64,000 bases of DNA, from the IMG/VR virus record IMGVR_UViG_2740892441_000001. The stretch is one strand, 5' to 3'. The notes beneath the pieces are model-generated. The model was not told where the DNA came from. It did not search any database and worked only from the letters and a program-made list of their open reading frames with translations. A program made the position numbers and the translations under genes. Below, piece after piece: positions 1 to 64,000 of the stretch (within the stretch, counting starts at the first letter, position 1; each line of letters starts with the position of its first letter). The stretch comes from a virus (taxonomy: Duplodnaviria; Heunggongvirae; Uroviricota; Caudoviricetes).

Positions 1-9689: not shown

Positions 9690-10409
9690 TTAGACCATCC
9701 CTTTATGGTGTTTTCTTACCTGCGACCAGGCAATGAATCCTGCCACAACAATAGTGGCAATACCGAAGATGATGCGTACTGTATCCCCGCTAGAGATATG
9801 ACCTTGTGCTTTATCCATAGCAGCGGAAACCTGCGGCATAACATCGGCCAGCTGCGCCAGACCAATACCTGCTGTAACAGTTGCGCCTGCGGTTTCTTTA
9901 GTTACAGGAACAGCCTTCACGGTTTTCACCGGCTTAACAACGCCAGCTCGACGCAGACCTTCCTCAATAACTTCTGCCGCATACCAGGTGTTCAGCGTTT
10001 TTAGCGGACCTCGGCCATTCTCGTGGCGAATGATTGCCTCAACCAAAGGTCGAAGGATGTCGTAATCATGCAGATCGATGATCATGTCTGCGGTTACACC
10101 AACGGCTTTAGACACCTCATTAATGTAGGCGTCAGTGTTGTTTTCATTCGGCGGTGCCCAACGTTCAATAACTTCACGAATGGTATCGATACTTGAGCCG
10201 TCTTTTGCGCGACGTTTGTCGTGGTAGGTAATTAGAGTCACCGCCAGCGCACGAATTCCCCAAACAGGGTCTTTAAACGTGCAAAAGCGCGGTTCGTCTG
10301 GATTCGCAACCAGACCTTGCCACGGTGATCCTTTATCAAGATTACCGGGGTTATTATTACGAATGCCTCTCGGAGTCTTCATCCTTGATCTCCTGTTATT
10401 GCAGTCCAC
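9690..10409 (-). CDS. putative cell-wall hydrolase (endolysin candidate) with C-terminal membrane anchor
   Basis: 239-aa ORF between holin candidate and spanins; GIRNNNPGN motif; hydrophobic C-terminal segment. Confidence 0.4.
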   Translation of the reverse strand: MDCNNRRSRMKTPRGIRNNNPGNLDKGSPWQGLVANPDEPRFCTFKDPVWGIRALAVTLITYHDKRRAKDGSSIDTIREVIERWAPPNENNTDAYINEVSKAVGVTADMIIDLHDYDILRPLVEAIIRHENGRGPLKTLNTWYAAEVIEEGLRRAGVVKPVKTVKAVPVTKETAGATVTAGIGLAQLADVMPQVSAAMDKAQGHISSGDTVRIIFGIATIVVAGFIAWSQVRKHHKGMV

Positions 10410-10731
10410 TTTTTACGCCATACGCGGCTAACCCCAAAAGCAGTGCGGTAATAATGAACGACGTTATTTTAGAAACAATGCCGCCAAAGAACCCACTTGA
10501 GATGGAGTCCAACCGGTTAAGGAGTTTGTCCAGATTGGAGTGTTGAATACTATGTTGCGCCGGGGTCATATCACCAAAGTAGGTTTTCAGCTGATCGTTG
10601 ACCTCCTGGCCAATTTCTTCACGTAGCTCTTTACCTAATTTGCCGACAACCTCCCGAGCAACGATCGCGGCAATGCGCTCAACTTGCTCTGTTGTTACGC
10701 CCGCCATCTCGTTCGACATATTTTCCTCCAT
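10396..10731 (-). CDS. holin candidate
   Basis: 111-aa ORF with C-terminal TM segment, first gene of lysis cassette. Confidence 0.4.
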   Translation of the reverse strand: MEENMSNEMAGVTTEQVERIAAIVAREVVGKLGKELREEIGQEVNDQLKTYFGDMTPAQHSIQHSNLDKLLNRLDSISSGFFGGIVSKITSFIITALLLGLAAYGVKSGLQ

Positions 10732-10900
10732 GAAAAGTCAAATCGGGATGGCGGATTTATATCACATTTTATCTTTTTTATATAGGTATGCACTTACCTA
10801 TCTGTAAATAAACTTAAACACCAACAATAAATTACCTCAGAACATCTCTCTTTATATTTATTGCCTTCTTTGCGTAAGCTATATCTCAGTTAATCTTATA

Positions 10901-11200
10901 TTAAATAAAAATATATAATAATGTGCACGCTAAAAGTGGAATCGCAAAATCCATCAGGCTTGCTACATCCCACGCGCGTAGATCAAAACCGCCCCACCAC
11001 GGCATATTCATACGCTTGCCATGACCGAACATTTCAATCCAGCGATATTCTGCCTGGGTGTGTTCCCGCGCAATGAAGAATGTACAACCGGCTATCGACC
11101 CGTAAACCCAGTTCCCGGTAAAAAGACCAATCAGTAGCTGCGCAGCCACAGCACAAAGCGCATGAAGGAAAGGTGTTATATCCATTTTCATCCTACCCAA
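10901..11200 (-). CDS. hypothetical membrane protein
   Basis: 99-aa ORF with two or three hydrophobic segments. Confidence 0.3.
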   Translation of the reverse strand: MGRMKMDITPFLHALCAVAAQLLIGLFTGNWVYGSIAGCTFFIAREHTQAEYRWIEMFGHGKRMNMPWWGGFDLRAWDVASLMDFAIPLLACTLLYIFI

Positions 11201-11227
11201 TAAAACGGGGCGCTCTGCCCCTTGATA

Positions 11228-12268
11228 TTATTTAGACGCAAGCGCCGCCTCAATTGCAGATAATCTTTGTCTTAATTCTGCGTTTTCTTCTTCCAGTGCT
11301 GTTATCCTGTCGTCTGACTCTCTGGCTACCTGAACAAGCAAACCCGTTACGCCTGAGTAATCGACGGTATAGTATCTTTCTCCCTCTTCTCCATCAGACC
11401 CATTGTCCCCGCTCTTGTACTTTATTGTGCTACCAACTGATTCAGGGATTGCATTAAGTGCCTCTTGCGCAATAACGCCAGCATAAGGCATACCATTAGA
11501 CTTGAGACGGTAAGTATACCCATTCATTAATCTGATGCGCTCAGTGGCATTATCAATAACCTGAATGTTTTCTTTAAGATCTCTGTCCGACACCTGGTCG
11601 AATGATGTAGCCTTGCATGGCCCGTTTATCTCAAGCTGATAGGTTTTATCTGGGTTCCTTTGTGCATAAAACAAAAAAAGCCCGCCATCATCCCTAATTT
11701 CATAAACAACTGGACGACTGGAATTTCCCCATAATAACGTCGACACACCAGAATACGCCGTACCTTGCGTGTTTAGTGTCATGGTTGACACATGATTAGC
11801 GTATTTGATTTGTAATGTGTCTGTATTATCAAACTTAATAAGCGCGTTACTTCCCCGCACACCATACGACATGAGACAGTTCCCCATTTTCAGATAACCT
11901 GAAGTACCAGGGAAAATTAAAGTTCCTCCGTAAAGATCACTAAAGTCCCAAAAGATACCTTTTGTTCCATTGTGTGTGACAATCCTTGTCATTGTATCTT
12001 TTGTACCGTCAATATTTTTTCTGGTATATATGTCACTAGAAGCGTTTTCCGTTTCACCAGTCTTATTTGACAAATGCAGCTTACCGCTGAATATAGTTCC
12101 AGTTGTTGGCAATGTTTTTTGATCATAGATTACATTGCAATAACCATTCCATGTTGTTTTATTGTCTACATAAGATTTTGTTGCGTAGCTTCCTTGATCG
12201 TTTTTTAATTTGCTAACGTCGGATTTTAGCGTTTTGATGTCATCAGGAATTACTGTCGATGTAGCCAT
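11228..12268 (-). CDS. tail fibre protein with C-terminal intramolecular chaperone (peptidase S74-like) domain
   Basis: 346-aa ORF; SDRDLKENIQ motif characteristic of self-cleaving chaperone domain; C-terminal coiled coil. Confidence 0.6.
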   Translation of the reverse strand: MATSTVIPDDIKTLKSDVSKLKNDQGSYATKSYVDNKTTWNGYCNVIYDQKTLPTTGTIFSGKLHLSNKTGETENASSDIYTRKNIDGTKDTMTRIVTHNGTKGIFWDFSDLYGGTLIFPGTSGYLKMGNCLMSYGVRGSNALIKFDNTDTLQIKYANHVSTMTLNTQGTAYSGVSTLLWGNSSRPVVYEIRDDGGLFLFYAQRNPDKTYQLEINGPCKATSFDQVSDRDLKENIQVIDNATERIRLMNGYTYRLKSNGMPYAGVIAQEALNAIPESVGSTIKYKSGDNGSDGEEGERYYTVDYSGVTGLLVQVARESDDRITALEEENAELRQRLSAIEAALASK

Positions 12269-12277
12269 TTTTCTTCC

Positions 12278-12559
12278 TCACATCCAGCCACGAAGTTGAT
12301 GCTCAACAGCAACCACGTATTCATCGAATATTGACGGTGTTTTCACATCATTAATGATGCGCACGTTTACAAAATATCCGTCTTCCTTAACACATACCGG
12401 TTCGCCATCTTCAGTCAGTTCTCCGGTTTCTTTGTACACGTTACCTATCACGTCAATAAGAATATCATCCTGCATCGTCTCGTCGTCATAATAGCCAGTG
12501 CTATCCATAAAGGCCGAAAAGTCGGCCCTGTCGGCAAATTTGAGGGTTAAGTCTCGCAT
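12278..12559 (-). CDS. hypothetical protein in tail-fibre cluster
   Basis: 93-aa ORF between two tail-fibre genes. Confidence 0.3.
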   Translation of the reverse strand: MRDLTLKFADRADFSAFMDSTGYYDDETMQDDILIDVIGNVYKETGELTEDGEPVCVKEDGYFVNVRIINDVKTPSIFDEYVVAVEHQLRGWM

Positions 12560-13662
12560 TATATTTTTTCTCCCTGCTGCGCTGCTGTTAATTCCCTGTG
12601 CCAGATACGCAAATTTCGGACGTGCCCGAACAGATGGCGGCTGCCACTGGACGCCTTTCCACCGATAGTGATGAATCCACCAGTGTACTTCTGATTTTGA
12701 TATGCTGAAGTTGTCAATGCCCCGAAAACACCATTGACAACAACTTGCAACCTTCTGTCTTCCGAAAATAAAAAACCAACGATATTATGGCGCTTAGTTC
12801 TTGCAAGAGTACTATTATACTCTTTAATGGCATTTGAGTCGCCGTTTGTGATTATCGCTTTATTACCACGAGTAGCAAAACCAAGGTACATATAACTTTG
12901 ATTTATTATATCTGTGGAATCTCCCGTTGTTGTTATATCCAGAATCCTTGCTCCACCAGTAATATTAGGCATAAAGCCAGGTTCCCATAGTGTATTTACT
13001 TCAACAAGACAACTTATTGCAGGAGTTGACCAGTTTAATTTTACAGGGACAGTAACCATATCACTGGCTCTTGTTGCACCAGTTCCCGACGTAATGATAA
13101 ATGATGACGCATGAGTTCCCTTTTCAAACTGAGGGGTGGTCATCATTATCTGGTCTCCGGCCTGTATGGAACGCCCGTCCGCAGCTATCTCAAAACGAGC
13201 GTGAATACTTTTCGGTTCTGGTGATTTATATGTAAATTCGATGCGTAACCATCCGTTAGCTTCTCTGTATATGACATGATTGACAGCATCCTCACCATTC
13301 GGAATTTTTAATATTTCTCCGGTGCCGCAATCTATATATGACTCAGCAACCAGTGTGTTGCTTGTTCCGTCATCGTTCACATAAGCTACGCGAGGTCTGA
13401 TTAATATATCAGTCCCTTTAACACGGCACGAAAGTGTAACTGATTCATTTGCATCAACACTGATTACACGGGGATAACCACTCGTAATTAATGTCGCCCG
13501 GCCATCCAACGGAGTTCCCGTAACCGTGAATGTTCCATATGTAAACCCATACCCGTCAGTTTCACTAGTCACCGATAATGCAGATTTCAGATAATTCCAT
13601 AAGGATGGTGTATTACTATAATAAAGTGTGTTTGTTCTCTGCCCCTCTATTAACAACCCCAT
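12559..13662 (-). CDS. tail fibre / receptor-binding candidate
   Basis: 367-aa Thr/Ser/Gly-rich beta-type ORF within tail-fibre cluster. Confidence 0.45.
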   Translation of the reverse strand: MGLLIEGQRTNTLYYSNTPSLWNYLKSALSVTSETDGYGFTYGTFTVTGTPLDGRATLITSGYPRVISVDANESVTLSCRVKGTDILIRPRVAYVNDDGTSNTLVAESYIDCGTGEILKIPNGEDAVNHVIYREANGWLRIEFTYKSPEPKSIHARFEIAADGRSIQAGDQIMMTTPQFEKGTHASSFIITSGTGATRASDMVTVPVKLNWSTPAISCLVEVNTLWEPGFMPNITGGARILDITTTGDSTDIINQSYMYLGFATRGNKAIITNGDSNAIKEYNSTLARTKRHNIVGFLFSEDRRLQVVVNGVFGALTTSAYQNQKYTGGFITIGGKASSGSRHLFGHVRNLRIWHRELTAAQQGEKI

Positions 13663-14942
13663 TTTTTCAAATCTGGTTCATCTACAGACGCCACACAAAG
13701 CCCCCCGGATTTATCAATATATGTCGCTTCAGATGCCCGCTTAAACTTAACAATCTTGTCGCCAGGCATTGTTATTTCATCATCACCAATAACAATCTTT
13801 TTATATGATGGCGAAAAGCCCGTAATCATATCCAGTGAATCGTTAAACGGTATCCACACATCAGGCAACGGCTGTAAGACATATTTATACGGCTCCGCAG
13901 CCTGGCTTGCATACTCTCTGGCTGCGTCTTCACTTGCTTTTGCAGCGGTCTGGCTTGCTGCCGATGCTTGCGCCGAGTTCGCAGCCGCAGTCTCGCTCGC
14001 CTTTGCGTTGGTTTCACTGGTTTTTGCAGCTTTTTGACTGTTGGCTGATGCAGTGGCAGAAGCCGCCGCCTCACTTGCAGAACTGGCTGCGGCACTCTCA
14101 CTTTGGGCCGCTGCATCCTGACTGTTTTTCGCCGCAGTTTCGCTGGCTTTGGCATTTGTTTCGCTGGTCTTCGCTGCCGTCTGGCTGGACTTTGCGTTAG
14201 TTTCACTCGTCTTCGCAGCTTTCTGGCTGTTAGCCGCAGCAGTTGCTGATCCGGCAGCTGAAGTCGCAGAACCGGCAGCGGCACTCTCGCTTTCGGCTGC
14301 CGCCGCCTGGCTGTTTTTTGCTGCGGTAGCGGAGTTGGCGGCAGCACTCTGACTCGATTTTGCAGCTACCTCGCTATTTTTCGCATTAGTTTCGCTGGTC
14401 TTTGAAGCTGTCTCACTCGCTTTTGAGTTAGTTTCTGATTTTTTGGCCGCTGTTGCGCTCGCTGCCGCCTCTTTAGCTTTTTGTGCAGCGGTGTTAATTA
14501 TGGGAGTATTTTCTTTATACCATTCTAGGTTCTCATTGTGCTCATTAACGATCTGCGTAAGGGATTTTACGGTTAATTCCGTGCCATCTTCACGCTCAAT
14601 TGTTATTTCATCCACGGCAGTCAGCCAACTACGCATCATTTTTGAATCGGCTGACATGCGAGACATAAGCGCAGTAAAACGAGCACTAAATTGGGTCAAA
14701 TCACCTTCATAGGTCGTAATTATTCTGCACGGAACATTTGTTTGGGTGCTGCCACCGTAGGCTTCAACAAGAGTTAACGAAGTGTCACTCTCGATTGATT
14801 TTATTTCATATAACTTATTATCGGGGCCAATCAATATCATACCTGGAAGGACGCCGTTCGCCGTCACTCCCCAGGCTGTGCCTGTTCCCACTACAGTTTT
14901 ATTTCCTTTAGTGAGATTTATTGTACCTTCCCTGTACCACAT
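13650..14942 (-). CDS. tail fibre protein with Ala/Ser/Thr-rich tandem repeats
   Basis: 430-aa ORF; repeated SETNAK / AAKNSQ peptide units; globular C-terminal domain. Confidence 0.55.
   Translation of the reverse strand: MWYREGTINLTKGNKTVVGTGTAWGVTANGVLPGMILIGPDNKLYEIKSIESDTSLTLVEAYGGSTQTNVPCRIITTYEGDLTQFSARFTALMSRMSADSKMMRSWLTAVDEITIEREDGTELTVKSLTQIVNEHNENLEWYKENTPIINTAAQKAKEAAASATAAKKSETNSKASETASKTSETNAKNSEVAAKSSQSAAANSATAAKNSQAAAAESESAAAGSATSAAGSATAAANSQKAAKTSETNAKSSQTAAKTSETNAKASETAAKNSQDAAAQSESAAASSASEAAASATASANSQKAAKTSETNAKASETAAANSAQASAASQTAAKASEDAAREYASQAAEPYKYVLQPLPDVWIPFNDSLDMITGFSPSYKKIVIGDDEITMPGDKIVKFKRASEATYIDKSGGLCVASVDEPDLKKWGC
13880..14470. repeat. tandem nucleotide repeats encoding the Ala-rich fibre shaft
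   Basis: Repeated units such as gcagtttcgctggctttgg and gcagccgcctcactt visible on plus strand. Confidence 0.6.
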
Positions 14943-15035
14943 TTATCCTTTGCTCCTAGATATGGTGGGCGTTCCATGCCCACCATTAAGTTAGTACCTA
15001 CCTATTTTTACAGAAATGATTATTTTTTTCCACAA

Positions 15036-18000
15036 TCAAAGCCGACCAATCCTAACTCGAAGGACATTATTGTCATCATAAACGTCAATCCTCTGACCAT
15101 TTATAACCAATCTCCCATTGCCGCCACTATTGCCGTTGATCTCAAGCGTTCCATTTTTACCAAATCGCCATCCGGCTCGTCCGCTTACGAAGTTTGTTGA
15201 TTGCAAGTCACCTACCTTTGCATTTGTGATAGTACCATCCTTAATATACGCACCATTCATGTATGCAACGCTGTTTTCGATAACAAATGGTGTGGTGATC
15301 TTTCCGTTAACTGAGTTGACTAGACCAAATCGATCTGCTTGCACCAAAAACTGGGAAAGCCCCGTGGTGTCAATTCCAAGCGCAATACCTGCGACATATT
15401 TTTGCCCACCACTTGTTGACGTTTCCATCTTCAACGTCCACGCGGTTGAAACCTTTTTGTTAGTATCAGCAATAGCAGTTGCCTGCTCTTGAATTGTCGC
15501 TGTATTTCCATCAACTGATGCTTTTAAGGTGTCAATTCGTCCACTTAGAGCATTGTCGGCGTTTGTGCGCACAGTCGCCTCAGACGTAATCGCGGCATTA
15601 ATATCTTTGCTCGTTTGCGCCTGTAGATTAGTGATACTAGAAGCCAAAGCCGAATCAGCGTCAGTTCTGGCTTTCGTCTCTTCTGCTACAGCCGCCTTAA
15701 TATCTTTACCCGTCTGGCTCTTCAATGTGGTTATCTGTTGTGCTAAAGATTCATCAGCAGTTGCTCGGGCAATTTTTTCTTCAGATATAGCTGCACTAAT
15801 ATCGCCTTCAATTTTGGCTTGTAACGATAGTATTTCTTTTGAAAGTGCTTCATCGGCACTAGCTCGTGCCTCTTGTTCACTCACAATTGCGGCAGAAATA
15901 TCATCGTTAATCTTTGATTCAAGTTTGGTGATTCTGCTTGCAATAGCATTATCAGCATCTACACGAGCCGTTGTTTCTTCAGTGATTGAAGCTCTGATAT
16001 CCTCATTTATTTCAGCGCGAATTTCTTCCATTTTCGTAGCCATTGCAGACATATCGTCTGCAAAAGCCTTCTGAGTTGTGGTGATCTTCGCATTACTCAC
16101 CATCTGCTTGTGCTGATCTTCATCCTGACGCAAAGCAAGATCGATGTTTGTTTTAGCCAATGCCTCAATGTTTGTTGTCACTTCGGCACTGGAACGCTCA
16201 ACTTCAGCCACGGTTTTTTTCATTTCTTCAATGGTGGCTAAACTGCTATCTACAGTTGACTTCATCGCCTCGATTTCTTTCGCGTTTGCCAAGTCACCCT
16301 CAACTCGTGCTTCACGTTCCTCCGCGATTAAAGCCGATGAATTGCCAAGTGCTGCATTTGCCGCCTCAACAGCTCCAGCTACAGCTTTGCCCTGCTCTGA
16401 TACAGTTTCCTGCAACTGAATTAAAGCAGCGTTAGAGTTTTCAACTTCCTTAAGAGCGTCTTCCACCTTGCTTACAGTACTGGAAACATCCGTTTTAAGA
16501 TCGTTTTGAGCTTCTTCAAGCCGCCGATCTGTCTCTGTAAACTTGTCATCAAGCTTTTCAGACTTTCATCCATCTGTTCATAGATGGAATCCACCGCCTC
16601 CTGAGATACTTTTGAGTCGATTTCCTCAAGTAAAGCCTGGCCAAGTTCAGAAGACGTAATTTTGCCTGTCAGGAACGACAGTACATCGCGAGTTGTCGCC
16701 TCTGTCCCCAAGTTTGAGTTCGGATGACTTAACATACCTCGCTTGTTCGACGCTCGAACCCAGTAATACCACGTTTCGCTATCCCCAAGACCAGCATGTG
16801 TAAAGGTGGTGCTTGCAGACTCTGCGATCAGTTTCGCTGTATCCAGATTGTTGGTCTGGGATGCGTAAACATTAATGTGATCAAGGTCTACCGAATCTGG
16901 ATTAACCCAATTCAGTATCACATTACGATAGTCTCCAACGGCCGTTAATGACGTTGGGGCATCTGGCGGTGTCATTGTGCCCAGCACCTGATAAACGGTA
17001 CTGATAATCTCTGTTTTTTTACCGTTGAATGAAACCGCATACAACTGGAAGTCGTAGCGTCCATTCTCCGCAACATTAACGATTTCGTATTGCTCTTCGG
17101 TTACACGCGCCGATTGCCAGTTCGATACATTGTTTTCATCAGAACGTCGCCAACTGATCCAATACTCTGGAGATTTCCCTTCCCATGTTGCAGTCAGTTT
17201 TACTGACAGGTTGCCAGGGCTTGAGAGATAAGTCCCTTCGGTGATTTGCAAATTAGACGGCTTGGAGTAAGTCGGGTCCAATACCGTCGTATTCTGCGGG
17301 ATAAGCGTTGCACCATTGTCGATTGCCTCATATTTAGACGGATTGTTCTCAACAGCGGTGATGTCAAAGCTACCCGGCGTTTCCCCCTGCGCGATGTTAA
17401 CGATGCGAACGCGCATAGGTTCGAGATCTGGTTCTGTAATTGTCCAGACACCGTTCAAAACAGGCGTTTCCGCTGACGACAGGGCTTTTGAAAACGTAAC
17501 CTTTGTTATGTTTTCGCCAGTTTCAAGAACATCGCGTTCAACGATTTTGCCTTCCTGATTCAGTATTCGAATAAAGCAGCCGCCTTTGGCTAACGACACA
17601 GGCGCATCGAGTGTGATGCTGTTTTTGGTAAACTCCACAATTCGACCGGAGTTGCGCTTTCCTGCGCGATATTTGTTCTGAATCAGAACGGTTTCACCAG
17701 GCATCAGGAATGACGCATCTAAGCCGGCAGTAAATGTAATTACATCCGACTCCATTCTGGCGGTATATAAAAGCCACAAACCAACTCGGTGAGCCTGCCC
17801 TCGGCTTGTACAGCCAAATGCTACGACTTCTGTCTTACGCTCACCATAACGGCGCATTGCGTCCTGATCTTCAACGTACTCGATGTTTTGCTTATAACCG
17901 TCCTCCTTGTTGTTGTAGGTTACGAGCGCAACGGATGGGCGATCTTTACGCGCAGAACCTTTATAGGTAAACAATCCATCTTTGACGTTAGAGTTGGTAA

Positions 18001-19201
18001 ACATCATTACCGGATCTGATGGGCTATCCTGCATGATGTTAACCATCCCACCAGCCCAAAACACCATGCCGCGGAATGCTCCAGCAATATCCTGAATTAG
18101 TCGGTATGCGTCCTGTCGACTGGTAATCTGCGTATTGATTGCAAAACGTTTCTCTTTGCCACCAAAGCCATCATCAACCTCTTCGTCACAATATCGACCG
18201 ATCTGGTACAGCTGGCCGAGGTCAATCATGGACTCTGATACAAATTGGCCAAGCCATATCGTTCATTCGTTAACAGGTCGAAAAGAATCCAGGCTGGATT
18301 GGATGAAGACAACAGCTTAAAAGTGCCATCCCATACACCATCATAAGTGTTGCTGGCCTCGTTGTAGTTTGACGGCACGCGAATTTTTAATCCACGCACC
18401 AAATACGAACGAGATGGCATGGTGCTGCCGAATTGCTCAGAGTTTACCTTCAATCCAACTAAAACAGAGTTTGGATAGTTCATCGGTGTATCGACAATTT
18501 CCCCGATTGAATCCACCCATGTATCGTTATAGAGATACTGGCTACTGTTATCATCGGTAATACGGACTACACGAACCTTGTATGCGCGTCCAGGCTTAGG
18601 CAGCTTCAGCTCGTAGCTACGGTAATAAACACCTGTCTTCTTTGCAGTTAGCTTAATGCCAACGCTTTTTTCACCTTCTGCGACCACATCTACAAATGTT
18701 GAGTCGCCATTTGCTATCTGGAACTTGTACTCAACGGTTGTACCGTTCGTGTCACCAGTTTTTTTTATCTATGCTTCGCAAAGAAGGAAACTTCATGATG
18801 ACACGAACCCGATCAGCTTCATCGTTATCGATTGAAACCGTTACATAATGCGTTTTTTTTAACTGGATATTGACGGATTTAGGCGTTTCAACGAAATCAA
18901 AGCCAGACATTGGAGTCTGGTCTTGCGAACCGTCGCGAAAATCCCATGTGATTCCGCTGAAGTTGGAGGAACCGTCTTCATTTACAATCGGCAGATCGTC
19001 GATAAAAATAGATCTTGCGCCATTTACCAAGCCGCCAATTACACCTTCCCCAAGAAGATCGAGGATAGCGGCCATTGCACGAGAATTTACGGTATCGTCG
19101 GCTTCAACCGGTGTACGGCTAGAGCTTTTGCTGCTTTTTTTACCACCCGCACCTGCAATAAACAGCGGTAACTTTTTCTTCTTGAACTGTTCCATGTTCA
19201 A
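15036..19201 (-). pseudogene. host-specificity protein J-like central tail fibre, reading frame interrupted at three positions
   Basis: ORFs 18752-19201, 18226-18687, 16472-18229 and 15036-16466 are collinear with a lambda J-type protein (SEQFGS, RYG, YCD..DGFGG, GCTSRGQAHR, YVAGI..LSQFLV) but lie in three different frames. Confidence 0.7.
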
Positions 19202-19213
19202 AAAAATCCTTGT

Positions 19214-19807
19214 TTACATTAGCTGGTCAATCGTGATTGAAGAACTCACAACCTGTGAGCCAACCAGAATTTCCTCGCCATAGATAAGTTGTACTGGGTT
19301 GCCCTGGTTTTCTGTATTTTGAGGGCCGTCGAAATAATAAGAGTTCGAGTTATCTGCCTGTCTCACACTTTCGTTAGTGGCTTGCGGCGATATGATTTGT
19401 GATATACCGCCCATCATCAGTGACAAACCGAGAGGTGCTAAAGCAGGCATCATTACCGCCGATACAACCAACAAAGCGGCCCCTACTACCGTCTGAAACC
19501 ACCCAAAAGCAGATCCGCCGCTCCCTCGCGGAACAGGGGTAATGCGTATTTTGGCAATGTTGTCAGACTGCCCCATCATCTGATATTCACTCTCGTCCAC
19601 AGACCACTTGTGACCCTGTTTATTGGTGATCTGGATGTGGTATCTGTCATAGGTTTTGATGTTGCGCTTCATCCATGCTTTAAACCCAGGCTTGTTAGCC
19701 TCAATTAAATCCAGAGCCTGTTTTGTATTACGCACCTTTAGATGCCAGTGGCGGCCAAAATGTTTGGCCATAGGGCCGCCAAGCTGCACATGAACTAACT
19801 CAGACAC
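19214..19807 (-). CDS. tail assembly protein I-like
   Basis: 197-aa ORF between K-like and J-like genes; hydrophobic central segment. Confidence 0.5.
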   Translation of the reverse strand: MSELVHVQLGGPMAKHFGRHWHLKVRNTKQALDLIEANKPGFKAWMKRNIKTYDRYHIQITNKQGHKWSVDESEYQMMGQSDNIAKIRITPVPRGSGGSAFGWFQTVVGAALLVVSAVMMPALAPLGLSLMMGGISQIISPQATNESVRQADNSNSYYFDGPQNTENQGNPVQLIYGEEILVGSQVVSSSITIDQLM

Positions 19808-20619
19808 GTCTCATCTCCCTTGAGCAAGTCTCTGTGACGCAAGTGATGCGTCGTATGTTTCTGATACATTCCGCCGTAATAAGCACGACAACTAAGGCGG
19901 TCGATCTGGTGATGAAGAATCATTCCATCGCCGATATAAACCGCGCAGTGGTCAGGCATTTTCCCGTATTGGATAAAGAAGATGTCCCCACGTTGAGGTT
20001 CTGTTCCGGGCGCAAGCCGTACCAATCCTTCGTTTCTGTAGTTCTGATCGAGAATGTCGTTATCGCCGGTGTACCACGATGGAATATGCAGGTGTGCGTT
20101 CGGGTTTAGTTCGACGTTAAACTCACGCTTCAAATAGTCCCGACACAACATCCAGCAATCGAATACGCCAAATACATACGGTCTGCCCAGGTATGGCATT
20201 TCGAAACCATCAGGTGTGATCACATTCATCTCGCTAAAATGGAAAGGGGCATCTCCCTCAACATTCTTGCGAATAGCCAGAATCATCCACGGAACTTCCG
20301 TCGCTTCGCAGCCTGCACGATCGGCATCAGATGCTTCTGCTGATTCATCAGTATGTGAATGCCAGATTGCGATAACATCACCCGCATCCTCTGCCGCCAT
20401 AATGTCGTCAACGTGCATTACAAAAGTGTTCTGCGGGTTCTCCGAAACATTCCGCGCTTCCATAAAGCGATATTTGTCGCCATTAGTTCTAACCAGAAAG
20501 CCACACGCTTCATTAGGGTAGCGATTTATGGCGCAGAGATAGATTTGCTGCATAACGTCAGAGCCAAGCTCAGGGATTGCTTTATTACCCATACCGCGTA
20601 GCTCCAATAAATCCGCCAA
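19795..20619 (-). CDS. tail assembly protein K-like (MPN/JAMM + NlpC/P60)
   Basis: 274-aa ORF; JAMM-like HSHTDESAEASD motif; Cys/His C-terminal domain; lambda-like synteny. Confidence 0.6.
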   Translation of the reverse strand: MADLLELRGMGNKAIPELGSDVMQQIYLCAINRYPNEACGFLVRTNGDKYRFMEARNVSENPQNTFVMHVDDIMAAEDAGDVIAIWHSHTDESAEASDADRAGCEATEVPWMILAIRKNVEGDAPFHFSEMNVITPDGFEMPYLGRPYVFGVFDCWMLCRDYLKREFNVELNPNAHLHIPSWYTGDNDILDQNYRNEGLVRLAPGTEPQRGDIFFIQYGKMPDHCAVYIGDGMILHHQIDRLSCRAYYGGMYQKHTTHHLRHRDLLKGDETCLS

Positions 20620-30449: not shown

Positions 30450-31370
30450 TTATTCCTGTGCGGCAGTAACTTCTACAGTTGCTGTCGCTTTGTGGCTACC
30501 ATCTTGGGTAGTAACCTCGATTGTGGCAGTACCAGCCGCAACACCAGTTACAACACCGGTTTCGCTGTCAATCGTTGCAAACTCGGTATTTTTGGATTCC
30601 CAAGTAACGGTTTTATTTGTGGCTCCTGCCGGCTCGACATTTGCGGTCAGCTGAACAGTTTTGTTTGCCTCAACGGTTGTGCTATTTGGGTCGATTTCGA
30701 CGGCGGTAACAGCCACAACAGGCGCAGTTACTTCCACCGTTGCAGTTGCCTTTTTGCTGCCATCTTGGGAAACGATCTCAATCGTCGCAGTGCCAACTTC
30801 TACACCAGTAACGTTCCCGCTCTGGTCTACCGTTGCCTTATCTTCATTTTTTGAAGACCAGGTAACAGCCTTATTCGTCGCATTTGACGGCTGAACATTC
30901 GCTTTCAGACTGACTGATTTCCCTTTCTCAACAGAGGTTGAGTCTGGCGTTACCGTTACGGATTGAACGGCTACCGGATTTACGGTGACTTCCACTGACG
31001 CGGAAAGCTGGGTTTCCTGATCAGTTGCAGTAATTTTTACTTTGCCTGGTGCTACACCAGTTACTAATCCAGTGCCGTTAACGGTTGCAATTTGATCATT
31101 CGCTGACTTCCAGGTGAATGAACTGGCACTCTTACCCATACTAATACCTGCACTAAGTTGAACAGTTTTCCCAACCAAAACTGACGGTGAAGCCGGGGTT
31201 ATGTTTACGGATTGGGAGAGGGGAACCGCCTGCAAACAAGCAGATAGCTGACTTTGTTGCCGCTCGGTTAAAGGTTCATCGGAGATAGAATTGGTAAATC
31301 CGGCGCGGCACATATGCCCCGTAAAATCCGAAAATGCCTCTTCCGTAATCTTCATCTTTTGTTCTGGCAT
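30450..31370 (-). CDS. Ig-like domain protein (capsid decoration candidate)
   Basis: 306-aa ORF with three tandem Ig-like repeats (VTVNP.., TATIE..). Confidence 0.5.
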   Translation of the reverse strand: MPEQKMKITEEAFSDFTGHMCRAGFTNSISDEPLTERQQSQLSACLQAVPLSQSVNITPASPSVLVGKTVQLSAGISMGKSASSFTWKSANDQIATVNGTGLVTGVAPGKVKITATDQETQLSASVEVTVNPVAVQSVTVTPDSTSVEKGKSVSLKANVQPSNATNKAVTWSSKNEDKATVDQSGNVTGVEVGTATIEIVSQDGSKKATATVEVTAPVVAVTAVEIDPNSTTVEANKTVQLTANVEPAGATNKTVTWESKNTEFATIDSETGVVTGVAAGTATIEVTTQDGSHKATATVEVTAAQE

Positions 31371-31383
31371 TTCTTGCTCCTAC

Positions 31384-31411
31384 AAAAAGGGTGGGCGTAT
31401 AGCCCACCCTT
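31384..31411 (-). terminator. rho-independent terminator after capsid gene
   Basis: Stem agggtgggc...gcccaccct followed by T5 on minus strand. Confidence 0.55.
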
Positions 31412-31443
31412 TAACATAGATAATTACTTATCTACTGCACTGA

Positions 31444-32319
31444 TTAAATTTTTACATTGGTCAGTGCAGCGATAGCCTTATCGTGCTTATTCGCCAGAGA
31501 GCAGTACCACTTCACACGGGTACGTACTGCGTCTTTGTTCTGTACAGTGCCAATGTTTTCAACAACGATACCTGCGTTGTCGCCGCCATACAGACCAGTA
31601 ACGCCGTTCTCTTCTGACAGATGCAGGCAGTAGATGCTTGCTTTGCCAGAATCGGTCGGGATGAAGTCGTTGATGATGAACGGAACGCCGTTATGACACA
31701 GCATCGGACGACCGAAGTTCTCCATCATGATTTCAGACGGGCCTACGTTTACTGTACGCAGCAGCGCACGGTAAGCACGCAGGTGCTCTGAACGCATCAT
31801 GATGCAGTCAGCACCAAGATCTTTCACCGCATCGACCAGTTCGTCGAACATAGAGAAAGTCATAGATGCACCGGCGATATCGATCTTCTGATCTGCGTGC
31901 ATCAGGCGTGGAATGCCGTCAAACGCCTTGTTGTTGGAGCTGGAGTCACCCAAAATCAGGTTGCGACGGAACGCACGAGCCAGACCTTTAACTTTCTGAC
32001 GAACCTGAATAGCCAACTGGTTGTTGGTGTCGGCCATAGTGGTCGCCAGGAATTTATCAACGTCTACGTCACCAGCCAGAATACGCAGTTTCGCAACGCA
32101 TTCTTCGAAGGTTGCTGCACCTTCAGGGATGGTGTCGTTAACGTCGATGAAGGTAGCTTCACTCAGCGTTTTTTCACGGTTGTACAGATATGCCTTTGAA
32201 TTAATTTTCATAAAAGGCAGGATGGCAAACAGGTCATCGCGATCGATGATGGTTTCAATCACGCCCTGTTCAAGTTCGTTGTTAGACAGCTTTTCAGCTT
32301 CTTCACGCAGTAATGGCAT
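31444..32319 (-). CDS. major capsid protein candidate
   Basis: 291-aa ORF between scaffold-like and Ig-like genes, followed by strong terminator. Confidence 0.5.
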   Translation of the reverse strand: MPLLREEAEKLSNNELEQGVIETIIDRDDLFAILPFMKINSKAYLYNREKTLSEATFIDVNDTIPEGAATFEECVAKLRILAGDVDVDKFLATTMADTNNQLAIQVRQKVKGLARAFRRNLILGDSSSNNKAFDGIPRLMHADQKIDIAGASMTFSMFDELVDAVKDLGADCIMMRSEHLRAYRALLRTVNVGPSEIMMENFGRPMLCHNGVPFIINDFIPTDSGKASIYCLHLSEENGVTGLYGGDNAGIVVENIGTVQNKDAVRTRVKWYCSLANKHDKAIAALTNVKI

Positions 32320-32344
32320 CTATCAATTCCCTTTGATTTAGATG

Positions 32345-33232
32345 TTACTTAAGTCCAATTTTCCCCAGACCGGAGGCCAACTTATCCATAGTCGACTTGT
32401 TCTTCGGTTGGGATATTGTGTAGGTCGATTTGGAATGTGAGCCTACACCCTGCTTGGCTTCGCTACGCATCAATGCGTCAGCTTCCGGATCTGCCCGCAC
32501 AATGCGTTCAATCGCGGATTCAAACGGCAACGGCTTACCTTCACCGTCAACCAGAACAGCTCGTTCTTTATGACCTGCCGGTTTGTCATAACCCACTACG
32601 CTACCGTCTTCACCCACTTCAAAATGAGAACCGTAGATCACGCGGGCTTTTGCCGGAGTCATCAGAACTTTGTCACGTAGGAAGAGAGAGTTACTGAAGG
32701 AAGTGCCCACGGTCATCTCGACTAATTGAGATTTCAGTGATGCGTTTTCACTTTCCAGTGCTGTATAACGTTCGTCACGCTGTGCCAGCTCTGCCTGGTG
32801 TGCTTCGATCATCTGTTTTTTAACAGCATCGAACTCACCACGACGCTCCAGTTCAGCTTGCTCCGCCTCACGACGTGCATTTTCTGCGGCCTGTTCAGCT
32901 TCTAAAAGCTGGCGAGCACGCGCCGGGTCGATATCACCGTACTGAGCAAGCTGATCGGCCAATGTGCGCTCTTTCTCTTTGCGCTTCATGTTCTCTTTCA
33001 GCAGTTCAGCACCAGCTTTCTTGGTTTTGCGAAGTTCGGCCAGTAACTCTTCATGAGTCATGCCAGCGTATTCGTCATCACCCTTCGGCTGCTCTTTTTG
33101 TTCACCCTGTTTGTCAGGATCTTGTGTACTCTGCTCATTATCAGCAGCTACACCGCCAGCGCCTCCACGCTCATGCGCTTCAGCAACATCCATCAGACCA
33201 CGACGGGCCAAAAGCATTTGCCACAGTTTCAT
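32345..33232 (-). CDS. scaffolding protein candidate
   Basis: 295-aa ORF, Ala/Glu/Gln/Arg-rich coiled-coil centre. Confidence 0.5.
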   Translation of the reverse strand: MKLWQMLLARRGLMDVAEAHERGGAGGVAADNEQSTQDPDKQGEQKEQPKGDDEYAGMTHEELLAELRKTKKAGAELLKENMKRKEKERTLADQLAQYGDIDPARARQLLEAEQAAENARREAEQAELERRGEFDAVKKQMIEAHQAELAQRDERYTALESENASLKSQLVEMTVGTSFSNSLFLRDKVLMTPAKARVIYGSHFEVGEDGSVVGYDKPAGHKERAVLVDGEGKPLPFESAIERIVRADPEADALMRSEAKQGVGSHSKSTYTISQPKNKSTMDKLASGLGKIGLK

Positions 33233-33253
33233 AAAAATTCCCTTTGTTACTTA

Positions 33254-34827
33254 TCACTCGTTCTCTTGAGTAGATGAGTCCCCATTCCCTCGGGGTTGAT
33301 CTTGCCCGCTTTCTTGGGCTGCGTCTTGATCATAAGTAAGTACTGACTTATTTTCAAGGGTATTTAGATCATTTTTTGGCGGAAAATTCAAGAGATCTTT
33401 ATCAAATTCCTTCTTCATCGCCTCAGTGATGTTCGGGAAAATCTTCTCAATCAGCATTTCCATCTGGTGACGACGTACAGAGTCCGGTGCCTGAAGTAAC
33501 GACAGTTTCTCGGCAACAGAAAATTCATCAGTAAGGCCACGAATATCGAAACTTTCTGGATACGCAATTAAAGAGTGGTCTTCGTCCAGATCTACCCCCA
33601 TCCATTTCGCAACCAGTAGCATGATTTGGCGTTCAGCCTTTCCAGACGCTCTGCTTTTGTGACAAGCAAGCTATTTACACGCTGGAAGTCATACATTTTT
33701 GCGGCACCAGATGAGTTATCGATTCCCTGTGCGTTGTCCTGCTTCGTTCGCTCACCAGCTACACCAACTGAATGGTAGATTTCGTTAATCACCGTCTTAA
33801 TCGTAGTGATGATCATCTGAGCTTGTTTCGGGTCTGGTGACAGATAAAACGGCTGGTTTCCACCTTCAGAATCGTAGGTGAAGACTCGCTTTGTGCCCAT
33901 TTCAAGCACTTTAGTGTGGTTTTCATCACCAGGTAAAAGCGACTGTACCGGTATAGCCAACTGGCTAAATGTCTGATCCTGAATAATGGCATCAAGGTTT
34001 GACAGATAGTTTGCAACCGCACGATCAAGATAAGCGATATCATCGATCAACGATGGGCTGAAATACGGTGATTCACTTTCTCCAATACAATCAACAGGAA
34101 ACACAGGAACTACGCCGAGATTATGCTCACCGCTATCCTCTAAAATAACTTTTGCCTGACGGCGACCTGCTCCACCAGCGCCCTTCTTCACTTCCTCACG
34201 GAACAGATACCACTCGTTTTGTGTCCACAGACGATAACGTTGGTATTCCTGACCTGTAGAAGTAAAAGGATCTGCGTCATCACGAGCGACTTCCACAATT
34301 AACGCCCACAACATATTCCCGTCGTCGTCCCATGCCACATCCAGCATTTGCTGAGGTGAAATCCAGTAGGCGTAGGCGCGAGCATCTTTCTTTTTCTCGT
34401 CAGCTACTGACTCAACATCACCACTCATCGTGCTATCGACAACAACCCATATGCGACCGTAAATAGACGACTGCAAATCAATAGCGGCCATAAATGAGTC
34501 AATAGAGGCATTCTGGCGGGTCGCACGTTTCCAGAAATTGCGGATCTGCTCTGGTGCCTCTTCGATATTTCTATGAATGTCTTCTTTAAAGAGATATTTG
34601 TTGATGAGGTTTACCACCTCACGAGTGTGGTTGAAGCGATAAGCACGCTCAACTCGCTCCTTAAACTCCTGATCTCCCTCTTTAAAGTAACGAAAGATAT
34701 TGTCTGTAAACCAACCACGCCCGCCAGCGTAAGTGCTGGCGAGGAAGTCCCAATGTTCTTTTTTCTTTTCGTATTCCGGGTGGCGTCGCGCCACCAGATC
34801 CTTAATTTGTTTGTCGTTCAATTCCAT
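33254..34827 (-). pseudogene. portal protein, reading frame interrupted near codon 410
   Basis: ORFs 33592-34827 and 33254-33622 overlap by 31 nt in different frames and read as one protein with an acidic C-terminal tail. Confidence 0.55.
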
Positions 34828-34853
34828 TTGAATAACCTTAGATAATTACTTAC

Positions 34854-36110
34854 CTATCGAGAACCACCAAGAATAACACGGTTTTTGACTGGATACCTAC
34901 GATGTACTGGATAGCCCAATGCGTCTGCACTATGCTCAATGCCACCTGTCTTATCCATATCTCGTGTTCCAGGCTTGTAGATGACCTTTTCCAGTGAATC
35001 AATCAAATGCTTGCACTTCGGATCGATATACAGCCGGATATCTCCAGATGCGGTCATCAGCATTCGGTTAACAGCATTAACACGATCCGCAATTGGCGGG
35101 TGCTTTTTCGAATAATCGACACGTAAGAATCCCTTCTCTTTGAATATGTCTACGTCAGACTCCCCGCGAGCATGTTGGCGATAAGCACCTGCCGGATCTG
35201 GAAATACCGTTATCTGTGATTTCCAGCGCCAGAAGCGCCTCTCAAGCTCATCACAAACCTCTGCCGTGTTAGAGGAAAAGAGCACCAATTCATCAATTGC
35301 CCATAGCTCACCATTTGGCTGAGGTTGCAAAATTACGGAAGACATCGGGTCAATGTTGAAGTCCTGTCCTACCCATATAGGCAACCGAGGGTTGAACTGA
35401 AGCGGTTTAACATGCACGTTTCGATCGAACGGGTAGTAAACGCGCCCGGACATATTTTCAAAGCTGGCCAGGTACTCCTGAGCGAACGATTTAGGGTCCA
35501 TATCGTTCTTAGCAGCTTCAATTTCCGCCGTAGGCACAAACGGCGAATCAGCAGTTACAAACTGCCAGCTCTTCCACTGTCCCTTTCTTTGCAGCTCTAC
35601 GTTCTGGCCTATAGTCCACAGTTTGTGAAATTCCGAGAAGCCTTTTGGCGTACCAATGATCAGTGCACCGCCGCGTGTCGATGAAAGAGTAGGTCGTAAC
35701 ACCTTGTACCAGGTGTCAGCCTTCATATCCTGAAATTCATCAAGCACTACAAAATGCAACGCTACGCCGCGCAGAGTGTCAGGTTTATCAGCACCTTTGA
35801 GGGCGATCTCCGAACCGTTCTTCAACACGATTGTCATCGTGGTGTCGTTCTTTTTCCTAACCCACTTACGGGGCAGAACTTCCTGTAGATCGTCCCACAA
35901 AATCTGGCGAGCCATCTGGTAAGTAGGAGCGACATACCAGACCCTTTGCTTTTTTTCCTTTGCCGCCGCACGAATAATAGTGGAGATCGACAACCGGGAT
36001 TTTCCCCAGCGTCGACCAGCACAAACAACTTTAAATCGATGCGGAGACTGGAAGACTTTCATCTGTCCAGAATGCAGTTGCACAAGACTGAGCGAGGACG
36101 GGATTGCCAT
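34854..36110 (-). CDS. terminase large subunit
   Basis: 418-aa ORF; Walker A VVCAGRRWGKS; C-terminal nuclease-type acidic residues. Confidence 0.8.
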   Translation of the reverse strand: MAIPSSLSLVQLHSGQMKVFQSPHRFKVVCAGRRWGKSRLSISTIIRAAAKEKKQRVWYVAPTYQMARQILWDDLQEVLPRKWVRKKNDTTMTIVLKNGSEIALKGADKPDTLRGVALHFVVLDEFQDMKADTWYKVLRPTLSSTRGGALIIGTPKGFSEFHKLWTIGQNVELQRKGQWKSWQFVTADSPFVPTAEIEAAKNDMDPKSFAQEYLASFENMSGRVYYPFDRNVHVKPLQFNPRLPIWVGQDFNIDPMSSVILQPQPNGELWAIDELVLFSSNTAEVCDELERRFWRWKSQITVFPDPAGAYRQHARGESDVDIFKEKGFLRVDYSKKHPPIADRVNAVNRMLMTASGDIRLYIDPKCKHLIDSLEKVIYKPGTRDMDKTGGIEHSADALGYPVHRRYPVKNRVILGGSR

Positions 36111-36742
36111 TATTCGTCCTCCCCTTCACTTCCATCATCTGTCGCATCAAATTCGCTTAGAGCTTCTTCTTCCAACGTCTCAAGCAATTCGTCATCGATG
36201 ATTTCAGGCTCGTCGTCTTCCTGACGTAATTTCGCCACCTGGGAAGGCGTAAGCTCACCAAATACCAGGTTCGGAATTTCTTCCTCGTCATTTTCCGCAT
36301 GATCCATGCCCAATGCTTTGGACGAAACTTCAAAGCATTTTGCAAGGGTATTACTGGCTCTCTGTAAGCTCTTGAGAGAACCCTCAATCGCCCCTAAAGG
36401 CTTACCCTCACGTTTGGCCGTAGTGACTTCGACCATCACCATCTGCCCCAACGCATACGCCCAGCCGTCATAACGTGTACGACGTTCTTCTATCTTTTCC
36501 GCACGGGCTTTAGCGCGAAGCTCTGCGTCAGATTTAAGAGACTCACGAACCATCTTCCCAACAGAGTCCGCGCCTTTCTCTAATCCTCGCTTTTTGAAAT
36601 GTCTGGAGAGTGTTTCACGACGAATGCCGTACTCTTCCTCCAGCTTTGAGAGTGTATATTCGCCTGACGTCCATTTGGCTTCAGCTTCGGCCCACTCCGC
36701 TGGTGTCAGGCGAGTTTTTACCTCGTCTTTTTCGACAGTCAT
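36110..36742 (-). CDS. terminase small subunit candidate
   Basis: 210-aa ORF immediately upstream of and overlapping terminase large subunit; acidic C-terminal tail. Confidence 0.5.
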   Translation of the reverse strand: MTVEKDEVKTRLTPAEWAEAEAKWTSGEYTLSKLEEEYGIRRETLSRHFKKRGLEKGADSVGKMVRESLKSDAELRAKARAEKIEERRTRYDGWAYALGQMVMVEVTTAKREGKPLGAIEGSLKSLQRASNTLAKCFEVSSKALGMDHAENDEEEIPNLVFGELTPSQVAKLRQEDDEPEIIDDELLETLEEEALSEFDATDDGSEGEDE

Positions 36743-36782
36743 AGATCCCTCTAAAACACACAGAGCGCGTCCATGCGCTCTA

Positions 36783-36836
36783 AAACAACTTGTTTACTGC
36801 ATCTGCTAACCAACTTGTTTTCTGGTGTGTCTAATT
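36783..36836 (-). promoter_or_regulatory. two tandem copies of conserved motif upstream of terminase small subunit
   Basis: aaacaacttgtttactgcatctgctaaccaacttgttttctggtgtgtctaatta. Confidence 0.4.
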
Positions 36837-36936
36837 AGGTCTGGGCATGTCTTACTAAGCCTGCTTCCGTATATATTTAATAAGTTACTTATTATTTATA
36901 TATACGGAAGCAGGTCTTTAAATAACGTCCCAGACC
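36836..36936. repeat. ~100-bp nested palindrome upstream of terminase small subunit (candidate cos/pac or late operator)
   Basis: Arms ggtctggg / cccagacc and cctgcttccgtatata / tatatacggaagcagg around an AT-rich core taagttactta. Confidence 0.5.
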
Positions 36937-36938
36937 GA

Positions 36939-37205
36939 TTACATCACCAGTAACTTCGCTTTGGCTCGACCTAAAGTGGTTAACCCAAGAGTCCGGCGGT
37001 GATAGCGATTGTCACTGCGTTGGCGCGTATGCCCTTTCTCCACCAGCCCCTTTTTTATCAGAGCGCGAATTGAGAACTGGATACTTTGCTTTGTTGTCTT
37101 GTACGGCAAAACTTCAAGCAATTCGTCCAGATCAAGTAGATGACCTCGCTCATAACCGAGATTGAGCGTTTTGATGATGTCCTTTTGTTTGTCGGTTAAC
37201 GTCAT
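36939..37205 (-). CDS. small DNA-binding protein candidate
   Basis: 88-aa basic ORF with helix-turn-helix-like segment. Confidence 0.35.
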   Translation of the reverse strand: MTLTDKQKDIIKTLNLGYERGHLLDLDELLEVLPYKTTKQSIQFSIRALIKKGLVEKGHTRQRSDNRYHRRTLGLTTLGRAKAKLLVM

Positions 37206-37214
37206 GGCAAATCC

Positions 37215-38105
37215 TTATGCCGGTAAAGCAATTTCTAACGGTTTATCCAAAGGTTGTTTGTCGAATGCCAGCAGTGGCAGCGTGTCAGGCAGTCGACGAC
37301 CAAAGTCAGGGTTTCGATACACACCATACAACGGAGACGTAAAGCTCAGGTTGTGAATGTCCTTGAGCAGCTTCACAATGCTGGCCTCGTCCACCAGACT
37401 GTCGGCAATGTCCTGAATCGTCGTGCCACGATTCCGCCCAGCTTTTGCCAGGGAACTGTTCTTGTGGTAGTCCGCCACCAGATCACGCAGTGCACGGCGA
37501 CGACGTGACTCGCTCATTGCGAACAACTCTTTGACGATCGCCTCGTTATCACCCGGGTCGGAGCGGAAATGGCGCTGGAACACACGCAGTGCACTTTCAT
37601 AGCTCTTCGGTCGCTCAGGGCGGATGAACTTGAACCCTGCTTTCATGGCGAAGGGATTGTATTTGCTCATCGAGGATTGGATCTCAATGATTGGCCGGTC
37701 ATGCATCCTGCTAACCAGGTTAATCATTCGATAAGAGACGCCTACGCCACGGTACTGAGTATCCACAACTGAGCGGCTGATCACCGCAAAGTTGTTATTC
37801 ACGTACCGGCCCCAGTACTGGTTAGCCACGGTGGTATTGGTGGTTGGTTTCAACTTAGGAAACATGCGATGGCGAGGTGCCAGCAGAAGTTTCGGGTAAG
37901 CCATAACCACGACGCCCACCAGACGGTCATCCAGTTCGCAGCGATAGTATGTTGGCGCGAAAGGTTTGCCGTCTGTTTTGTAGTGAAGCGACTTAAGAGC
38001 GTGCCAGTCCTCTACAGTTCCCTTTGTGACAGTCATTCGCTCCAGAAAGTCCAGATGACGCGGAAACTCTTCAGGGCGGTAGCGTTTAATGATGATGTCC
38101 GTCAT
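37215..38105 (-). CDS. GNAT-fold protein with C-terminal extension
   Basis: 296-aa ORF; GNAT-like motif VDTQYRGVGVSYRMI. Confidence 0.4.
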   Translation of the reverse strand: MTDIIIKRYRPEEFPRHLDFLERMTVTKGTVEDWHALKSLHYKTDGKPFAPTYYRCELDDRLVGVVVMAYPKLLLAPRHRMFPKLKPTTNTTVANQYWGRYVNNNFAVISRSVVDTQYRGVGVSYRMINLVSRMHDRPIIEIQSSMSKYNPFAMKAGFKFIRPERPKSYESALRVFQRHFRSDPGDNEAIVKELFAMSESRRRRALRDLVADYHKNSSLAKAGRNRGTTIQDIADSLVDEASIVKLLKDIHNLSFTSPLYGVYRNPDFGRRLPDTLPLLAFDKQPLDKPLEIALPA

Positions 38106-38767
38106 GAATGGACCTCATCATAACTACCATTGTGATATTCCACCTTCACGCGTTCTTTGTAGTGCTTGGTGATCTGCATATCCGGGCGCAGCGCGTTCTT
38201 CAGGTCTTCGTGAGTCGTCGCCACCATTACCGTCGCACCAACCTTTCGAGCGGCACGCTGGAGGTTAGATGCCACAACCTGAGCGGTTACACGGTCTAGA
38301 ACAGCACCGAACTCGTCAGCAGCCCACACTTTAGCGCCTGACTCAATCAGTTTGGCAATCTTGAGACGATATTTCTGACCGTCTGACATTTCAGAAGGCT
38401 TGCGAACAAACAGATATGCATCGTTCAGACCTGCCATAGATAACAACCCAAGCGCATCACTGGTAGTTTTGCCCAGTTGGTCAATGACGTTAACCTCATT
38501 ATCGAAGGTAAAGTCATCAATAGAAGCTACAGAAAGCCCTTCATCCTTCATCTGGCGTTGCAACTCGCGCAACACAACGGATTTACCTGAACCGGATTGG
38601 CCGGTGATGTACACCACATCGCCCTGCTTCACTTCCAGCTCCAGATTGTCGTAAAGCGTCCACTCTTTTTCGTCCAGGCCAAGCCCGAACGACTCAGCGA
38701 TTTCCAACGTGCGCGTGGTTTTATTTACGCGTGTCTGAAACGATACGTTGATGATGTATTTGCTCAT
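38102..38767 (-). CDS. ABC-type ATPase
   Basis: 221-aa ORF; Walker A GQSGSGKS, signature-like SDGQKYR, Walker B VWAADEF, H-loop TTHE. Confidence 0.6.
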   Translation of the reverse strand: MSKYIINVSFQTRVNKTTRTLEIAESFGLGLDEKEWTLYDNLELEVKQGDVVYITGQSGSGKSVVLRELQRQMKDEGLSVASIDDFTFDNEVNVIDQLGKTTSDALGLLSMAGLNDAYLFVRKPSEMSDGQKYRLKIAKLIESGAKVWAADEFGAVLDRVTAQVVASNLQRAARKVGATVMVATTHEDLKNALRPDMQITKHYKERVKVEYHNGSYDEVHS

Positions 38768-39465
38768 GCAGCCATCTCCCCGGAAGAGATCTTCTCCGCA
38801 TATGCCACAAATGCGTCTACCCCGCTTTCTCCCGTCATTTCTTCCATGTGGGCAAGCAAATCACCAACAACAATGGCAGAGCCAGCAGGGAGCGTTTTAA
38901 AGCCCAATACGTCGATAACACGTACTTCTTCCGCTGCAACTTCACGACTGATCTCGGTGTGTTCATCCTTCTGTCGTTTAGTTTCTTCGCCCAGATCGAT
39001 AACTAGCGAGTCGGTGTCCATTTCTTCTGTCATGCTGCCAACGAGAACATTCAACTCCCGCTCTTCAAAGCCGAAAACCTCGATATCGTCCAGAACAAGC
39101 GACTCAAGTTCTTTCTGTAGCTTAATTGCATCGTAATCAATGCTGGCAAGTCGGTTATCTTCAAGGCGCTTCGCACGAACCTCGTCATCACTGAGATCAT
39201 CGCGAACAATAACCGGTACGCGCTCAAGTCCAGCAAAAATTGCAGCCTCACGGCGGCCGTGGCCAGTAATAATTACGTCGTTCTTATCGACCGTAATTGG
39301 CTGGTCAAATCCGCGCTTTTTAATGGCTGCGGCCAGATCTCGGATCTGCTGTTCATCATGCTTTTTGGCATTCATCTCATAGGGAATAAGATCTGCCGGG
39401 TCGCGATATACGATTTCAAACTTTTTGGTCATTACATACACTCCTTGTAGTAGTCGACCAGCCAC
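38764..39465 (-). CDS. ParB/Srx-fold domain protein
   Basis: 233-aa ORF; ITGHGRREAA motif typical of ParB N-terminal domain. Confidence 0.5.
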   Translation of the reverse strand: MAGRLLQGVYVMTKKFEIVYRDPADLIPYEMNAKKHDEQQIRDLAAAIKKRGFDQPITVDKNDVIITGHGRREAAIFAGLERVPVIVRDDLSDDEVRAKRLEDNRLASIDYDAIKLQKELESLVLDDIEVFGFEERELNVLVGSMTEEMDTDSLVIDLGEETKRQKDEHTEISREVAAEEVRVIDVLGFKTLPAGSAIVVGDLLAHMEEMTGESGVDAFVAYAEKISSGEMAA

Positions 39466-40112
39466 ACCAGAGCCTCACCAGCGTTCTCCATTTCATTACC
39501 GGTGTTAATAGCCTGCTCTTTGATGATGTTTTTTATGGTTTCTGCAACACGATCTGACGCATCGAAAGTTACTTTGAAGCGCATGGTCTGATGTTCCGCA
39601 CCCACACGTTCGGTTTTCTCTCGTTTGTCGGTATCGACAGGCTCATCACTACCACGAGACAACGCCTCCAGTGCTTCAAGGTCGATTGCCGCCTCTTTTG
39701 CTAAAACCATCGAGATTTCGTCGTCATACGGGGCGATTTCAGACAGTTGATAGTCAAGTTCTGACTGAATTTCTTCAATGAAGCGTTGCAATGCGATTTG
39801 GTCGTCTTCACCGTATCGCTCGTTGTCCACTAGTGACATCTGTTTAGCTACGACATCGCTAATTTTGCCCACAGAAAGCACCGGAACCGTTGAAATTCCT
39901 TGCTCAATAGCAGCACGCCAGCGATGTTCGCCGCCGAGGATTTCAAAAAATCCATCTTCAAGTTCACGAGCCAAAATTGGCTTAAAAAAGCCCAATTTTT
40001 CGATAGAACCTTTCAGTTTTTCAAAATTCTGCGCACCAACCGAATTGGTGTTCCAGGTATTCGGGCGAAGGTTGGCAACATCAACCTGCAAAATCGTGAT
40101 TTTTACATCCAT
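39432..40112 (-). CDS. ParB/Srx-fold domain protein
   Basis: 226-aa ORF; ILGGEHRWRAA motif. Confidence 0.5.
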   Translation of the reverse strand: MDVKITILQVDVANLRPNTWNTNSVGAQNFEKLKGSIEKLGFFKPILARELEDGFFEILGGEHRWRAAIEQGISTVPVLSVGKISDVVAKQMSLVDNERYGEDDQIALQRFIEEIQSELDYQLSEIAPYDDEISMVLAKEAAIDLEALEALSRGSDEPVDTDKREKTERVGAEHQTMRFKVTFDASDRVAETIKNIIKEQAINTGNEMENAGEALVWLVDYYKECM

Positions 40113-40194
40113 TTTATTGCTACAATCAACTAAGTAATTACTTACTTATTATAATAGCCAAATAACATACAAAAGGCACTAAGGAAAGAGGTTT

Positions 40195-41754
40195 ATGACT
40201 GTTCGGATTGTATCTAACGCAGTAAATGCGCTTATTTCTGGCGCAGATGACAAGGTAAAGCAACTGGTGCAACAGATGTTGAGCTACGAAGTCGAGACTG
40301 GCGACTGGAAAGGCACAAGCACGATGTTCAACTGGAGTAAAAACTCGTTCCCTGCTGGCTTTGCCAAGCCTGTAGCGGCGAACTTGAACAAGGCGGGCAT
40401 CAAATGTGTTCATATCCGCAAAGACAAAGCCCCGGCGCTTGGAAAGCCAAATCCGGCGGTTAACCCATTCCCATACAATCCTGATTATGCGTATCAGGAT
40501 CAGACTGTGGAAACGCTAGTTCGCGAGGGAATGATGATTGCGCAGATCGCTACTGGTGGCGGAAAATCTAATGTTGCCTGCAAAGCAGCTGCACGTATCG
40601 GTCGAATGACATTATTTTTAACAACCCGCTCTGTTCTGATGTTTCAGATGGCCGAAAACTTCCAGAGATCCATCGACTACCGCGCCGAAAATGGCGAACC
40701 GTGGTTAAAAGACCAAAAGGTTGGAGTAATTGGCTCGGGTGAGTTCCAGGTATCGCGACATATCAACGTTGCTACAGTTCAAACTCTTGCAAGTTTCCTC
40801 GAAGAACCACCACGCGATGCAACACCAGATAAGAAAAGCTACCACCTCAAACGTCGGGAGTTGGTGAAACGCTTCCTTTCAAGTGTCTCTCTTCTTATTC
40901 TGGAAGAGGCGCATGAGTCTTCAGGCTCTAATTTCTATGACATTGCCAGATTATGTGCGAACGCAGACTATCGCCTGGCGCTTACGGCAACGCCGTTCAT
41001 GAAGGATTCTACGGAAGCCAACATGCGTCTGATGGCTGTGGCCGGGCGAATTGAAATAAAAGTCACGGAAAAGTACCTGATTGATAAAGGCATTCTGGCA
41101 AAGCCATACTTCCTTTATCATAAAGTTGCCTACAAACCGGACGAGGTCAGAATCAAGGCAGAACTTGCTAACAAACACCTCAATTTTAGAGTAGGTATGA
41201 GCACTGCCTACCAAAAGGCTTATCAGTTGGGGATCGTGTATAATTTGGGACGTAACGAGGCCATTGTGCGCGAAGCATTGCTCTATAAGCAACACTCTCT
41301 CAACTGCATGACTCTGGTTCGTCTTAAACGCCACGGGCAAATCCTGATGGAGATGATGAAGGAGTCCGGTCTTAGAGTTGACTTCATCTATGGGGAATCG
41401 AACCAGGCGACAAGGCAAGCAAAGCTGAACAGTTTAGCGTCTGGTGAAATAGATGTTTTAATAGGCTCGACTATTCTGGATGTCGGTGTTGATGTGCCAA
41501 GCGTTGGTGCGGTCATTCTTGCTGGTGGCGGGAAAGCAGAAGTTGAAATGAGACAACGTGTCGGTCGTGGCTTACGAGCCAAGAAGAATCAGGCAAACGT
41601 GTGTTTTATCACTGATTTCATTGACATTAGCAACAAATACCTGTTGTCTCACTCTTATGAGCGAAAACACATCATCGACACTACACCTGGCTTTGCAGAA
41701 GGTGTATTGCCTATTGATGGCGCATTCGATTTTGGAGTTCTGAAACGAGATTAG
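40195..41754 (+). CDS. superfamily 2 helicase (DEAH-type)
   Basis: 519-aa ORF; motif I ATGGGKSN, motif II LEEAHE, motif III LTATP, motif VI QRVGRGLR. Confidence 0.7.
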   Translation: MTVRIVSNAVNALISGADDKVKQLVQQMLSYEVETGDWKGTSTMFNWSKNSFPAGFAKPVAANLNKAGIKCVHIRKDKAPALGKPNPAVNPFPYNPDYAYQDQTVETLVREGMMIAQIATGGGKSNVACKAAARIGRMTLFLTTRSVLMFQMAENFQRSIDYRAENGEPWLKDQKVGVIGSGEFQVSRHINVATVQTLASFLEEPPRDATPDKKSYHLKRRELVKRFLSSVSLLILEEAHESSGSNFYDIARLCANADYRLALTATPFMKDSTEANMRLMAVAGRIEIKVTEKYLIDKGILAKPYFLYHKVAYKPDEVRIKAELANKHLNFRVGMSTAYQKAYQLGIVYNLGRNEAIVREALLYKQHSLNCMTLVRLKRHGQILMEMMKESGLRVDFIYGESNQATRQAKLNSLASGEIDVLIGSTILDVGVDVPSVGAVILAGGGKAEVEMRQRVGRGLRAKKNQANVCFITDFIDISNKYLLSHSYERKHIIDTTPGFAEGVLPIDGAFDFGVLKRD

Positions 41755-41756
41755 TT

Positions 41757-42035
41757 ATGAGCGAAAAGAAAACAACTTATTGTCAGGTAGCATTGACTGA
41801 TAAGGCCAATGACAAACTGGGAAAATTTCAAATGAAACTAAAAGAAAAAAACATCAAAATGTCCAAGGCTGAAGTTATCAATACCATTCTGGAGACGATG
41901 ACGATGGCTGAATTTGACAAGGTTTCATCTGCCGTTGGCGTCTCTGCTAAGGCTCGTGAAAAAATCATGCGCATCTATGAGAACTCTAATATGACAAAGG
42001 AAGACCTAGAACAAATTCTAAGCAAACTGCCATAA
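41757..42035 (+). CDS. hypothetical small protein
   Basis: 92-aa ORF coupled to helicase stop. Confidence 0.4.
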   Translation: MSEKKTTYCQVALTDKANDKLGKFQMKLKEKNIKMSKAEVINTILETMTMAEFDKVSSAVGVSAKAREKIMRIYENSNMTKEDLEQILSKLP

Positions 42036-42287
42036 CATTTCACATTCCCTCCATCCGCCAATTCCAAGATGTGCTTACTTGTAAAAGGAGCACATCAATT
42101 GATGTGGCAGAGAATGAATTTAATCAAGACAAACATTGAATGATTAATAGACTACGATAGTGTCCAACAGGGCATTCTCATGTGACATTTGTCACATTTT
42201 TAACCGCATAAGTCTCCGGCTGAAAAAAGTTCTTGATTGGCTGAATGATATTTGTAGGCTTATCAATGTTTAGAGCCGGAGGTGTGA

Positions 42288-42830
42288 ATGGGTGTACTTG
42301 ACATTGATAGTAATTACTTAAGTGCAAGGCGAATAAAGGAATGTGTTCATATCTATTGTAAATCAAAGCAGTCTTGTTTAGAAAAGCAGGCGTACCTAAC
42401 ATCTTCTCAAAAAGGAGAGCACAAACTCATCAAATATAAACTAAAGGCTTCGCGCAAAGATCGTTATGAGCACTATATATATGTAAAGGATATTGAAGGC
42501 ACCAAGACAAATTGCGGTATTATCTTTTATCCCTATGATATATCAAGACTGTTCTCCATTATGAAATCCTGTGTCGGCGTAGCTCCAGGTAAATTAGAGT
42601 TGCATTCAAACTTATACGATTACCCAAATGCTCAAAAACAGATAAACGATAGCACTTCGCCCTATGGATTTTCGTTTCTCTTTAAGAATCATCTCGCATT
42701 GAAAGATTTCATCGAAAAATACAATGAAGGAATAATATCAGGCGAATTAAATTTCAACAAAATCTGCGGAGATATAAAAAGGGACGACCTCTTAATAGAT
42801 ATTTACAATAGAATCCAAGTTAACGTGTAA
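42288..42830 (+). CDS. hypothetical protein (AT-rich island)
   Basis: 180-aa ORF, Lys/Ile/Asn-rich. Confidence 0.4.
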   Translation: MGVLDIDSNYLSARRIKECVHIYCKSKQSCLEKQAYLTSSQKGEHKLIKYKLKASRKDRYEHYIYVKDIEGTKTNCGIIFYPYDISRLFSIMKSCVGVAPGKLELHSNLYDYPNAQKQINDSTSPYGFSFLFKNHLALKDFIEKYNEGIISGELNFNKICGDIKRDDLLIDIYNRIQVNV

Positions 42831-42857
42831 CCATCCATTAATCATAGCCAGACAAAT

Positions 42858-43277
42858 ATGAAAGTAACAAACCTAATTATTCTGACACTAGCCACATCAC
42901 TAATTGGGTGTTCATCTTCATCTATATCTGTTTCAAAGGCAAAGTATGCGCCTCAAAGCAGAATATTTAAATATCAAACACCACATGAGTCTAGTCTAAC
43001 AATAGTTAGAGACAAAGGGCTGGTTGGTTCTGGATGTAACGCTTCCATATTCATCAATGGAGAAACGGCAGCAAAATTGGAACCTGGTGAAAAAGCAACT
43101 TTCTATCTTAATGAAGGAGATTGGATCGTTGGGACATCAATTGAAAGTTCAGGTCTTTGCGCATTTAACCCCTCTAGGATGGAGCGAGAAATAAAACTAA
43201 AGCAAGGCGACGCGAAAACATATCGGGTTTTCACTACCTGGGATGGTACAATGGATATATTGCCAACCACTTTATAA
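42858..43277 (+). CDS. lipoprotein
   Basis: 139-aa ORF; signal peptide with lipobox LIGC. Confidence 0.5.
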   Translation: MKVTNLIILTLATSLIGCSSSSISVSKAKYAPQSRIFKYQTPHESSLTIVRDKGLVGSGCNASIFINGETAAKLEPGEKATFYLNEGDWIVGTSIESSGLCAFNPSRMEREIKLKQGDAKTYRVFTTWDGTMDILPTTL

Positions 43278-43806
43278 TGATATGACGACGAAAGACATCA
43301 CCTACGGTGTGCCAGCAGAAGTCTGGCCTCGAGATTACACTAACGTTGAAAAACTACTGATGTTCTGGCGCAGAGAACAAATTCCTGTAAGGGCCACTCT
43401 AGAAGATGGCCAGGCGTTTTGCATGTACGTTTATGGCCTCATGCCATCTCGTAACAAAGTTGACCTTTGCCCAGCCCCTTTTGACAAAGAAAATCGTATA
43501 AGGCTCCCACTTGAACGCATTAGTACAATTGAATCAGGTGTGGTTGACAGTATCGCTCACGATTTCAAAGGTCGATTAACAGTTCACCCTGATTATGTCG
43601 ATAATCGGCCATCACGCCGCGATTTTTTTGCTATTTGCAACCAAGCCTATAAAGCAAACAAATCTATAAGGGTGTACATGGCGGATGGCCGTGAAATTGA
43701 GGGGGTGTCAGCAGGCGCAGATGCTTGTCAGGTTACACTACGTGTCGAGAACGGTAGAAAAATAGTTATTTTGTTCGATTGGGTTGAACGAATTTTGCCT
43801 TTTTGA
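43243..43806 (+). CDS. hypothetical protein
   Basis: 187-aa ORF; true start may be the internal Met about 40 nt downstream. Confidence 0.4.
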   Translation: MVQWIYCQPLYNDMTTKDITYGVPAEVWPRDYTNVEKLLMFWRREQIPVRATLEDGQAFCMYVYGLMPSRNKVDLCPAPFDKENRIRLPLERISTIESGVVDSIAHDFKGRLTVHPDYVDNRPSRRDFFAICNQAYKANKSIRVYMADGREIEGVSAGADACQVTLRVENGRKIVILFDWVERILPF

Positions 43807-43809
43807 GTT

Positions 43810-44118
43810 ATGAAATCGATATTGTTACCACCATTATTTTTACTTTGCTCAGTTGCAGCAAATGCAATGGACTATAAGCCTGTCATTCAGTCGCTGATGA
43901 ATGACGTGTGCTCAACGTCTCAGAATGTATCAGTTTGCATGTATCAATTTTCGGCAGCCGTAAAAGCAGGAAAAGCGATAGGTGAGAATGTGGAACTGTG
44001 TAAGAAAGTGGCAAATGAAGAACGAGCAATGTTGGATTGCGAATCTAGCGAGTCATCGGCACAGTTCGTTGATGCGCTATTTGACACCAATCGTAAGGCT
44101 GTAGAGTCTGTCCAATAA
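43810..44118 (+). CDS. small secreted protein
   Basis: 102-aa ORF; signal peptide ending AANA; four Cys. Confidence 0.45.
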   Translation: MKSILLPPLFLLCSVAANAMDYKPVIQSLMNDVCSTSQNVSVCMYQFSAAVKAGKAIGENVELCKKVANEERAMLDCESSESSAQFVDALFDTNRKAVESVQ

Positions 44119-44399
44119 ATCTATAAGGTTAATAACCGGCTAAGTCCGGTTATTATTTTTCACATCACTTCTTTATATCTATAAATCAAACAACCTAAAT
44201 ATATAAGGTCGAAAGCCGGAATCGATTATTTATTTAGGGAACACCTTCGACGATCTCGCTTTTATTTCTAGGACTTTCATCCCTGCAAAAAAATTTAAAA
44301 AAACACTTGCAATCTTTTTTCGCGTATCGATAATTGAACTCGTCGAAAGCGAAGATGCTAACGACAATAAATTTTAAATTTACATAAGGAAAAATTATC

Positions 44400-45050
44400 A
44401 TGGCTAACATTATCATTTCTAAAAAATCCATCATTGAAGCTGCTTCCATTGTATCCGACGAGCTGCGCGAAAAAGCAGATCTGGCAACTCAAACATATAA
44501 CGAACATTATAAAAATGGTACGCACACTAAAGCAGACAAAGCAAATATGCAAGCTGCGACCACTAAACTTGCTTACTTCATCAACAACGTTGTAAACGCT
44601 GTTGAAGACGAAAAATTATGCTCTGTTTTCTACTATGCGATTAAAGCAAGCAAACAAGCGCCAGAAGTATTTTTCCGTGATGCAATGACTAATAGTTATT
44701 CACTGGAAAAACTGGTTTATCTGGTTAAATCTATTAAAGCTGGTAAATGCGTTTATTCCGTCGCTGATATGTCAGGATCTCGTGTATTCGCTTTAATCGA
44801 TATGATTAACGACGAGATCGACACGTTCACCAATGGCGCTGTTTTCGATTTAATGAATGAAGCTAAAAAAGCGTGTGAGATTAAATTGGACGCTGGCTAT
44901 ACTCAAGCCAACCAGTTGATCAATCTTTGCGAACGTCTCGGACTTGTTGAAAAAGTCAAAGGAGCTGGGAGCGCAAAAGCTGGTACTCAGCAATATCGCT
45001 TTATCAAGAATGATTTCTACAATTATCTAGCTGATGCTTTCAAAGCGTAA
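44400..45050 (+). CDS. hypothetical protein
   Basis: 216-aa ORF with good SD (AAGGAAAAA); followed by hairpin. Confidence 0.45.
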   Translation: MANIIISKKSIIEAASIVSDELREKADLATQTYNEHYKNGTHTKADKANMQAATTKLAYFINNVVNAVEDEKLCSVFYYAIKASKQAPEVFFRDAMTNSYSLEKLVYLVKSIKAGKCVYSVADMSGSRVFALIDMINDEIDTFTNGAVFDLMNEAKKACEIKLDAGYTQANQLINLCERLGLVEKVKGAGSAKAGTQQYRFIKNDFYNYLADAFKA

Positions 45051-45097
45051 TTAATGGAATCAAGCGCCCACTATGGGCGCTTTAAAGGAGCTTTAAA

Positions 45098-45301
45098 ATG
45101 GTCAGCTATGACAAGATCCGCGCGGAATATCGCGCAAAGTATCGCGCTTACAAACTGGAATTAATCGATGATTTGATCGCGCAACGCGACCAATTAAATT
45201 TTACGTTTTCTGATTTGCTTAACAGCAAGCGAGATTGCAAGCGCAAACGTGAATATTTACGTTTAAGCGCATTAATCGGAAAACTTCAAAATTCTATTTA
45301 A
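45098..45301 (+). CDS. hypothetical small protein
   Basis: 67-aa ORF with SD AAAGGAG. Confidence 0.35.
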   Translation: MVSYDKIRAEYRAKYRAYKLELIDDLIAQRDQLNFTFSDLLNSKRDCKRKREYLRLSALIGKLQNSI

Positions 45302-45321
45302 TTTTTTTAAGGAGCTTAATC

Positions 45322-45549
45322 ATGTTTGTTCTTATCGCTGGCGTTAACGTCCACAATGAATATTGTGTTAATGATATTGCTGGGATCGCTGGTTACGCTG
45401 GATCTGTTGAGCTTATAGATGAAACGACGCGCAAAATTGACTTATTGAGCGACCAGGAGCGAAAAAAAGCAGACGTGAACGACGCTGATATATTTTTAAT
45501 GTTAAAAGCGTTTGTAGAAATGGGATTTGAAATCAGTTTACATAAATAA
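45322..45549 (+). CDS. hypothetical small protein
   Basis: 75-aa ORF with SD AAGGAG; followed by terminator. Confidence 0.35.
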   Translation: MFVLIAGVNVHNEYCVNDIAGIAGYAGSVELIDETTRKIDLLSDQERKKADVNDADIFLMLKAFVEMGFEISLHK

Positions 45550-45554
45550 AATCG

Positions 45555-45579
45555 AGCGCCCACTATGGGCGCTTTTTTC
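45555..45579 (+). terminator. rho-independent terminator
   Basis: Hairpin agcgcccactatgggcgct plus T6; same hairpin also at about 45063-45081. Confidence 0.6.
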
Positions 45580-45600
45580 GTTTCCAATACTCCCACCATA

Positions 45601-45627
45601 ACGCGCCATCATTGGCGCGTTTTTTAT
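45601..45627 (+). terminator. rho-independent terminator
   Basis: Hairpin acgcgccatcattggcgcgt plus T6. Confidence 0.55.
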
Positions 45628-45984
45628 TGTCTTTAACTCACTCCAACAACATAAAAATAAGCGCCAAAATAACGCCATAGACGCGATTTTATATCCTCGC
45701 CAGTACATACCCATTACTTAACACATTAACGCGCTTAAAACGCGTTATATTGCGCTATAGAGTATGGTTAATCGTTGGCTTTTAGTCTTGCTTTATGATC
45801 CGCGTTTATTTGTCGGCGCGGATCGGCATTTTGTTTTGTTCCGTATCCGCTCGCGTATTATGTGCGCGTGATTTTTCACATAATCACACCACTTAATCAC
45901 GTATGTGATTATGCTACGAAAGAAATCTGGATGTCTCAGGCGACGAAAGTCATCATAATTTTCCCCGCTCACCTGTCCGACAAC

Positions 45985-46160
45985 CGCTGGTTGGATTCAA
46001 CCAGCTTCCCGATGTTTTTTCTATATAAAGGCGAATGCAGCCGTTTCCCGAAAAAATCCTGGCCGTTTCCCGTCGGCTCATGAATGCGTTCCTCGCCGTT
46101 TCTGAAAATTTCCCTGCGGCAGCTGGTGGCTATAGAGAAAGGGCCGTTTCTGGCCCTCTT
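45985..46160. repeat. iteron-like array (GCCGTTTCC units)
   Basis: About five direct copies: cagccgtttcccgaaaa, ggccgtttcccgtcgg, cgccgtttctgaaaa, gggccgtttctggccc. Confidence 0.55.
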
Positions 46161-46165
46161 CTCAG

Positions 46166-46648
46166 TTACACGCCATCAAGGATGTGGATGCGGTTGCTTG
46201 CGTATACATTCAGCATAAAGTTAGCGCAAAACAGTTTCCATGTATCAACGCCAGCGGTATACGTAATGTTTTTGCATTTAATCGCATTGTTGGCGATCCG
46301 CATCCCCTGCGATACTGCTTCATCGTCGGAAAATTTGAACGACGATTGAGTTTTAATCCAGACAGAAATCTGCGTAGCGAACTCAATCAGCTTGGACTGG
46401 CAGAATCGCCCGGAGCGCACCGGAAAGACGAACGTTCCGAATCCAGAATTTACCACATACGCTTTCTCAAATACCCGCGAGTAACGACGATTGCCAATGA
46501 TGTCGCGTGCAATAATGCATTTTTCTTGTGCTGACAGTTCTACCGTCTCATTGTCGCGCCATGCACCAAGTACTCGTTTTTCAATGTCAGAGAACGTTAC
46601 AGCGATATTGCCATGTGCGGGTGCGTTTACAGTAGCGATAAAATTCAT
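46166..46648 (-). CDS. hypothetical protein
   Basis: 160-aa ORF preceded by conserved promoter-like motif. Confidence 0.45.
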   Translation of the reverse strand: MNFIATVNAPAHGNIAVTFSDIEKRVLGAWRDNETVELSAQEKCIIARDIIGNRRYSRVFEKAYVVNSGFGTFVFPVRSGRFCQSKLIEFATQISVWIKTQSSFKFSDDEAVSQGMRIANNAIKCKNITYTAGVDTWKLFCANFMLNVYASNRIHILDGV

Positions 46649-46669
46649 GATTATTTCCTTATCGTAAAT

Positions 46670-46702
46670 AACAAATTGTTTTCTTGTTGGTGTTAATTAT
46701 CG
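46670..46702 (-). promoter_or_regulatory. conserved early promoter/operator motif
   Basis: aacaaattgttttcttgttggtgttaattatcg, one of at least 9 near-identical copies upstream of minus-strand genes. Confidence 0.5.
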
Positions 46703-46735
46703 TTGTACGAATAAGGCGTCAAAGTGGAAAGTTGC

Positions 46736-46826
46736 GGTAGCCGGACGGGAACAGGTGGGTTTTTCGGTTGCCTGGAGGTAAGAGGTTGGTGTTTTTAGCC
46801 TGCGGGAAACAGGATGGTCATTTAAG
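46736..46826. repeat. three direct ~30-bp repeats
   Basis: tagccggacgggaacaggtgggttttt / ggttgcctggaggtaagaggttggtgttttt / agcctgcgggaaacaggatggtcattt. Confidence 0.45.
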
Positions 46827-46852
46827 GCCACCAATGCTGGTGGCCTTAGTCT

Positions 46853-47134
46853 TTAGTGGAGCAGACCGATGTCGATGGTATCCCCTGAATCCCCCACACG
46901 GATCATCAGCATGGCGAAGGCGTTTAGTGGATAACTGGCGTGCCATTCAGGGAAGCGGTCATCTCGCATGAAGTCGGCAATGTCGTAAACGCAGCCCTCA
47001 AAGTGGAAGAATCGCGTGCTTACCTGCTCGTCATATTCCACATGATCCATTTCTTGCTGTTCTGTTTCCGGCAAGTCCAGCCATGATTCAAGGAATACAT
47101 TTTGTGCTTTAGGGGTAATGGTGAAATCAGTCAT
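46853..47134 (-). CDS. hypothetical protein
   Basis: Start moved to MTDFTITPK (AGGA SD). Confidence 0.4.
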   Translation of the reverse strand: MTDFTITPKAQNVFLESWLDLPETEQQEMDHVEYDEQVSTRFFHFEGCVYDIADFMRDDRFPEWHASYPLNAFAMLMIRVGDSGDTIDIGLLH

Positions 47135-47154
47135 GAGCATATCCTCACTGCGTA

Positions 47155-47186
47155 AACATATTGTTTTCTTGTTGGTGTAATTATCG
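47155..47186 (-). promoter_or_regulatory. conserved early promoter/operator motif
   Basis: acatattgttttcttgttggtgtaattatcgc. Confidence 0.45.
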
Positions 47187-47326
47187 CAGTGTAGATAAGG
47201 CATAAAAGAAGTTAATACAGGCTGAATACACAAGAAAGGTTCTGGAAGTTGATAGCCAGGTTTCAAACTAACCTTCGGTTATTAAAAGTCATTTAAGACC
47301 ACCAATGCTGGTGGCCTTAATAATTA

Positions 47327-47862
47327 TCGCCCGATTACGCTAAGGATCTTTTCCTCAACTGATTTGTTGTTGCGACTAAACTGCCTTGCGTATCTGATGA
47401 CAGAAGAGGCGTTTTGCTTTCTGACCATCTCGGCTCTTTCCTTCAGGCGTTTCTTGAAATCGCCCATATTTACCACCAGGCGCAGAACGTCAGTCTGTTA
47501 TTGTGAAAGTCGTAATTATTAATCAGCTCTTCTACAAGTGCTTTCAACTCCCCCACGTCACGCCAGTAATCTTCGTCATAATCCATGCTGCCAAAGTAAA
47601 AACCTCCAGTCGGCTCGAACTCATCCTGAGTAGGCAGAAGGGCTTCGCAATTACTCTCGTTGAGACGAATCAGAGTAGCCTTTAGAGCGCAAAGATCATT
47701 CTTTGTAATTTCTAAAAATTTAAAACTATCAACTTTGCCTACGTTCCGATTCACCCACCCAACAAGCGCATTAAACTTATAAAAATAGCCTACTTCCTTT
47801 CTGGCTGCTTCGTTATTCAGATCGTTTTTTGGCTGCGTCTCGATATAGATATCAAGTCCCAT
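47327..47862 (-). pseudogene. hypothetical protein, frame interrupted near 47470-47500
   Basis: 130-aa ORF 47470-47862 is followed by a 47-codon ORF in another frame that stays open across the stop; one added base gives a continuous ~176-aa frame. Confidence 0.35.
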
Positions 47863-47947
47863 GATGGTTTCCTTATTAAGTATTAAGTTGCTTCAGTGAA
47901 AGCATTTTCACAAATCAGATAAGGCAGAAAACAAATTATTATCGGGC

Positions 47948-47977
47948 ATAAGAAAATGGCGCGGTTTACGCGCCATT
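47948..47977 (-). terminator. rho-independent terminator
   Basis: Hairpin aaatggcgcg..cgcgccattt followed by T-rich tract on minus strand. Confidence 0.5.
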
Positions 47978-47986
47978 TAAAGAGGA

Positions 47987-48382
47987 TTAAGCGAATACGC
48001 TTTCAGGGATTAAGGTATCAGCAGGAATGCCGGATGTAATACGCAGACCGTACTGGCCAATCCAGGTGGTGCTGGTGTTCAGGCTGGAGGCGAATACGGA
48101 ATTAACCATATTCATCATGGTTTCAAACACCTCTTCATCAACCTGGCGGAAGTAGTTCTCGATTTTCAGCAGCAGCGGGTCAGTTGCATCGAGAATGGAC
48201 TGGTATTGAGTCGCGTACTCGCCGCCGGAGGCATCACCTTTACGCACGATCGTACTGGCCTGTACTTCGGCACCAGTTTCGGTGTTGTACGTAACAACGG
48301 TGATTTTTGCCACATTCTTACCTTCGGCGGTTTCAGAGGCATAGTAAACATCAACTGTCAGTTTTTCGCGTTTAACGGTCAT
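47987..48382 (-). CDS. hypothetical protein
   Basis: Start moved to MTVKREK (GGAGAG SD). Confidence 0.45.
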   Translation of the reverse strand: MTVKREKLTVDVYYASETAEGKNVAKITVVTYNTETGAEVQASTIVRKGDASGGEYATQYQSILDATDPLLLKIENYFRQVDEEVFETMMNMVNSVFASSLNTSTTWIGQYGLRITSGIPADTLIPESVFA

Positions 48383-48442
48383 TTCACTCTCCGTAGTGTA
48401 TTGGTTATTTTTATATTCTATGATCGTAAGTATGTACTTACA

Positions 48443-48474
48443 AAACAAAAAAGCCCCGTAAGGATGGCGGGGCT
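48443..48474 (-). terminator. rho-independent terminator
   Basis: Hairpin agccccg..cggggct followed by T-run on minus strand. Confidence 0.55.
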
Positions 48475-48508
48475 GTCGTACTGTCGACTAATTACCACTT
48501 GCACATTA

Positions 48509-48820
48509 TCAGGCTATTGCCATCACTGATGCTCTCTGAATCTCTTGCTGGGCCACGCGGTTAACTTCCATCAAAGCCAGTTCGAGCTGATGTTCCGGCC
48601 ACATTCTTTGAAACGCCATCCAGCCTTTTCCACGCTGGCGGCGAACATTCATTACATAACGAGTAAAGGTGTTTTTATCGAAAGACACCGCTGTTTCACG
48701 GAACAGACGAATAGAGGTTCCATTGGCAACGATGTCCAGCAAAGTTAATTGAGCAACCAGCGCAGGCTTCTCTTTTCTCTTCTGGTCTTTGTCCAGACCA
48801 AGAACCAATGATTTTTTCAT
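48509..48820 (-). CDS. hypothetical protein
   Basis: Start moved to MKKSLVLG (GGAG SD). Confidence 0.4.
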   Translation of the reverse strand: MKKSLVLGLDKDQKRKEKPALVAQLTLLDIVANGTSIRLFRETAVSFDKNTFTRYVMNVRRQRGKGWMAFQRMWPEHQLELALMEVNRVAQQEIQRASVMAIA

Positions 48821-48832
48821 CACAACTCCGTA

Positions 48833-48870
48833 AACAACTTGTTTTCTCAATGGCGTAAATAATACCAGTA
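48833..48870 (-). promoter_or_regulatory. conserved early promoter/operator motif
   Basis: aacaacttgttttctcaatggcgtaaataatacc. Confidence 0.45.
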
Positions 48871-48973
48871 AGAAAACGGCTACAAAGCATATTGATCAGG
48901 TGCATGAGCGATATGCAGGTTCTTCCCTGCGGCTATAGAGAAATTAAGCCAGCAATGCTGGCTTTGGTTGGGG

Positions 48974-49303
48974 TTACTCGAATACTTCAAGAAACTCCTG
49001 AACGTCCCAATGCTGGACGAGGTGAAGATAGACCTTAGAAATCACGTCATTTTCGCTATCGCATGTGAAGTAGTACTTCTGGCTGCGGTTGTATGTGTCC
49101 ACACAAAATTCGCTCATATCCATAAAGTCAGCATCTTCACCCATGTCGCAAATCATCAAAGCAGGTGCGTCATCACGAGTCATCAGCTCAAGCACCCACC
49201 GCGAATTGATCAGAGTGGAAGACCAACCTTCTAACTCATAAAACTGATCAAACTCTTTTTGAGTTAATTTCTTGATTTGGTTGATGTCGATATTTGCAAA
49301 CAT
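48974..49303 (-). CDS. hypothetical acidic protein
   Basis: 109-aa ORF preceded by conserved motif at about 49317-49350. Confidence 0.45.
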   Translation of the reverse strand: MFANIDINQIKKLTQKEFDQFYELEGWSSTLINSRWVLELMTRDDAPALMICDMGEDADFMDMSEFCVDTYNRSQKYYFTCDSENDVISKVYLHLVQHWDVQEFLEVFE

Positions 49304-49659
49304 AAATCAATCCTTAAACAACATGTTTTCTTATTGGTGTTATTATCGCAATAACGCATAGGCGAAAAAGGATTTTATTCCGGTGAATGTGGTTTTGGCA
49401 GTGAGTTTTCAGGTTCAGTACCGAGTACACTTTTTACATTATTCTGATTTAGTAGCCGAAGGTGGCTGGTGGGCAGAATAATCATCTCCCCGAAAACCTA
49501 CTGAAATCGATTGTGACCCGCTGACTGTCTGGCACAATTACGCTGTAGTTGGGCATTCAGAGGGAATCCAGCGGTAAGTAAGTTCGCCTGCACGTGAGCG
49601 CCTCTCTTCTTCCCGCACATTACAGGTGGATAGCCGCAACTCTCCCTCTCGCTATACCG

Positions 49660-49805
49660 GTACGCCGCCGTTCCTGAACCGGCATCGAGCCTTTTCCCGA
49701 AATCCACACAGGCAACTCGACCGTTTCCCTGAAAACCTCCAGCCGTTCCCCGAAGGCAACCCAGCCGTTTCTGTAGCGGGATGCAGCCTTTTCCCTGTAT
49801 GGACC
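49660..49805. repeat. iteron-like array (CCGTTTCC / CCTTTTCC units, six copies at ~20-30 bp spacing)
   Basis: gccgttcctgaacc, gccttttcccgaaatcc, accgtttccctgaaaacc, agccgttccccgaagg, agccgtttctgtagcgg, gccttttccctgtatgg. Confidence 0.55.
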
Positions 49806-50399
49806 GAAGGCTGACCGTAGGGGTGTTACGGGGGATAAAATCAGTAGTTGAATAAATACGAAAAAGGAGGCGACACCCCTCCTTCCCTCCCCACTTATAC
49901 ATACCTGGCTTCTTCGCTATGCATGTTGTGTTTTCTTCGTGTTTTATCTGTTTCAACCTCTCTATAGGCGTTAATGCTCACTCCTTCCAGAACGTTCTAT
50001 ACGGCAACTATTTCTGTTGGTGAATTGGGTGTGTTGTTTTCTCTGTCGGTGTATGTGGTTTCGTTCGTTTTGCGGTGGTTCTTCTATAGGGTGTTCTCGT
50101 CGTTTTGGTGATTGTTCTTCTCCGTCTATGGAGTAATGGCAGGTGGGCGATTCCTTTCGTTATTGTGTTTGAGTTGTTTGTCTGGAGTGCGTGAAGGGCT
50201 TTTGTAGTTATTCGTGTATTGGGTAATGGCGTTTCCCGTGATTGTTCTGTTTCGTGTCTTTTGGGATTGAAGAATCCTTGCGGTAACAGGCTTCGTTGGG
50301 GTTTCAGTGATTCTGGTGTTTCTTCGCTGTTTGGGTAATGGCGTGTCGTGGGTATCGCGCGTATGAATGTTTTCGGATTGCCTGTGAAAGTTAGGTTGG

Positions 50400-50465
50400 T
50401 TGTCCGGTAGCCTGGGAAGAAGAGGTGGGTCTTTTCGGTAGCCTGCCATAAAGAGGTTGGTTGTT
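50400..50465. repeat. direct repeat pair in GT-skewed noncoding tract
   Basis: cggtagcctgggaagaagaggtgggtctttt / cggtagcctgccataaagaggttggttgttttt. Confidence 0.45.
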
Positions 50466-50866
50466 TTTGGGAATGGCATATGCGTTATTTAGTTGTTTTG
50501 TTATGCCTGAAAATAAGTTGTTTATATGGTTATGTAACGCAACGGGAACGATTTTGAGCGTGTGTTTTTGTTGGTAGTGTGTTGGGTCGTCTGTGGTGAA
50601 AATTGGACGCTGTGGCGCTGTCTGCTGCGTAGGATTGCGGGTATAAGAAGTAATGTGTGAAAACGTCAATTTTTTAGACCAAATCGGGTGAAAGCGTTGA
50701 CGTTTCGTTGATCTGTTATTCAGTTGTTTTCTTGTTTGTATAAACAACTATAACCTATTGATATTTAAGGGTGTGATTGCAGGTATGGAAGGGGAGTAGT
50801 GGCGATCAACGGATTCTTATAGAAAAGAATCAAATTGTGACCGCCATTATCAATAAGTTGCAACCG

Positions 50867-51436
50867 TTAGTTGTTCAGATAAACATTTGGAACACGGACG
50901 TAGAAGTTCCTGTCACCGGTAAGTTCCAGAGTAATGTTAATGTCATTACCATTGTCTAGTGTAGCCGTTGCTCTATAGAACTTATCCGTCACCTTGTCCT
51001 CTATTGTCACCTTCATACATTTTGGTGCAGTCGAACCGTTATTCTCTTTCAGAATAGTTGTCACGAGAGGGCAGGCTGCTTCTTCAAGAGCAACCTCGTC
51101 CTTGTGTGGGATGCCGATGAAGATAATCCAAGCCAGCGACGCAACGATTATGATAAATGGCACTCTGCTGCCTTTTGTAATAGTCGCGCGCTTCCAGAGA
51201 TAGACAGGCAGGAGGAATACCCCCCATAGAATTGAAGGTGGTTCACAGCCAGACTCCGATAGAGCCATTCTGTCAGCTACTAACAAACCGATGGTAGTTA
51301 CACCCCCAATTATAATAGCGTAATTGGTATACTCTTCCGGCAATACTCCAAAGAAGAAAGGCATGAACGCTAGAATCCACGCATAAATGTTATTCAGAGG
51401 TTTTGTTTGTTGGTTCTGGGTTTCCATCACATCCAT
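50867..51436 (-). CDS. hypothetical membrane protein
   Basis: 189-aa ORF with several TM helices in N-terminal half. Confidence 0.4.
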   Translation of the reverse strand: MDVMETQNQQTKPLNNIYAWILAFMPFFFGVLPEEYTNYAIIIGGVTTIGLLVADRMALSESGCEPPSILWGVFLLPVYLWKRATITKGSRVPFIIIVASLAWIIFIGIPHKDEVALEEAACPLVTTILKENNGSTAPKCMKVTIEDKVTDKFYRATATLDNGNDINITLELTGDRNFYVRVPNVYLNN

Positions 51437-51588
51437 TCCATCACATAAAAATCGCTTTTATATATTATCAATTTTCTCACTTGTATAACCTAAATACGCA
51501 TCCGTTTATCAATCCACCTTCCACAAACATCAGCTTTGGCTATGAAAAATGACAATCTCAAAGTGAAACCATTATCATAGGATAACGA

Positions 51589-51774
51589 TTAGATGAGATG
51601 GTCTAATTCATCATCTATCATCGCTTTAACACTTGAGTCATTAACCCCGTATTGATTTATGAGCCGTTTCAGCTCCGGTGAAAACTGAAGGTAGATATCG
51701 TGGGCGTTTTTCACTGTAGGTTCAACGCCACGCATTTCAAGCGCCTTTAGTAGATATGAGTCTTCTTTAAGCAT
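51589..51774 (-). CDS. hypothetical small protein
   Basis: 61-aa ORF. Confidence 0.3.
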   Translation of the reverse strand: MLKEDSYLLKALEMRGVEPTVKNAHDIYLQFSPELKRLINQYGVNDSSVKAMIDDELDHLI

Positions 51775-51810
51775 AAATTCTCCGTTATCTAGTATGAAGC
51801 GATTGCCGGA

Positions 51811-52119
51811 TTACCATTGCCAGCACTCAAGCCCTTCAACGACCGGTGCGCCACAATCAAAATGTACAGAGTCAAAGCCTACATCAAGTACTTTCTGAAT
51901 GTTCGCAATCGCGCCCTCGGATATACCATATCGACGCAACTCATCTTTCCAGTCATCGTCCTGTAACCCGGCGTGGACAATGCAACCGTACTCAATTTGT
52001 GAAACCCAATCCAGCTCATTGCTTGCGATCATGAATCGGCGAGCATCTTCCTCTGATGTATGAGATGAGCTGATCAATGCCACCTGGTAGGCTTGGGTAA
52101 TGTTCAACATTTCAACCAC
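51811..52119 (-). CDS. hypothetical protein
   Basis: 102-aa ORF preceded by conserved motif. Confidence 0.4.
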   Translation of the reverse strand: MVEMLNITQAYQVALISSSHTSEEDARRFMIASNELDWVSQIEYGCIVHAGLQDDDWKDELRRYGISEGAIANIQKVLDVGFDSVHFDCGAPVVEGLECWQW

Positions 52120-52123
52120 TCCG

Positions 52124-52188
52124 AAACAATTTGTTTTCTTATGTGGCTTATTATCTCAATCAACAAAAGGCAGAAAACAAATTGTTTT
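52124..52188 (-). promoter_or_regulatory. conserved early promoter/operator motif (two half-copies)
   Basis: aaacaatttgttttcttatgtggcttattatc and aaaaggcagaaaacaaattgtttt. Confidence 0.45.
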
Positions 52189-52271
52189 AGGGTTTGTTAA
52201 AGTCAGAAGGGATTGTGTCTATATGAAAATGCCCAGCGTATTGCCGGGCATTGTGAAGAATGGTTGCTTAA

Positions 52272-54305
52272 TTACTTAACCTGGTGGCCAGGTTTAGCAC
52301 CAGCATCCGGGCTTAACAGGAAGATGTCTTTCCCGCCGGGGCCAGCAGCCATCACCATGCCTTCGGAGATACCGAAACGCATTTTACGCGGAGCCAGGTT
52401 AGCCACCATAATGGTGTGACGGCCAATCAGTGCCTGTGGGTCTGGATAAGCGGAACGGATGCCTGAGAAGACATTGCGTTTTTCACCGCCGAGATCCAGC
52501 GTCAGGCGCAGCAGTTTGTCAGAACCTTCAACAAAGTCTGCGTTTTCGATCAGCGCCACGCGCAGGTCAACTTTGGCAAAGTCGTCAAAGGTGATGGTTT
52601 CCTGAATCGGGTCGTCTGCCAGCGGGCCAGTAACTGGCGCGGCAGTAGCTTTCACTTCTTCTTTAGACGCTTCCACCAATGCTTCCACCTGTTTCATGTC
52701 GATACGGTTATACAGTGCTTTGAACGGATTCACTTTATGGCCCAGCAGCGGTTGCTGGATACCATCCCAGGTCAGTTCTGTATTCAGGAATGCTTCTGCA
52801 CGTTCAGTCAGTTTCGGCAGTACCGGCTTCAGGTACGTCATCAGCACGCGGAACAGGTTAATGCCCATAGAGCAAATCGCCTGCAGATCGGCATCGCGTC
52901 CTTCCTGCTTCGCCACCACCCACGGAGCCTGTTCATCGACATAGCGGTTAGCCAGGTCAGCCAATGCCATGATTTCACGGATAGCTTTACCAAATTCGCG
53001 GCTTTCCCATGCTTCGCCAATCACTTCAGCGGCATCAGTAAAGGTTTTGTACAGTTGCGAGTCAGCCAGTTCGCTTGCCAGCACGCCGTCAAAACGCTTG
53101 TTGATAAAGCCTGCATTACGGGAGGCCAGGTTAACCACTTTGTTCACGATATCGGCATTCACGCGCTGAACGAAATCCTCCAGGTTGAGATCGATATCAT
53201 CAATGCGCGAAGAGAGTTTCGCAGTGTAGTAGTAACGCAGGCTGTCGGCGTCAAAATGATTCATCCAGGTGCTGGCTTTAATAAAGGTGCCGCGAGACTT
53301 GGACATCTTCGCGCCGTTCACCGTCACATAGCCGTGAACAAACAGGTTGGTCGGCTTGCGGAAGTTGCTGCCTTCCAGCATGGCAGGCCAGAACAGGCTG
53401 TGGAAGTAAACGATATCTTTACCGATGAAGTGGTACAGCTCGGCGGTGGAGTCTTTCTTCCAGTATTCATCGAAGCTGGTAGTGTCGCCGCGCTTGTCGC
53501 ACAGATTCTTGAAGGAACCCATGTAGCCAATCGGTGCGTCCAGCCAGACGTAGAAATATTTACCCGGCGCGTTCGGAATTTCAAAACCGAAGTAAGGTGC
53601 GTCGCGGGAGATATCCCACTGTTGCAGACCAGATTCAAACCACTCCTGCATTTTGTTTGCCACCTGCTCCTGCAACGCACCGCTGCGGGTCCATGCCTGC
53701 AACATTTCGCTGAAAGAGGGCAGATCAAAGAAGAAGTGTTCAGAATCACGCATTACCGGCGTAGCGCCAGAAACTACCGATTTCGGCTCAATCAGTTCAG
53801 TCGGGCTGTAGGTCGCGCCGCAAACTTCACAGTTATCGCCGTATTGATCTGGCGCTTTACATTTCGGACAGGTGCCTTTCACAAAACGATCCGGCAGGAA
53901 CATGCCTTTTTCCGGGTCGTACAACTGAGAGATAGTGCGGTTTTTAATAAAACCGTTCTCTTTCAGGCGAGTATAGATAAGCTCAGACAGCTGGCGGTTC
54001 TCTTCGCTGTGCGTCGAGTGATAGTTGTCATAGCTGATGTTAAAGCCTGCGAAATCAGTCTGGTGTTCCTGGCTCATTTCGCCAATCATCTGTTCCGGTG
54101 TGATACCAAGCTGCTGTGCTTTCAGCATGATCGGCGTACCGTGGGCATCGTCGGCGCAGATGAAGTTGACCTCGTGGCCGCGCATTCGCTGGTAACGGAC
54201 CCAGACATCAGCCTGGATGTGCTCCAGCATATGGCCGAGGTGGATTGAGCCGTTAGCGTACGGCAGCGCGCACGTCACCAGAATTTTCTTCGCGACTTGG
54301 GTCAT
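52272..54305 (-). CDS. metG: methionine--tRNA ligase
   Basis: 677-aa protein from [25 protein letters not shown] (HLGH, KMSKS motifs, C-terminal tRNA-binding domain); matches E. coli MetG as I recall it; the 43-codon N-terminal extension in the ORF track is rejected. Confidence 0.95.
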
Positions 54306-54462
54306 AGTAGGCATTACTTCTTTGTAGTGAAAAGGGGCTTGATAGTAACAAAATGGCCTTATGTCTGCCATGTGATAACAGCATTTCTCATAAATGATTA
54401 AATGTCGTAGCTGGAGTACACTACAAGGCGACAATTGCGCAAATTAAAATAAAGGAGACGGG

Positions 54463-55563
54463 ATGAGCGAGTCCAAATCGCCGGATGCCCTGAGAGCAAT
54501 GGTAGCCGGTACGCTGGCTAATTTTCAGCACCCAACCCTGAAGCACAACCTGACTACGCTTAAAGCGTTACACCATGTTGCGTTGATGGATGACACACTG
54601 CATGTCGAACTAATCATGCCTTTCGTGTGGAATAAGCCTTTTGAAGACCTGAAAGAGCAATGTAGTGGTGATCTGCTCCGTATCACTGGCGCAAAGGCTA
54701 TCGACTGGAAGCTGTCGTACAACATTGCCACGCTTAAGCGCGTCAAAAACCAACCAGGCATTAATGGCGTTAAGAACATCATCGCCGTCAGCTCAGGCAA
54801 GGGCGGTGTAGGCAAATCGTCCACAGCAGTAAACTTGGCACTGGCGTTGGCTGCTGAAGGTGCGAAAGTTGGTATTTTGGATGCCGATATCTACGGTCCA
54901 TCAATTCCAACCATGCTGGGTGCGGAAAACCAACGTCCAACCTCACCGGACGGTACTCACATGGCACCTATCATGTCTCATGGCCTGGCAACCAACTCTA
55001 TTGGTTATCTGGTCACCGACGACAATGCAATGGTGTGGCGTGGACCGATGGCCAGCAAGGCGTTAATGCAGATGTTGCAGGAAACTCTATGGCCTGATCT
55101 GGACTATCTCGTTCTCGATATGCCGCCGGGCACTGGTGATATTCAATTGACGCTGGCGCAGAACATTCCTGTAACTGGTGCTGTTGTGGTAACTACGCCG
55201 CAAGATATCGCGCTGATCGATGCGAAGAAAGGCATTGTGATGTTCGAAAAAGTCGAAGTGCCGGTACTGGGTATCGTCGAAAACATGAGTGTGCATATTT
55301 GCAGTAACTGCGGTCATCACGAGCCAATTTTTGGCACCGGTGGCGCACAGAAGCTGGCCGAGAAATACAACACGCAGTTGTTAGGCCAAATGCCACTTCA
55401 TATCTCTCTTCGTGAAGATCTGGATAACGGAACACCAACCGTTATTAGTCGTCCAGATAGCGAATTTACGGCTATTTATCGTGACCTCGCAGATCGCGTT
55501 GCTGCCCAAATGTATTGGCAAGGTGAAGTAATACCTGGCGAAATCGCATTCCGCGCAGTGTGA
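54463..55563 (+). CDS. apbC: Fe-S cluster carrier ATPase ApbC/Mrp
   Basis: 366-aa ORF; deviant Walker A SGKGGVGKSS; CxxC motif; divergent from metG as in enterobacterial chromosomes. Confidence 0.95.
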   Translation: MSESKSPDALRAMVAGTLANFQHPTLKHNLTTLKALHHVALMDDTLHVELIMPFVWNKPFEDLKEQCSGDLLRITGAKAIDWKLSYNIATLKRVKNQPGINGVKNIIAVSSGKGGVGKSSTAVNLALALAAEGAKVGILDADIYGPSIPTMLGAENQRPTSPDGTHMAPIMSHGLATNSIGYLVTDDNAMVWRGPMASKALMQMLQETLWPDLDYLVLDMPPGTGDIQLTLAQNIPVTGAVVVTTPQDIALIDAKKGIVMFEKVEVPVLGIVENMSVHICSNCGHHEPIFGTGGAQKLAEKYNTQLLGQMPLHISLREDLDNGTPTVISRPDSEFTAIYRDLADRVAAQMYWQGEVIPGEIAFRAV

Positions 55564-55564
55564 T

Positions 55565-55592
55565 AAAAAGGTGGTGCAATGCACCACCTAAA
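55565..55592 (-). terminator. hairpin shared by the convergent apbC and umuD'-like genes
   Basis: aggtggtgcaatgcaccacct, flanked by an A/T run. Confidence 0.45.
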
Positions 55593-55600
55593 CAGTTCTC

Positions 55601-55990
55601 CTACATCACAGGACAATCATCAAACTCGCCACTTCTTGCGTCGTTGATAATGTGAGTGATCACACCAAACACGGCATTGCTGCCCGTGCATCCATCATCA
55701 TCCTTTGGCAATGCTTCCTTCTTACCAGTTCTTAAATCCTCCAGATGCTGACGTGGATACTTCCGGTATCTTTTTACGCGATATTCCCCATCCAGAGCAC
55801 ATACAAGAAGAGATCCATCAACAGGAGTGAGTGAGGAATCGACCACCAGCAATGCACCCTGCAATATTCCCTCACGATGATGACTATCAGCCGCCCTCAT
55901 GAAGTAGGTCGCTGAAGGATGTCTAATTATCTGCTGATCAAGAGAAATACGGCTCTCTGCATAATCCGCCGCAGGAGATGGGAAGCCCAT
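55601..55990 (-). CDS. UmuD'-like (HumD-type) S24 peptidase-fold protein
   Basis: 129-aa ORF starting MGFPSPAADY, i.e. at the position of the UmuD Cys24-Gly25 cleavage site; Ser/Lys dyad context retained (DSH, VKR); GAGGTG SD. Confidence 0.8.
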   Translation of the reverse strand: MGFPSPAADYAESRISLDQQIIRHPSATYFMRAADSHHREGILQGALLVVDSSLTPVDGSLLVCALDGEYRVKRYRKYPRQHLEDLRTGKKEALPKDDDGCTGSNAVFGVITHIINDARSGEFDDCPVM

Positions 55991-56008
55991 AGCGTTTTCA
56001 CCTCAAAA

Positions 56009-56028
56009 TACTGTTTATATATACAGTA
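56009..56028. promoter_or_regulatory. LexA (SOS) box
   Basis: TACTGTTTATATATACAGTA about 20 nt upstream of the umuD'-like start. Confidence 0.75.
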
Positions 56029-56160
56029 TACATGAAAGAAACCCACTTAGTGCAACCGATCGAGACTCTTCACCAAACAAAAATATTTTTCTCAAATAAG
56101 AAAAGGCAGAAAACAAATTGTTTAAGGCCACTAGTTGTGGCCTTAATGGGGGAGGGGTGC

Positions 56161-56685
56161 TTATTGGCTATGGCTAAAAATCAAATGAGACACTTCATGT
56201 GGTTGTAGCTCGTCAAGATCCGGGGCCACAAAACCTTTTCCGAAAGACTTCACAAGTGATTCACCAGCCGCATCATTGTCACCTATTACGCGAAAGTCAT
56301 ACGGCAGCATTGCCAGTTGACGACGTAATCCTGCTGAGAAAGTCGAACCTAACAGCGCCCACGAATTTCCGCCCGCGTTGTGCACTGCTGCACTTTTAAA
56401 AATCGACTCAGTTATCCATATCGGTCCATCTTTTAAAGGAAGATAGGTTCCCCATAGTAGCTGTCTGCCGTGCGCTCGTGTGAAATACCGGGCCATCTTC
56501 GGATTGCTATGCTGCTTAGGAGCGCCTGGTCTGTATGTCTGATACCCGGCCAACATCCCATCAAACCTGTATAGAGGGAACGTAACAACTCCTTCGCTTT
56601 CATCGATCCACTGTCTATATGGATGCACATCATGGCGGTAGTTGCGAGTTAGCAAATGAGCTTCCAGCTTTCCAAATTTGGTCAT
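56161..56685 (-). CDS. hypothetical protein
   Basis: Start moved to MTKFGK (GAGGGA SD). Confidence 0.4.
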   Translation of the reverse strand: MTKFGKLEAHLLTRNYRHDVHPYRQWIDESEGVVTFPLYRFDGMLAGYQTYRPGAPKQHSNPKMARYFTRAHGRQLLWGTYLPLKDGPIWITESIFKSAAVHNAGGNSWALLGSTFSAGLRRQLAMLPYDFRVIGDNDAAGESLVKSFGKGFVAPDLDELQPHEVSHLIFSHSQ

Positions 56686-56698
56686 AACTTCGCATCCC

Positions 56699-57553
56699 TC
56701 ATAACACTTCCCATTTATCACCATATTTCTCCATAGCTCTTAGCCAGTAAACATGGCCACTAGGCATAGTGATGTGAGGCTCGCCAAACTCTTCTCCATG
56801 CACATCAAAGATGTCCCCAACAGAGAATTGGGGGATTTCTACGCCGTTTTCACCTATATGCGTAATTCGTATACGTTTCGGTTGAAATTGTCCACCTTTG
56901 AGCGAGTTGTTCACTGCTCTGGCAATTTTCTCCCGCAATTGCTGCGTTACGTGGTACTGAACCGCAATATCCCGCAACTCGTTCACCAGTTCTCTAATCT
57001 GGTGATCTTTAAGCTCATTATTTGGGTGATGGGCAACAACTCTGGTTAATTCACCCTTGTCTTTTGCTCTTACGTATGCAGCTCTTGTGCATTCGACCCA
57101 TGTATTACCGCCTACATTAACTTCGTAGATTAGGCTGGACTTATCTGTCAATTCGGAACAAATACGGGCCGTGGTCTGGCAACTAGAGCATTCGCAGTTA
57201 TCGCGGAAACCGTGGTCTACTGGCTGCGGTTTCACATCATCAACTTTTTCTACCCTATTGGAATTTAAATACTTCGAAGCCTTGCTATGCCAATCGCTGG
57301 TTTTAGGATCTTGTCCATCCATCAAACGCCAGGCTTCAGCGATTAACTCATAACTAGTGACTGTAGCTTCCTGCGCATCACCAATAAGTCGTGTAATCTC
57401 TCTTTCAAGCCGACCGCCTAGCTCTGTTTTAGTGCAATGTTCTGACCAATCGCCAGCCTCAAGCAGCGCGAGAATGCTTAAAATATCGTCCAATAGAACG
57501 GTAGTATTATCGACTTCCTTCTGAAACTCACCGGCTACTGATTTATGCATCAT
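56699..57553 (-). CDS. hypothetical protein
   Basis: 284-aa ORF with cysteine cluster CECSSC in the middle. Confidence 0.4.
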   Translation of the reverse strand: MMHKSVAGEFQKEVDNTTVLLDDILSILALLEAGDWSEHCTKTELGGRLEREITRLIGDAQEATVTSYELIAEAWRLMDGQDPKTSDWHSKASKYLNSNRVEKVDDVKPQPVDHGFRDNCECSSCQTTARICSELTDKSSLIYEVNVGGNTWVECTRAAYVRAKDKGELTRVVAHHPNNELKDHQIRELVNELRDIAVQYHVTQQLREKIARAVNNSLKGGQFQPKRIRITHIGENGVEIPQFSVGDIFDVHGEEFGEPHITMPSGHVYWLRAMEKYGDKWEVL

Positions 57554-57852
57554 TCGTCATCCTCATCCGAGTCATCCTCATCACAGGATGAGAGTAGTGG
57601 GTTAGTCATTCGCCCTACTTGAGTGGCGTAGCCACGCCGACAGAGATTGCGCAGCACACTGTATATTTCGAACATCTCGGTTCGTTCATCGCCAACATCA
57701 AGCTCAGATGCTATAGCGTGGCATTCAGTCGCGAGAGCCGATATTTTCTGAAATAACTCTGCTTTATTCACTCTTAGACTCCTGCGGAGGTTCTGGTAGC
57801 GGCATCCAGTGAGTTGCTTGCTCAATACCATTACCCGGCTTAATCGTTGCAT
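57550..57852 (-). CDS. hypothetical protein
   Basis: 100-aa ORF with acidic C-terminal tail. Confidence 0.3.
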   Translation of the reverse strand: MQRLSRVMVLSKQLTGCRYQNLRRSLRVNKAELFQKISALATECHAIASELDVGDERTEMFEIYSVLRNLCRRGYATQVGRMTNPLLSSCDEDDSDEDDE

Positions 57853-58498
57853 CTCCGCGCCGAAAGGTGCTTCCGGTATAGCGTGCGGAGCATATTAGCG
57901 GTTCAACCAGAGAGCTATCGAAATTCACCGAAATAAGCACGTTCTGGCCCTTTTCAGGCATTCGCTCACTACAGCTTATCCAACCATCCGGAGTTACCGG
58001 ATTGTTGCCAGCCTCATACGCGACCCTTATCCAGTGCATAAGCATTTCAGTACTTACACATCCACAATCAACATCAATTTTGTCATGCTGCTGTTCCAGC
58101 CATTGCTCAAAAGTTAACTTGTAAGTTTGGCTTACAGGTTTGGCTTCCAGTTCTGCTATGTGATTTTTGGCTGATTCCAACTCAATCGACAATTTTTCCA
58201 ACTGCTCTTTATGATTTTTATATTCCTGATATGCGTGCCAAGACTGACCTTTGCGCACACTATCAGTGATATCAGCAACCTGCTCTGGTGTTAGCGTGGT
58301 CAGTGGCTGTGCTGGAAAAATCATCACTTGCCCGGCATCCCAATCAAAACCCGCCTGAATTGACTGAACCTCAACTGATGGTGTTGAACCGATGCGACCA
58401 GGCGAATGAACAACGATCGTTACATCCATATCGCGACGATGGCTGTGGTTGTTGGACAAAATACGATTCACCGACTCAGAAAATTTGGAAAATTTCAT
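57764..58498 (-). CDS. DUF551-like prophage protein
   Basis: Start moved to MKFSKF (AGAGGGG SD); C-terminal [13 protein letters not shown] segment. Confidence 0.45.
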
Positions 58499-58821
58499 GC
58501 TGACCCCTCTTTCTCTCCCCGGATAATTCTGTTGCACACATCCACACACTCGTCGCAGATGAAAACGGCGTCCCCAGCAATTAACTTTTTGACGGCGTAC
58601 TGGGATTTGTTGCAGAAGCTGCAACAAAGTGTTCGCCTGGCTGATAAGGATGGAGCGCCAGATGTCAGCCGCTCCATATCGTTCTTGCGACGCAATATCA
58701 CACGGCTGAACTCAACCAGTTTCTCCGGGGATATCTCCTCCTCCTCCGTAGCGAGCGTCTCTAGTCGTTCGAGTATGTGGAAGGCTTTTTCCTGGGTAAT
58801 TGCAGAATGCGATGTGGTCAT
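58495..58821 (-). CDS. ClpX N-terminal zinc-binding-domain-like protein
   Basis: Start moved to MTTSHS (GGAGAG SD); C-terminal [28 protein letters not shown] resembles the ClpX C4 zinc ribbon. Confidence 0.5.
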
Positions 58822-58822
58822 C

Positions 58823-59434
58823 TCACTCTCCTTTGATGCGAATGCCAGGGGCGCGTGGCACATTAACTTCCACGATGCGCACTGTTGGTTTGTACATCTC
58901 AATCGCTGTCAGCCAGTCAGCTCCTGTCATGCGCTTTTCCGCATCGCCATTAGTCCACTGAACCGGTACACCAATAGCCTTCATCGCGATTTCTATTTCC
59001 CCGGCAATGGCGCTTTTTCCGCAACCAGTAAAACCAGATACAACGACCAGAACTTCACCTTTGGCTGGTTTTATTTCCCGTGCTTCCAGTTCTGCAATGC
59101 GCTTACTTCCATCCGAGATAACGCCCTCGTAATACTCACGCTGCTCGTTGAGTTTTGATTTTGCCAACTCCAGTTGTTTTGTTAGTTCTGCAATACGACA
59201 AACATCGTTGATACGCGTTTCCTCTAATGCGTTGCTCTCATCCAGTAGCGCCAGCACGGTTTCTGGTCCGGCCAGAAATTTGAAGGCGTTGAGGGCATCA
59301 ATATCAACACCGCTATCTTTAAGTTCCTGTTCGCTTATCAGATCATCATCAACTGGCAACATTAACAGGCGTTCCATTGCCGGAATTGCACGCTCTGCCG
59401 CCTCACGCAGTGCCTGATAGTCAATCTTGCTCAC
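58823..59434 (-). CDS. Ea22-like coiled-coil protein with P-loop
   Basis: 203-aa ORF; N-terminal coiled coil; [12 protein letters not shown]alker A-like motif. Confidence 0.4.

Positions 59435-64000: not shown

What the first reader, a model, noticed from the sequence alone, without database searches (positions are those of the whole stretch)
49660..49805. Second iteron-like array (six CCGTTTCC / CCTTTTCC units) 3.5 kb from the first
Same unit as at 45985-46160; the two arrays bracket the block of small minus-strand genes 46166-49303. Paired iteron arrays are typical of iteron-controlled replicons, but no initiator gene is evident between them.
Basis: seen in the sequence. Interest (0 to 1): 0.5.

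Follow-up and report, generated by a model that had tools for sequence, protein, structure and literature searches.

The report
Conserved phased protein-binding repeats in phage-plasmid
The six repeats are real: they are a non-coding, strongly conserved array of evenly spaced docking sites for an unidentified DNA-binding protein in a widespread family of plasmid-like phages (SSU5/pHCM2/pMT1), distinct from the plasmid's known replication repeats and so far undescribed.

Summary
Observation confirmed. Six same-strand copies of CYRGCCKTTTCCCKRAA start at 49667, 49689, 49720, 49742, 49764 and 49786 (spacing 22/31/22/22/22). A partner array lies at 46040/46062/95. No other site in the window or in a 114-kb relative reaches the units' scores.

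The window is an E. coli SSU5/pHCM2-type phage-plasmid.

- **Conservation.** Both arrays, their strand and their phasing recur in Salmonella, Klebsiella, Enterobacter and Cronobacter elements and 77 viral contigs. pMT1 keeps array 1; Serratia-type elements keep 1-2 units per site. Motif cores are more conserved than spacers.
- **Not coding, not a structured RNA.**
- **Not the plasmid's iterons.** RepA is about 35 kb away with unrelated repeats.
- **Setting.** Each array follows a hairpin ending a minus-strand transcription unit. Together they bracket a variable block of small early genes (1.5-4.5 kb). Array 2 abuts a conserved AT-rich/GC-palindrome element and a 0.85-kb A/C-rich untranslated tract.
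- **Candidate binder.** A conserved coiled-coil plus winged-helix protein is encoded beside array 1.

Best reading (about 0.35): a second, lytic-phase origin or origin enhancer (λ ori, P4 ori/crr, R6K style). The near-equal rival (about 0.3) is a boundary or silencing complex for the early block. That these are cis-acting protein-binding sites is about 0.85.

I found no description in the literature searched. Interest is moderate.

The parts
49664..49805 (+). Array 2: six phased units of CYRGCCKTTTCCCKRAA. Cores start at 49667, 49689, 49720, 49742, 49764 and 49786.
   Evidence: Sequence. PWM scores 17.2-25.5. Spacing 22/31/22/22/22 is reproduced in pHCM2 and most of 77 viral contigs. Cores are more conserved than spacers: 0.84 against 0.69, p = 5e-6.
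49806..49835 (+). Conserved GC-rich linker (GGCTGACCGTAGGGGTGTTACGGGGG).
   Evidence: Nearly invariant columns in the 5-genus alignment and in 69 distinct sequences.
49836..49866 (+). Conserved 31-bp AT-rich element (ATAAAATCAGTAGTTGAATAAATACGAAAAA). It also forms the T-rich tail of the minus-strand hairpin.
   Evidence: TTGAATAAAT(A/G)CG is kept even in the Serratia-type element.
49861..49887 (-). GC-rich hairpin or palindrome: a terminator-like end of the upstream non-coding transcription unit.
   Evidence: Terminator scan. Folding gives -18.5 kcal/mol, z = -2.9. The hairpin is not supported by covariation across genera.
49900..50750 (-). Untranslated tract of about 0.85 kb, A/C-rich on the minus strand and G/T-rich on the plus strand. 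It starts at a promoter/leader of the early type (50724-50745).
   Evidence: GC skew +0.4 to +0.5 and AT skew -0.5 to -0.6. The composition is conserved in relatives although the sequence is not. Leader match. RefSeq annotates no CDS here.
46037..46110 (+). Array 1: three units with cores at 46040, 46062 and 46095, spaced 22 and 33 bp.
   Evidence: Conserved in seven genera including Yersinia pMT1. Spacing 22 then 33/34 in 77 contigs.
46122..46129 (+). Chi site (GCTGGTGG) embedded beside array 1.
   Evidence: Conserved in 5 of 7 genera in alignment A5.
46140..46160 (-). Hairpin terminator of the 160-aa gene. Its loop and stem contain a fourth motif copy (GGGCC-AGAAAC-GGCCC followed by TTTCTCT).
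   Evidence: Sequence. Folding gives -19.3 kcal/mol, z = -3.4. Relatives carry a compensatory change to GGGGC/GCCCC.
45556..45870 (+). Run of tandem plus-strand hairpin terminators. They insulate array 1 from the convergent + strand genes.
   Evidence: The first hairpin, AGCGCCCACTATGGGCGCTTTTTT, is invariant in 7 genera.
46166..49303 (-). Variable block of small early-type genes. Each has its own conserved promoter/leader and a hairpin terminator. The two arrays bracket this block.
   Evidence: The distance between arrays ranges from 1,484 to 4,489 bp across 67 relatives.
44400..45050 (+). Candidate array-binding protein: 216 aa, with an N-terminal long-helix hairpin and a C-terminal winged-helix domain. 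This role is inferred, not shown.
   Evidence: AlphaFold2 mean pLDDT 81. Foldseek best matches are winged-helix DNA binders (Orc1/Cdc6 WH, RTP, TubR, MukE/F, PadR), with E 0.015-0.5 and probability up to 0.99. The gene is syntenic with the module in all lineages, including the Serratia type.

Best explanation
Array 2 is a cis-acting DNA element. It consists of six copies of an asymmetric recognition site of about 15 bp, set two helical turns apart so that a sequence-specific protein can bind cooperatively along one face of the helix.

The leading candidate binder is the conserved coiled-coil plus winged-helix protein encoded at 44400-45050. A host factor is not excluded.

Array 2 and the smaller array 1 are the only such sites in the phage-plasmid of about 110 kb. 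They are unrelated to the RepA/IncFIB plasmid replicon.

The role I commit to is replication. Array 2, its conserved 31-bp AT-rich element and the GC palindrome would form the initiator-binding part of a second, lytic-phase origin. That origin would be used by the element's own replisome (DnaB-like helicase, primase, DnaE, ligase, RNase H, UvsW). The strong early, untranslated transcript that ends exactly at the element would activate or prime it. Array 1 would act as a distal partner or enhancer by looping, as crr does for P4 ori and the gamma iterons do for R6K alpha/beta.

**Shown:** the arrays, their phasing, uniqueness, conservation, non-coding nature and transcriptional setting.

**Inferred:** protein binding, the identity of the binder, and the origin function. 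Confidence of 0.35 applies to the origin role. The underlying claim of a protein-binding cis-element I put at about 0.85.
For: - **Iteron-like anatomy.** Four to six direct repeats at 22-bp spacing with one 31-34-bp step. The spacing is kept across genera while the spacers diverge.
- **Selection on the cores.** Core positions are more conserved than spacers: 0.84 against 0.69, p = 5e-6.
- **Uniqueness.** No site outside the two clusters reaches the units' scores in 114 kb.
- **Not coding.**
- **Not a structured or known RNA.**
- **λ-ori-like layout to the right of array 2.** Repeats, then a conserved 31-bp stretch that is 77% AT, then a GC palindrome. The λ layout is from established knowledge.
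- **Insulated from transcription.** Hairpins and terminators sit on every side from which transcription arrives.
- **An early untranslated transcription unit ends at the element**.
- **A full phage replisome with no known lytic origin.** The element also carries RNase H and a UvsW-type helicase. Its only annotated origin, RepA, has different iterons 35 kb away.
- **A conserved neighbour gene encodes a winged-helix protein.** Its nearest structural matches include the origin-binding Orc1/Cdc6 WH domain.
- **pMT1 has lost array 2 and the tract but persists as a plasmid.** So array 2 is not needed for plasmid maintenance.
- **The motif is unchanged where a flanking protein is only 28% identical.** This implies a slowly evolving binder.
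Against: - No initiator gene contains or adjoins the arrays, unlike λ O, P22 gp18, SPP1 G38P or RepA.
- There is no conserved DnaA box and no GATC cluster. The only AT-rich stretch is 31 bp and doubles as a terminator tail.
- Serratia-type relatives carry only 1-2 units per site. That fits an operator or boundary site better than an iteron origin.
- Array 1 has no AT-rich/palindrome partner.
- The transcript next to array 2 is G-poor, which is not what favours stable R-loops.
- All winged-helix fold matches are statistically weak (best E = 0.015).
- No experimental or coverage data were available.
Confidence: 0.35

Rival explanations
1. Boundary or regulatory complex. The arrays are operator-like loading sites at the two 3' boundaries of the hypervariable early-gene block. 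A bound protein would silence or insulate the block in the plasmid-prophage state. It could do so by looping array 1 to array 2. Alternatively it could act as a polar roadblock that reinforces termination or stops head-on replication forks, as Tus/RTP-Ter or the rDNA Sal-box/RFB arrays do.
For: - Both arrays lie immediately after hairpins that end minus-strand transcription units. They share one orientation relative to transcription.
- They bracket the block whatever its length, from 1.5 to 4.5 kb.
- The block carries several strong-looking promoters that would need control.
- One or two units suffice in Serratia-type elements.
- The neighbouring winged-helix protein matches RTP with probability 0.99 but E = 0.1.
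Against: - The units do not overlap any predicted promoter.
- Promoters of the same type lie outside the bracket, at 50724, 60250 and 8190.
- The conserved orientation follows trivially from synteny.
- I know of no bacterial precedent for repeat arrays used as terminator or fork barriers in phages.
Confidence: 0.3
2. Partition centromere. The arrays would be dispersed centromere sites, as in N15 or pSM19035. The partner would be the element's type Ib ParA (7483-8151) with its RHH protein (7124-7483), or the two orphan ParB_N proteins.
For: - Arrays of direct repeats insulated from transcription are typical of centromeres.
- A ParA/RHH cassette and two ParB_N genes are present.
Against: - There is no unit near the par operon, where type Ib systems autoregulate through the same repeats (PWM scan).
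- The par cassette has its own conserved AT-rich palindrome.
- Serratia-type elements have the same RHH beta-strand but only 1-2 units per site.
- ParB proteins normally read palindromes.
Confidence: 0.07
3. Packaging signal. The units would be terminase small-subunit binding sites like cosB R sites or SPP1 pac boxes. The GC-rich GGCGAC element would be a cosN-like site.
For: - There are repeats, an IHF-like AT-rich site, and a GC-rich element that resembles the λ cohesive end GGGCGGCGACCT (the λ sequence is from memory).
Against: - The terminase genes are 13 kb away.
- TerL matches Terminase_6N and the portal is SPP1-type, which suggests headful packaging.
- None of eight phage records starts or ends here.
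- A second array has no role in this model.
Confidence: 0.04
4. RNA-level repeats. These would be a protein sponge or a 3'-UTR element in read-through transcripts, for example CsrB-like GGA motifs or a ToxI-like antitoxin.
For: - On the minus strand most units read (C/U)AGGGAAA or GGGGAAC.
- An FljA-like RNA-binding protein is encoded nearby.
Against: - Both arrays lie after terminators.
- GGA is not the invariant part of the motif.
- There is no Rfam match.
- Neither strand folds better than shuffled sequence (z = -1.7 and +1.0).
- Array 1 sits between convergent terminators.
Confidence: 0.04
5. No function: chance repeats, a decayed duplication, or part of an unannotated gene.
For: - GC-rich sequence leaves several stop-free frames.
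- Phage annotators have called small ORFs here (SSU5_109, CYRAN_104).
Against: - The clustering and phasing are far beyond chance.
- The arrays are conserved across at least 7 genera, with cores better kept than spacers.
- The ORFs are not conserved in frame or extent.
Confidence: 0.02

Closest known systems
Iterons of theta-replicating plasmids and prophage plasmids (P1 incC/incA, F, R6K gamma with distal alpha/beta, RK2)
   Same: Direct repeats with a 22-bp register, 3-7 copies. There are two clusters kb apart that could interact by looping or handcuffing. Both lie in non-coding, transcription-insulated settings.
   Different: No Rep gene lies between or beside them. The conserved core is only about 13 bp. 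There are no DnaA boxes. The element's real RepA iterons are a different sequence elsewhere.
Phage lytic origins built on repeats: λ ori (four iterons, AT-rich region, palindrome), P4 ori plus crr (the same octamer in two clusters 4.5 kb apart), SPP1 oriL/oriR, T4 oriE iterons
   Same: The repeat / AT-rich / palindrome order to the right of array 2. A second cluster of the same motif lies 3.6 kb away. The location is in the early region next to strong early transcription. The host element carries its own helicase and primase.
   Different: The array is not inside or next to an identifiable initiator gene. The AT-rich stretch is only 31 bp. Function is untested.
Polar terminator and fork-barrier arrays (Tus-Ter, B. 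subtilis RTP-Ter, eukaryotic rDNA Sal-box/TTF-I and Fob1 RFB)
   Same: Oriented protein-binding repeats placed at the 3' ends of heavily transcribed units. A neighbouring winged-helix protein has RTP among its best fold matches.
   Different: No barrier activity has been shown. The fold match is weak. No such system is known in phages.
T4-type hyperplastic regions with promoter-early stem-loop (PeSL) cassettes
   Same: The bracketed block consists of small genes of unknown function. Each has a near-identical early promoter/leader and a stem-loop, and gene content varies between relatives.
   Different: This describes the cargo between the arrays, not the arrays themselves. T4 has no flanking repeat arrays.

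Membership tests
Iteron-controlled plasmid replicon (RepA/pi/TrfA type) | Tandem direct repeats of 17-22 bp in a register of about 22 bp | tested here: met
   Spacing 22/31/22/22/22 in the window. 22 bp accounts for 137 of 220 array-2 steps in 77 relatives. The conserved core is only about 13 bp.
Iteron-controlled plasmid replicon (RepA/pi/TrfA type) | Cognate initiator (Rep) gene adjacent to or between the arrays | tested here: not met
   All genes between the arrays are small PHROGs of unknown function. The 160-aa protein has no fold match. RepA is about 35 kb away.
Iteron-controlled plasmid replicon (RepA/pi/TrfA type) | Repeats match the iterons recognised by the element's Rep | tested here: not met
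   The RepA iteron PWM scores real iterons 19.5-31.2. Its best match in the window is 13.0, and that is not in the arrays.
Iteron-controlled plasmid replicon (RepA/pi/TrfA type) | Adjacent AT-rich unwinding element and DnaA box(es) | tested here: inconclusive
   There is a conserved 31-bp stretch that is 77% AT, 35 bp from the last unit. There is no conserved DnaA box and no GATC cluster.
Iteron-controlled plasmid replicon (RepA/pi/TrfA type) | The fragment supports autonomous or helper-dependent replication | not testable with these tools
   Needs cloning or marker-frequency experiments.
Phage lytic origin of the λ / P4 / SPP1 kind | Initiator-binding repeats followed by an AT-rich region (λ: plus a palindrome) | tested here: met
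   Array 2 (49664-49805), AT-rich element (49836-49866), GC palindrome (49861-49887). The sequence is conserved across genera.
Phage lytic origin of the λ / P4 / SPP1 kind | Origin lies within or beside the initiator gene; an identifiable origin-binding protein exists | tested here: not met
   No such gene is nearby. The 249-aa protein upstream of the helicase gene has no Pfam match and contains no units. The winged-helix neighbour is only a candidate.
Phage lytic origin of the λ / P4 / SPP1 kind | Second distal cluster of the same repeat (P4 crr, SPP1 oriR) | tested here: met
   Array 1 lies 3.6 kb away in the same orientation. Among relatives the distance is 1.5-4.5 kb.
Type Ib/II partition centromere (parC, parH, parS of pSM19035) | Repeat array adjacent to, and autoregulating, the parA-CBP operon | tested here: not met
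   The ParA/RHH cassette is at 7124-8151. No units lie within 38 kb of it.
λ-type OL/OR operator pairs | Dyad-symmetric operators overlapping promoters | tested here: not met
   The units are asymmetric direct repeats, and no predicted promoter overlaps them.
Transposon or Mu/Tn7-type end arrays | Arrays in inverted orientation at the ends of a mobile segment, with a transposase | tested here: not met
   Both arrays are on the same strand. They occupy the same locus in all relatives, and there is no transposase.
CsrB/Rsm-type or ToxI-type repeat RNAs | Transcribed repeat array with invariant GGA loops, or perfect 36-nt repeats followed by a toxin gene | tested here: not met
   No Rfam match. 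GGA is not invariant. There is no excess folding. The arrays lie after terminators.

The most novel reading that the evidence does not exclude
The whole conserved module may be a previously undescribed kind of phage system bound by a new winged-helix protein family. The module is an early promoter, an untranslated A/C-rich RNA of about 0.9 kb, a conserved AT-rich/GC element and a phased repeat array, with a partner array on the far side of a hypervariable early-gene block. It could be an RNA-activated, iteron-assisted lytic origin with a distal enhancer. Or it could be a bacterial counterpart of rDNA Sal-box/RFB polar barriers that fences off an accessory-gene hotspot.
Probability: 0.15. Interest if true: 0.8.

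Novelty: new variant of a known kind. Interest (0 to 1): 0.55.

Why it matters
SSU5/pHCM2/pMT1-type phage-plasmids are among the commonest large non-conjugative plasmids in clinical E. coli, Klebsiella, Enterobacter and Salmonella. More than 700 PLSDB records carry this locus. Some carry resistance genes. Apart from the RepA replicon, their cis-acting control elements are uncharted.

A unique, deeply conserved pair of protein-binding arrays gives a concrete handle on one of two open questions. The first is where and how these elements switch to lytic replication. The second is how they fence and control the fast-evolving early gene block, which probably holds host-takeover or anti-defence genes.

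The arrays also give a motif, a candidate binding protein and an odd non-coding transcript, all of which can be tested directly.

Tried and rejected
- **RepA iterons.** Extracted from the 96%-identical plasmid. Unrelated, and absent from the window.
- **Coding repeat.** Rejected. The 22-bp period cycles through all three frames, indels do not preserve a frame, and RefSeq calls no CDS.
- **Known RNA family or structured RNA.** No Rfam match and no excess folding. The hairpin right of array 2 is stable in E. coli but not supported by covariation.
- **Centromere of the ParA/RHH cassette.** No units near the cassette, which has its own palindrome.
- **cos/pac site.** Terminase genes are 13 kb away, the portal and terminase are of headful type, and no phage record has an end here.
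- **Transposon ends, CRISPR, ToxI-like array.** Orientation, period and gene context are wrong.
- **Classical origin marks.** No conserved DnaA box, IHF site or GATC cluster.
- **Genome-wide scan with two 8-mers 22 bp apart.** Too unspecific. It returned chance hits in unrelated phyla, and the scan was wasted.
- **Literature.** Searches on SSU5, pHCM2, phage-plasmid plus iteron/origin/partition, and on the motif itself, found nothing about this locus. One 2026 preprint on an SSU5-type copy-number mechanism was listed by a search but could not be opened.

Full report
**1. What the window is**

The 4.5 kb around the finding matches 243 complete E. coli genomes at about 96% identity. Every match is on a plasmid. 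It also matches 721 PLSDB plasmids, of which 692 are typed non-mobilizable. They come mostly from Klebsiella, Escherichia, Enterobacter, Yersinia and Salmonella. Phage matches include Cyrano and, at lower identity, SSU5.

Annotation of the closest record, NZ_AP027904.1 (114,243 bp), shows a tailed-phage structural module. It also carries its own replisome genes: DnaB-like helicase, primase, DnaE, ligase, RNase H and a UvsW-type helicase. There are nrdAB, td, metG and tRNAs, plus a RepA replicon at coordinate 1. The window is therefore part of an SSU5/pHCM2/pMT1-type phage-plasmid. The metG next to the finding belongs to the element, not to a chromosome.

**2.

Array 2 has six same-strand units at 49667, 49689, 49720, 49742, 49764 and 49786, spaced 22/31/22/22/22 bp. 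Array 1 has units at 46040, 46062 and 46095, plus a copy inside a hairpin at 46143.

A loose pattern finds 29 matches on both strands of 64 kb. Ten of them lie in these two clusters, all on the + strand. A weight matrix scores the units 17-25. Nothing else in the window or in the entire 114-kb relative exceeds 15, and shuffles give 0-1 hits at 16 or above. The pooled consensus from relatives is CYRGCCKTTTCCCKRAA.

**3. The arrays are conserved and under selection as repeats**

Both arrays occur at the same places and on the same strand in Salmonella pHCM2 and SSU5, Klebsiella, Enterobacter and Cronobacter elements. They also occur in a divergent K. quasipneumoniae element.

In pHCM2 the spacing is again 22/31/22/22/22. 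Across 77 viral contigs, array-2 steps were:

| Step (bp) | Count |
|---|---|
| 22 | 137 |
| 31 | 42 |
| 44 (one weak unit skipped) | 34 |
| other | 7 |

Array-1 steps are 22, then 33/34, then 48.

In 69 distinct array-2 sequences the 11 core positions of each unit are more conserved than the spacers. Mean majority frequency is 0.84 against 0.69 (Mann-Whitney p = 5e-6). This contrast is made within one alignment, so relatedness does not explain it.

A Serratia-type element is the most telling case. There the neighbouring 158-aa protein is only 28% identical to its E. coli counterpart. Yet a perfect unit, TTTTCGGGAAACGGCCAG, still follows that gene, and 1-2 units follow the non-coding tract.

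Yersinia pMT1 keeps array 1. It has lost array 2 and the adjoining tract through an IS1541-associated deletion.

**4. What the arrays are not**

- **Not coding.** A 22-bp period moves successive units through all three frames. Alignments contain 1-nt and 37-nt indels. Stop-free frames differ between relatives. In the 'spread' sample of 40 rows listed from the 717 matching plasmid records, only one shows an annotated feature under the match.
- **Not a known or structured RNA.** There is no Rfam match. Folding z-scores are -1.7 and +1.0 for the two strands.
- **Not the plasmid replicon's iterons.** RepA is about 35 kb away and outside the window. It is flanked by about 20 copies of A[A/T]CCACT[A/G]TAGAGAG. 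A matrix of those copies finds nothing in the window: best 13.0 against 19.5-31.2 for real iterons.
- **Probably not the centromere.** The element has an unannotated type Ib partition cassette: a ParA/MinD-type ATPase at 7483-8151 and a 119-aa RHH-like partner at 7124-7483. No unit lies near the cassette, which has its own conserved AT-rich palindrome.
- **Not a transposon end, CRISPR or ToxI-like array.** Orientation, period and gene context are wrong.
- **Unlikely to be a packaging site.** The terminase genes are 13 kb away. The TerL and portal are of headful type. No phage record ends here.

**5. Anatomy of the neighbourhood**

All genes from 46166 to 49303 are small, on the minus strand and of unknown function. 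Each has a near-identical promoter/leader of about 55 nt (GATAAT...AACACCAACAAGAAAACA) and most have hairpin terminators. Gene content between the arrays varies, so the arrays are 1,484-4,489 bp apart in 67 relatives. This resembles the hyperplastic early regions of T4-type phages.

Each array lies just downstream, in the direction of transcription, of a hairpin that ends a minus-strand unit:

| Array | Hairpin | Energy | z-score |
|---|---|---|---|
| Array 2 | 49887-49861 | -18.5 kcal/mol | -2.9 |
| Array 1 | 46160-46140 | -19.3 kcal/mol | -3.4 |

The array-1 hairpin has a compensatory stem change in relatives. On its other side, array 1 is shielded by three to five tandem plus-strand terminators, the first invariant in seven genera.

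The unit that ends at array 2 is a non-coding tract of about 0.85 kb (49900-50750). It has extreme strand composition: the minus strand is A 39%, C 29%, G 16%, T 17%. It starts at a leader of the early type. Its composition is conserved across genera, but its sequence is not.

Between the last unit and the hairpin lie the best-conserved 90 bp of the locus. They include a 31-bp element that is 77% AT, ATAAAATCAGTAGTTGAATAAATACGAAAAA. The hairpin itself is not supported by covariation. This suggests the region is conserved as DNA sequence.

No conserved DnaA box, IHF consensus or GATC cluster is present.

**6. Candidate binder**

The conserved 216-aa protein at 44400-45050 (PHROG 1513, no Pfam match) lies beside array 1 in all E. 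coli-type relatives. In Serratia-type elements it lies next to the block on the other strand.

**7. Interpretation**

I put the claim that these are cis-acting sites for a sequence-specific DNA-binding protein at about 0.85. For the role, two readings are close.

*(a) A second, lytic-phase origin or origin enhancer (0.35).* In its favour:
- The repeats have iteron anatomy.
- The repeat / AT-rich / palindrome order to the right of array 2 resembles λ ori.
- There is a distal partner cluster, as with P4 ori/crr, SPP1 oriL/oriR or R6K gamma with alpha/beta.
- The arrays sit in the early region, where a strong untranslated transcript ends. This recalls the transcriptional activation or priming seen at λ, T4, T7 and ColE1 origins.
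- The element has a complete replisome but no known lytic origin.
- pMT1 survives as a plasmid without array 2.

Against it:
- There is no adjoining initiator gene.
- The AT-rich stretch is short and there is no DnaA box.
- Serratia-type elements carry only 1-2 units per site.

*(b) A boundary or silencing complex, or polar roadblock, for the early block (0.30).* This fits the position after terminators. It also fits the bracket around variable cargo and the sufficiency of one or two sites. But the units overlap no promoter, and similar promoters lie outside the bracket.

Centromere, packaging, RNA-level and no-function readings are each at or below 0.07.

**8. Novelty**

No paper in the searchable library links SSU5-type phage-plasmids with iterons, and none describes this locus or motif. 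The element has a familiar form, phased protein-binding repeats, in an unfamiliar arrangement:
- it is paired across a hypervariable early block;
- it has no initiator gene beside it;
- it is coupled to a compositionally extreme non-coding transcript.

I rate it a new variant of a known kind, of moderate interest.

Noticed in passing
window 49900-50750: Non-coding tract of about 850 bp with extreme strand bias: + strand G+T is about 69%, GC skew +0.4 to +0.5, AT skew -0.5 to -0.6. Composition, not sequence, is conserved in Salmonella, Klebsiella, Enterobacter, Cronobacter and Serratia relatives. It reads as an untranslated A/C-rich, G-poor minus-strand RNA running from an early-type leader (50724-50745) to the hairpin at 49887-49861. 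It would be an ideal Rho-loading substrate. Its function is unknown.
   Followed up: partly
window 46166-49303, with leader copies at 46676, 47161, 48840, 49323, 50724, 60250 and about 8190: Small minus-strand genes of unknown function. Each has a near-identical promoter/leader of about 55 nt (GATAAT...AACACCAACAAGAAAACA), and most have a stem-loop terminator. Gene content varies among relatives (1.5-4.5 kb). This resembles the promoter-early stem-loop cassettes of T4 hyperplastic regions.
   Followed up: partly
window 46122, 46836, 47307, 49465 (+ strand); 15 sites in the whole window: Chi (GCTGGTGG) occurs 15 times against 1.6 expected. Four + strand copies cluster in the finding's region. 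One lies beside array 1 and is conserved in 5 of 7 genera. Two lie in terminator stems. Elsewhere in the window most copies are on the - strand.
   Followed up: partly
window 7124-8151 (-) and 7038-7094: Type Ib partition cassette, unannotated as such. It has a ParA/MinD/MipZ-type ATPase (222 aa) and a 119-aa partner with a ribbon-helix-helix-like motif (SRTMSLEDEYFELLEMM...RSDVIRAAIFHL). RefSeq calls them 'AAA family ATPase' and 'hypothetical'. An AT-rich palindrome downstream is conserved in a Serratia element and may be its centromere.
   Followed up: partly
window 43243-43806 (+): FljA-like protein (Pfam Flag1_repress, E = 1e-83, with a weak Hfq-like tail), conserved in relatives. FljA is a post-transcriptional repressor of flagellin, so this may be a host-directed or RNA-binding function of the phage-plasmid.
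   Followed up: no
window 45556-45870 (+): Three to five tandem hairpin terminators after the + strand operon. The first (AGCGCCCACTATGGGCGCTTTTTT) is invariant in seven genera. This is unusually heavy insulation of the pocket that holds array 1.
   Followed up: partly
window 38764-40112 (-) and 37215-38767 (-): Two ParB_N-domain proteins (233 and 226 aa), an ABC-type ATPase and a 296-aa protein form an operon just upstream of the terminase genes. No ParA is associated with them. The operon is conserved in pMT1 and Serratia-type elements. Its role is unknown.
   Followed up: no
window 50405-50414 and 50436-50445 (+): Two copies of CGGTAGCCTG lie 31 bp apart inside the tract. They resemble the core of the RfaH ops element (GGCGGTAGnnTG), but on the strand not predicted to be the non-template strand. 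This is possibly coincidence.
   Followed up: no
window 52272-54434 (-) and the adjacent apbC: A full-length metG (methionyl-tRNA synthetase) and apbC are carried by the phage-plasmid itself, along with tRNA genes elsewhere in relatives. They are not a chromosomal junction.
   Followed up: yes
L212 (Serratia-type 110-kb contig) against the window: In Serratia-type relatives the winged-helix gene is co-directional with the early block, whereas in E. coli-type elements it is convergent. This implies an inversion with a breakpoint next to array 1.
   Followed up: partly

What the first reader, a model, noticed from the sequence alone, without database searches (positions are those of the whole stretch)
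49950..50780. GT-skewed noncoding tract of ~800 bp with internal direct repeats
The plus strand is strongly G+T-rich and only low-complexity ORFs are present. Repeats include gggtaatggcg (three times) and a ~30-bp direct repeat pair at 50406-50465 that resembles the triple repeat at 46736-46826. It could be an origin-associated region, a structured noncoding RNA or an antitermination/processing region.
Basis: seen in the sequence. Interest (0 to 1): 0.45.

Follow-up and report, generated by a model that had tools for sequence, protein, structure and literature searches.

The report
Strand-skewed noncoding spacer of SSU5-like phage-plasmids
The G+T-rich stretch is a real, non-coding module conserved in a widespread family of phage-plasmids; its opposite strand would give the least foldable RNA in the window, and it most likely stops transcription between swappable cargo genes and early phage genes, though its function is unproven.

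Summary
The skew is real and extreme. G+T is 0.65-0.76 over about 750 bp, the only such stretch in a 112.7-kb relative. The window is an E. coli SSU5-like phage-plasmid (97% identical to phage Cyrano/pLF82).

The tract does not code for protein: homologues differ by frame-shifting indels, no frame stays open, and there are no Pfam or PHROG hits. It is part of a roughly 1.5-kb gene-free block (49315-50860) found in essentially every enterobacterial SSU5-like element. Xenorhabdus and Moellerella relatives carry a tract with the same position, polarity and layout that earlier DNA searches from the window had not returned.

On the minus strand it reads C+A-rich (72%). Its 150-nt windows take 8 of the 10 least foldable places among 852 in the 64 kb. 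The plus strand folds normally. It carries conserved repeat motifs and ends in a hairpin that always folds better on the minus strand.

In Cyrano lysogens the RNA is absent (0 FPKM), although the upstream gene is expressed and no intrinsic terminator was found between them. Yersinia pMT1 keeps repA and a ParA/ParB-type gene pair without the tract, so it is not the plasmid origin.

My best reading, at modest confidence, is a long Rho-loading terminator that insulates early genes from the cargo region. A lytic-phase decoy RNA or a DNA binding-site array remain open.

The parts
50640..50860 (-). Conserved 'head', starting a few bases after the stop codon of whatever cargo gene lies upstream. It contains: inverted repeat TGGCGGTCA (50846-50838) / TGATCGCCA (50808-50800) around TATAAG (50821-50816); leader box TACAAACAAGAAAACAA (50740-50724); CGTTGAY/RTCAACG sites (50811-50805, 50712-50706, 50701-50695); inverted repeat AAACGTCAA (50705-50697) / TTGACGTTT (50669-50661); and a weak promoter candidate, TTGACG (50669-50664), 17 nt, TTATAC (50646-50641).
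   Evidence: 60-85% of columns are invariant among four lineages whose tracts are otherwise about 67% identical. The similarity to Cyrano runs up to 50854. The leader box belongs to a 6-member minus-strand family (0.33 expected by chance). The same layout is seen in Xenorhabdus and Moellerella.
49990..50639 (-). C+A-rich body (A 39.8%, C 32.4%, G 13.2%, T 14.6% on the minus strand). This is the G+T-rich tract of the finding.
   Evidence: Composition and C-minus-G of +15 per 78 nt, at or above the 99th percentile of the window. Minus-strand RNA MFE is -7 to -19 kcal/mol per 150 nt against -36.9 +/- 7.6 for the window; tract windows take 8 of the 10 least structured places among 852. The skew is kept at variable alignment columns. 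All homologues show it.
50378..50461 (-). Three tandem units of about 31 nt: ACC[AC]ACCT, 9-13 nt, [CA]GGC[TA]A (50461-50439, 50430-50408, 50400-50378). They are the same family as the three units at 46826-46731, just upstream of the promoter-like region (TTGACG, GATAAT) of gene 46166-46648.
   Evidence: Conserved in SSU5, Klebsiella, Xenorhabdus and Moellerella. The 46.7-kb copy is also kept in pMT1.
50112..50345 (-). Repeated motif ..ACGCCATTAC[CT]C.A.ACA(CGGAG)AAGAAC. Copies start at 50345, 50233 and 50143, with a degenerate copy near 50478.
   Evidence: There are 2-5 copies per element (4-5 in most) at conserved positions, all in one orientation. Morganellaceae relatives carry A(C/T)ACGTCA..A..AACAG at the equivalent places.
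50502..50523 (-). Palindrome-like AAACAACTTATTTT (50523-50510), near a second, weaker copy of the leader box at 50502-50476. Both resemble the operator-like AAACAA..TTGTTT that follows the early-gene promoter-like regions.
   Evidence: I12, I16, D12.
49861..49899 (-). Tail: TATAAG (49899-49894), then a purine-arm/pyrimidine-arm hairpin followed by TTTTTCGTATTTATT. This is terminator-like on the minus strand.
   Evidence: A hairpin sits at the same spot in every lineage, with different stem sequences. All 20 distinct variants fold better as minus-strand RNA (mean -12.3 kcal/mol) than as plus-strand RNA (-7.3), meaning they use G.U pairs. The U-tail is weak in the SSU5 lineage.
49663..49796 (-). 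About six iteron-like (C/A)GGGAAA(A/C)GGC repeats spaced 20-30 nt, downstream of the tail hairpin. A second cluster lies at 46150-46038.
   Evidence: Conserved in all lineages, including Xenorhabdus and Moellerella. This lies outside the reported coordinates but inside the same gene-free block.

Best explanation
The tract is the body of a conserved, non-coding module of SSU5-like phage-plasmids. The module sits where the swappable cargo region meets a cluster of small genes of unknown function, read here as early lytic genes.

Read on the minus strand, the direction in which almost all neighbouring genes run, the tract gives about 650-750 nt of untranslated RNA. That RNA is C-rich, G-poor and almost unable to fold.

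My preferred mechanism is co-transcriptional. RNA polymerase entering from the cargo side, or starting in the conserved head, makes naked C-rich RNA. Termination factor Rho loads on that RNA and stops transcription. The conserved hairpin at 49887-49861 is a back-up stop. The module would then act as a cargo-independent firewall that keeps the downstream early genes silent in the lysogen.

Shown: the composition, the lack of coding, the conservation, the lack of structure on one strand only, and the absence of RNA in lysogens. Inferred: the involvement of Rho and the insulating role. Not explained by this model: the repeated sequence motifs. They suggest a second function that needs a sequence-specific partner.
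For: - The minus strand has C-minus-G of +15 per 78 nt across 650 nt, at or above the 99th percentile of the window, and 13.7 YC dinucleotides per 100 nt against 9.5 for the whole strand.
- Its 150-nt windows take 8 of the 10 least structured places among 852 on the minus strand, while the plus-strand RNA is ordinary.
- The skew persists at variable alignment columns (64.5% A+C), so composition itself is maintained.
- A skewed tract sits at the same syntenic place, with the same polarity, in Xenorhabdus and Moellerella relatives (helicase 59% identical) that none of the DNA searches from the window had returned.
- In Cyrano (97% identical), CYRAN_103, which covers half the tract on this strand, has log2(FPKM+5) = 2.32, meaning 0 FPKM, in LB, and at most about 14 FPKM in other conditions. 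CYRAN_102 immediately upstream has 57 and up to about 590 (PMC9928086 table S1).
- The consensus scan found no intrinsic terminator between those two genes.
- The conserved block begins within about 10 nt of the upstream stop codon, whatever the upstream gene is.
- The tail hairpin is more stable on the minus strand in 20 of 20 variants.
- The head carries a leader box of a family found only on the minus strand, so the tract is laid out like its neighbouring transcription units.
Against: - No experiment shows Rho dependence.
- Canonical rut sites are about 80 nt (general knowledge); this tract is 8-10 times longer.
- Rho loading needs no specific sequence, so it does not explain the motifs conserved across families.
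- In the Klebsiella lineage the neighbouring cargo (DUF262, type I restriction-modification) is on the other strand and reads away from the tract, yet the tract is kept. Blocking read-through cannot be its only role.
- Low RNA could also reflect fast decay, or simply no transcription of a DNA-level element.
- The RNA-seq counts are per annotated gene, not per base.
Confidence: 0.35

Rival explanations
1. DNA-level cis element. The head and the repeated motifs are binding sites for one or more phage proteins (a regulator, a lytic-replication initiator or a packaging protein). The keto skew would serve the DNA, for example by giving single strands that cannot form hairpins when unwound.
For: - The motifs are conserved while the spacers between them drift.
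- CGTTGAY/RTCAACG sites cluster in the head: 3 exact copies in 220 bp against 25 in 64 kb.
- There are two inverted repeats with loops of about 30 bp.
- The ~31-nt units also occur upstream of a promoter-like region at 46.7 kb.
- GGGAAACGG iteron-like arrays flank the small-gene cluster at two places.
- The region is transcriptionally silent in every condition tested.
Against: - Motif spacings (135, 112, 90; 142, 135, 41, 52) are not in helical phase.
- All body motifs point the same way.
- The tail hairpin uses G.U pairs, which points to RNA.
- The one-strand-only loss of RNA structure has no obvious use for double-stranded binding sites.
- There are no DnaA boxes and no skew switch.
- pMT1 replicates and partitions without the tract.
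- No candidate binding protein was identified; all neighbours are PHROGs of unknown function.
Confidence: 0.25
2. Trans-acting, deliberately unstructured long noncoding RNA of about 0.8 kb. It would be made from the head promoter only during infection or induction, and would act as a decoy for a single-strand RNA binder (Rho, Hfq, S1, a phage protein such as the FljA-like repressor) or for G/U-rich small RNAs.
For: - It is laid out as a transcription unit: leader box of the early-gene family, TTGACG-N17-TTATAC candidate promoter, and a 3' hairpin favoured on the minus strand.
- Composition is selected at variable sites.
- The RNA has minimal structure.
- Repeated conserved motifs in one orientation are typical of sponge RNAs.
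- An RNA-binding-type FljA-like protein (PF03614) is conserved in the same elements.
Against: - The RNA stays at 0-14 FPKM, even in macrophage samples where neighbouring early genes reach about 180-220 FPKM and the capsid gene reaches about 160-220 FPKM.
- There is no enrichment of ARN (Hfq) or GGA (CsrA) motifs over composition.
- The candidate promoter lacks the -7 T and is not found by the consensus scan.
- No full lytic transcriptome is available.
Confidence: 0.2
3. Functionless relic: an array of decayed, duplicated promoter-leader modules of the small early genes, kept by hitch-hiking between selected neighbours.
For: The tract contains recognisable pieces of the early-gene promoter-like regions: the leader box at 50740-50724 and a weaker copy near 50502, the ~31-nt units followed by TTCATACGCGCGATACC (compare TTCGTACAACGATAAT), and the AAACAA..TTGTTT palindrome.
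Against: - It is kept in essentially every enterobacterial SSU5-like plasmid: tract versus terminase counts are Enterobacter 90/91, Salmonella 49/49, Citrobacter 25/25, Shigella 7/7.
- Architecture and skew are conserved out to Morganellaceae.
- Within the E. coli lineage, diversity in the body (pi 0.026) is below that of neighbouring third codon positions (0.065).
- Junk DNA would not hold 72% A+C on one strand.
Confidence: 0.1
4. Plasmid replication origin or incompatibility locus (one of the reader's ideas), or a low-complexity protein gene.
For: Iteron-like repeats lie nearby. Two ORFs of 117-118 aa are annotated as hypothetical proteins in Cyrano.
Against: - pMT1 keeps repA and a ParA/ParB-type gene pair and is maintained without the tract.
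- By synteny with pMT1 I place repA about 33 kb away in NZ_CP061757.1; this is inferred, because no repA is listed in that record's gene table.
- There are no DnaA boxes.
- Frames are broken by indels and annotations disagree between records.
- There is no Pfam or PHROG family.
Confidence: 0.04

Closest known systems
Rho-utilisation (rut) regions of Rho-dependent terminators, e.g. lambda tR1 rutA/rutB (from general knowledge)
   Same: Untranslated, C-rich, G-poor, unstructured RNA that begins right after a stop codon. The transcript signal disappears with no intrinsic terminator found.
   Different: It is about 650-750 nt rather than about 80 nt. It carries sequence motifs conserved across bacterial families. 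It is retained where no gene reads into it (Klebsiella lineage). It has a dedicated conserved head and a 3' hairpin. Rho dependence is untested.
Protein-sponge RNAs (CsrB/RsmZ, CrcZ)
   Same: Noncoding, with several copies of a short conserved motif in one orientation.
   Different: There is no GGA or A-rich (ARN) enrichment. The motifs do not consistently lie in hairpin loops. The RNA is 2-7 times longer. It is not detected in lysogens.
Iteron or operator arrays of phage-plasmids (P1 incA, P4 ori/crr; from general knowledge)
   Same: Clusters of repeated motifs in noncoding DNA of a phage-plasmid, with a second related cluster a few kb away (46.0-46.8 kb).
   Different: It is far from repA, dispensable in pMT1, irregularly spaced and extremely strand-skewed, with no AT-rich unwinding element or DnaA boxes.
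Type III antitoxin repeat arrays (ToxI and relatives; from general knowledge)
   Same: Tandem direct repeats of about 31 nt (3 units), present twice in the element.
   Different: No ToxN/AbiQ-like gene was recognised next to either array (Pfam; PHROGs of unknown function). At 46.7 kb the units lie between a terminator and a promoter-like region, not between a promoter and a terminator.
RfaH ops element (GGCGGTAGnnTG, recalled from memory)
   Same: The plus strand of the ~31-nt units reads CGGTAGCCTG (50405-50447).
   Different: The first two G are missing. It would require plus-strand transcription against all neighbours. Morganellaceae copies read GGTTGCC instead. I treat it as a chance resemblance.

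Membership tests
Rho-dependent terminator / rut region | C-rich, G-poor RNA over at least about 80 nt | tested here: met
   C 32.4%, G 13.2%. C-minus-G averages +15 per 78 nt over 650 nt, at or above the window's 99th percentile.
Rho-dependent terminator / rut region | Little secondary structure in the nascent RNA | tested here: met
   MFE of -7 to -19 kcal/mol per 150 nt against -36.9 +/- 7.6; tract windows take 8 of the 10 least structured places among 852.
Rho-dependent terminator / rut region | Untranslated RNA downstream of a translated gene | tested here: met
   No conserved frame. The block starts within about 10 nt of the upstream stop codon in the window, Cyrano and SSU5 lineages. This does not hold in Klebsiella, where the neighbouring gene is divergent.
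Rho-dependent terminator / rut region | Transcripts end there with no intrinsic terminator | tested here: inconclusive
   Published per-gene counts fall from 57-590 to 0-14 FPKM between CYRAN_102 and CYRAN_103, and the consensus scan found no terminator between them. There are no per-base or 3'-end data.
Rho-dependent terminator / rut region | Termination depends on Rho (bicyclomycin or rho mutants) | not testable with these tools
   Needs an experiment.
Iteron-type plasmid origin / incompatibility locus | Adjacent to the rep gene and needed for plasmid maintenance | tested here: not met
   pMT1 has repA and a ParA/ParB-type gene pair, lacks the tract and is a stable plasmid. By synteny, repA in the E. 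coli relative lies about 33 kb away (inferred).
Iteron-type plasmid origin / incompatibility locus | DnaA boxes, and a GC-skew polarity switch at the site | tested here: not met
   No TTWTNCACA between 45881 and 64000. GC content of the tract is 43-46%. Cumulative skew falls overall, with only a local spike at the tract.
Structured noncoding RNA (any Rfam family) | Match to a covariance model, or folding energy beyond shuffles | tested here: not met
   No Rfam hit at gathering score, and only one chance-level hit (E = 2), which lies outside the tract. Fold z-scores are -0.95 (minus) and +1.58 (plus).
Protein-coding gene | Reading frame and protein similarity conserved among homologues | tested here: not met
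   Indels of 1, 2, 11, 22, 23 and 31 nt; longest open frames differ in frame and length in every lineage. No Pfam or PHROG hit. RefSeq leaves the region unannotated in the listed hits among 838 plasmids and 240 E. coli genomes.
CsrB/CrcZ-type protein sponge RNA | Enrichment of the binding motif (GGA, or A-rich ARN runs) | tested here: not met
   GGA: 5 observed against 4.4 expected. ARNx3: 5 against 6.0. ARNx4: 1 against 1.25.
Type III toxin-antitoxin (ToxIN-like) | Tandem repeats followed by a terminator and a ToxN-family endoribonuclease gene | tested here: not met
   Three ~31-nt units are present, but no ToxN-like domain is found in the adjacent ORFs, and the order of elements is wrong at 46.7 kb.

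The most novel reading that the evidence does not exclude
SSU5-like phage-plasmids carry a dedicated noncoding gene for an RNA selected to be unfoldable: about 0.8 kb, 72% C+A, studded with conserved single-stranded motifs. It would be made only during lytic growth and would act in trans as a decoy that ties up Rho or another single-strand RNA-binding factor, reprogramming host termination or translation. Alternatively, the same DNA is a new kind of cis site (a lytic origin or injection-control region) whose strand asymmetry is itself the signal.
Probability: 0.2. Interest if true: 0.75.

Novelty: new variant of a known kind. Interest (0 to 1): 0.5.

Why it matters
SSU5-like phage-plasmids are common. 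The tract is on plasmids of 240 of 5426 complete E. coli genomes and on 838 PLSDB plasmids of Klebsiella, Enterobacter, Salmonella (including Typhi pHCM2) and other genera. These elements carry defence, virulence and resistance cargo next to this very module.

A conserved 0.75-1.5 kb non-coding block with the most extreme strand composition in the element was not described in any of the papers I could search. If it is a cargo-independent transcriptional firewall, it would explain how these elements can swap expressed cargo genes without waking their lytic genes, and it would be a ready-made insulator part. If it proves to be a decoy RNA or a lytic-cycle DNA site, it would be a new regulatory principle.

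It also shows that the ORFs annotated here in some phage records (CYRAN_103, CYRAN_104, SSU5_108, SSU5_109) are almost certainly spurious.

Tried and rejected
- Rfam at gathering and permissive thresholds: nothing.
- tRNA/tmRNA scan: none.
- Global folding of either strand: not better than shuffles.
- Coding: rejected.
- Plasmid origin: rejected through pMT1, DnaA boxes and cumulative skew.
- Leading-region or single-strand-promoter idea, raised by a copy near psiA in a 200-kb Klebsiella plasmid: rejected. Those copies are IS- or Tn-truncated fragments dragged along with the DUF262 + type I restriction-modification island.
- Internal similarity of the tract to the rest of the plasmid (for example rep-proximal iterons): none.
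- Hfq (ARN) and CsrA (GGA) motif enrichment: none.
- Compensatory changes in the two head inverted repeats: the arms are nearly invariant, or change without compensation, so this is uninformative.
- Formal pair counting on the tail hairpin: abandoned, because the purine and pyrimidine arms pair in different registers in different lineages. The strand-specific energy comparison was used instead.
- Antisense idea, that the motif GCCAUUACUCC is complementary to a Shine-Dalgarno + AUG region: only a 10-nt match to one gene junction (29967), so not pursued.
- More distant relatives (helicase 45-50% identical; L066-L068) and Morganella L064: no clear skewed tract within the 10 kb fetched.
- Literature searches for any description, transcriptome or termini mapping of this region: nothing relevant beyond the LF82/Cyrano table.
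- Neighbouring small proteins: all belong to PHROGs of unknown function.

Full report
**What the window is.** The region 49400-50854 is 97% identical to Escherichia phage Cyrano (pLF82) and 67-73% identical to Salmonella phage SSU5 and to Klebsiella phage-plasmids. The window carries the matching structural, terminase, helicase and ParB-like genes. It is therefore an SSU5-like phage-plasmid of E. coli. Nearly all genes run on the minus strand.

**Checking the observation.** The skew is real. Between about 49950 and 50750 the plus strand has GC skew +0.38 to +0.51 and AT skew down to -0.61, while the rest of the window sits near -0.1. In 300-nt windows G+T reaches 0.75 against a mean of 0.50 (sd 0.04). 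In the complete 112.7-kb relative NZ_CP061757.1 the homologous tract is the only place above 0.64.

The ~30-nt repeat pair and its kinship with the triple repeat at 46731-46826 are confirmed. The word GGGTAATGGCG is exact only twice, with a third variant copy.

**It is not a gene.** An alignment of 15 lineages shows indels of 1, 2, 11, 22, 23 and 31 nt, and the longest open frames change frame and length from one lineage to the next. The two ORFs of 117-118 aa have no Pfam or PHROG family. Cyrano and SSU5 annotate different ORFs on different strands. RefSeq annotates nothing in the listed hits among 838 plasmids and 240 E. coli genomes.

**It is conserved, and larger than reported.** The whole block 49315-50860 is gene-free and alignable in E. 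coli, Salmonella (SSU5, Typhi pHCM2), Enterobacter, Citrobacter and Klebsiella elements. G+T is 0.65-0.77 in every one.

Counts of plasmids with the tract match counts with the terminase gene: Enterobacter 90/91, Salmonella 49/49, Citrobacter 25/25, Cronobacter 9/10, Shigella 7/7.

Using the neighbouring helicase as a handle, I fetched relatives from Xenorhabdus hominickii and Moellerella wisconsensis, whose helicases are 59% identical. Both have a gene-free gap at the same place, holding a 600-700 bp tract with G+T 0.69-0.74 and the same polarity. The layout is also the same:
- a head with TTGAC-N5-TATAAG-N6-TTGAC and GATCAACG.AAAGTCAACG-N25-AAAAAGTTGA;
- a C+A-rich body with tandem ACC[AC]ACCT...AGGCAA units and three to five copies of an ACG(C/T)CA..AC..AACAG motif;
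- a tail of GTATAAG, a hairpin and CCGTATTTAT;
- then GGGAAACGG repeats.

More distant relatives showed no clear tract in the 10 kb fetched.

**Which strand matters.** Composition is held even at variable alignment columns (64.5% A+C on the minus strand; 76% at invariant columns), so it is maintained in its own right. Its consequence falls on one strand only. As RNA, the minus strand folds at -7 to -19 kcal/mol per 150 nt, against -36.9 +/- 7.6 for the window. Its windows take 8 of the 10 least structured places among 852. The plus-strand RNA is ordinary, at -29 to -38.

The hairpin at the downstream end sits at a fixed place but has different stems in different lineages. In all 20 distinct variants it is more stable read on the minus strand (mean -12.3 against -7.3 kcal/mol), which means it relies on G.U pairs.

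The head carries a leader box (TACAAACAAGAAAACAA, 50740-50724). This box belongs to a six-member family, where 0.33 would be expected by chance. All members lie on the minus strand, and at the sites I checked the box precedes a minus-strand start codon. The tract is thus laid out like its neighbouring transcription units, but with a non-coding body. Neither strand shows more structure than shuffled controls, and Rfam finds nothing.

**What it is not.** Yersinia pestis pMT1 is a defective relative. It keeps repA, a ParA/ParB-type gene pair and the homologues of 45.0-47.2 kb, including the ~31-nt units. An IS1541 gene now sits where the homology ends, and the tract is missing. The tract is therefore not needed for plasmid replication or partition.

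By synteny with pMT1, repA in the E. coli relative should lie about 33 kb away (inferred, since no repA is listed in that record's table). There are no DnaA boxes, and cumulative GC skew does not turn at the tract. Partial copies in large Klebsiella plasmids are IS- or Tn-truncated passengers of a DUF262 + type I restriction-modification island.

**Expression.** The only transcriptome I found is the LF82/Cyrano re-analysis (PMC9928086, table S1). The paper plots transcription separately for the two strands, but I could not confirm that the per-gene counts are strand-specific.

| Gene | Position | LB (FPKM) | Other conditions (FPKM) |
|---|---|---|---|
| CYRAN_102 | immediately upstream, same strand | 57 | up to about 590 |
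| CYRAN_103 | window 50391-50747, minus strand | 0 (log2(FPKM+5) = 2.32) | at most about 14 |
| CYRAN_105 | downstream | 13 | up to about 220 |

The consensus scan found no intrinsic terminator between CYRAN_102 and the tract. The tract is therefore a transcriptional valley, even though it lies directly behind an expressed gene.

**Interpretation.** The minus-strand RNA is untranslated, C-rich (C-minus-G of +15 per 78 nt across 650 nt) and unfoldable. It begins right after a stop codon, and transcripts vanish with no intrinsic terminator found. This is what a Rho-loading (rut) region looks like, stretched to 8-10 times the usual length and closed by a back-up hairpin.

The right edge of the conserved head coincides with the point where lineages differ in cargo. 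The neighbour is a 189-aa ORF here, a coiled-coil protein in Cyrano, a 399-aa protein in SSU5, and DUF262 with restriction-modification genes in Klebsiella. I therefore favour a cargo-independent transcriptional firewall that shields the downstream genes, with confidence about 0.35.

Two facts do not fit a pure firewall. The motifs are conserved across bacterial families. And the tract is kept in Klebsiella, where the neighbouring gene reads away from it. Two rivals therefore stay alive:
- a DNA binding-site array for a phage regulator or a lytic replication or packaging protein (0.25);
- a lytic-phase decoy RNA (0.2), weakened by the low counts even in partly induced samples and by the lack of Hfq or CsrA motif enrichment.

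A functionless relic of duplicated promoter-leader modules (the tract does contain such pieces) is unlikely, given the conservation and the low diversity within E. coli (pi 0.026 against 0.065 at neighbouring third codon positions).

**Novelty.** None of my literature searches found a description of this block. If the firewall reading holds, it is a new, oversized variant of a known kind of signal. If not, it may be something new.

Noticed in passing
window 46122, 46836, 47307, 49465 (plus strand): Four Chi sites (GCTGGTGG) in the same orientation within 3.4 kb. Two of them sit in the loops of terminator hairpins, GGCCACCAATGCTGGTGGCC (46822-46849, 47293-47320).
   Followed up: no
window 49663-49796 and 46038-46150 (minus strand): Two clusters of iteron-like (C/A)GGGAAA(A/C)GGC repeats, spaced 20-30 nt, flank the small-gene cluster. 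They are conserved out to Xenorhabdus and Moellerella. No binding protein or function is known.
   Followed up: partly
window 46676, 47161, 49323, 50724, 8194, 60250 (minus strand): A family of near-identical promoter/leader modules: (TTGACG)..CGATAAT.ACACCAACAAGAAAACAA, often followed by an AAACAA..TTGTTT palindrome, then about 25 nt to the ATG. It looks like a co-regulated set of small transcription units.
   Followed up: partly
window 43243-43806 (+): A homologue of FljA, the repressor of phase-1 flagellin (PF03614, E = 1e-83, weak Hfq-like signal). It is conserved in Xenorhabdus, Moellerella and Morganella relatives. From general knowledge FljA acts on fliC mRNA, so this is an RNA-binding-type regulator with an unknown target in the phage-plasmid.
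   Followed up: no
window 52272-54434 (-), 54463-55563 (+), 55601-55990 (-): The element carries a full-length methionyl-tRNA synthetase gene, an ApbC/Mrp-type iron-sulfur carrier ATPase, and a 129-aa S24 peptidase (LexA-like) protein with no DNA-binding domain detected. The S24 protein is highly expressed in Cyrano lysogens.
   Followed up: no
window 50854-50860: Similarity between the window and Cyrano ends at the right edge of the conserved head. The adjacent gene differs in every lineage, so this edge is a boundary of a cargo/defence hotspot.
   Followed up: partly
L065 21350-21375 (Moellerella); compare L063 21310-21340: In the Moellerella relative the head contains a canonical intrinsic terminator (AAGCCTC TTTTT GAGGC TTTTTT), degenerate in Xenorhabdus, which the E. 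coli, SSU5 and Klebsiella lineages lack at that place.
   Followed up: no
window 50405-50447 (plus strand) and 46731-46826: The ~31-nt units read CGGTAGCCTG on the plus strand, which resembles the RfaH ops element (recalled from memory). On the minus strand they read CCACCTCTT, which resembles the anti-Shine-Dalgarno end of 16S rRNA. Neither resemblance is conserved in Morganellaceae.
   Followed up: partly
L001 5993-6349 and 5099-5503; L002 4954-5151 and 5527-5766: CYRAN_103, CYRAN_104, SSU5_108 and SSU5_109 are annotated as hypothetical proteins inside the non-coding block. They lie on different strands and frames in the two records and are probably spurious.
   Followed up: yes

Follow-up and report, generated by a model that had tools for sequence, protein, structure and literature searches.

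The 64,000-nucleotide stretch of Caudoviricetes DNA analyzed here (64 kb, henceforth referred to as the window) contains metG and apbC (mrp) inside phage DNA, raising the question of how a host housekeeping pair came to lie between phage genes. The original prediction offered three answers: capture of host genes by a phage or phage-plasmid, an insertion hot-spot hit twice by related elements, or a chimeric assembly.

The two genes diverge from each other, metG on the minus and apbC on the plus strand, just as they do in the E. coli chromosome, and this arrangement, as predicted, was confirmed by gene calls and by comparison with E. coli. The flanks were likewise phage-like and co-directional, with minus-strand phage genes on each side: phrog_5003, phrog_11467 and phrog_12486 on the left, and genes for a UmuD-like protein, a primase fragment, an HD domain protein and a DUF4942 methyltransferase on the right. 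The left-flank backbone gene at 51811–52110 (minus strand) was assigned by profile matches to phrog_5003 with a DUF5983 C-terminal domain, and siblings annotate it as a 300-nt CDS. The right-flank backbone gene humD (55601–55990, minus strand), also assigned by profile matches, encodes a UmuD-like protein of peptidase family S24 and is common to the P1-like phage-plasmids D6 and RCS47. Upstream of humD, a putative LexA (SOS) box, TACTGTTTATATATACAGTA, was read from the sequence at 56009–56028 and fits the LexA consensus CTGT-N8-ACAG.

Identity of the carrier element

Nucleotide comparison demonstrated that both flanks form part of one continuous SSU5-like phage-plasmid backbone, with 94–98% identity to the phages Cyrano, CMS-2020a and PhiR41_1 and 82.7–89.2% identity to phage SSU5 over shared blocks. 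The window contains a siphovirus morphogenesis and packaging module (terminase large subunit, portal, a 1403-aa tape measure, central tail fibre J-like protein and tail fibre) and encodes a DnaB-like helicase at 4798–6138. With respect to plasmid maintenance, the left-flank match to Cyrano and SSU5 spans genes annotated as ParB in those genomes (SSU5_125 and SSU5_126 in SSU5). Sibling records are complete circular plasmids of ~110 kb and phage genomes, the window itself representing only a 64-kb part; its closest relative is the avian E. coli plasmid pPSUO78_2 (99.1%), and a match spanning at least 80% of its terminase gene occurs in 460 plasmid records. The source of the window is an SSU5/pECOH89-like Escherichia phage-plasmid of ~110 kb and not a chromosome. 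The parent element would be a siphovirus kept as a plasmid of that size.

Among PLSDB plasmids, 200 records cover the region 52100–55700, both junctions included, at 100% coverage and 95–99% identity, and so do 4 phage genome records. Carriers include pECOH89 (96.9%) and a Shigella sonnei plasmid, and record LR213459.1 (S. sonnei, 108 kb) contains the whole cassette at 96.7% with the same flanks at the same backbone position. A chromosomal metG-apbC copy, ~90% identical to the window, was present in all 5426 complete E. coli genomes, and a further 228 cassette places were located on plasmids among these genomes (~4%). Since the cassette is only ~90% identical to any E. coli chromosome, it is not the chromosomal copy of this host. 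A chromosomal metG-apbC contig misjoined into phage-plasmid contigs, for which only the unusual gene content and the step up in G+C within the cassette speak, is practically excluded by this divergence and by the identical junctions in the 200 independently assembled plasmid and 4 phage records, which include many complete circular plasmids.

The possibility that the flanks are ordinary chromosomal neighbors of the pair, raised along with the original prediction, was examined directly: the DUF4132 gene, yehE and yehD are all absent beyond the cassette, and homology to the chromosome ends at both stop codons. Two related prophages or islands flanking a chromosomal metG-apbC locus would account for phage-like flanks with common motifs, but this reading has next to no probability given the missing neighbors and the circular ~110-kb plasmids in which the two flanks form adjacent backbone. 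The recurrence of the cassette and its junctions in these plasmid and phage records therefore rules out both a chimeric assembly and two separate insertions, and of the three predicted answers host-gene capture by a phage-plasmid was the one upheld. Given a phage in plasmid form with contiguous backbone on both sides of the pair, an explanation by att sites and an integrase was set aside. Neither a tRNA gene nor an Rfam family turned up in scans of the whole window, which leaves no part for a tRNA-type integration site or a known RNA element; no tandem repeats were found between 44 and 52.2 kb.

At identities of at least 95%, the cassette was found in 189 plasmid records and the terminase gene in 185; practically all of the E. 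coli phage-plasmid clade carries the cassette. SSU5-like clades at 80–90% identity (Enterobacter, Yersinia, Salmonella, Klebsiella and Citrobacter) are without it, and SSU5 contains neither metG nor apbC. Plasmid matches to the cassette at 80–95% identity were considered as independent captures and rejected, being mislabelled chromosome-sized records (0.39–5.4 Mb). The feature is already annotated in about 190 plasmids, and the locus can be regarded as genuine and already known, not as a product of assembly. We consider it highly probable that the window represents an SSU5/pHCM2/pECOH89-like Escherichia phage-plasmid whose metG-apbC cargo is kept by selection and patched by gene conversion, with altered MetRS dosage as the most likely benefit.

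The cargo slot and its regulatory signals

The interval 52188–55600, lying between the promoter module of the DUF5983-like gene and the humD stop codon, is a cargo slot of the accessory region that is occupied here by the metG-apbC cassette. It was delimited by the G+C step (0.50–0.51 over 52–55 kb vs 0.43 at 50–52 kb and 0.454 at 56–57 kb) and by comparison with pTB212 (NZ_CP033252.1), in which homology to the window ends directly past the distal palindrome described below and restarts at the humD stop codon, the slot being filled with a DUF4145 gene. A plasmid search using the joined left and right flanks as an artificial deletion recovered no empty-slot plasmid; pTB212, with its other cargo, surfaced. 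In pZ1323HEC0016-2, der is the right-hand neighbor after apbC; der encodes a ribosome-assembly GTPase and was gained in the same slot by a sister sub-lineage. An ancestor of the E. coli clade probably took a 3.4-kb chromosomal fragment into this slot, comprising metG, apbC, their common divergent promoter region and one terminator at each end, and the fragment would act as a moron, that is, an autonomous and insulated transcription unit.

The intact metG gene (52272–54305, minus strand) encodes a methionine-tRNA ligase of 677 aa, as determined by NCBIfam profiles and identity to E. coli; a 720-aa open reading frame starting at TTG overshoots the true ATG. Profile scores were 1017.6 bits for NF001100 (equivalog cut-off 587), 700 for TIGR00398 (cut-off 336) and 161.5 for TIGR00399, the C-terminal tRNA-binding/dimerisation domain (cut-off 116.7), and the class I signature motifs HLGH and KMSKS are visible in the translation. 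Compared with chromosomal E. coli, identity was 98.7% at the amino acid level (9 differences) and 94.1% at the nucleotide level. A554T is the only plasmid-typical substitution and lies outside the catalytic core, while L348M, P416S and E590D are private to the window. Aminoacylation activity of the plasmid MetG is inferred from this identity together with an omega of ~0.02 for metG. The intact apbC gene (54463–55563, plus strand), assigned by NCBIfam and motifs, encodes a 366-aa Fe-S cluster carrier ATPase scoring 759.3 bits against NF008669 (equivalog cut-off 348), with the deviant Walker A motif GKGGVGKS and the CXXC cluster-binding motif CSNC visible in its translation. Its identity to E. 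coli was 82.6% (nucleotide) and 94.8% (amino acid).

The native divergent promoter region between the two genes (54306–54462) was examined by multi-species alignment. The 45 nt adjoining metG are conserved across all species compared; the apbC-proximal part contains a Citrobacter-type 23-nt block that is absent in Escherichia. The entire region is identical (100%) among three aligned plasmid copies, and a consensus promoter scan called no sigma-70 promoter within it. A putative intrinsic terminator follows metG at 52221–52252 (minus strand), with a 10-bp stem at 52228–52252 followed by UUUUCAU (−16.9 kcal/mol, z = −4.9); it shows no sequence relationship with the hairpins that E. coli, E. albertii, Citrobacter and Enterobacter have at the equivalent position. 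Between apbC and humD, a putative bidirectional terminator hairpin at 55569–55589 (−15.8/−15.3 kcal/mol on the two strands, z = −5.4/−4.6) was found by terminator scan as well as by folding, and Cyrano shows a compensatory T>C / A>G pair in its stem. These predicted hairpins would insulate the cassette on both sides.

The original prediction that one motif is carried by both flanks held for an exact or near 23-mer at three sites, but the family proved far larger. The 23-mer AAAAGGCAGAAAACAAATTGTTT, with 0 matches expected from shuffles, occurs exactly at 52165–52187 and 56101–56123 and with 3 mismatches at 60284–60306 and at 47919–47941 (minus strand), the last being a fourth copy recovered by motif search beyond those originally listed. 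With no more than 1 mismatch allowed, its core palindrome, AAACAAnTTGTTT, was found at 12 positions in the window vs 0.46 expected, and the same type of motif occurs 14 times in 43 kb of SSU5, a phage without metG or apbC; it was absent from the ~80 chromosomal loci examined. None of these backbone operator sites lies inside the metG-apbC cassette. The flanks do belong to one element as had been argued from the motif, but the motif has no special tie to the pair, being backbone-wide and also present in SSU5. Judged from sequence comparison, the motif appears to be a promoter/operator of the whole backbone and not an insertion scar.

Motif comparison and the SSU5 counterpart identified 52124–52187 (minus strand) as the predicted promoter/operator module of the downstream DUF5983-like gene, consisting of a distal palindrome (52175–52187), a CTGCCTTTT box, a GATAAT −10-like hexamer (52150–52155) and a proximal palindrome (52124–52136). 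SSU5 has an equal dual-palindrome module at L091 28320 and 28371, with the same 51-bp centre-to-centre spacing. The proximal palindrome falls within the predicted 5′ leader, and the predicted backbone promoters follow the pattern GCCTTwT-N9-10-GATAAT. The ggccac..gtggcc hairpin, originally described for both flanks, is confined to the two copies on the right (56122–56146 and 60307–60327); the left copy is without it and has the inverted proximal palindrome in its stead. At 56101–56146 (minus strand), a putative terminator hairpin (56122–56146), also found by terminator scan, is fused to a distal-type palindrome/promoter module at 56101–56123 (−15.6 kcal/mol, z = −5.8). A third hairpin and motif module (60284–60327, minus strand; −12.2 kcal/mol, z = −3.8) lies upstream of the HD-domain gene at 59909–60238 and has its SSU5 counterpart at L091 25603. 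The FljA-like protein encoded at 43243–43806 is a possible regulator of the AAACAAnTTGTTT sites. A full-text literature search for the palindrome sequence found no phage or bacterial gene-regulation paper among the matches listed.

Ancestry, selection and possible benefit

Both reading frames were intact in 9 of the 9 plasmid copies examined, synonymous divergence among plasmid copies reached 0.13–0.23 with an omega of ~0.02, and no non-synonymous change separated the apbC genes of 8 copies, which had as many as 34 synonymous differences. This pattern indicates strong purifying selection on both genes. A neutral passenger, picked up recently by an accidental transduction-like event and functionless for the element, would be in keeping with the lack of a recognisable mobility scar and with the neighboring apbC taken along as if hitch-hiking. 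Such an origin is nevertheless very improbable, considering the spread of the cassette through essentially the whole clade, the amount of synonymous divergence, the unchanged ApbC protein and the intact frames.

The two genes differ in ancestry. apbC is equally far from E. coli and Citrobacter (dS ~1.5), while metG is Escherichia-like (dS 0.29). In pECOH89, metG nt 601–1800 deviate from the chromosomal allele of E. coli at 1 position, compared with 7–15 mismatches per 120 nt in most windows outside this tract, and between Cyrano and pAVS0747 apbC is identical while metG has 95 synonymous differences. metG has probably been overwritten repeatedly, in patches, by gene conversion from the chromosomal metG of the host. 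A GTDB genome scan with MetG for a donor returned ordinary chromosomal orthologues only, the best match being E. albertii (92.8% nucleotide identity for metG and 81.3% for apbC). Against 5.8 billion proteins, nothing chromosomal was closer to ApbC than ~95% at the amino acid level, with the reservation that clustering at 90% merges plasmid and chromosomal types.

A more specific reading, which we put forward tentatively and consider less probable than not to hold in full, is an old mosaic capture with an unsampled non-Escherichia apbC donor, in which ApbC is selected, metG is patched by the host and the AAACAAnTTGTTT sites form an SSU5-supergroup regulon. In that case apbC, together with the intergenic sequence on its side, would keep the signature of a non-Escherichia enterobacterial donor, and ApbC itself would be the selected cargo and not a hitch-hiker, because its protein is frozen on the phage-plasmid. 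If this is true, patching of metG from the resident chromosome would make the phage-plasmid a shuttle for core-gene alleles between Escherichia species, and the dual AAACAAnTTGTTT sites 51 bp apart would represent an operator regulon not described before in the SSU5 supergroup.

Under the favored reading of a selected, conversion-patched cargo, every carrier cell would have, beside its chromosomal copies, an additional wild-type-like MetRS and an additional ApbC. The likeliest benefit is an altered dosage or heterogeneity of MetRS, which would act through Met-tRNA charging on translation initiation. Expression of a phage-plasmid metG is reported to have created a sub-population predisposed to the acquisition of cephalosporin resistance (Tam et al. 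2024, as cited in PMC12452169), and published work describes antibiotic-surviving sub-populations as the effect in the S. sonnei sibling plasmid. Perturbed metG shifts antibiotic persistence, and reduced MetRS function raises it (PMC11004401); why an extra wild-type-like copy would do likewise is not obvious. The wider interest, going by the published Shigella sibling work, is that a virus-plasmid hybrid with a spare essential translation enzyme would alter how its host copes with antibiotics and favor sub-populations that survive.

A second function that was weighed is that MetRS and ApbC mainly aid the lytic cycle or counter host defence, with persistence as a by-product, possibly by sustaining translation initiation and the maturation of Fe-S enzymes such as the element's own ribonucleotide reductase. 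MetRS is also found in the unrelated large phages Pseudomonas phage Y5, Acinetobacter phage MD-2021a and Microcystis phage MaAM05 and in two ~635-kb uncultured phage contigs (LR745206.1 and LR756504.1); SSU5-type genomes carry nrdAB, thyA and a dihydrofolate reductase gene (PMC3999498), and der was gained in the slot by the sister sub-lineage. The cassette, however, keeps host-type regulation, is separated from the phage operons by terminators and is without backbone operator sites, and a primarily phage-serving role is judged unlikely, though it is the strongest of the alternative functions.

Resistance through a second aminoacyl-tRNA synthetase carried on a plasmid is a known strategy, exemplified by mupA, an IleRS duplicate giving mupirocin resistance. 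By analogy, the cassette might supply a second, drug-insensitive MetRS, and it does resemble mupA-type duplicates in placing a second copy of an essential synthetase on a mobile element. Here, however, the enzyme matches its chromosomal counterpart almost completely (98.7%), its one plasmid-typical substitution is outside the catalytic core, and conversion tracts render parts of the gene identical to the chromosomal allele. Resistance by such a duplicate is improbable; given the near-identity to the chromosomal enzyme, a dosage or regulatory effect is likelier than target replacement.

Relation to known systems

The core finding, a phage-plasmid-borne metG, is already known, having been reported by Tam et al. 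2024 (as cited in PMC12452169); the details of selection, mosaicism and operator are modest additions to it. The reported case is S. sonnei pWPMR2 (clade K; bioRxiv 10.1101/2025.09.12.675607), which has the same SSU5-type backbone and the same metG-apbC cassette, and the highly variable metG copies described in that literature fit the mosaicism seen here. The window differs in being nearest to pPSUO78_2 and not to the S. sonnei lineage. The pWPMR2 texts consulted make no mention of apbC, the slot structure or the operator motif. ApbC conservation, discordant ancestry, metG conversion tracts, the variable slot and the operator motif provide handles on the retention of the pair and on regulation of the element.

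The morphogenesis, replication and partition modules and the gene order are held in common with the SSU5/pHCM2/pECOH89 family (PMC3999498; PMC7969092), as is an identical palindromic promoter/operator motif. Within this family the cassette is confined to the Escherichia/Shigella clade, and SSU5 itself differs in being without metG, apbC and humD.

T4-type PeSL cassettes, promoter-early stem-loops said to mediate modular shuffling (reportedly by Arbiol et al. in 2010), resemble the repeats described here in that a terminator hairpin fused to a conserved promoter recurs and delimits small sets of genes, with the metG-apbC-humD block lying between two identical 23-nt copies. The sequences are unrelated, however, and a palindromic operator, often paired 51 bp apart, is added here.

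The cassette also resembles the morons of temperate phages, a concept said to originate with Hendrix and co-workers, in having its own terminators and a putative promoter region, in a slot content that varies among siblings and in a base composition unlike that of the flanks. It differs from them in that the cargo is an essential or core housekeeping pair, not a virulence or exclusion gene, and in that the cassette appears to stay in recombinational contact with its chromosomal homologue.

The metG-apbC cassette and its carrier

The metG gene (52272-54305, minus strand, 677 aa) and the apbC gene (54463-55563, plus strand, 366 aa) were delimited by homology to annotated siblings. A longer metG reading frame of 720 aa with a TTG start was rejected, as it runs past the true ATG of those siblings. 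Both products score far above the NCBI equivalog cut-offs (MetG, 1017.6 bits versus 587; ApbC, 759.3 bits versus 348), and the translations contain the class I HLGH and KMSKS motifs and the Walker A and CSNC motifs, respectively. The divergent orientation of the pair is that of the chromosomal locus, as stated in the original prediction. Plasmid MetRS shares 98.7% of its residues with the E. coli enzyme and is predicted to be a normal enzyme. A554T is its sole plasmid-typical substitution, and three further changes (L348M, P416S and E590D) are private to the window. Such near-identity counts against a drug-insensitive "replacement target" and in favor of a dosage or regulatory effect.

The open reading frames on both sides of the pair are without exception minus-strand genes of phage families, in agreement with the phage-like, co-directional flanks noted at the outset. 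They comprise phrog_5003 (DUF5983 domain), phrog_11467 and phrog_12486 on the left, and a UmuD-like HumD, a primase fragment, an HD-domain protein and a DUF4942 methyltransferase on the right. The flanks are 94-98% identical to Escherichia phages Cyrano, CMS-2020a and PhiR41_1 and 80-89% identical to Salmonella phage SSU5 and Klebsiella phage-plasmids, and the remaining window codes for terminase, portal, a 1403-aa tape measure, tail fibres and a DnaB-like helicase. These matches and genes point to ~64 kb of an SSU5/pHCM2/pECOH89-type phage-plasmid, a documented family (PMC3999498, PMC7969092), and not to chromosome. Additionally, humD and its neighbours to the right of apbC (55610-59750) contain patches 89-92% identical to the P1-like phage-plasmids D6 and RCS47, a sign that the two families of phage-plasmids have exchanged modules.

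Four phage genome records covered 100% of the query 52100-55700, both junctions included, with 96-97% identity, and 200 of 212 matching plasmid records in PLSDB covered most of it (190 of these at 95-99.1% identity). A chimeric assembly, one of three readings initially offered, was rejected on the recurrence of the junctions in these records; the cassette is not an assembly artefact. Carriers include pECOH89, the E. coli O104:H4 2009EL-2050 plasmid, a Shigella sonnei plasmid, and plasmids of E. albertii and E. fergusonii. Matches of 80-95% identity labelled as plasmids were discarded as mislabelled chromosome-sized records. A check for a second copy was positive: chromosomal metG-apbC, only ~90% identical to the window, was present in all 5426 complete E. 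coli genomes, with 228 further places on plasmids in the same set, so the plasmid copy is always extra. In PLSDB at ≥95% identity, the terminase gene was found in 185 records and the cassette in 189. The cassette is missing there from the SSU5-like clades of Enterobacter, Yersinia, Salmonella, Klebsiella and Citrobacter (80-90% terminase identity), and the SSU5 genome contains no metG, apbC or humD. The cassette is thus a marker of the Escherichia/Shigella clade of SSU5-like phage-plasmids.

An insulated unit in a variable cargo slot

Homology with the E. coli chromosome is confined to 52271-55559, with the stop codons of metG and apbC at its two ends. None of the genes that adjoin the pair in the chromosome (a DUF4132 gene, yehE and yehD) lies beside the cassette in the window; the flanks are thus not the ordinary surroundings of metG/apbC, and an insertion hot-spot hit twice by related elements was rejected on the same ground. 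The remaining reading, capture of host genes by a phage-plasmid, proved right. Plasmid pTB212 (NZ_CP033252.1) has the left gene and humD in common with the window, with a DUF4145 gene in between. Its homology stops directly past the distal palindrome (52187) and restarts at the humD stop codon (55601), which makes 52188-55600 a variable cargo slot; its limits nearly coincide with those of the interval originally marked.

Strong hairpins border the genes: a terminator 3' of metG, which includes a U-run (hairpin at 52228-52252; -16.9 kcal/mol, z = -4.9), and a bidirectional one between apbC and humD (55569-55589; z = -5.4 and -4.6). Cyrano has a compensatory double change in the stem of the latter. 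G+C content is 0.50-0.51 in the cassette versus 0.43-0.45 in adjoining DNA. The cassette has the anatomy of a moron, inserted into a phage genome as an autonomous and insulated unit.

Other cargo was observed at this site. In pTB212, the DUF4145 gene (5745-6488 of its locus, L084) occupies the slot and a type I restriction-modification M subunit (11016-11960) is encoded a few kb beyond; the region therefore swaps defence-type cargo too. In pZ1323HEC0016-2 (NZ_CP148383.1), der, encoding the essential ribosome-assembly GTPase EngA, replaces humD directly 3' of apbC (4800-6293 of its locus, L086). Three plasmids, one from E. coli and two from Escherichia marmotae (NZ_CP148383.1, NZ_CP072690.1 and NZ_CP146383.1), make up this small sub-lineage, whose der has ~91% identity to the chromosomal E. 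coli gene. It is a second translation-related housekeeping gene gathered at the metG-apbC slot.

A palindrome at backbone promoters

The motif reported on both flanks is real, with exact 23-nt copies at 52165-52187 and 56101-56123 and copies with three mismatches at 60284-60306 and 47919-47941, where none is expected by chance. It is, however, a mark of ordinary backbone promoters, and the ggccac hairpin described at the left copy is absent there. The left copy belongs to the predicted promoter of a DUF5983-like gene downstream of metG, and the right copy lies upstream of humD. The two exact direct repeats, as parts of promoter modules, lie 3.9 kb from each other on either side of metG-apbC-humD, and recombination between them could lead to the gain or loss of modules; a query joining the left and right flanks found no product of such recombination.

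The core of the 23-mer is the palindrome AAACAAnTTGTTT, present in the window at 12 sites with at most one mismatch (6158, 8187, 36783, 36808, 46669, 47154, 48832, 49316, 50511, 52124, 52175 and 56111) versus 0.46 expected, and at 14 sites in SSU5 (43 kb) versus 0.2 expected. Each of the ten phage-plasmid loci fetched contains exact copies; the 81 other loci, ~620 kb in total and all but one of them chromosomal metG loci, contain none. Read in gene direction, the sites form two classes. Proximal sites follow the order TTTTnnGCCTTwT, 9-10 nt, GATAAT, ~13 nt (ACCAAyAAGA), palindrome, Shine-Dalgarno and ATG, with 11-40 nt between palindrome end and start codon. Distal sites follow the order terminator hairpin (GGCCAC..GTGGCC), palindrome, TCTrCCTTTT and GAtAAT, with the palindrome covering the -35 region. 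Of the 26 sites in the window and SSU5, sixteen end 11-40 nt ahead of a start codon and five more adjoin a terminator hairpin. Some promoters carry both classes 51 bp apart, centre to centre (52130 and 52181 in the window; 28326 and 28377 in SSU5 sequence L091). This distance, five helical turns, suggests cooperative binding by a dimeric DNA-binding regulator. Since the -35 region is not sigma-70-like, an element-encoded factor may also be needed. Overall, AAACAAnTTGTTT behaves as a putative backbone-wide operator of SSU5-type phage-plasmids; among the papers listed by a literature search for the motif, none describes it in a phage context.

One candidate regulator is an FljA-like protein (43243-43806, plus strand; PF03614, E = 1e-83), a homologue of the 'repressor of phase-1 flagellin' and counterpart of SSU5_121, a 'transcriptional repressor'; alternatively, it may modulate host flagellin. 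Its Salmonella namesake works on an mRNA leader, which makes RNA-level control at the proximal site an alternative. A perfect LexA/SOS box, TACTGTTTATATATACAGTA (56009-56028), lies between the backbone promoter module and humD (55601-55990, minus strand), and pTB212 has a similar box. A ~390-nt non-coding stretch (50480-50866) begins with a palindrome site and displays extreme strand asymmetry (GC skew +0.34 and AT skew -0.31 in the 50-51 kb bin), being rich in C/A on the gene strand; it yielded no tandem repeat and no Rfam match. SSU5 has a similar stretch after 30741 of L091.

Ancestry and probable role

Reading frames were intact in all nine plasmid copies examined, and omega was ~0.02 in every comparison. 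Eight of the nine encode one and the same ApbC, although their apbC genes show as many as 34 synonymous differences (pS up to 0.13), and the ninth ApbC differs by three residues. This is no passenger in decay. Relative to E. coli, metG has 94.1% nucleotide identity and a dS of 0.29, below the E. coli-E. albertii distance (0.365). The identity of apbC is only 82.6%, with a dS of ~1.5 to E. coli and Citrobacter alike (references: E. coli versus E. albertii, 0.60; versus Citrobacter, 1.16). A 23-nt block in the apbC-side half of the intergenic region is present in Citrobacter and absent in Escherichia.

Plasmid copies differ much more in metG than in apbC; between Cyrano and pAVS0747, apbC is identical and metG has 95 synonymous differences. 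A sliding comparison found one mismatch to the E. coli chromosomal allele across nt 601-1800 of pECOH89 metG, against 7-15 per 120 nt in most windows outside this tract, and shorter chromosome-like tracts in S. sonnei and pAVS0747 (nt 241-480). The simplest reading of these patterns is an old capture of metG-apbC from a non-E. coli enterobacterium, after which resident chromosomal alleles would have repeatedly converted plasmid metG patch by patch. A GTDB genome scan with MetG and a search of 5.8 billion proteins with ApbC found no donor lineage.

The most likely mechanism has two parts. A second MetRS and a second ApbC, insulated and under native regulation, would by dosage move translation physiology towards antibiotic survival, and gene conversion would keep plasmid metG similar to the host allele. 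The anatomy and evolution of the cassette are well supported; support for the antibiotic-survival phenotype comes only from the literature. Where it cites Tam et al. 2024 (medRxiv 10.1101/2024.10.27.24316207) on phage-plasmid metG, PMC12452169 states that its expression yields a sub-population predisposed to acquire cephalosporin resistance. Independent work found that metG perturbation changes antibiotic persistence (PMC11004401). A large survey placed the plasmid of Tam et al., pWPMR2, in the SSU5 supergroup and also found it in E. coli CC131, CC23 and CC73 (bioRxiv 10.1101/2025.09.12.675607). The core phenomenon is thus known already, with annotations in hundreds of public records.

What the first reader, a model, noticed from the sequence alone, without database searches (positions are those of the whole stretch)
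55565..56040. SOS-controlled gene encoding a pre-processed UmuD' (HumD-type) protein without UmuC
The ORF starts at MGFPSPAADY, exactly where UmuD is cleaved to UmuD', so the product would be the active form without RecA-dependent processing. A near-consensus LexA box sits about 20 nt upstream. No umuC-like gene follows; the gene is convergent with apbC. Phage P1 humD is a known precedent; here it lies next to a host housekeeping locus. Relative to UmuD there is a ~25-residue insertion (QHLEDLRTGKKEALPKDDDGCTGSN).
Basis: partly seen in the sequence, partly recalled or inferred. Interest (0 to 1): 0.6.

Follow-up and report, generated by a model that had tools for sequence, protein, structure and literature searches.

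The report
HumD gene on an SSU5-like phage-plasmid
This is an ordinary copy of the already characterised phage gene humD, a ready-made UmuD' subunit for the host's error-prone DNA polymerase V that is switched on by DNA damage, and it sits on an SSU5-type phage-plasmid, not in a host chromosome.

Summary
The ORF is real: window 55601..55990, minus strand, 129 aa. It starts M-G-F-P-S-P, where G2 aligns with UmuD Gly25, the first residue of UmuD'. In-frame stops 5 and 9 codons upstream exclude a longer N-terminus. An exact LexA box, TACTGT-N8-ACAGTA, lies at 56009..56028, 18 nt before the ATG (0.02 expected by chance). The window has no umuC.

The protein is a full-length member of NCBIfam NF051876, "HumD family" (219.8 bits, cutoff 120). 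It is 100% identical to CYRAN_98 of Escherichia phage Cyrano (pLF82) and 91.5-93% identical to HumD of P1-type phages (91.5% in the P1 record AF234173). HumD is published as a functional UmuD' homologue.

- metG and apbC are cargo of a ~110-kb SSU5-like phage-plasmid, not the host locus.
- There is no ~25-residue insertion. That segment aligns with UmuD 105-125, with a net gain of 4 residues.
- The Ser/Lys dyad is not securely retained. Profile-profile alignment puts His37, not Ser36, at UmuD Ser60.

The real family-specific addition is a conserved acidic C-terminal tail (…SGEFDDCPVM) that resembles the SSB C-terminus. This is an unexplored lead.

Verdict: already known, low interest.

The parts
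55601..55990 (-). humD coding sequence (129 aa plus stop); HumD-family, pre-truncated UmuD'-like protein
   Evidence: ORF list. NCBIfam NF051876 HumD equivalog, 219.8 bits against a cutoff of 120, covering 1-129 of 129. Pfam Peptidase_S24. PHROG 811 UmuD-like. 100% identical to Cyrano CYRAN_98 and 91.5-93% identical to HumD of P1-type phages.
55999..56004 (-). Shine-Dalgarno sequence GAGGTG, 8 nt before the ATG
   Evidence: Read directly from the sequence. Identical in P1.
56009..56028 (.). LexA operator (SOS box); TACTGTATATATAAACAGTA on the gene strand, 19 of 20 matches to the palindromic consensus
   Evidence: Exact match to TACTGT-N8-ACAGTA, 0.02 expected by chance. The homologous site in the P1 record is annotated as the LexA binding site of lxr and humD. 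Equivalent boxes lie upstream of the N15, phiKO2, pAEv1818 and yong1 homologues and of E. coli umuD.
56025..56055 (-). Candidate sigma-70 promoter: -35 TTGCAC (56055..56050), 19-nt spacer, -10 TATACT (56030..56025) overlapping the LexA box. This is an inference.
   Evidence: Read from the sequence. TTGCAC is conserved at the very edge of the homology with P1. The consensus scanner allows only 16-18 nt spacers and did not call it.
55569..55589 (.). Hairpin terminator between the convergent stop codons of apbC and humD
   Evidence: 9-bp stem, 6 G-C pairs, T-run on the minus strand. It is not homologous to P1, where homology stops at the humD stop codon.
56122..56146 (-). Terminator-like hairpin after the upstream primase-fragment ORF; it separates humD from upstream transcription
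   Evidence: 10-bp stem.
55602..56058 (-). Extent of the humD cassette shared with P1-type phages (promoter region, LexA box and ORF)
   Evidence: blastn: 458 nt at 85% identity to P1 variant MH422554. Pairwise alignment with P1 AF234173 begins about 50 nt upstream of the LexA box and ends at the stop codon.

Best explanation
The locus is a self-contained, SOS-regulated humD cassette carried as an accessory gene by an SSU5-like phage-plasmid.

Proposed mechanism:
1. In undamaged cells, host LexA sits on the near-perfect operator that overlaps the promoter and keeps the gene off.
2. After DNA damage, RecA* drives LexA self-cleavage and humD is transcribed as a monocistronic unit bounded by two hairpin terminators.
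3. The 129-aa product is made directly in the UmuD' form. It has no N-terminal arm and no Cys-Gly cleavage site.
4. It therefore skips the slow RecA*-dependent cleavage step. It dimerises and pairs with the host-encoded UmuC to give a Pol V-like translesion polymerase.
5. This would promote lesion bypass, survival and mutagenesis of host and element DNA at the time when the phage-plasmid itself is being induced.

What is shown and what is inferred:
- Shown here: the sequence features, family membership, orthology to P1 humD, absence of umuC, and the phage-plasmid context.
- Inferred from P1 HumD: dimerisation, binding to UmuC and RecA filaments, and complementation of UmuD'.
- Inferred from the operator sequence alone: regulation by LexA.

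The protein is most likely a pseudo-peptidase. The G-D-S-M signature is degenerate (A-D-S-H-H) and the nucleophile position is probably His37.
For: - Start at the UmuD' N-terminus, with stops upstream.
- HumD equivalog hit above cutoff over its full length.
- 91.5-93% amino-acid identity to HumD of P1-type phages and 100% to Cyrano CYRAN_98.
- DNA homology to P1 covers the promoter edge, LexA box, SD and ORF, and stops at the stop codon.
- The exact LexA box is far beyond chance. The P1 record annotates the equivalent site as LexA-bound.
- LexA boxes recur upstream of stand-alone homologues in N15, phiKO2, pAEv1818 and yong1.
- No umuC in 64 kb.
- 106 of the 120 closest cluster representatives start MGFPSP. 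Most of the longer calls are start-codon over-extensions whose N-termini (for example MDIQYLYCV… and MDRVVCDNIP…) show no likeness to the UmuD arm and which keep the internal Met before GFPSP. Three of the 120 are extended at the C-terminus or are fragments.
- Literature: P1 HumD is described as an already-activated, shorter version of UmuD (PMC7092418, citing McLenigan et al. 1999). humD is described as a LexA-regulated SOS gene (PMC9603915).
- Cyrano is an SSU5-like phage-plasmid with about 5.5 copies per cell, induced 39-fold by ciprofloxacin (PMC9928086).
Against: - Nothing was measured for this copy.
- I recall, and could not re-read, that McLenigan et al. reported HumD to be poorly expressed, with complementation strong only from a high-copy vector. 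The physiological benefit to the phage is unknown.
- humD is non-essential for P1 lytic growth (PMC10695390).
- No promoter passed the consensus scanner. The candidate promoter has a 19-nt spacer.
- The nearly invariant C-terminal tail, absent from UmuD, hints at a function beyond simple replacement of UmuD'.
Confidence: 0.82

Rival explanations
1. HumD mainly modulates the host SOS state for the benefit of the element, and does not serve as a polymerase subunit. It could sequester full-length UmuD or UmuC to cancel the UmuD2C replication checkpoint. It could bind RecA* filaments, or SSB-interacting proteins through its acidic C-terminal tail, and so tune repressor cleavage, recombination or replication restart during induction.
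For: - The tail …[ED]-F-D-D-x-P-x-x-COOH is nearly invariant in 120 close representatives and recognisable down to about 40% identity. It is absent from UmuD.
- It resembles the E. coli SSB tip …DFDDDIPF. Variants end in …EFDDTPF or …FHDNLPF.
- In phiKO2 and HK140 the homologue lies next to a dinI gene, which encodes a RecA-filament modulator. In phiKO2 the two genes diverge from a shared LexA site.
- The catalytic dyad is relaxed in the clade.
Against: - By published account, P1 HumD complements UmuD' in mutagenesis and binds UmuC (cited).
- The tail resemblance is an 8-residue motif with no statistical support and no binding data.
- The two roles are not mutually exclusive.
Confidence: 0.2
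2. It is an active S24 serine peptidase that cleaves another protein in trans, for example host UmuD, LexA or a phage repressor.
For: - Pfam Peptidase_S24 hit.
- Simple pairwise alignment places Ser36 and Lys73 opposite UmuD Ser60 and Lys97.
- Lys73 is present in 118 of 121 close homologues.
Against: - Profile-profile alignment, and intermediates that keep Gly58 (…AGDYPEA…, …AAGAHWRA…), put His37 at the Ser60 position.
- Even on the other register the position alternates Ser and Thr (76 and 43).
- G-D-S-M is invariant or nearly so in full-length UmuDs (G58 in 34 of 34, S60 in 31 of 34) but not conserved in pre-truncated representatives.
Confidence: 0.04
3. It is a decaying remnant of a umuDC operon with no function.
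For: No umuC partner. A degenerate protease motif.
Against: - The reading frame is intact with conserved length (58 of the 120 closest representatives are 129 aa and 100 of 120 are 125-131 aa). SD and LexA box are conserved.
- 561 clusters at 90% identity occur across many enterobacterial phages, plasmids and prophages.
- The truncation point is identical in homologues only 44-49% identical.
Confidence: 0.02

Closest known systems
Bacteriophage P1 HumD (AAQ14181, 129 aa; McLenigan et al. 1999; Lobocka et al. 2004)
   Same: - Same length and same M-G-F-P-S-P start.
- 91.5% amino-acid identity to the AF234173 protein; 92.2-93% to other P1-type phages.
- Same AADSHHRE motif and same C-terminal tail (…SGEFDDCPVI/M).
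- Same SD, and a LexA box at the same distance from the start.
- No adjacent umuC.
   Different: - The carrier element differs: an SSU5-like siphovirus phage-plasmid, not a P1 myovirus phage-plasmid.
- The flanks differ. P1 has divergent lxr upstream and phd-doc downstream. Here a primase-fragment ORF lies upstream, co-directional with humD, and apbC lies downstream, convergent with it.
N15 gp26, phiKO2 gp23, and the UmuD-like proteins of HK140 and HK639 (stand-alone UmuD'-like genes of linear phage-plasmids and lambdoid phages)
   Same: - 64-71% identity.
- Pre-truncated start and the same C-terminal tail.
- LexA box upstream in N15 and phiKO2.
- Located in accessory ('moron') positions.
   Different: - The position equivalent to window Ser36 is Thr.
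- The gene is often paired with dinI.
- HK140 has no LexA box within 120 nt upstream.
E. coli UmuD / UmuD' (PDB 1umu, 1ay9, 1i4v, 8gmt)
   Same: - Same S24 C-terminal fold family.
- 42% identity over UmuD 25-139.
- The LexA box lies at a similar distance from the start.
   Different: - No residues 1-24 and no Cys24-Gly25 cleavage site.
- One-residue deletion in the active-site loop, and G-D-S-M is replaced by D-S-H-H.
- Scores below the PRK10276 cutoff (87 against 110).
- 11-residue acidic C-terminal tail.
- No umuC in the operon.
Plasmid and ICE UmuD homologues MucA, ImpA, RumA, SamA, and phage-borne full umuDC (for example Cronobacter phage ENT39118)
   Same: Mobile-element-borne, LexA-regulated accessory subunits of Pol V-type polymerases (PMC7092418; PMC11541004).
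   Different: Those encode full-length, cleavable proteins with an intact G-D-S-M motif, and they sit in an operon with a umuC-type gene.

Membership tests
HumD family (NCBIfam NF051876, equivalog) | Whole-protein score above the curated cutoff over the full model | tested here: met
   219.8 bits against a cutoff of 120; residues 1-129 match model positions 1-129 of 129.
HumD family (NCBIfam NF051876, equivalog) | Translation starts at the position of the UmuD Cys24/Gly25 cleavage site, with no N-terminal arm | tested here: met
   G2 aligns with UmuD G25. In-frame TGA stops lie 5 and 9 codons upstream.
HumD family (NCBIfam NF051876, equivalog) | Stand-alone gene with no cognate umuC | tested here: met
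   The downstream neighbour is convergent apbC. tblastn with E. coli UmuC finds nothing in 64 kb.
HumD family (NCBIfam NF051876, equivalog) | LexA operator in the regulatory region | tested here: met
   Exact TACTGT-N8-ACAGTA at 56009..56028. It is homologous to the annotated P1 LexA site. Binding was not measured.
HumD family (NCBIfam NF051876, equivalog) | Functionally replaces UmuD' (dimerises, binds UmuC and RecA*, restores SOS mutagenesis) | not testable with these tools
   Known only for P1 HumD from the literature (cited). The primary paper, PMC94175, is not held.
UmuD, autoproteolytic Pol V subunit (NCBIfam NF007621 / PRK10276) | Score above the curated cutoff | tested here: not met
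   87 bits against a cutoff of 110.
UmuD, autoproteolytic Pol V subunit (NCBIfam NF007621 / PRK10276) | N-terminal arm with a Cys/Ala-Gly self-cleavage site | tested here: not met
   Absent. The ORF begins at the residue after the cleavage site.
UmuD, autoproteolytic Pol V subunit (NCBIfam NF007621 / PRK10276) | Catalytic Ser (G-D-S-M) and Lys dyad | tested here: inconclusive
   - The Lys is present (K73 = K97).
- The Ser depends on where a one-residue gap is placed. phmmer against UmuD gives S36 = S60.
- The profile against LexA and hhalign of diverse representatives give H37 = S60.
- G58 and M61 are lost on either register.
LexA repressor (TIGR00498) | N-terminal winged-helix DNA-binding domain plus a cleavable S24 domain; score above cutoff | tested here: not met
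   27.2 bits against a cutoff of 110.95. Only the S24 part matches, and there is no N-terminal domain.
SSU5-like phage-plasmids (carrier element) | Collinear DNA similarity to SSU5, Cyrano and pLF82-type ~110-kb elements, including tail and replication genes | tested here: met
   Window 1-25000 matches Cyrano at 97.2% (76% covered) and SSU5 at 79.5% (76% covered). Window 50000-64000 matches plasmids of about 107-115 kb at 96-98%.

The most novel reading that the evidence does not exclude
HumD-family proteins are not just UmuD' made without processing. They may be S24 pseudo-peptidases in which the nucleophile Ser is replaced (His37 here). They have also acquired a strongly conserved acidic C-terminal short linear motif, …[ED]-F-D-D-x-P-Φ-Φ-COOH. 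In some members it ends …EFDDTPF or …FHDNLPF. This motif would mimic the SSB C-terminal tip (…DFDDDIPF). It could let phage-made HumD, alone or as HumD2-UmuC, dock onto or compete for the SSB-interaction hub (chi, RecQ, ExoI, PriA, Pol IV and others) at stalled forks.
Probability: 0.12. Interest if true: 0.55.

Novelty: already known. Interest (0 to 1): 0.15.

Why it matters
As found, it matters little. The gene belongs to a curated, experimentally characterised family. An identical protein is already deposited for phage Cyrano (pLF82).

Three modest points of value:
- It documents that the P1 humD cassette (promoter edge, LexA box and ORF) has been exchanged between unrelated phage-plasmid lineages, P1-like and SSU5-like.
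- Pre-truncated UmuD'-like proteins as a group have relaxed the catalytic dyad, which fits their not needing self-cleavage.
- The conserved SSB-like C-terminal tail is a testable clue to why temperate phages carry a lone UmuD' gene, a question I recall the 1999 HumD paper leaving open.

Tried and rejected
- **Longer ORF with a UmuD N-terminus:** rejected because of in-frame stops. The 148-223-aa database homologues are over-called starts. Their N-terminal extensions show no likeness to the UmuD arm, and almost all keep the internal Met before GFPSP.
- **umuC elsewhere in the window:** none.
- **Upstream 187-aa ORF as P1 Lxr:** no similarity (blastp E = 6). It is a primase/Toprim fragment.
- **AlphaFold2 model from 101 homologues:** unusable, with mean pLDDT 43 and pTM 0.31, because the alignment is shallow (all sequences at least 67% identical). 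No fold search was run.
- **Other CTGT-N8-ACAG sites (16666, 48691):** their spacers are G+C-rich and they are not TACTGT/ACAGTA boxes, so they are probably chance.
- **Consensus promoter scan:** found nothing on the gene strand. The promoter given in the parts list was read by hand.
- **Primary papers:** McLenigan 1999 (PMC94175) and Lobocka 2004 (PMC523184) are not held. What I say of their content beyond citing papers is from memory.
- **SSB homologue in the window:** none.

Full report
**Observation**

The reported interval brackets a real transcription unit on the minus strand. The ORF runs from 55990 to 55601 and encodes 129 aa, MGFPSPAADY…DDCPVM. Translating further upstream in frame gives …CILYI*TVF*GENA-M. 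TGA stops therefore lie 5 and 9 codons before the ATG, with no ATG, GTG or TTG between the nearer stop and the start, so no longer N-terminus can be made.

A GAGGTG Shine-Dalgarno sequence lies 8 nt before the ATG. Eighteen nucleotides upstream of the ATG lies TACTGTTTATATATACAGTA (56009..56028). This is the only exact match to TACTGT-N8-ACAGTA in the 64-kb window. Dinucleotide-preserving shuffles give a mean of 0.02 such sites. On the gene strand it reads TACTGTATATATAAACAGTA, which is 19 of 20 matches to the palindromic LexA consensus.

Hairpin terminators lie just after the gene (55569..55589, shared with convergent apbC) and just before its regulatory region (56122..56146). tblastn with E. 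coli UmuC finds nothing in the window (best E = 7).

**What the protein is**

- Pfam gives Peptidase_S24 (E = 1.6e-9).
- NCBIfam gives the equivalog model NF051876, "HumD family translesion DNA polymerase". The score is 219.8 bits against a cutoff of 120, matching end to end (1-129 of 129).
- The UmuD model PRK10276 scores below its cutoff (87 against 110), and LexA scores far below.
- PHROGs gives "UmuD-like protein".
- Against solved structures the best hits are UmuD' and UmuD (1umu, 1i4v, 8gmt; E = 7e-23). Residue G2 lies opposite UmuD Gly25, the first residue of UmuD'.
- tblastn against phage genomes gives 100% identity to CYRAN_98 of Escherichia phage Cyrano. It gives 91.5-93% to HumD of P1, P7, D6, SJ46 and RCS47, 68-71% to N15 gp26 and phiKO2 gp23, and 60-66% to lambdoid HK140 and HK639.
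- The P1 protein has the same length, the same AADSHHRE motif and the same tail.
- A search of 5.8 billion proteins finds 561 clusters at E ≤ 1e-5. Many are already named "HumD family translesion DNA polymerase" by NCBI or UniRef.

The gene is therefore a member of a known, curated family.

**Context**

They are not.

- The junction apbC-humD-upstream ORF is found at 94-96% identity on E. coli plasmids of about 107-113 kb.
- Window 50000-64000 matches E. coli and Shigella plasmids of about 107-115 kb at 96-98%. All of them are annotated with metG and apbC.
- Window 1-25000 carries tail, helicase and ligase genes. These are 97% identical to phage Cyrano and 79.5% identical to Salmonella phage SSU5.
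- Cyrano is pLF82 of the adherent-invasive E. coli LF82. It is an SSU5-like phage-plasmid with about 5.5 copies per cell, it produces virions, and it is induced 39-fold by ciprofloxacin (PMC9928086).
- The metG-apbC block is one collinear 3,298-nt piece, 88.4% identical to K-12 mrp-metG. The proteins are 94.8% and 98.4% identical. It is a captured chromosomal segment carried as cargo.

**The cassette**

DNA homology with P1 starts about 50 nt upstream of the LexA box, at a conserved TTGCAC. It runs through the box, the SD and the ORF, and ends at the stop codon. Against one P1 variant this is 458 nt at 85% identity.

The P1 record annotates the equivalent 20-mer as the "LexA binding site in the regulatory region of lxr and humD". 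The flanks differ. P1 has divergent lxr upstream and phd-doc downstream. Here a primase-fragment ORF lies upstream and apbC lies downstream. humD therefore behaves as a small mobile "moron" with its own SOS-controlled promoter, exchanged between unrelated phage-plasmid lineages.

Other stand-alone homologues occupy similar accessory positions, after tail-fibre genes and before par or integrase genes. Most have a LexA box 34-64 nt upstream. In phiKO2 and HK140 the gene lies next to dinI. By contrast, Cronobacter phage ENT39118 carries a full-length umuD plus umuC.

**The alleged insertion**

HMMER and hhalign align residues 81-106 (QHLEDLRTGKKEALPKDDDGCTGSNA) with UmuD 105-125. The window protein has only four extra residues there. 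The segment is a diverged counterpart, not a 25-residue insertion. What UmuD really lacks is the last 11 residues, …ARSGEFDDCPVM.

**The dyad**

- Pairwise phmmer puts Ser36 and Lys73 opposite UmuD Ser60 and Lys97. This depends on where a one-residue deletion is placed.
- The HumD profile aligned to LexA puts His37 opposite the LexA nucleophile.
- I used the all-against-one HMMER search of 1.84 billion representatives (3,416 hits at E ≤ 1e-3) to collect 17 complete pre-truncated and 33 complete full-length representatives.
- Every pre-truncated protein has an 8-residue spacer where full-length proteins have 9 (xxGDSMxxA). Intermediates that keep the Gly (AAGAHWRA, AEGSYIRF, ASGAYPSV, SAGDYPEA, ATGQALAI) show that the residue after G-x is the Ser60 equivalent.
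- hhalign of the two alignments (probability 100%, E = 1e-49) gives D35 = G58, S36 = D59, H37 = S60 and H38 = M61.
- In the full-length set, G58 is present in 34 of 34, S60 in 31 of 34 and K97 in 31 of 34. In the pre-truncated set the S60-equivalent column reads S4, H3, A3, C2, Y2 and others. The K97-equivalent column reads R8, K4, C3, V2, L1.
- Among the 120 closest HumD clusters, position 36 is Ser in 76 and Thr in 43, His37 is present in 108 of 121, and Lys73 in 118 of 121.

The clade as a whole has relaxed the catalytic apparatus, as expected for proteins that no longer cut themselves. For this protein, "dyad retained" cannot be claimed.

This does not undermine the UmuD' reading. P1 HumD has the same motif and is cited as the already-activated functional homologue. 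From my own knowledge, engineered UmuD' does not need Ser60 for mutagenesis.

**Mechanism**

The best-supported model has these steps:
1. LexA represses the cassette.
2. DNA damage derepresses it.
3. HumD is made directly in the active UmuD' form.
4. HumD dimerises and partners host UmuC to give Pol V-type translesion synthesis, without the delay imposed by RecA*-mediated UmuD cleavage.
5. This happens when the element is itself SOS-induced.

The regulatory and architectural steps are read from the sequence. The biochemical steps are carried over from P1 HumD (McLenigan et al. 1999, cited). My recollection of its abstract is that HumD forms dimers, binds UmuC and RecA filaments, and complements recA430 and ΔumuDC strains best from a high-copy vector. 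humD is dispensable for P1 lytic growth.

In unstressed LF82 transcriptomes the neighbouring CYRAN_99 (apbC) is listed as an expressed moron. CYRAN_98 is not listed, which is weakly consistent with repression.

**A lead noticed on the way**

The C-terminal tail is nearly invariant among close homologues: E122, F123, D124, D125, C126, P127, V128, M/I129. It is recognisable in representatives only 40-52% identical: GEFDDVPVM, GEFDDTPF, EEFDAEPFLI, FEFDERPCI, DEFDEIPCI, FEFHDNLPF, SEWDDLPVI.

It resembles the E. coli SSB C-terminal tip PPMDFDDDIPF, which is the docking peptide for many genome-maintenance proteins. Pol V is reported to interact physically with SSB (PMC3401449). The motif occurs once in all six reading frames of the window, and the window has no SSB gene.

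This is a resemblance, not a test. I rate the SSB-tail-mimic reading at about 0.12.

**What failed**

- The AlphaFold2 model from the shallow alignment was unusable (mean pLDDT 43), so no structural comparison was made.
- The two primary papers are not in the library.

**Verdict**

The gene is an ordinary humD orthologue on an SSU5-like phage-plasmid: already known, low interest.

Noticed in passing
window 52272..55563: A divergent metG-apbC(mrp) pair, with intact MetRS (677 aa) and ApbC, is carried as cargo by the phage-plasmid. It is one collinear 3,298-nt block, 88.4% identical to K-12 mrp-metG including the intergenic region (proteins 98.4% and 94.8%). This gives the host a second, multicopy methionyl-tRNA synthetase whose benefit is unknown. 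In LF82 the apbC copy (CYRAN_99) is expressed 9-fold above prophage background.
   Followed up: partly
window 55601..55636 (last 11 codons of humD and the stop codon): A family-specific, nearly invariant acidic C-terminal tail, …ARSGEFDDCPVM, is absent from UmuD. It resembles the SSB C-terminal tip …MDFDDDIPF. Distant members end …EFDDTPF or …FHDNLPF.
   Followed up: partly
window 55870..55893 (codons 33-40, AADSHHRE): The active-site loop is one residue shorter than in UmuD, and G-D-S-M is lost. Profile-profile alignment places His37 at the nucleophile position. Across pre-truncated UmuD'-like representatives, neither the Ser nor the Lys column is conserved, unlike in full-length UmuDs.
   Followed up: yes
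window 56161..56724 (-): A 187-aa ORF annotated elsewhere as a 'toprim domain-containing protein'. It matches only the middle of PHROG 849 DNA primase (positions 142-333 of 435) and has no Pfam hit, so it looks like a primase fragment. It is unrelated to P1 Lxr.
   Followed up: partly
window 56087..56373: A further 287 nt, covering the upstream terminator and the 3' end of the primase-fragment ORF, are 90.6% identical to a P1 variant (MH422554). There the segment lies beyond lxr-upf93.6, so about 1.1 kb present in P1 is replaced by 28 nt here. This indicates recombination between P1-like and SSU5-like elements beyond the humD cassette.
   Followed up: partly
window 16666..16681 and 48691..48706: Two more CTGT-N8-ACAG sites. 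Their spacers are G+C-rich and they lack the TA flanks. Three sites in total against 0.83 expected. They are probably not LexA operators.
   Followed up: no
window 56699..60238 (-): A run of small minus-strand ORFs typical of lambdoid 'ea' regions. It includes a DUF551 protein (57764..58627) and homologues of Cyrano's Ead/Ea22-, Eaa- and Eae-like genes. This region is variable among the related plasmids.
   Followed up: no
L005 (phiKO2) 1181..1884 and L006 (HK140) 910..1890: In phiKO2 the humD homologue is divergently paired with a dinI homologue around a shared LexA site. In HK140 a dinI homologue also lies upstream on the opposite strand, with a small ORF in between and no LexA box within 120 nt of the humD homologue. 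This suggests a recurring phage SOS-modulation module.
   Followed up: no

Follow-up and report, generated by a model that had tools for sequence, protein, structure and literature searches.

A Small Protein of Temperate Enterobacterial Phages With a C-Terminal ClpX-Type Zinc-Binding Domain and Its Possible Role as a Docking-Domain Mimic

Introduction

ClpXP controls much that is of consequence to temperate phages and plasmids: RpoS, lambda O and Mu transposase, UmuD/D' of SOS mutagenesis, several antitoxins (e.g., P1 Phd and MqsA), and restriction alleviation. The zinc-binding domain (ZBD) of ClpX is where SspB and RssB dock, and its deletion abolishes sigma-S turnover mediated by RssB while ssrA substrates are unaffected (PMC7226468). 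Supplied in trans, the purified ClpX ZBD inhibits the RssB-dependent degradation of sigma-S by ClpXP in vitro, and the site on RssB at which the ZBD docks overlaps the site of IraD (PMC7226468; Micevski et al., 2020). F16 and I46 of the ZBD form a hydrophobic pocket that is common to trigger factor, lambda O, SspB, and RssB, and the degradation of lambda O needs the ZBD (PMC7804408).

Several described systems modulate proteolysis in related ways. Mycobacterial ClpC2 joins a dimerising N-terminal domain to a copy of the ClpC1 N-domain, it acts as a molecular sponge for ClpC1 ligands, and it doubles as an autoregulatory transcription factor (PMC10030653). Phages encode inhibitors of host ATP-dependent proteases, i.e., T4 PinA and T7 gp4.5 directed at Lon and lambda RexB directed at the ClpP family, and such inhibitors can block the protease-dependent activation of toxin-antitoxin systems (PMC10286901). 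IraD, IraM, and IraP, small anti-adaptors that have often been acquired horizontally, occupy RssB and thereby stabilise sigma-S. Moreover, some small phage proteins are little more than a ZBD, namely PHROG 12435 (annotated as 'protease'), a 65-aa 'Clp protease' of phage PP9W2, and an ORF of about 72 aa in phage Cr30.

The locus described here lies in a window of 64,000 nucleotides (the whole stretch of DNA that was analysed, to which all coordinates refer unless a locus is named), which is an SSU5-like temperate phage-plasmid of Escherichia coli. It encodes a protein of 108 amino acids, hereafter the ZBD protein, which shares the fold of the E. coli ClpX N-domain but carries it at the C-terminus behind a novel helical hairpin, has no AAA+ module, and is phage-borne, whereas ClpX is encoded in the chromosomal clpP-clpX operon. 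The mode of action proposed below is that of the purified ClpX ZBD used as a competitor, which titrates RssB/sigma-S (PMC7226468; Wojtyra et al., 2003); the latter is a laboratory fragment, while the gene in the window is natural, encodes an additional domain, and has a predicted activity. ClpC2 is likewise a stand-alone docking-domain paralogue of a Clp unfoldase, which places this domain C-terminally behind a dimerising domain and works as a sponge (PMC10030653), but it belongs to the ClpC1 unfoldase, has another fold and no sequence relationship to the ZBD protein, is encoded on a bacterial chromosome and is a transcription factor. PinA, gp4.5, and RexB resemble the ZBD protein in being small phage modulators of host proteolysis; they are not homologous to it and bind the protease itself, whereas for the ZBD protein a binding of clients is proposed. 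IraD, IraM, and IraP have unrelated folds and are stress-regulated host genes, and an effect of the ZBD protein on RssB is hypothetical. The small phage ZBD proteins differ from the ZBD protein in having no hairpin, are 36–44% identical, and come from other host clades.

Gene Organization and Local Context

The ZBD gene (58495..58821, minus strand) was read from the sequence as a complete coding sequence of 108 amino acids plus stop, with its ATG at 58821-58819 (minus strand). A Shine-Dalgarno sequence, AAGGAG, can be read directly at 58828..58833 (minus strand), 6 nt 5' of the ATG and within the 3' end of the upstream gene. A longer TTG-initiated form of 135 aa was dropped, as the homologues begin at the ATG, and a plus-strand ORF of 250 aa (58406-59158) is an antisense shadow. 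The upstream gene (58823..59434, minus strand) encodes an Ead/Ea22-like protein of 203 aa (Pfam PF13935, E=1.1e-22), and a single base separates its TGA at 58825-58823 from the ATG of the ZBD gene (GAG TGA G ATG); at the other end, the TGA of the ZBD gene and the ATG of the downstream gene share a 4-nt ATGA overlap. Judged by this arrangement, the ZBD gene is translationally coupled to both neighbours, and the tight packing makes it part of a translationally coupled array of small minus-strand genes that spans 63964 to 56161.

An Ead/Ea22-like gene is the usual upstream neighbour of the ZBD gene across loci, including PhiR41_1 and D6. The downstream gene (57764..58498, minus strand) encodes 244 aa with a C-terminal DUF551 (Pfam PF04448) and a conserved N-domain of ~100 residues that belongs to PHROG 6026 and has no Pfam match; in most loci this PHROG 6026 domain follows the ZBD gene immediately, with the 4-nt overlap. 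An obligate two-gene module was nevertheless rejected, because 316 complete E. coli genomes contain the downstream gene but about 110 the ZBD gene, i.e., the downstream gene is ~3x commoner, and DUF4752 often stands upstream of it in place of the ZBD gene. This makes the ZBD gene an optional cassette of Ea22-type accessory arrays rather than one half of a fixed pair. All neighbours of the ZBD gene belong to PHROGs of unknown function. Membership in a defence system is without support, as the PADLOC-DB v2 defence models gave 0 matches among 8 proteins (the ZBD protein and its neighbours in the window and in a P2-like locus).

Some further features of the surroundings were noted. The N-domain of PHROG 6026 is fused to varied C-terminal modules, to DUF551 here and to Ea22-like coiled coils elsewhere, in proteins of 173–310 aa in total that form >290 clusters. 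A 61-nt direct repeat (87% identical; 56087-56147 and 60270-60330), each copy of which contains a GGCCAC…GTGGCC hairpin followed by a T-rich tail on the minus strand, flanks a 4.1-kb block of six accessory genes, among them the ZBD gene; such a repeat could serve as a terminator present twice or mark the recombination boundary of a gene cassette. A gene at 59909-60238 (minus strand) encodes 109 aa that match only the first half of HD_4 (PF13328, E=3e-7), a RelA/SpoT-type (p)ppGpp hydrolase domain; it is possibly a truncated accessory gene akin to small alarmone hydrolases. The region 52272-55990 holds genes for a methionyl-tRNA synthetase, an ApbC/Mrp iron-sulfur carrier and a UmuD-like protein of 129 aa, the last of these (55601-55990) at a distance of about 2.5 kb from the ZBD gene. 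Since the N-domain is what tethers UmuD to ClpX, a functional link between the UmuD-like protein and the ZBD protein is conceivable.

The ClpX-Type Zinc-Binding Domain

An initial sequence-only reading had assigned a ClpX-type C4 zinc domain to the C-terminus of the protein, and this assignment is borne out by profile, alignment, and structure comparison. The domain comprises residues 66-103 (58513..58626, minus strand), of which residues 66-101 match Pfam PF06689 (zf-C4_ClpX) over profile positions 2-38 of 39 with E=1.3e-15 and 57.4 bits, the curated gathering cut-off being 27 bits. The best matches in the PDB are the structures 2DS5 and 1OVX of the E. coli ClpX ZBD (E about 7e-15), to which 28/41 residues are identical without gaps. 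The same reading had named an incompatible cysteine spacing as the outcome that would speak against ClpX; in the alignment the spacing C67-x2-C70-x18-C89-x2-C92 is identical to C14-x2-C17-x18-C36-x2-C39 of ClpX. These four cysteines, the predicted ligands through which the protein would bind zinc, are invariant among 29 unique family sequences. An AlphaFold2 model of the 108-aa protein, built from 17 family sequences, has a pLDDT of 77–91 in the ZBD, in which a treble-clef fold (beta-hairpin, strand, and C-terminal helix) is present, and this predicted structure superimposes by Foldseek on 2DS5/2DS6/2DS8 with an rmsd of 0.5 Å over 38 residues. The resemblance to the ClpX ZBD, in the alignments and in the model, is far beyond chance. 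The word 'N-terminal' in the earlier description, a ClpX-type N-terminal zinc ribbon, applies to the place of this domain in ClpX; in the ZBD protein it stands at the C-terminus. The ClpX equivalog models NF003745 and TIGR00382 score 42 and 40 bits versus cut-offs of 359 and 371, with only the first ~45 positions of the profiles matching, and no AAA+ module was found with them in the 108-aa protein. A Pfam search detected no DNA-binding domain in it.

The positions that form the ligand pocket of ClpX are kept to differing degrees. F69, the equivalent of ClpX F16, is invariant in the 29 family sequences, I99 (ClpX I46) is I in the window protein and I or V in 26/29, and I100 (ClpX I47) is I in 27/29; the F16/I46 pair of a functional ClpX N-domain is accordingly present as F69 and I99, and the hydrophobic pocket of the window protein is kept as F69, V95, and I99. 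G83, I88, V93, and C96 are the other invariant ZBD positions of the family, and the K19-S20-Q21 stretch and the A29-G30 turn of ClpX are kept as well. The window protein is, unlike ClpX, substituted at P31, G18, L42, and D45. Within subfamily A the equivalent of G18 is N/K/F, that of P31 is D/E, and that of L42 is V/A/D/L, while the D45 equivalent is highly variable within the family and the P88-type subfamily retains the equivalents of P31 and L42. L42, P31, and G18 are, as far as is known, near-invariant among ClpX orthologues, a conservation that subfamily A does not share. Since pocket-lining positions vary, the pocket is altered in some family members, and the ligand could be something other than a canonical ClpX adaptor.

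The N-Terminal Hairpin and the Linker

The ZBD is preceded by a predicted helical hairpin comprising residues 10-53 (58663..58794, minus strand), which was delimited by the AlphaFold2 model, alignments, a profile search, and dN/dS. Its helices are predicted at residues 10-27 and 32-53 with moderate confidence (pLDDT 63–71), and the most conserved block of the N-terminal region reads V-[IM]-L-R-R-K-x-D. According to the alignments the hairpin is at least as conserved across the family as the ZBD. A search of 1.84 billion representative proteins with a profile of the hairpin only gave 11 hits; three of them are low-complexity repeat proteins and 8 are real relatives, i.e., five full-length ZBD proteins of 110–119 aa and three truncated or frameshifted copies. 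Because all 8 real relatives are ZBD proteins or such copies of them, the hairpin is, by this profile search, exclusive to the ZBD-protein family. Foldseek returned no structural relatives of the hairpin in PDB or BFVD, and any role ascribed to it is a guess given this result and the moderate confidence of the model. Hairpin and ZBD are joined by a flexible, fast-evolving linker, as judged from pLDDT and dN/dS (residues 54-65; 58627..58662, minus strand), with a pLDDT below 50 at residues 57-61 and a length that varies in the P88-type subfamily.

Selection and Origin

The family falls into two subfamilies, the window type, the members of which are 62–97% identical to the window protein, and the P88-type, which is about 50% identical overall and has a ZBD even closer to ClpX (roughly 30/40 residues by manual count, including AGPSVYIC and CVDLCN). 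Pooled Nei-Gojobori estimates from 15 subfamily-A genes put dN/dS at 0.27 in the hairpin, about 1.2 in the linker, and 0.63 in the ZBD, figures that are rough as the pairs are not phylogenetically independent. Both hairpin and ZBD are under purifying selection, which is stronger on the hairpin. The ZBD had also been described as a free-standing copy, but it is more than that, as it follows a conserved, family-specific helical region of 55 residues whose dN/dS is below that of the ZBD itself.

A comparison with the 5' end of E. coli clpX, a reference verified at 100% identity in RefSeq genomes, showed 68% protein identity for the ZBD and 63% DNA identity, with third codon positions matching at 19/41 and saturated synonymous sites (pS=0.83). 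A recent capture from host clpX was rejected on account of these DNA-level values. As the protein is still 68% identical despite the saturation of synonymous sites, the likeness of the ZBD to ClpX is, on sequence grounds, old and maintained by selection. Degenerate alleles also exist: in the IMG/VR SSU5-like copies L013 (5001-5849) and L026 (5001-5822) a frameshift just after ICDEC in the ZBD fuses the truncated ZBD gene to the downstream gene.

Distribution and Nomenclature

Plasmids and phages of ~106–121 kb cover 82–89% of the last 24 kb of the window at about 97% identity. Besides these SSU5-like elements, the ZBD gene is carried by three other phage backbones: P1/D6-like phage-plasmids of about 90 kb, in which it is D6 orf93; P2-like prophages carrying ParM/StbB, in which it is found (as P88 gp19) in a variable region flanked by the replication and portal genes; and lambdoid, Stx-phage-like prophages. 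The idea that every carrier is plasmid-like with partition genes, which the first three of these backbones had suggested, was rejected, as the flanks of one locus (L010) are lambdoid and Stx-phage-like. All full-length relatives come from Escherichia, Shigella, and Salmonella, and a relative was found in 220/5426 complete E. coli genomes (about 4%), with a near-full-length DNA match in 110. The homologues form 29 clusters at 90% identity. A profile scan for the N-domain across one genome per prokaryotic species returned no relative, and a word-index search with the ZBD only returned two fragments and nothing more.

The position between replication and portal genes was seen in the P2-like prophage L004 of E. 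coli UTI89 (4814-6487) and in L045-L047. This variable region is a hotspot for accessory and defence genes, and in the P88-type prophages L004-L006 it also holds a gene of the Mom-like/XF1762 family.

The protein matches PHROG 6797 over its full length (E=6.6e-57), a family listed as of unknown function, and the current RefSeq name of the family is "ClpX C4-type zinc finger protein". The older RefSeq/GenBank name "carboxylate--amine ligase" is unsupported, as the ClpX ZBD is the sole Pfam/NCBIfam signal and neither an ATP-grasp nor a GCS2-type ligase domain was found in the protein with these collections. Thus, the family is already catalogued by domain name, and the novelty lies in its unexplored biology; literature searches returned no paper on this family nor on any phage-borne stand-alone ZBD.

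Possible Functions of the ZBD Protein

The suggestion that the ZBD protein competes with or redirects ClpXP is plausible and has a precedent in vitro in the purified ClpX ZBD that inhibits sigma-S degradation in trans (PMC7226468). The reading that we lean towards, tentatively and at somewhat less than even probability, is that the ZBD protein imitates the ClpX docking domain as a soluble factor acting in trans and titrates adaptors or substrates that depend on the N-domain. With expression of the array, the ZBD protein would accumulate as a stand-in for ClpX's docking platform in solution and would bind the ligands of the ClpX N-domain, both the XB-type adaptor tails of, e.g., SspB and RssB and substrates that depend on the N-domain such as lambda-O-like or MuA-like proteins; UmuD also counts among the XB-type ligands. 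The titration of these ligands would selectively damp adaptor- and N-domain-dependent degradation by ClpXP, while directly recognised tags such as ssrA would still be degraded. The hairpin might supply oligomerisation for avidity, or an additional phage-specific contact. The phage might benefit from a stabilised replication or regulatory protein of its own, from raised RpoS, or from a block of toxin-antitoxin or abortive-infection responses that are triggered by ClpXP. The occurrence of the gene as an independent cassette without obligate partner in four unrelated temperate-phage backbones is consistent with a conserved host target. Further points in favour are the identity of the domain, the conservation of its cysteines and of the F16, I46, and I47 equivalents, the likeness to ClpX that selection has maintained, the purifying selection on hairpin and ZBD, the parallel of ClpC2, and the existence of phage inhibitors of host proteases. 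We do not rate the titration of ClpX ligands higher mainly because positions lining the pocket vary and the hairpin is more strongly constrained.

This variation of the pocket would be expected if the ZBD were a zinc-ribbon dimerisation or binding unit unrelated to ClpXP, for instance in a small regulator or in a partner of a protein of the Ea22-type array, a reading that we regard as unlikely. The zf-C4_ClpX domain occurs outside ClpX, as in P0029, which has an N-terminal ZBD and a different C-terminal region that, from a reading of the sequence, possibly ends in a helix-turn-helix, and short stand-alone ZBDs exist in the unrelated phages Cr30 and PP9W2; ClpC2, the closest architectural analogue, is a transcription factor besides being a sponge. 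The nearly constant translational coupling to the same downstream gene can be read in the same direction, but that gene's greater abundance and its frequent association with DUF4752 argue against obligate pairing, and no DNA-binding domain was detected in the Pfam search. Moreover, an identity of 68–75% to enterobacterial ClpX ZBDs in the face of saturated synonymous sites exceeds what a dimerisation scaffold needs, and F16, I47, K19-S20-Q21, and A29-G30 are retained. A decaying or functionless clpX fragment picked up by a phage is extremely improbable: the frameshifted alleles L013 and L026, fused to the next gene, and several truncated database entries would fit such a remnant, yet intact copies occur in all four phage backbones with their start, stop, and coupling signals conserved, hairpin and ZBD both show a dN/dS below 1, the synonymous divergence from clpX is saturated, and a dedicated N-terminal domain is present.

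The constraint on the hairpin, in turn, is what one expects of the effector end of a protein that acts on ClpX directly. The phage ZBD might form mixed dimers with the ZBD of ClpX, or the LRRK helix might dock on it like an adaptor tail, and a helical module would thereby be grafted on the ClpX hexamer, so that the trimer-of-dimers of N-domains would be poisoned or ClpXP would be retargeted, e.g., to host defence or regulatory proteins. We judge such a direct action on ClpX to be improbable, somewhat more so than a role unrelated to ClpXP. The ClpX ZBD is reportedly named a dimerisation domain in the title of a 2003 paper by Wojtyra and colleagues, ZBD dimers are reported, and the phage ZBD, which may likewise dimerise, retains most of the ClpX core residues; the dimer of ClpX is, however, said by Wojtyra and Donaldson (also in 2003) to be very stable, and its exchange with a free domain may therefore be slow. 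L43-R44-R45-K46 bears a loose similarity to LKxh, the consensus for binding to the ZBD, and to the LRVVK tail of SspB; this similarity is very short and may be due to chance, and the prediction for the block is a helix, in contrast to the XB tail, which binds as a strand (2DS8).

A more far-reaching version of the docking-domain mimicry, which we consider doubtful and still less probable than a direct action on ClpX, would make the ZBD protein a dedicated mimic by which temperate enterobacterial phages reprogram host proteolysis. For anti-defence, ClpXP would be kept from degrading antitoxins or labile inhibitors whose loss triggers abortive infection; for retargeting, the ZBD module would attach to ClpX and redirect it to host proteins, similar to viral adaptors that work with ubiquitin ligases. 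If this were true, the stand-alone ZBDs of Cr30 and PP9W2 would mark widespread, unrecognised viral protease modulators that act by domain mimicry. If the ZBD protein is a natural, selectable inhibitor specific to ClpXP degradation that needs the N-domain, it would explain how some phage-plasmids tune ClpXP pathways, it would add the mimicry of a docking platform to the counter-measures of phages, and it would offer a genetic tool to separate adaptor-dependent from adaptor-independent ClpXP activity in vivo. If its role is instead unrelated to ClpXP, this zinc ribbon would be a more general interaction module than assumed.

Stand-Alone ZBDs in Other Phages

The stand-alone ZBD of Pseudomonas phage PP9W2 (65 aa) is available in BFVD as A0A9E7CCK4. 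In Caulobacter phage Cr30 the whole ZBD is held by the ORF of about 72 aa at ~1540-1761 of locus L043, relative to which the annotated CDS gp170 (41 aa) appears to be 5'-truncated.
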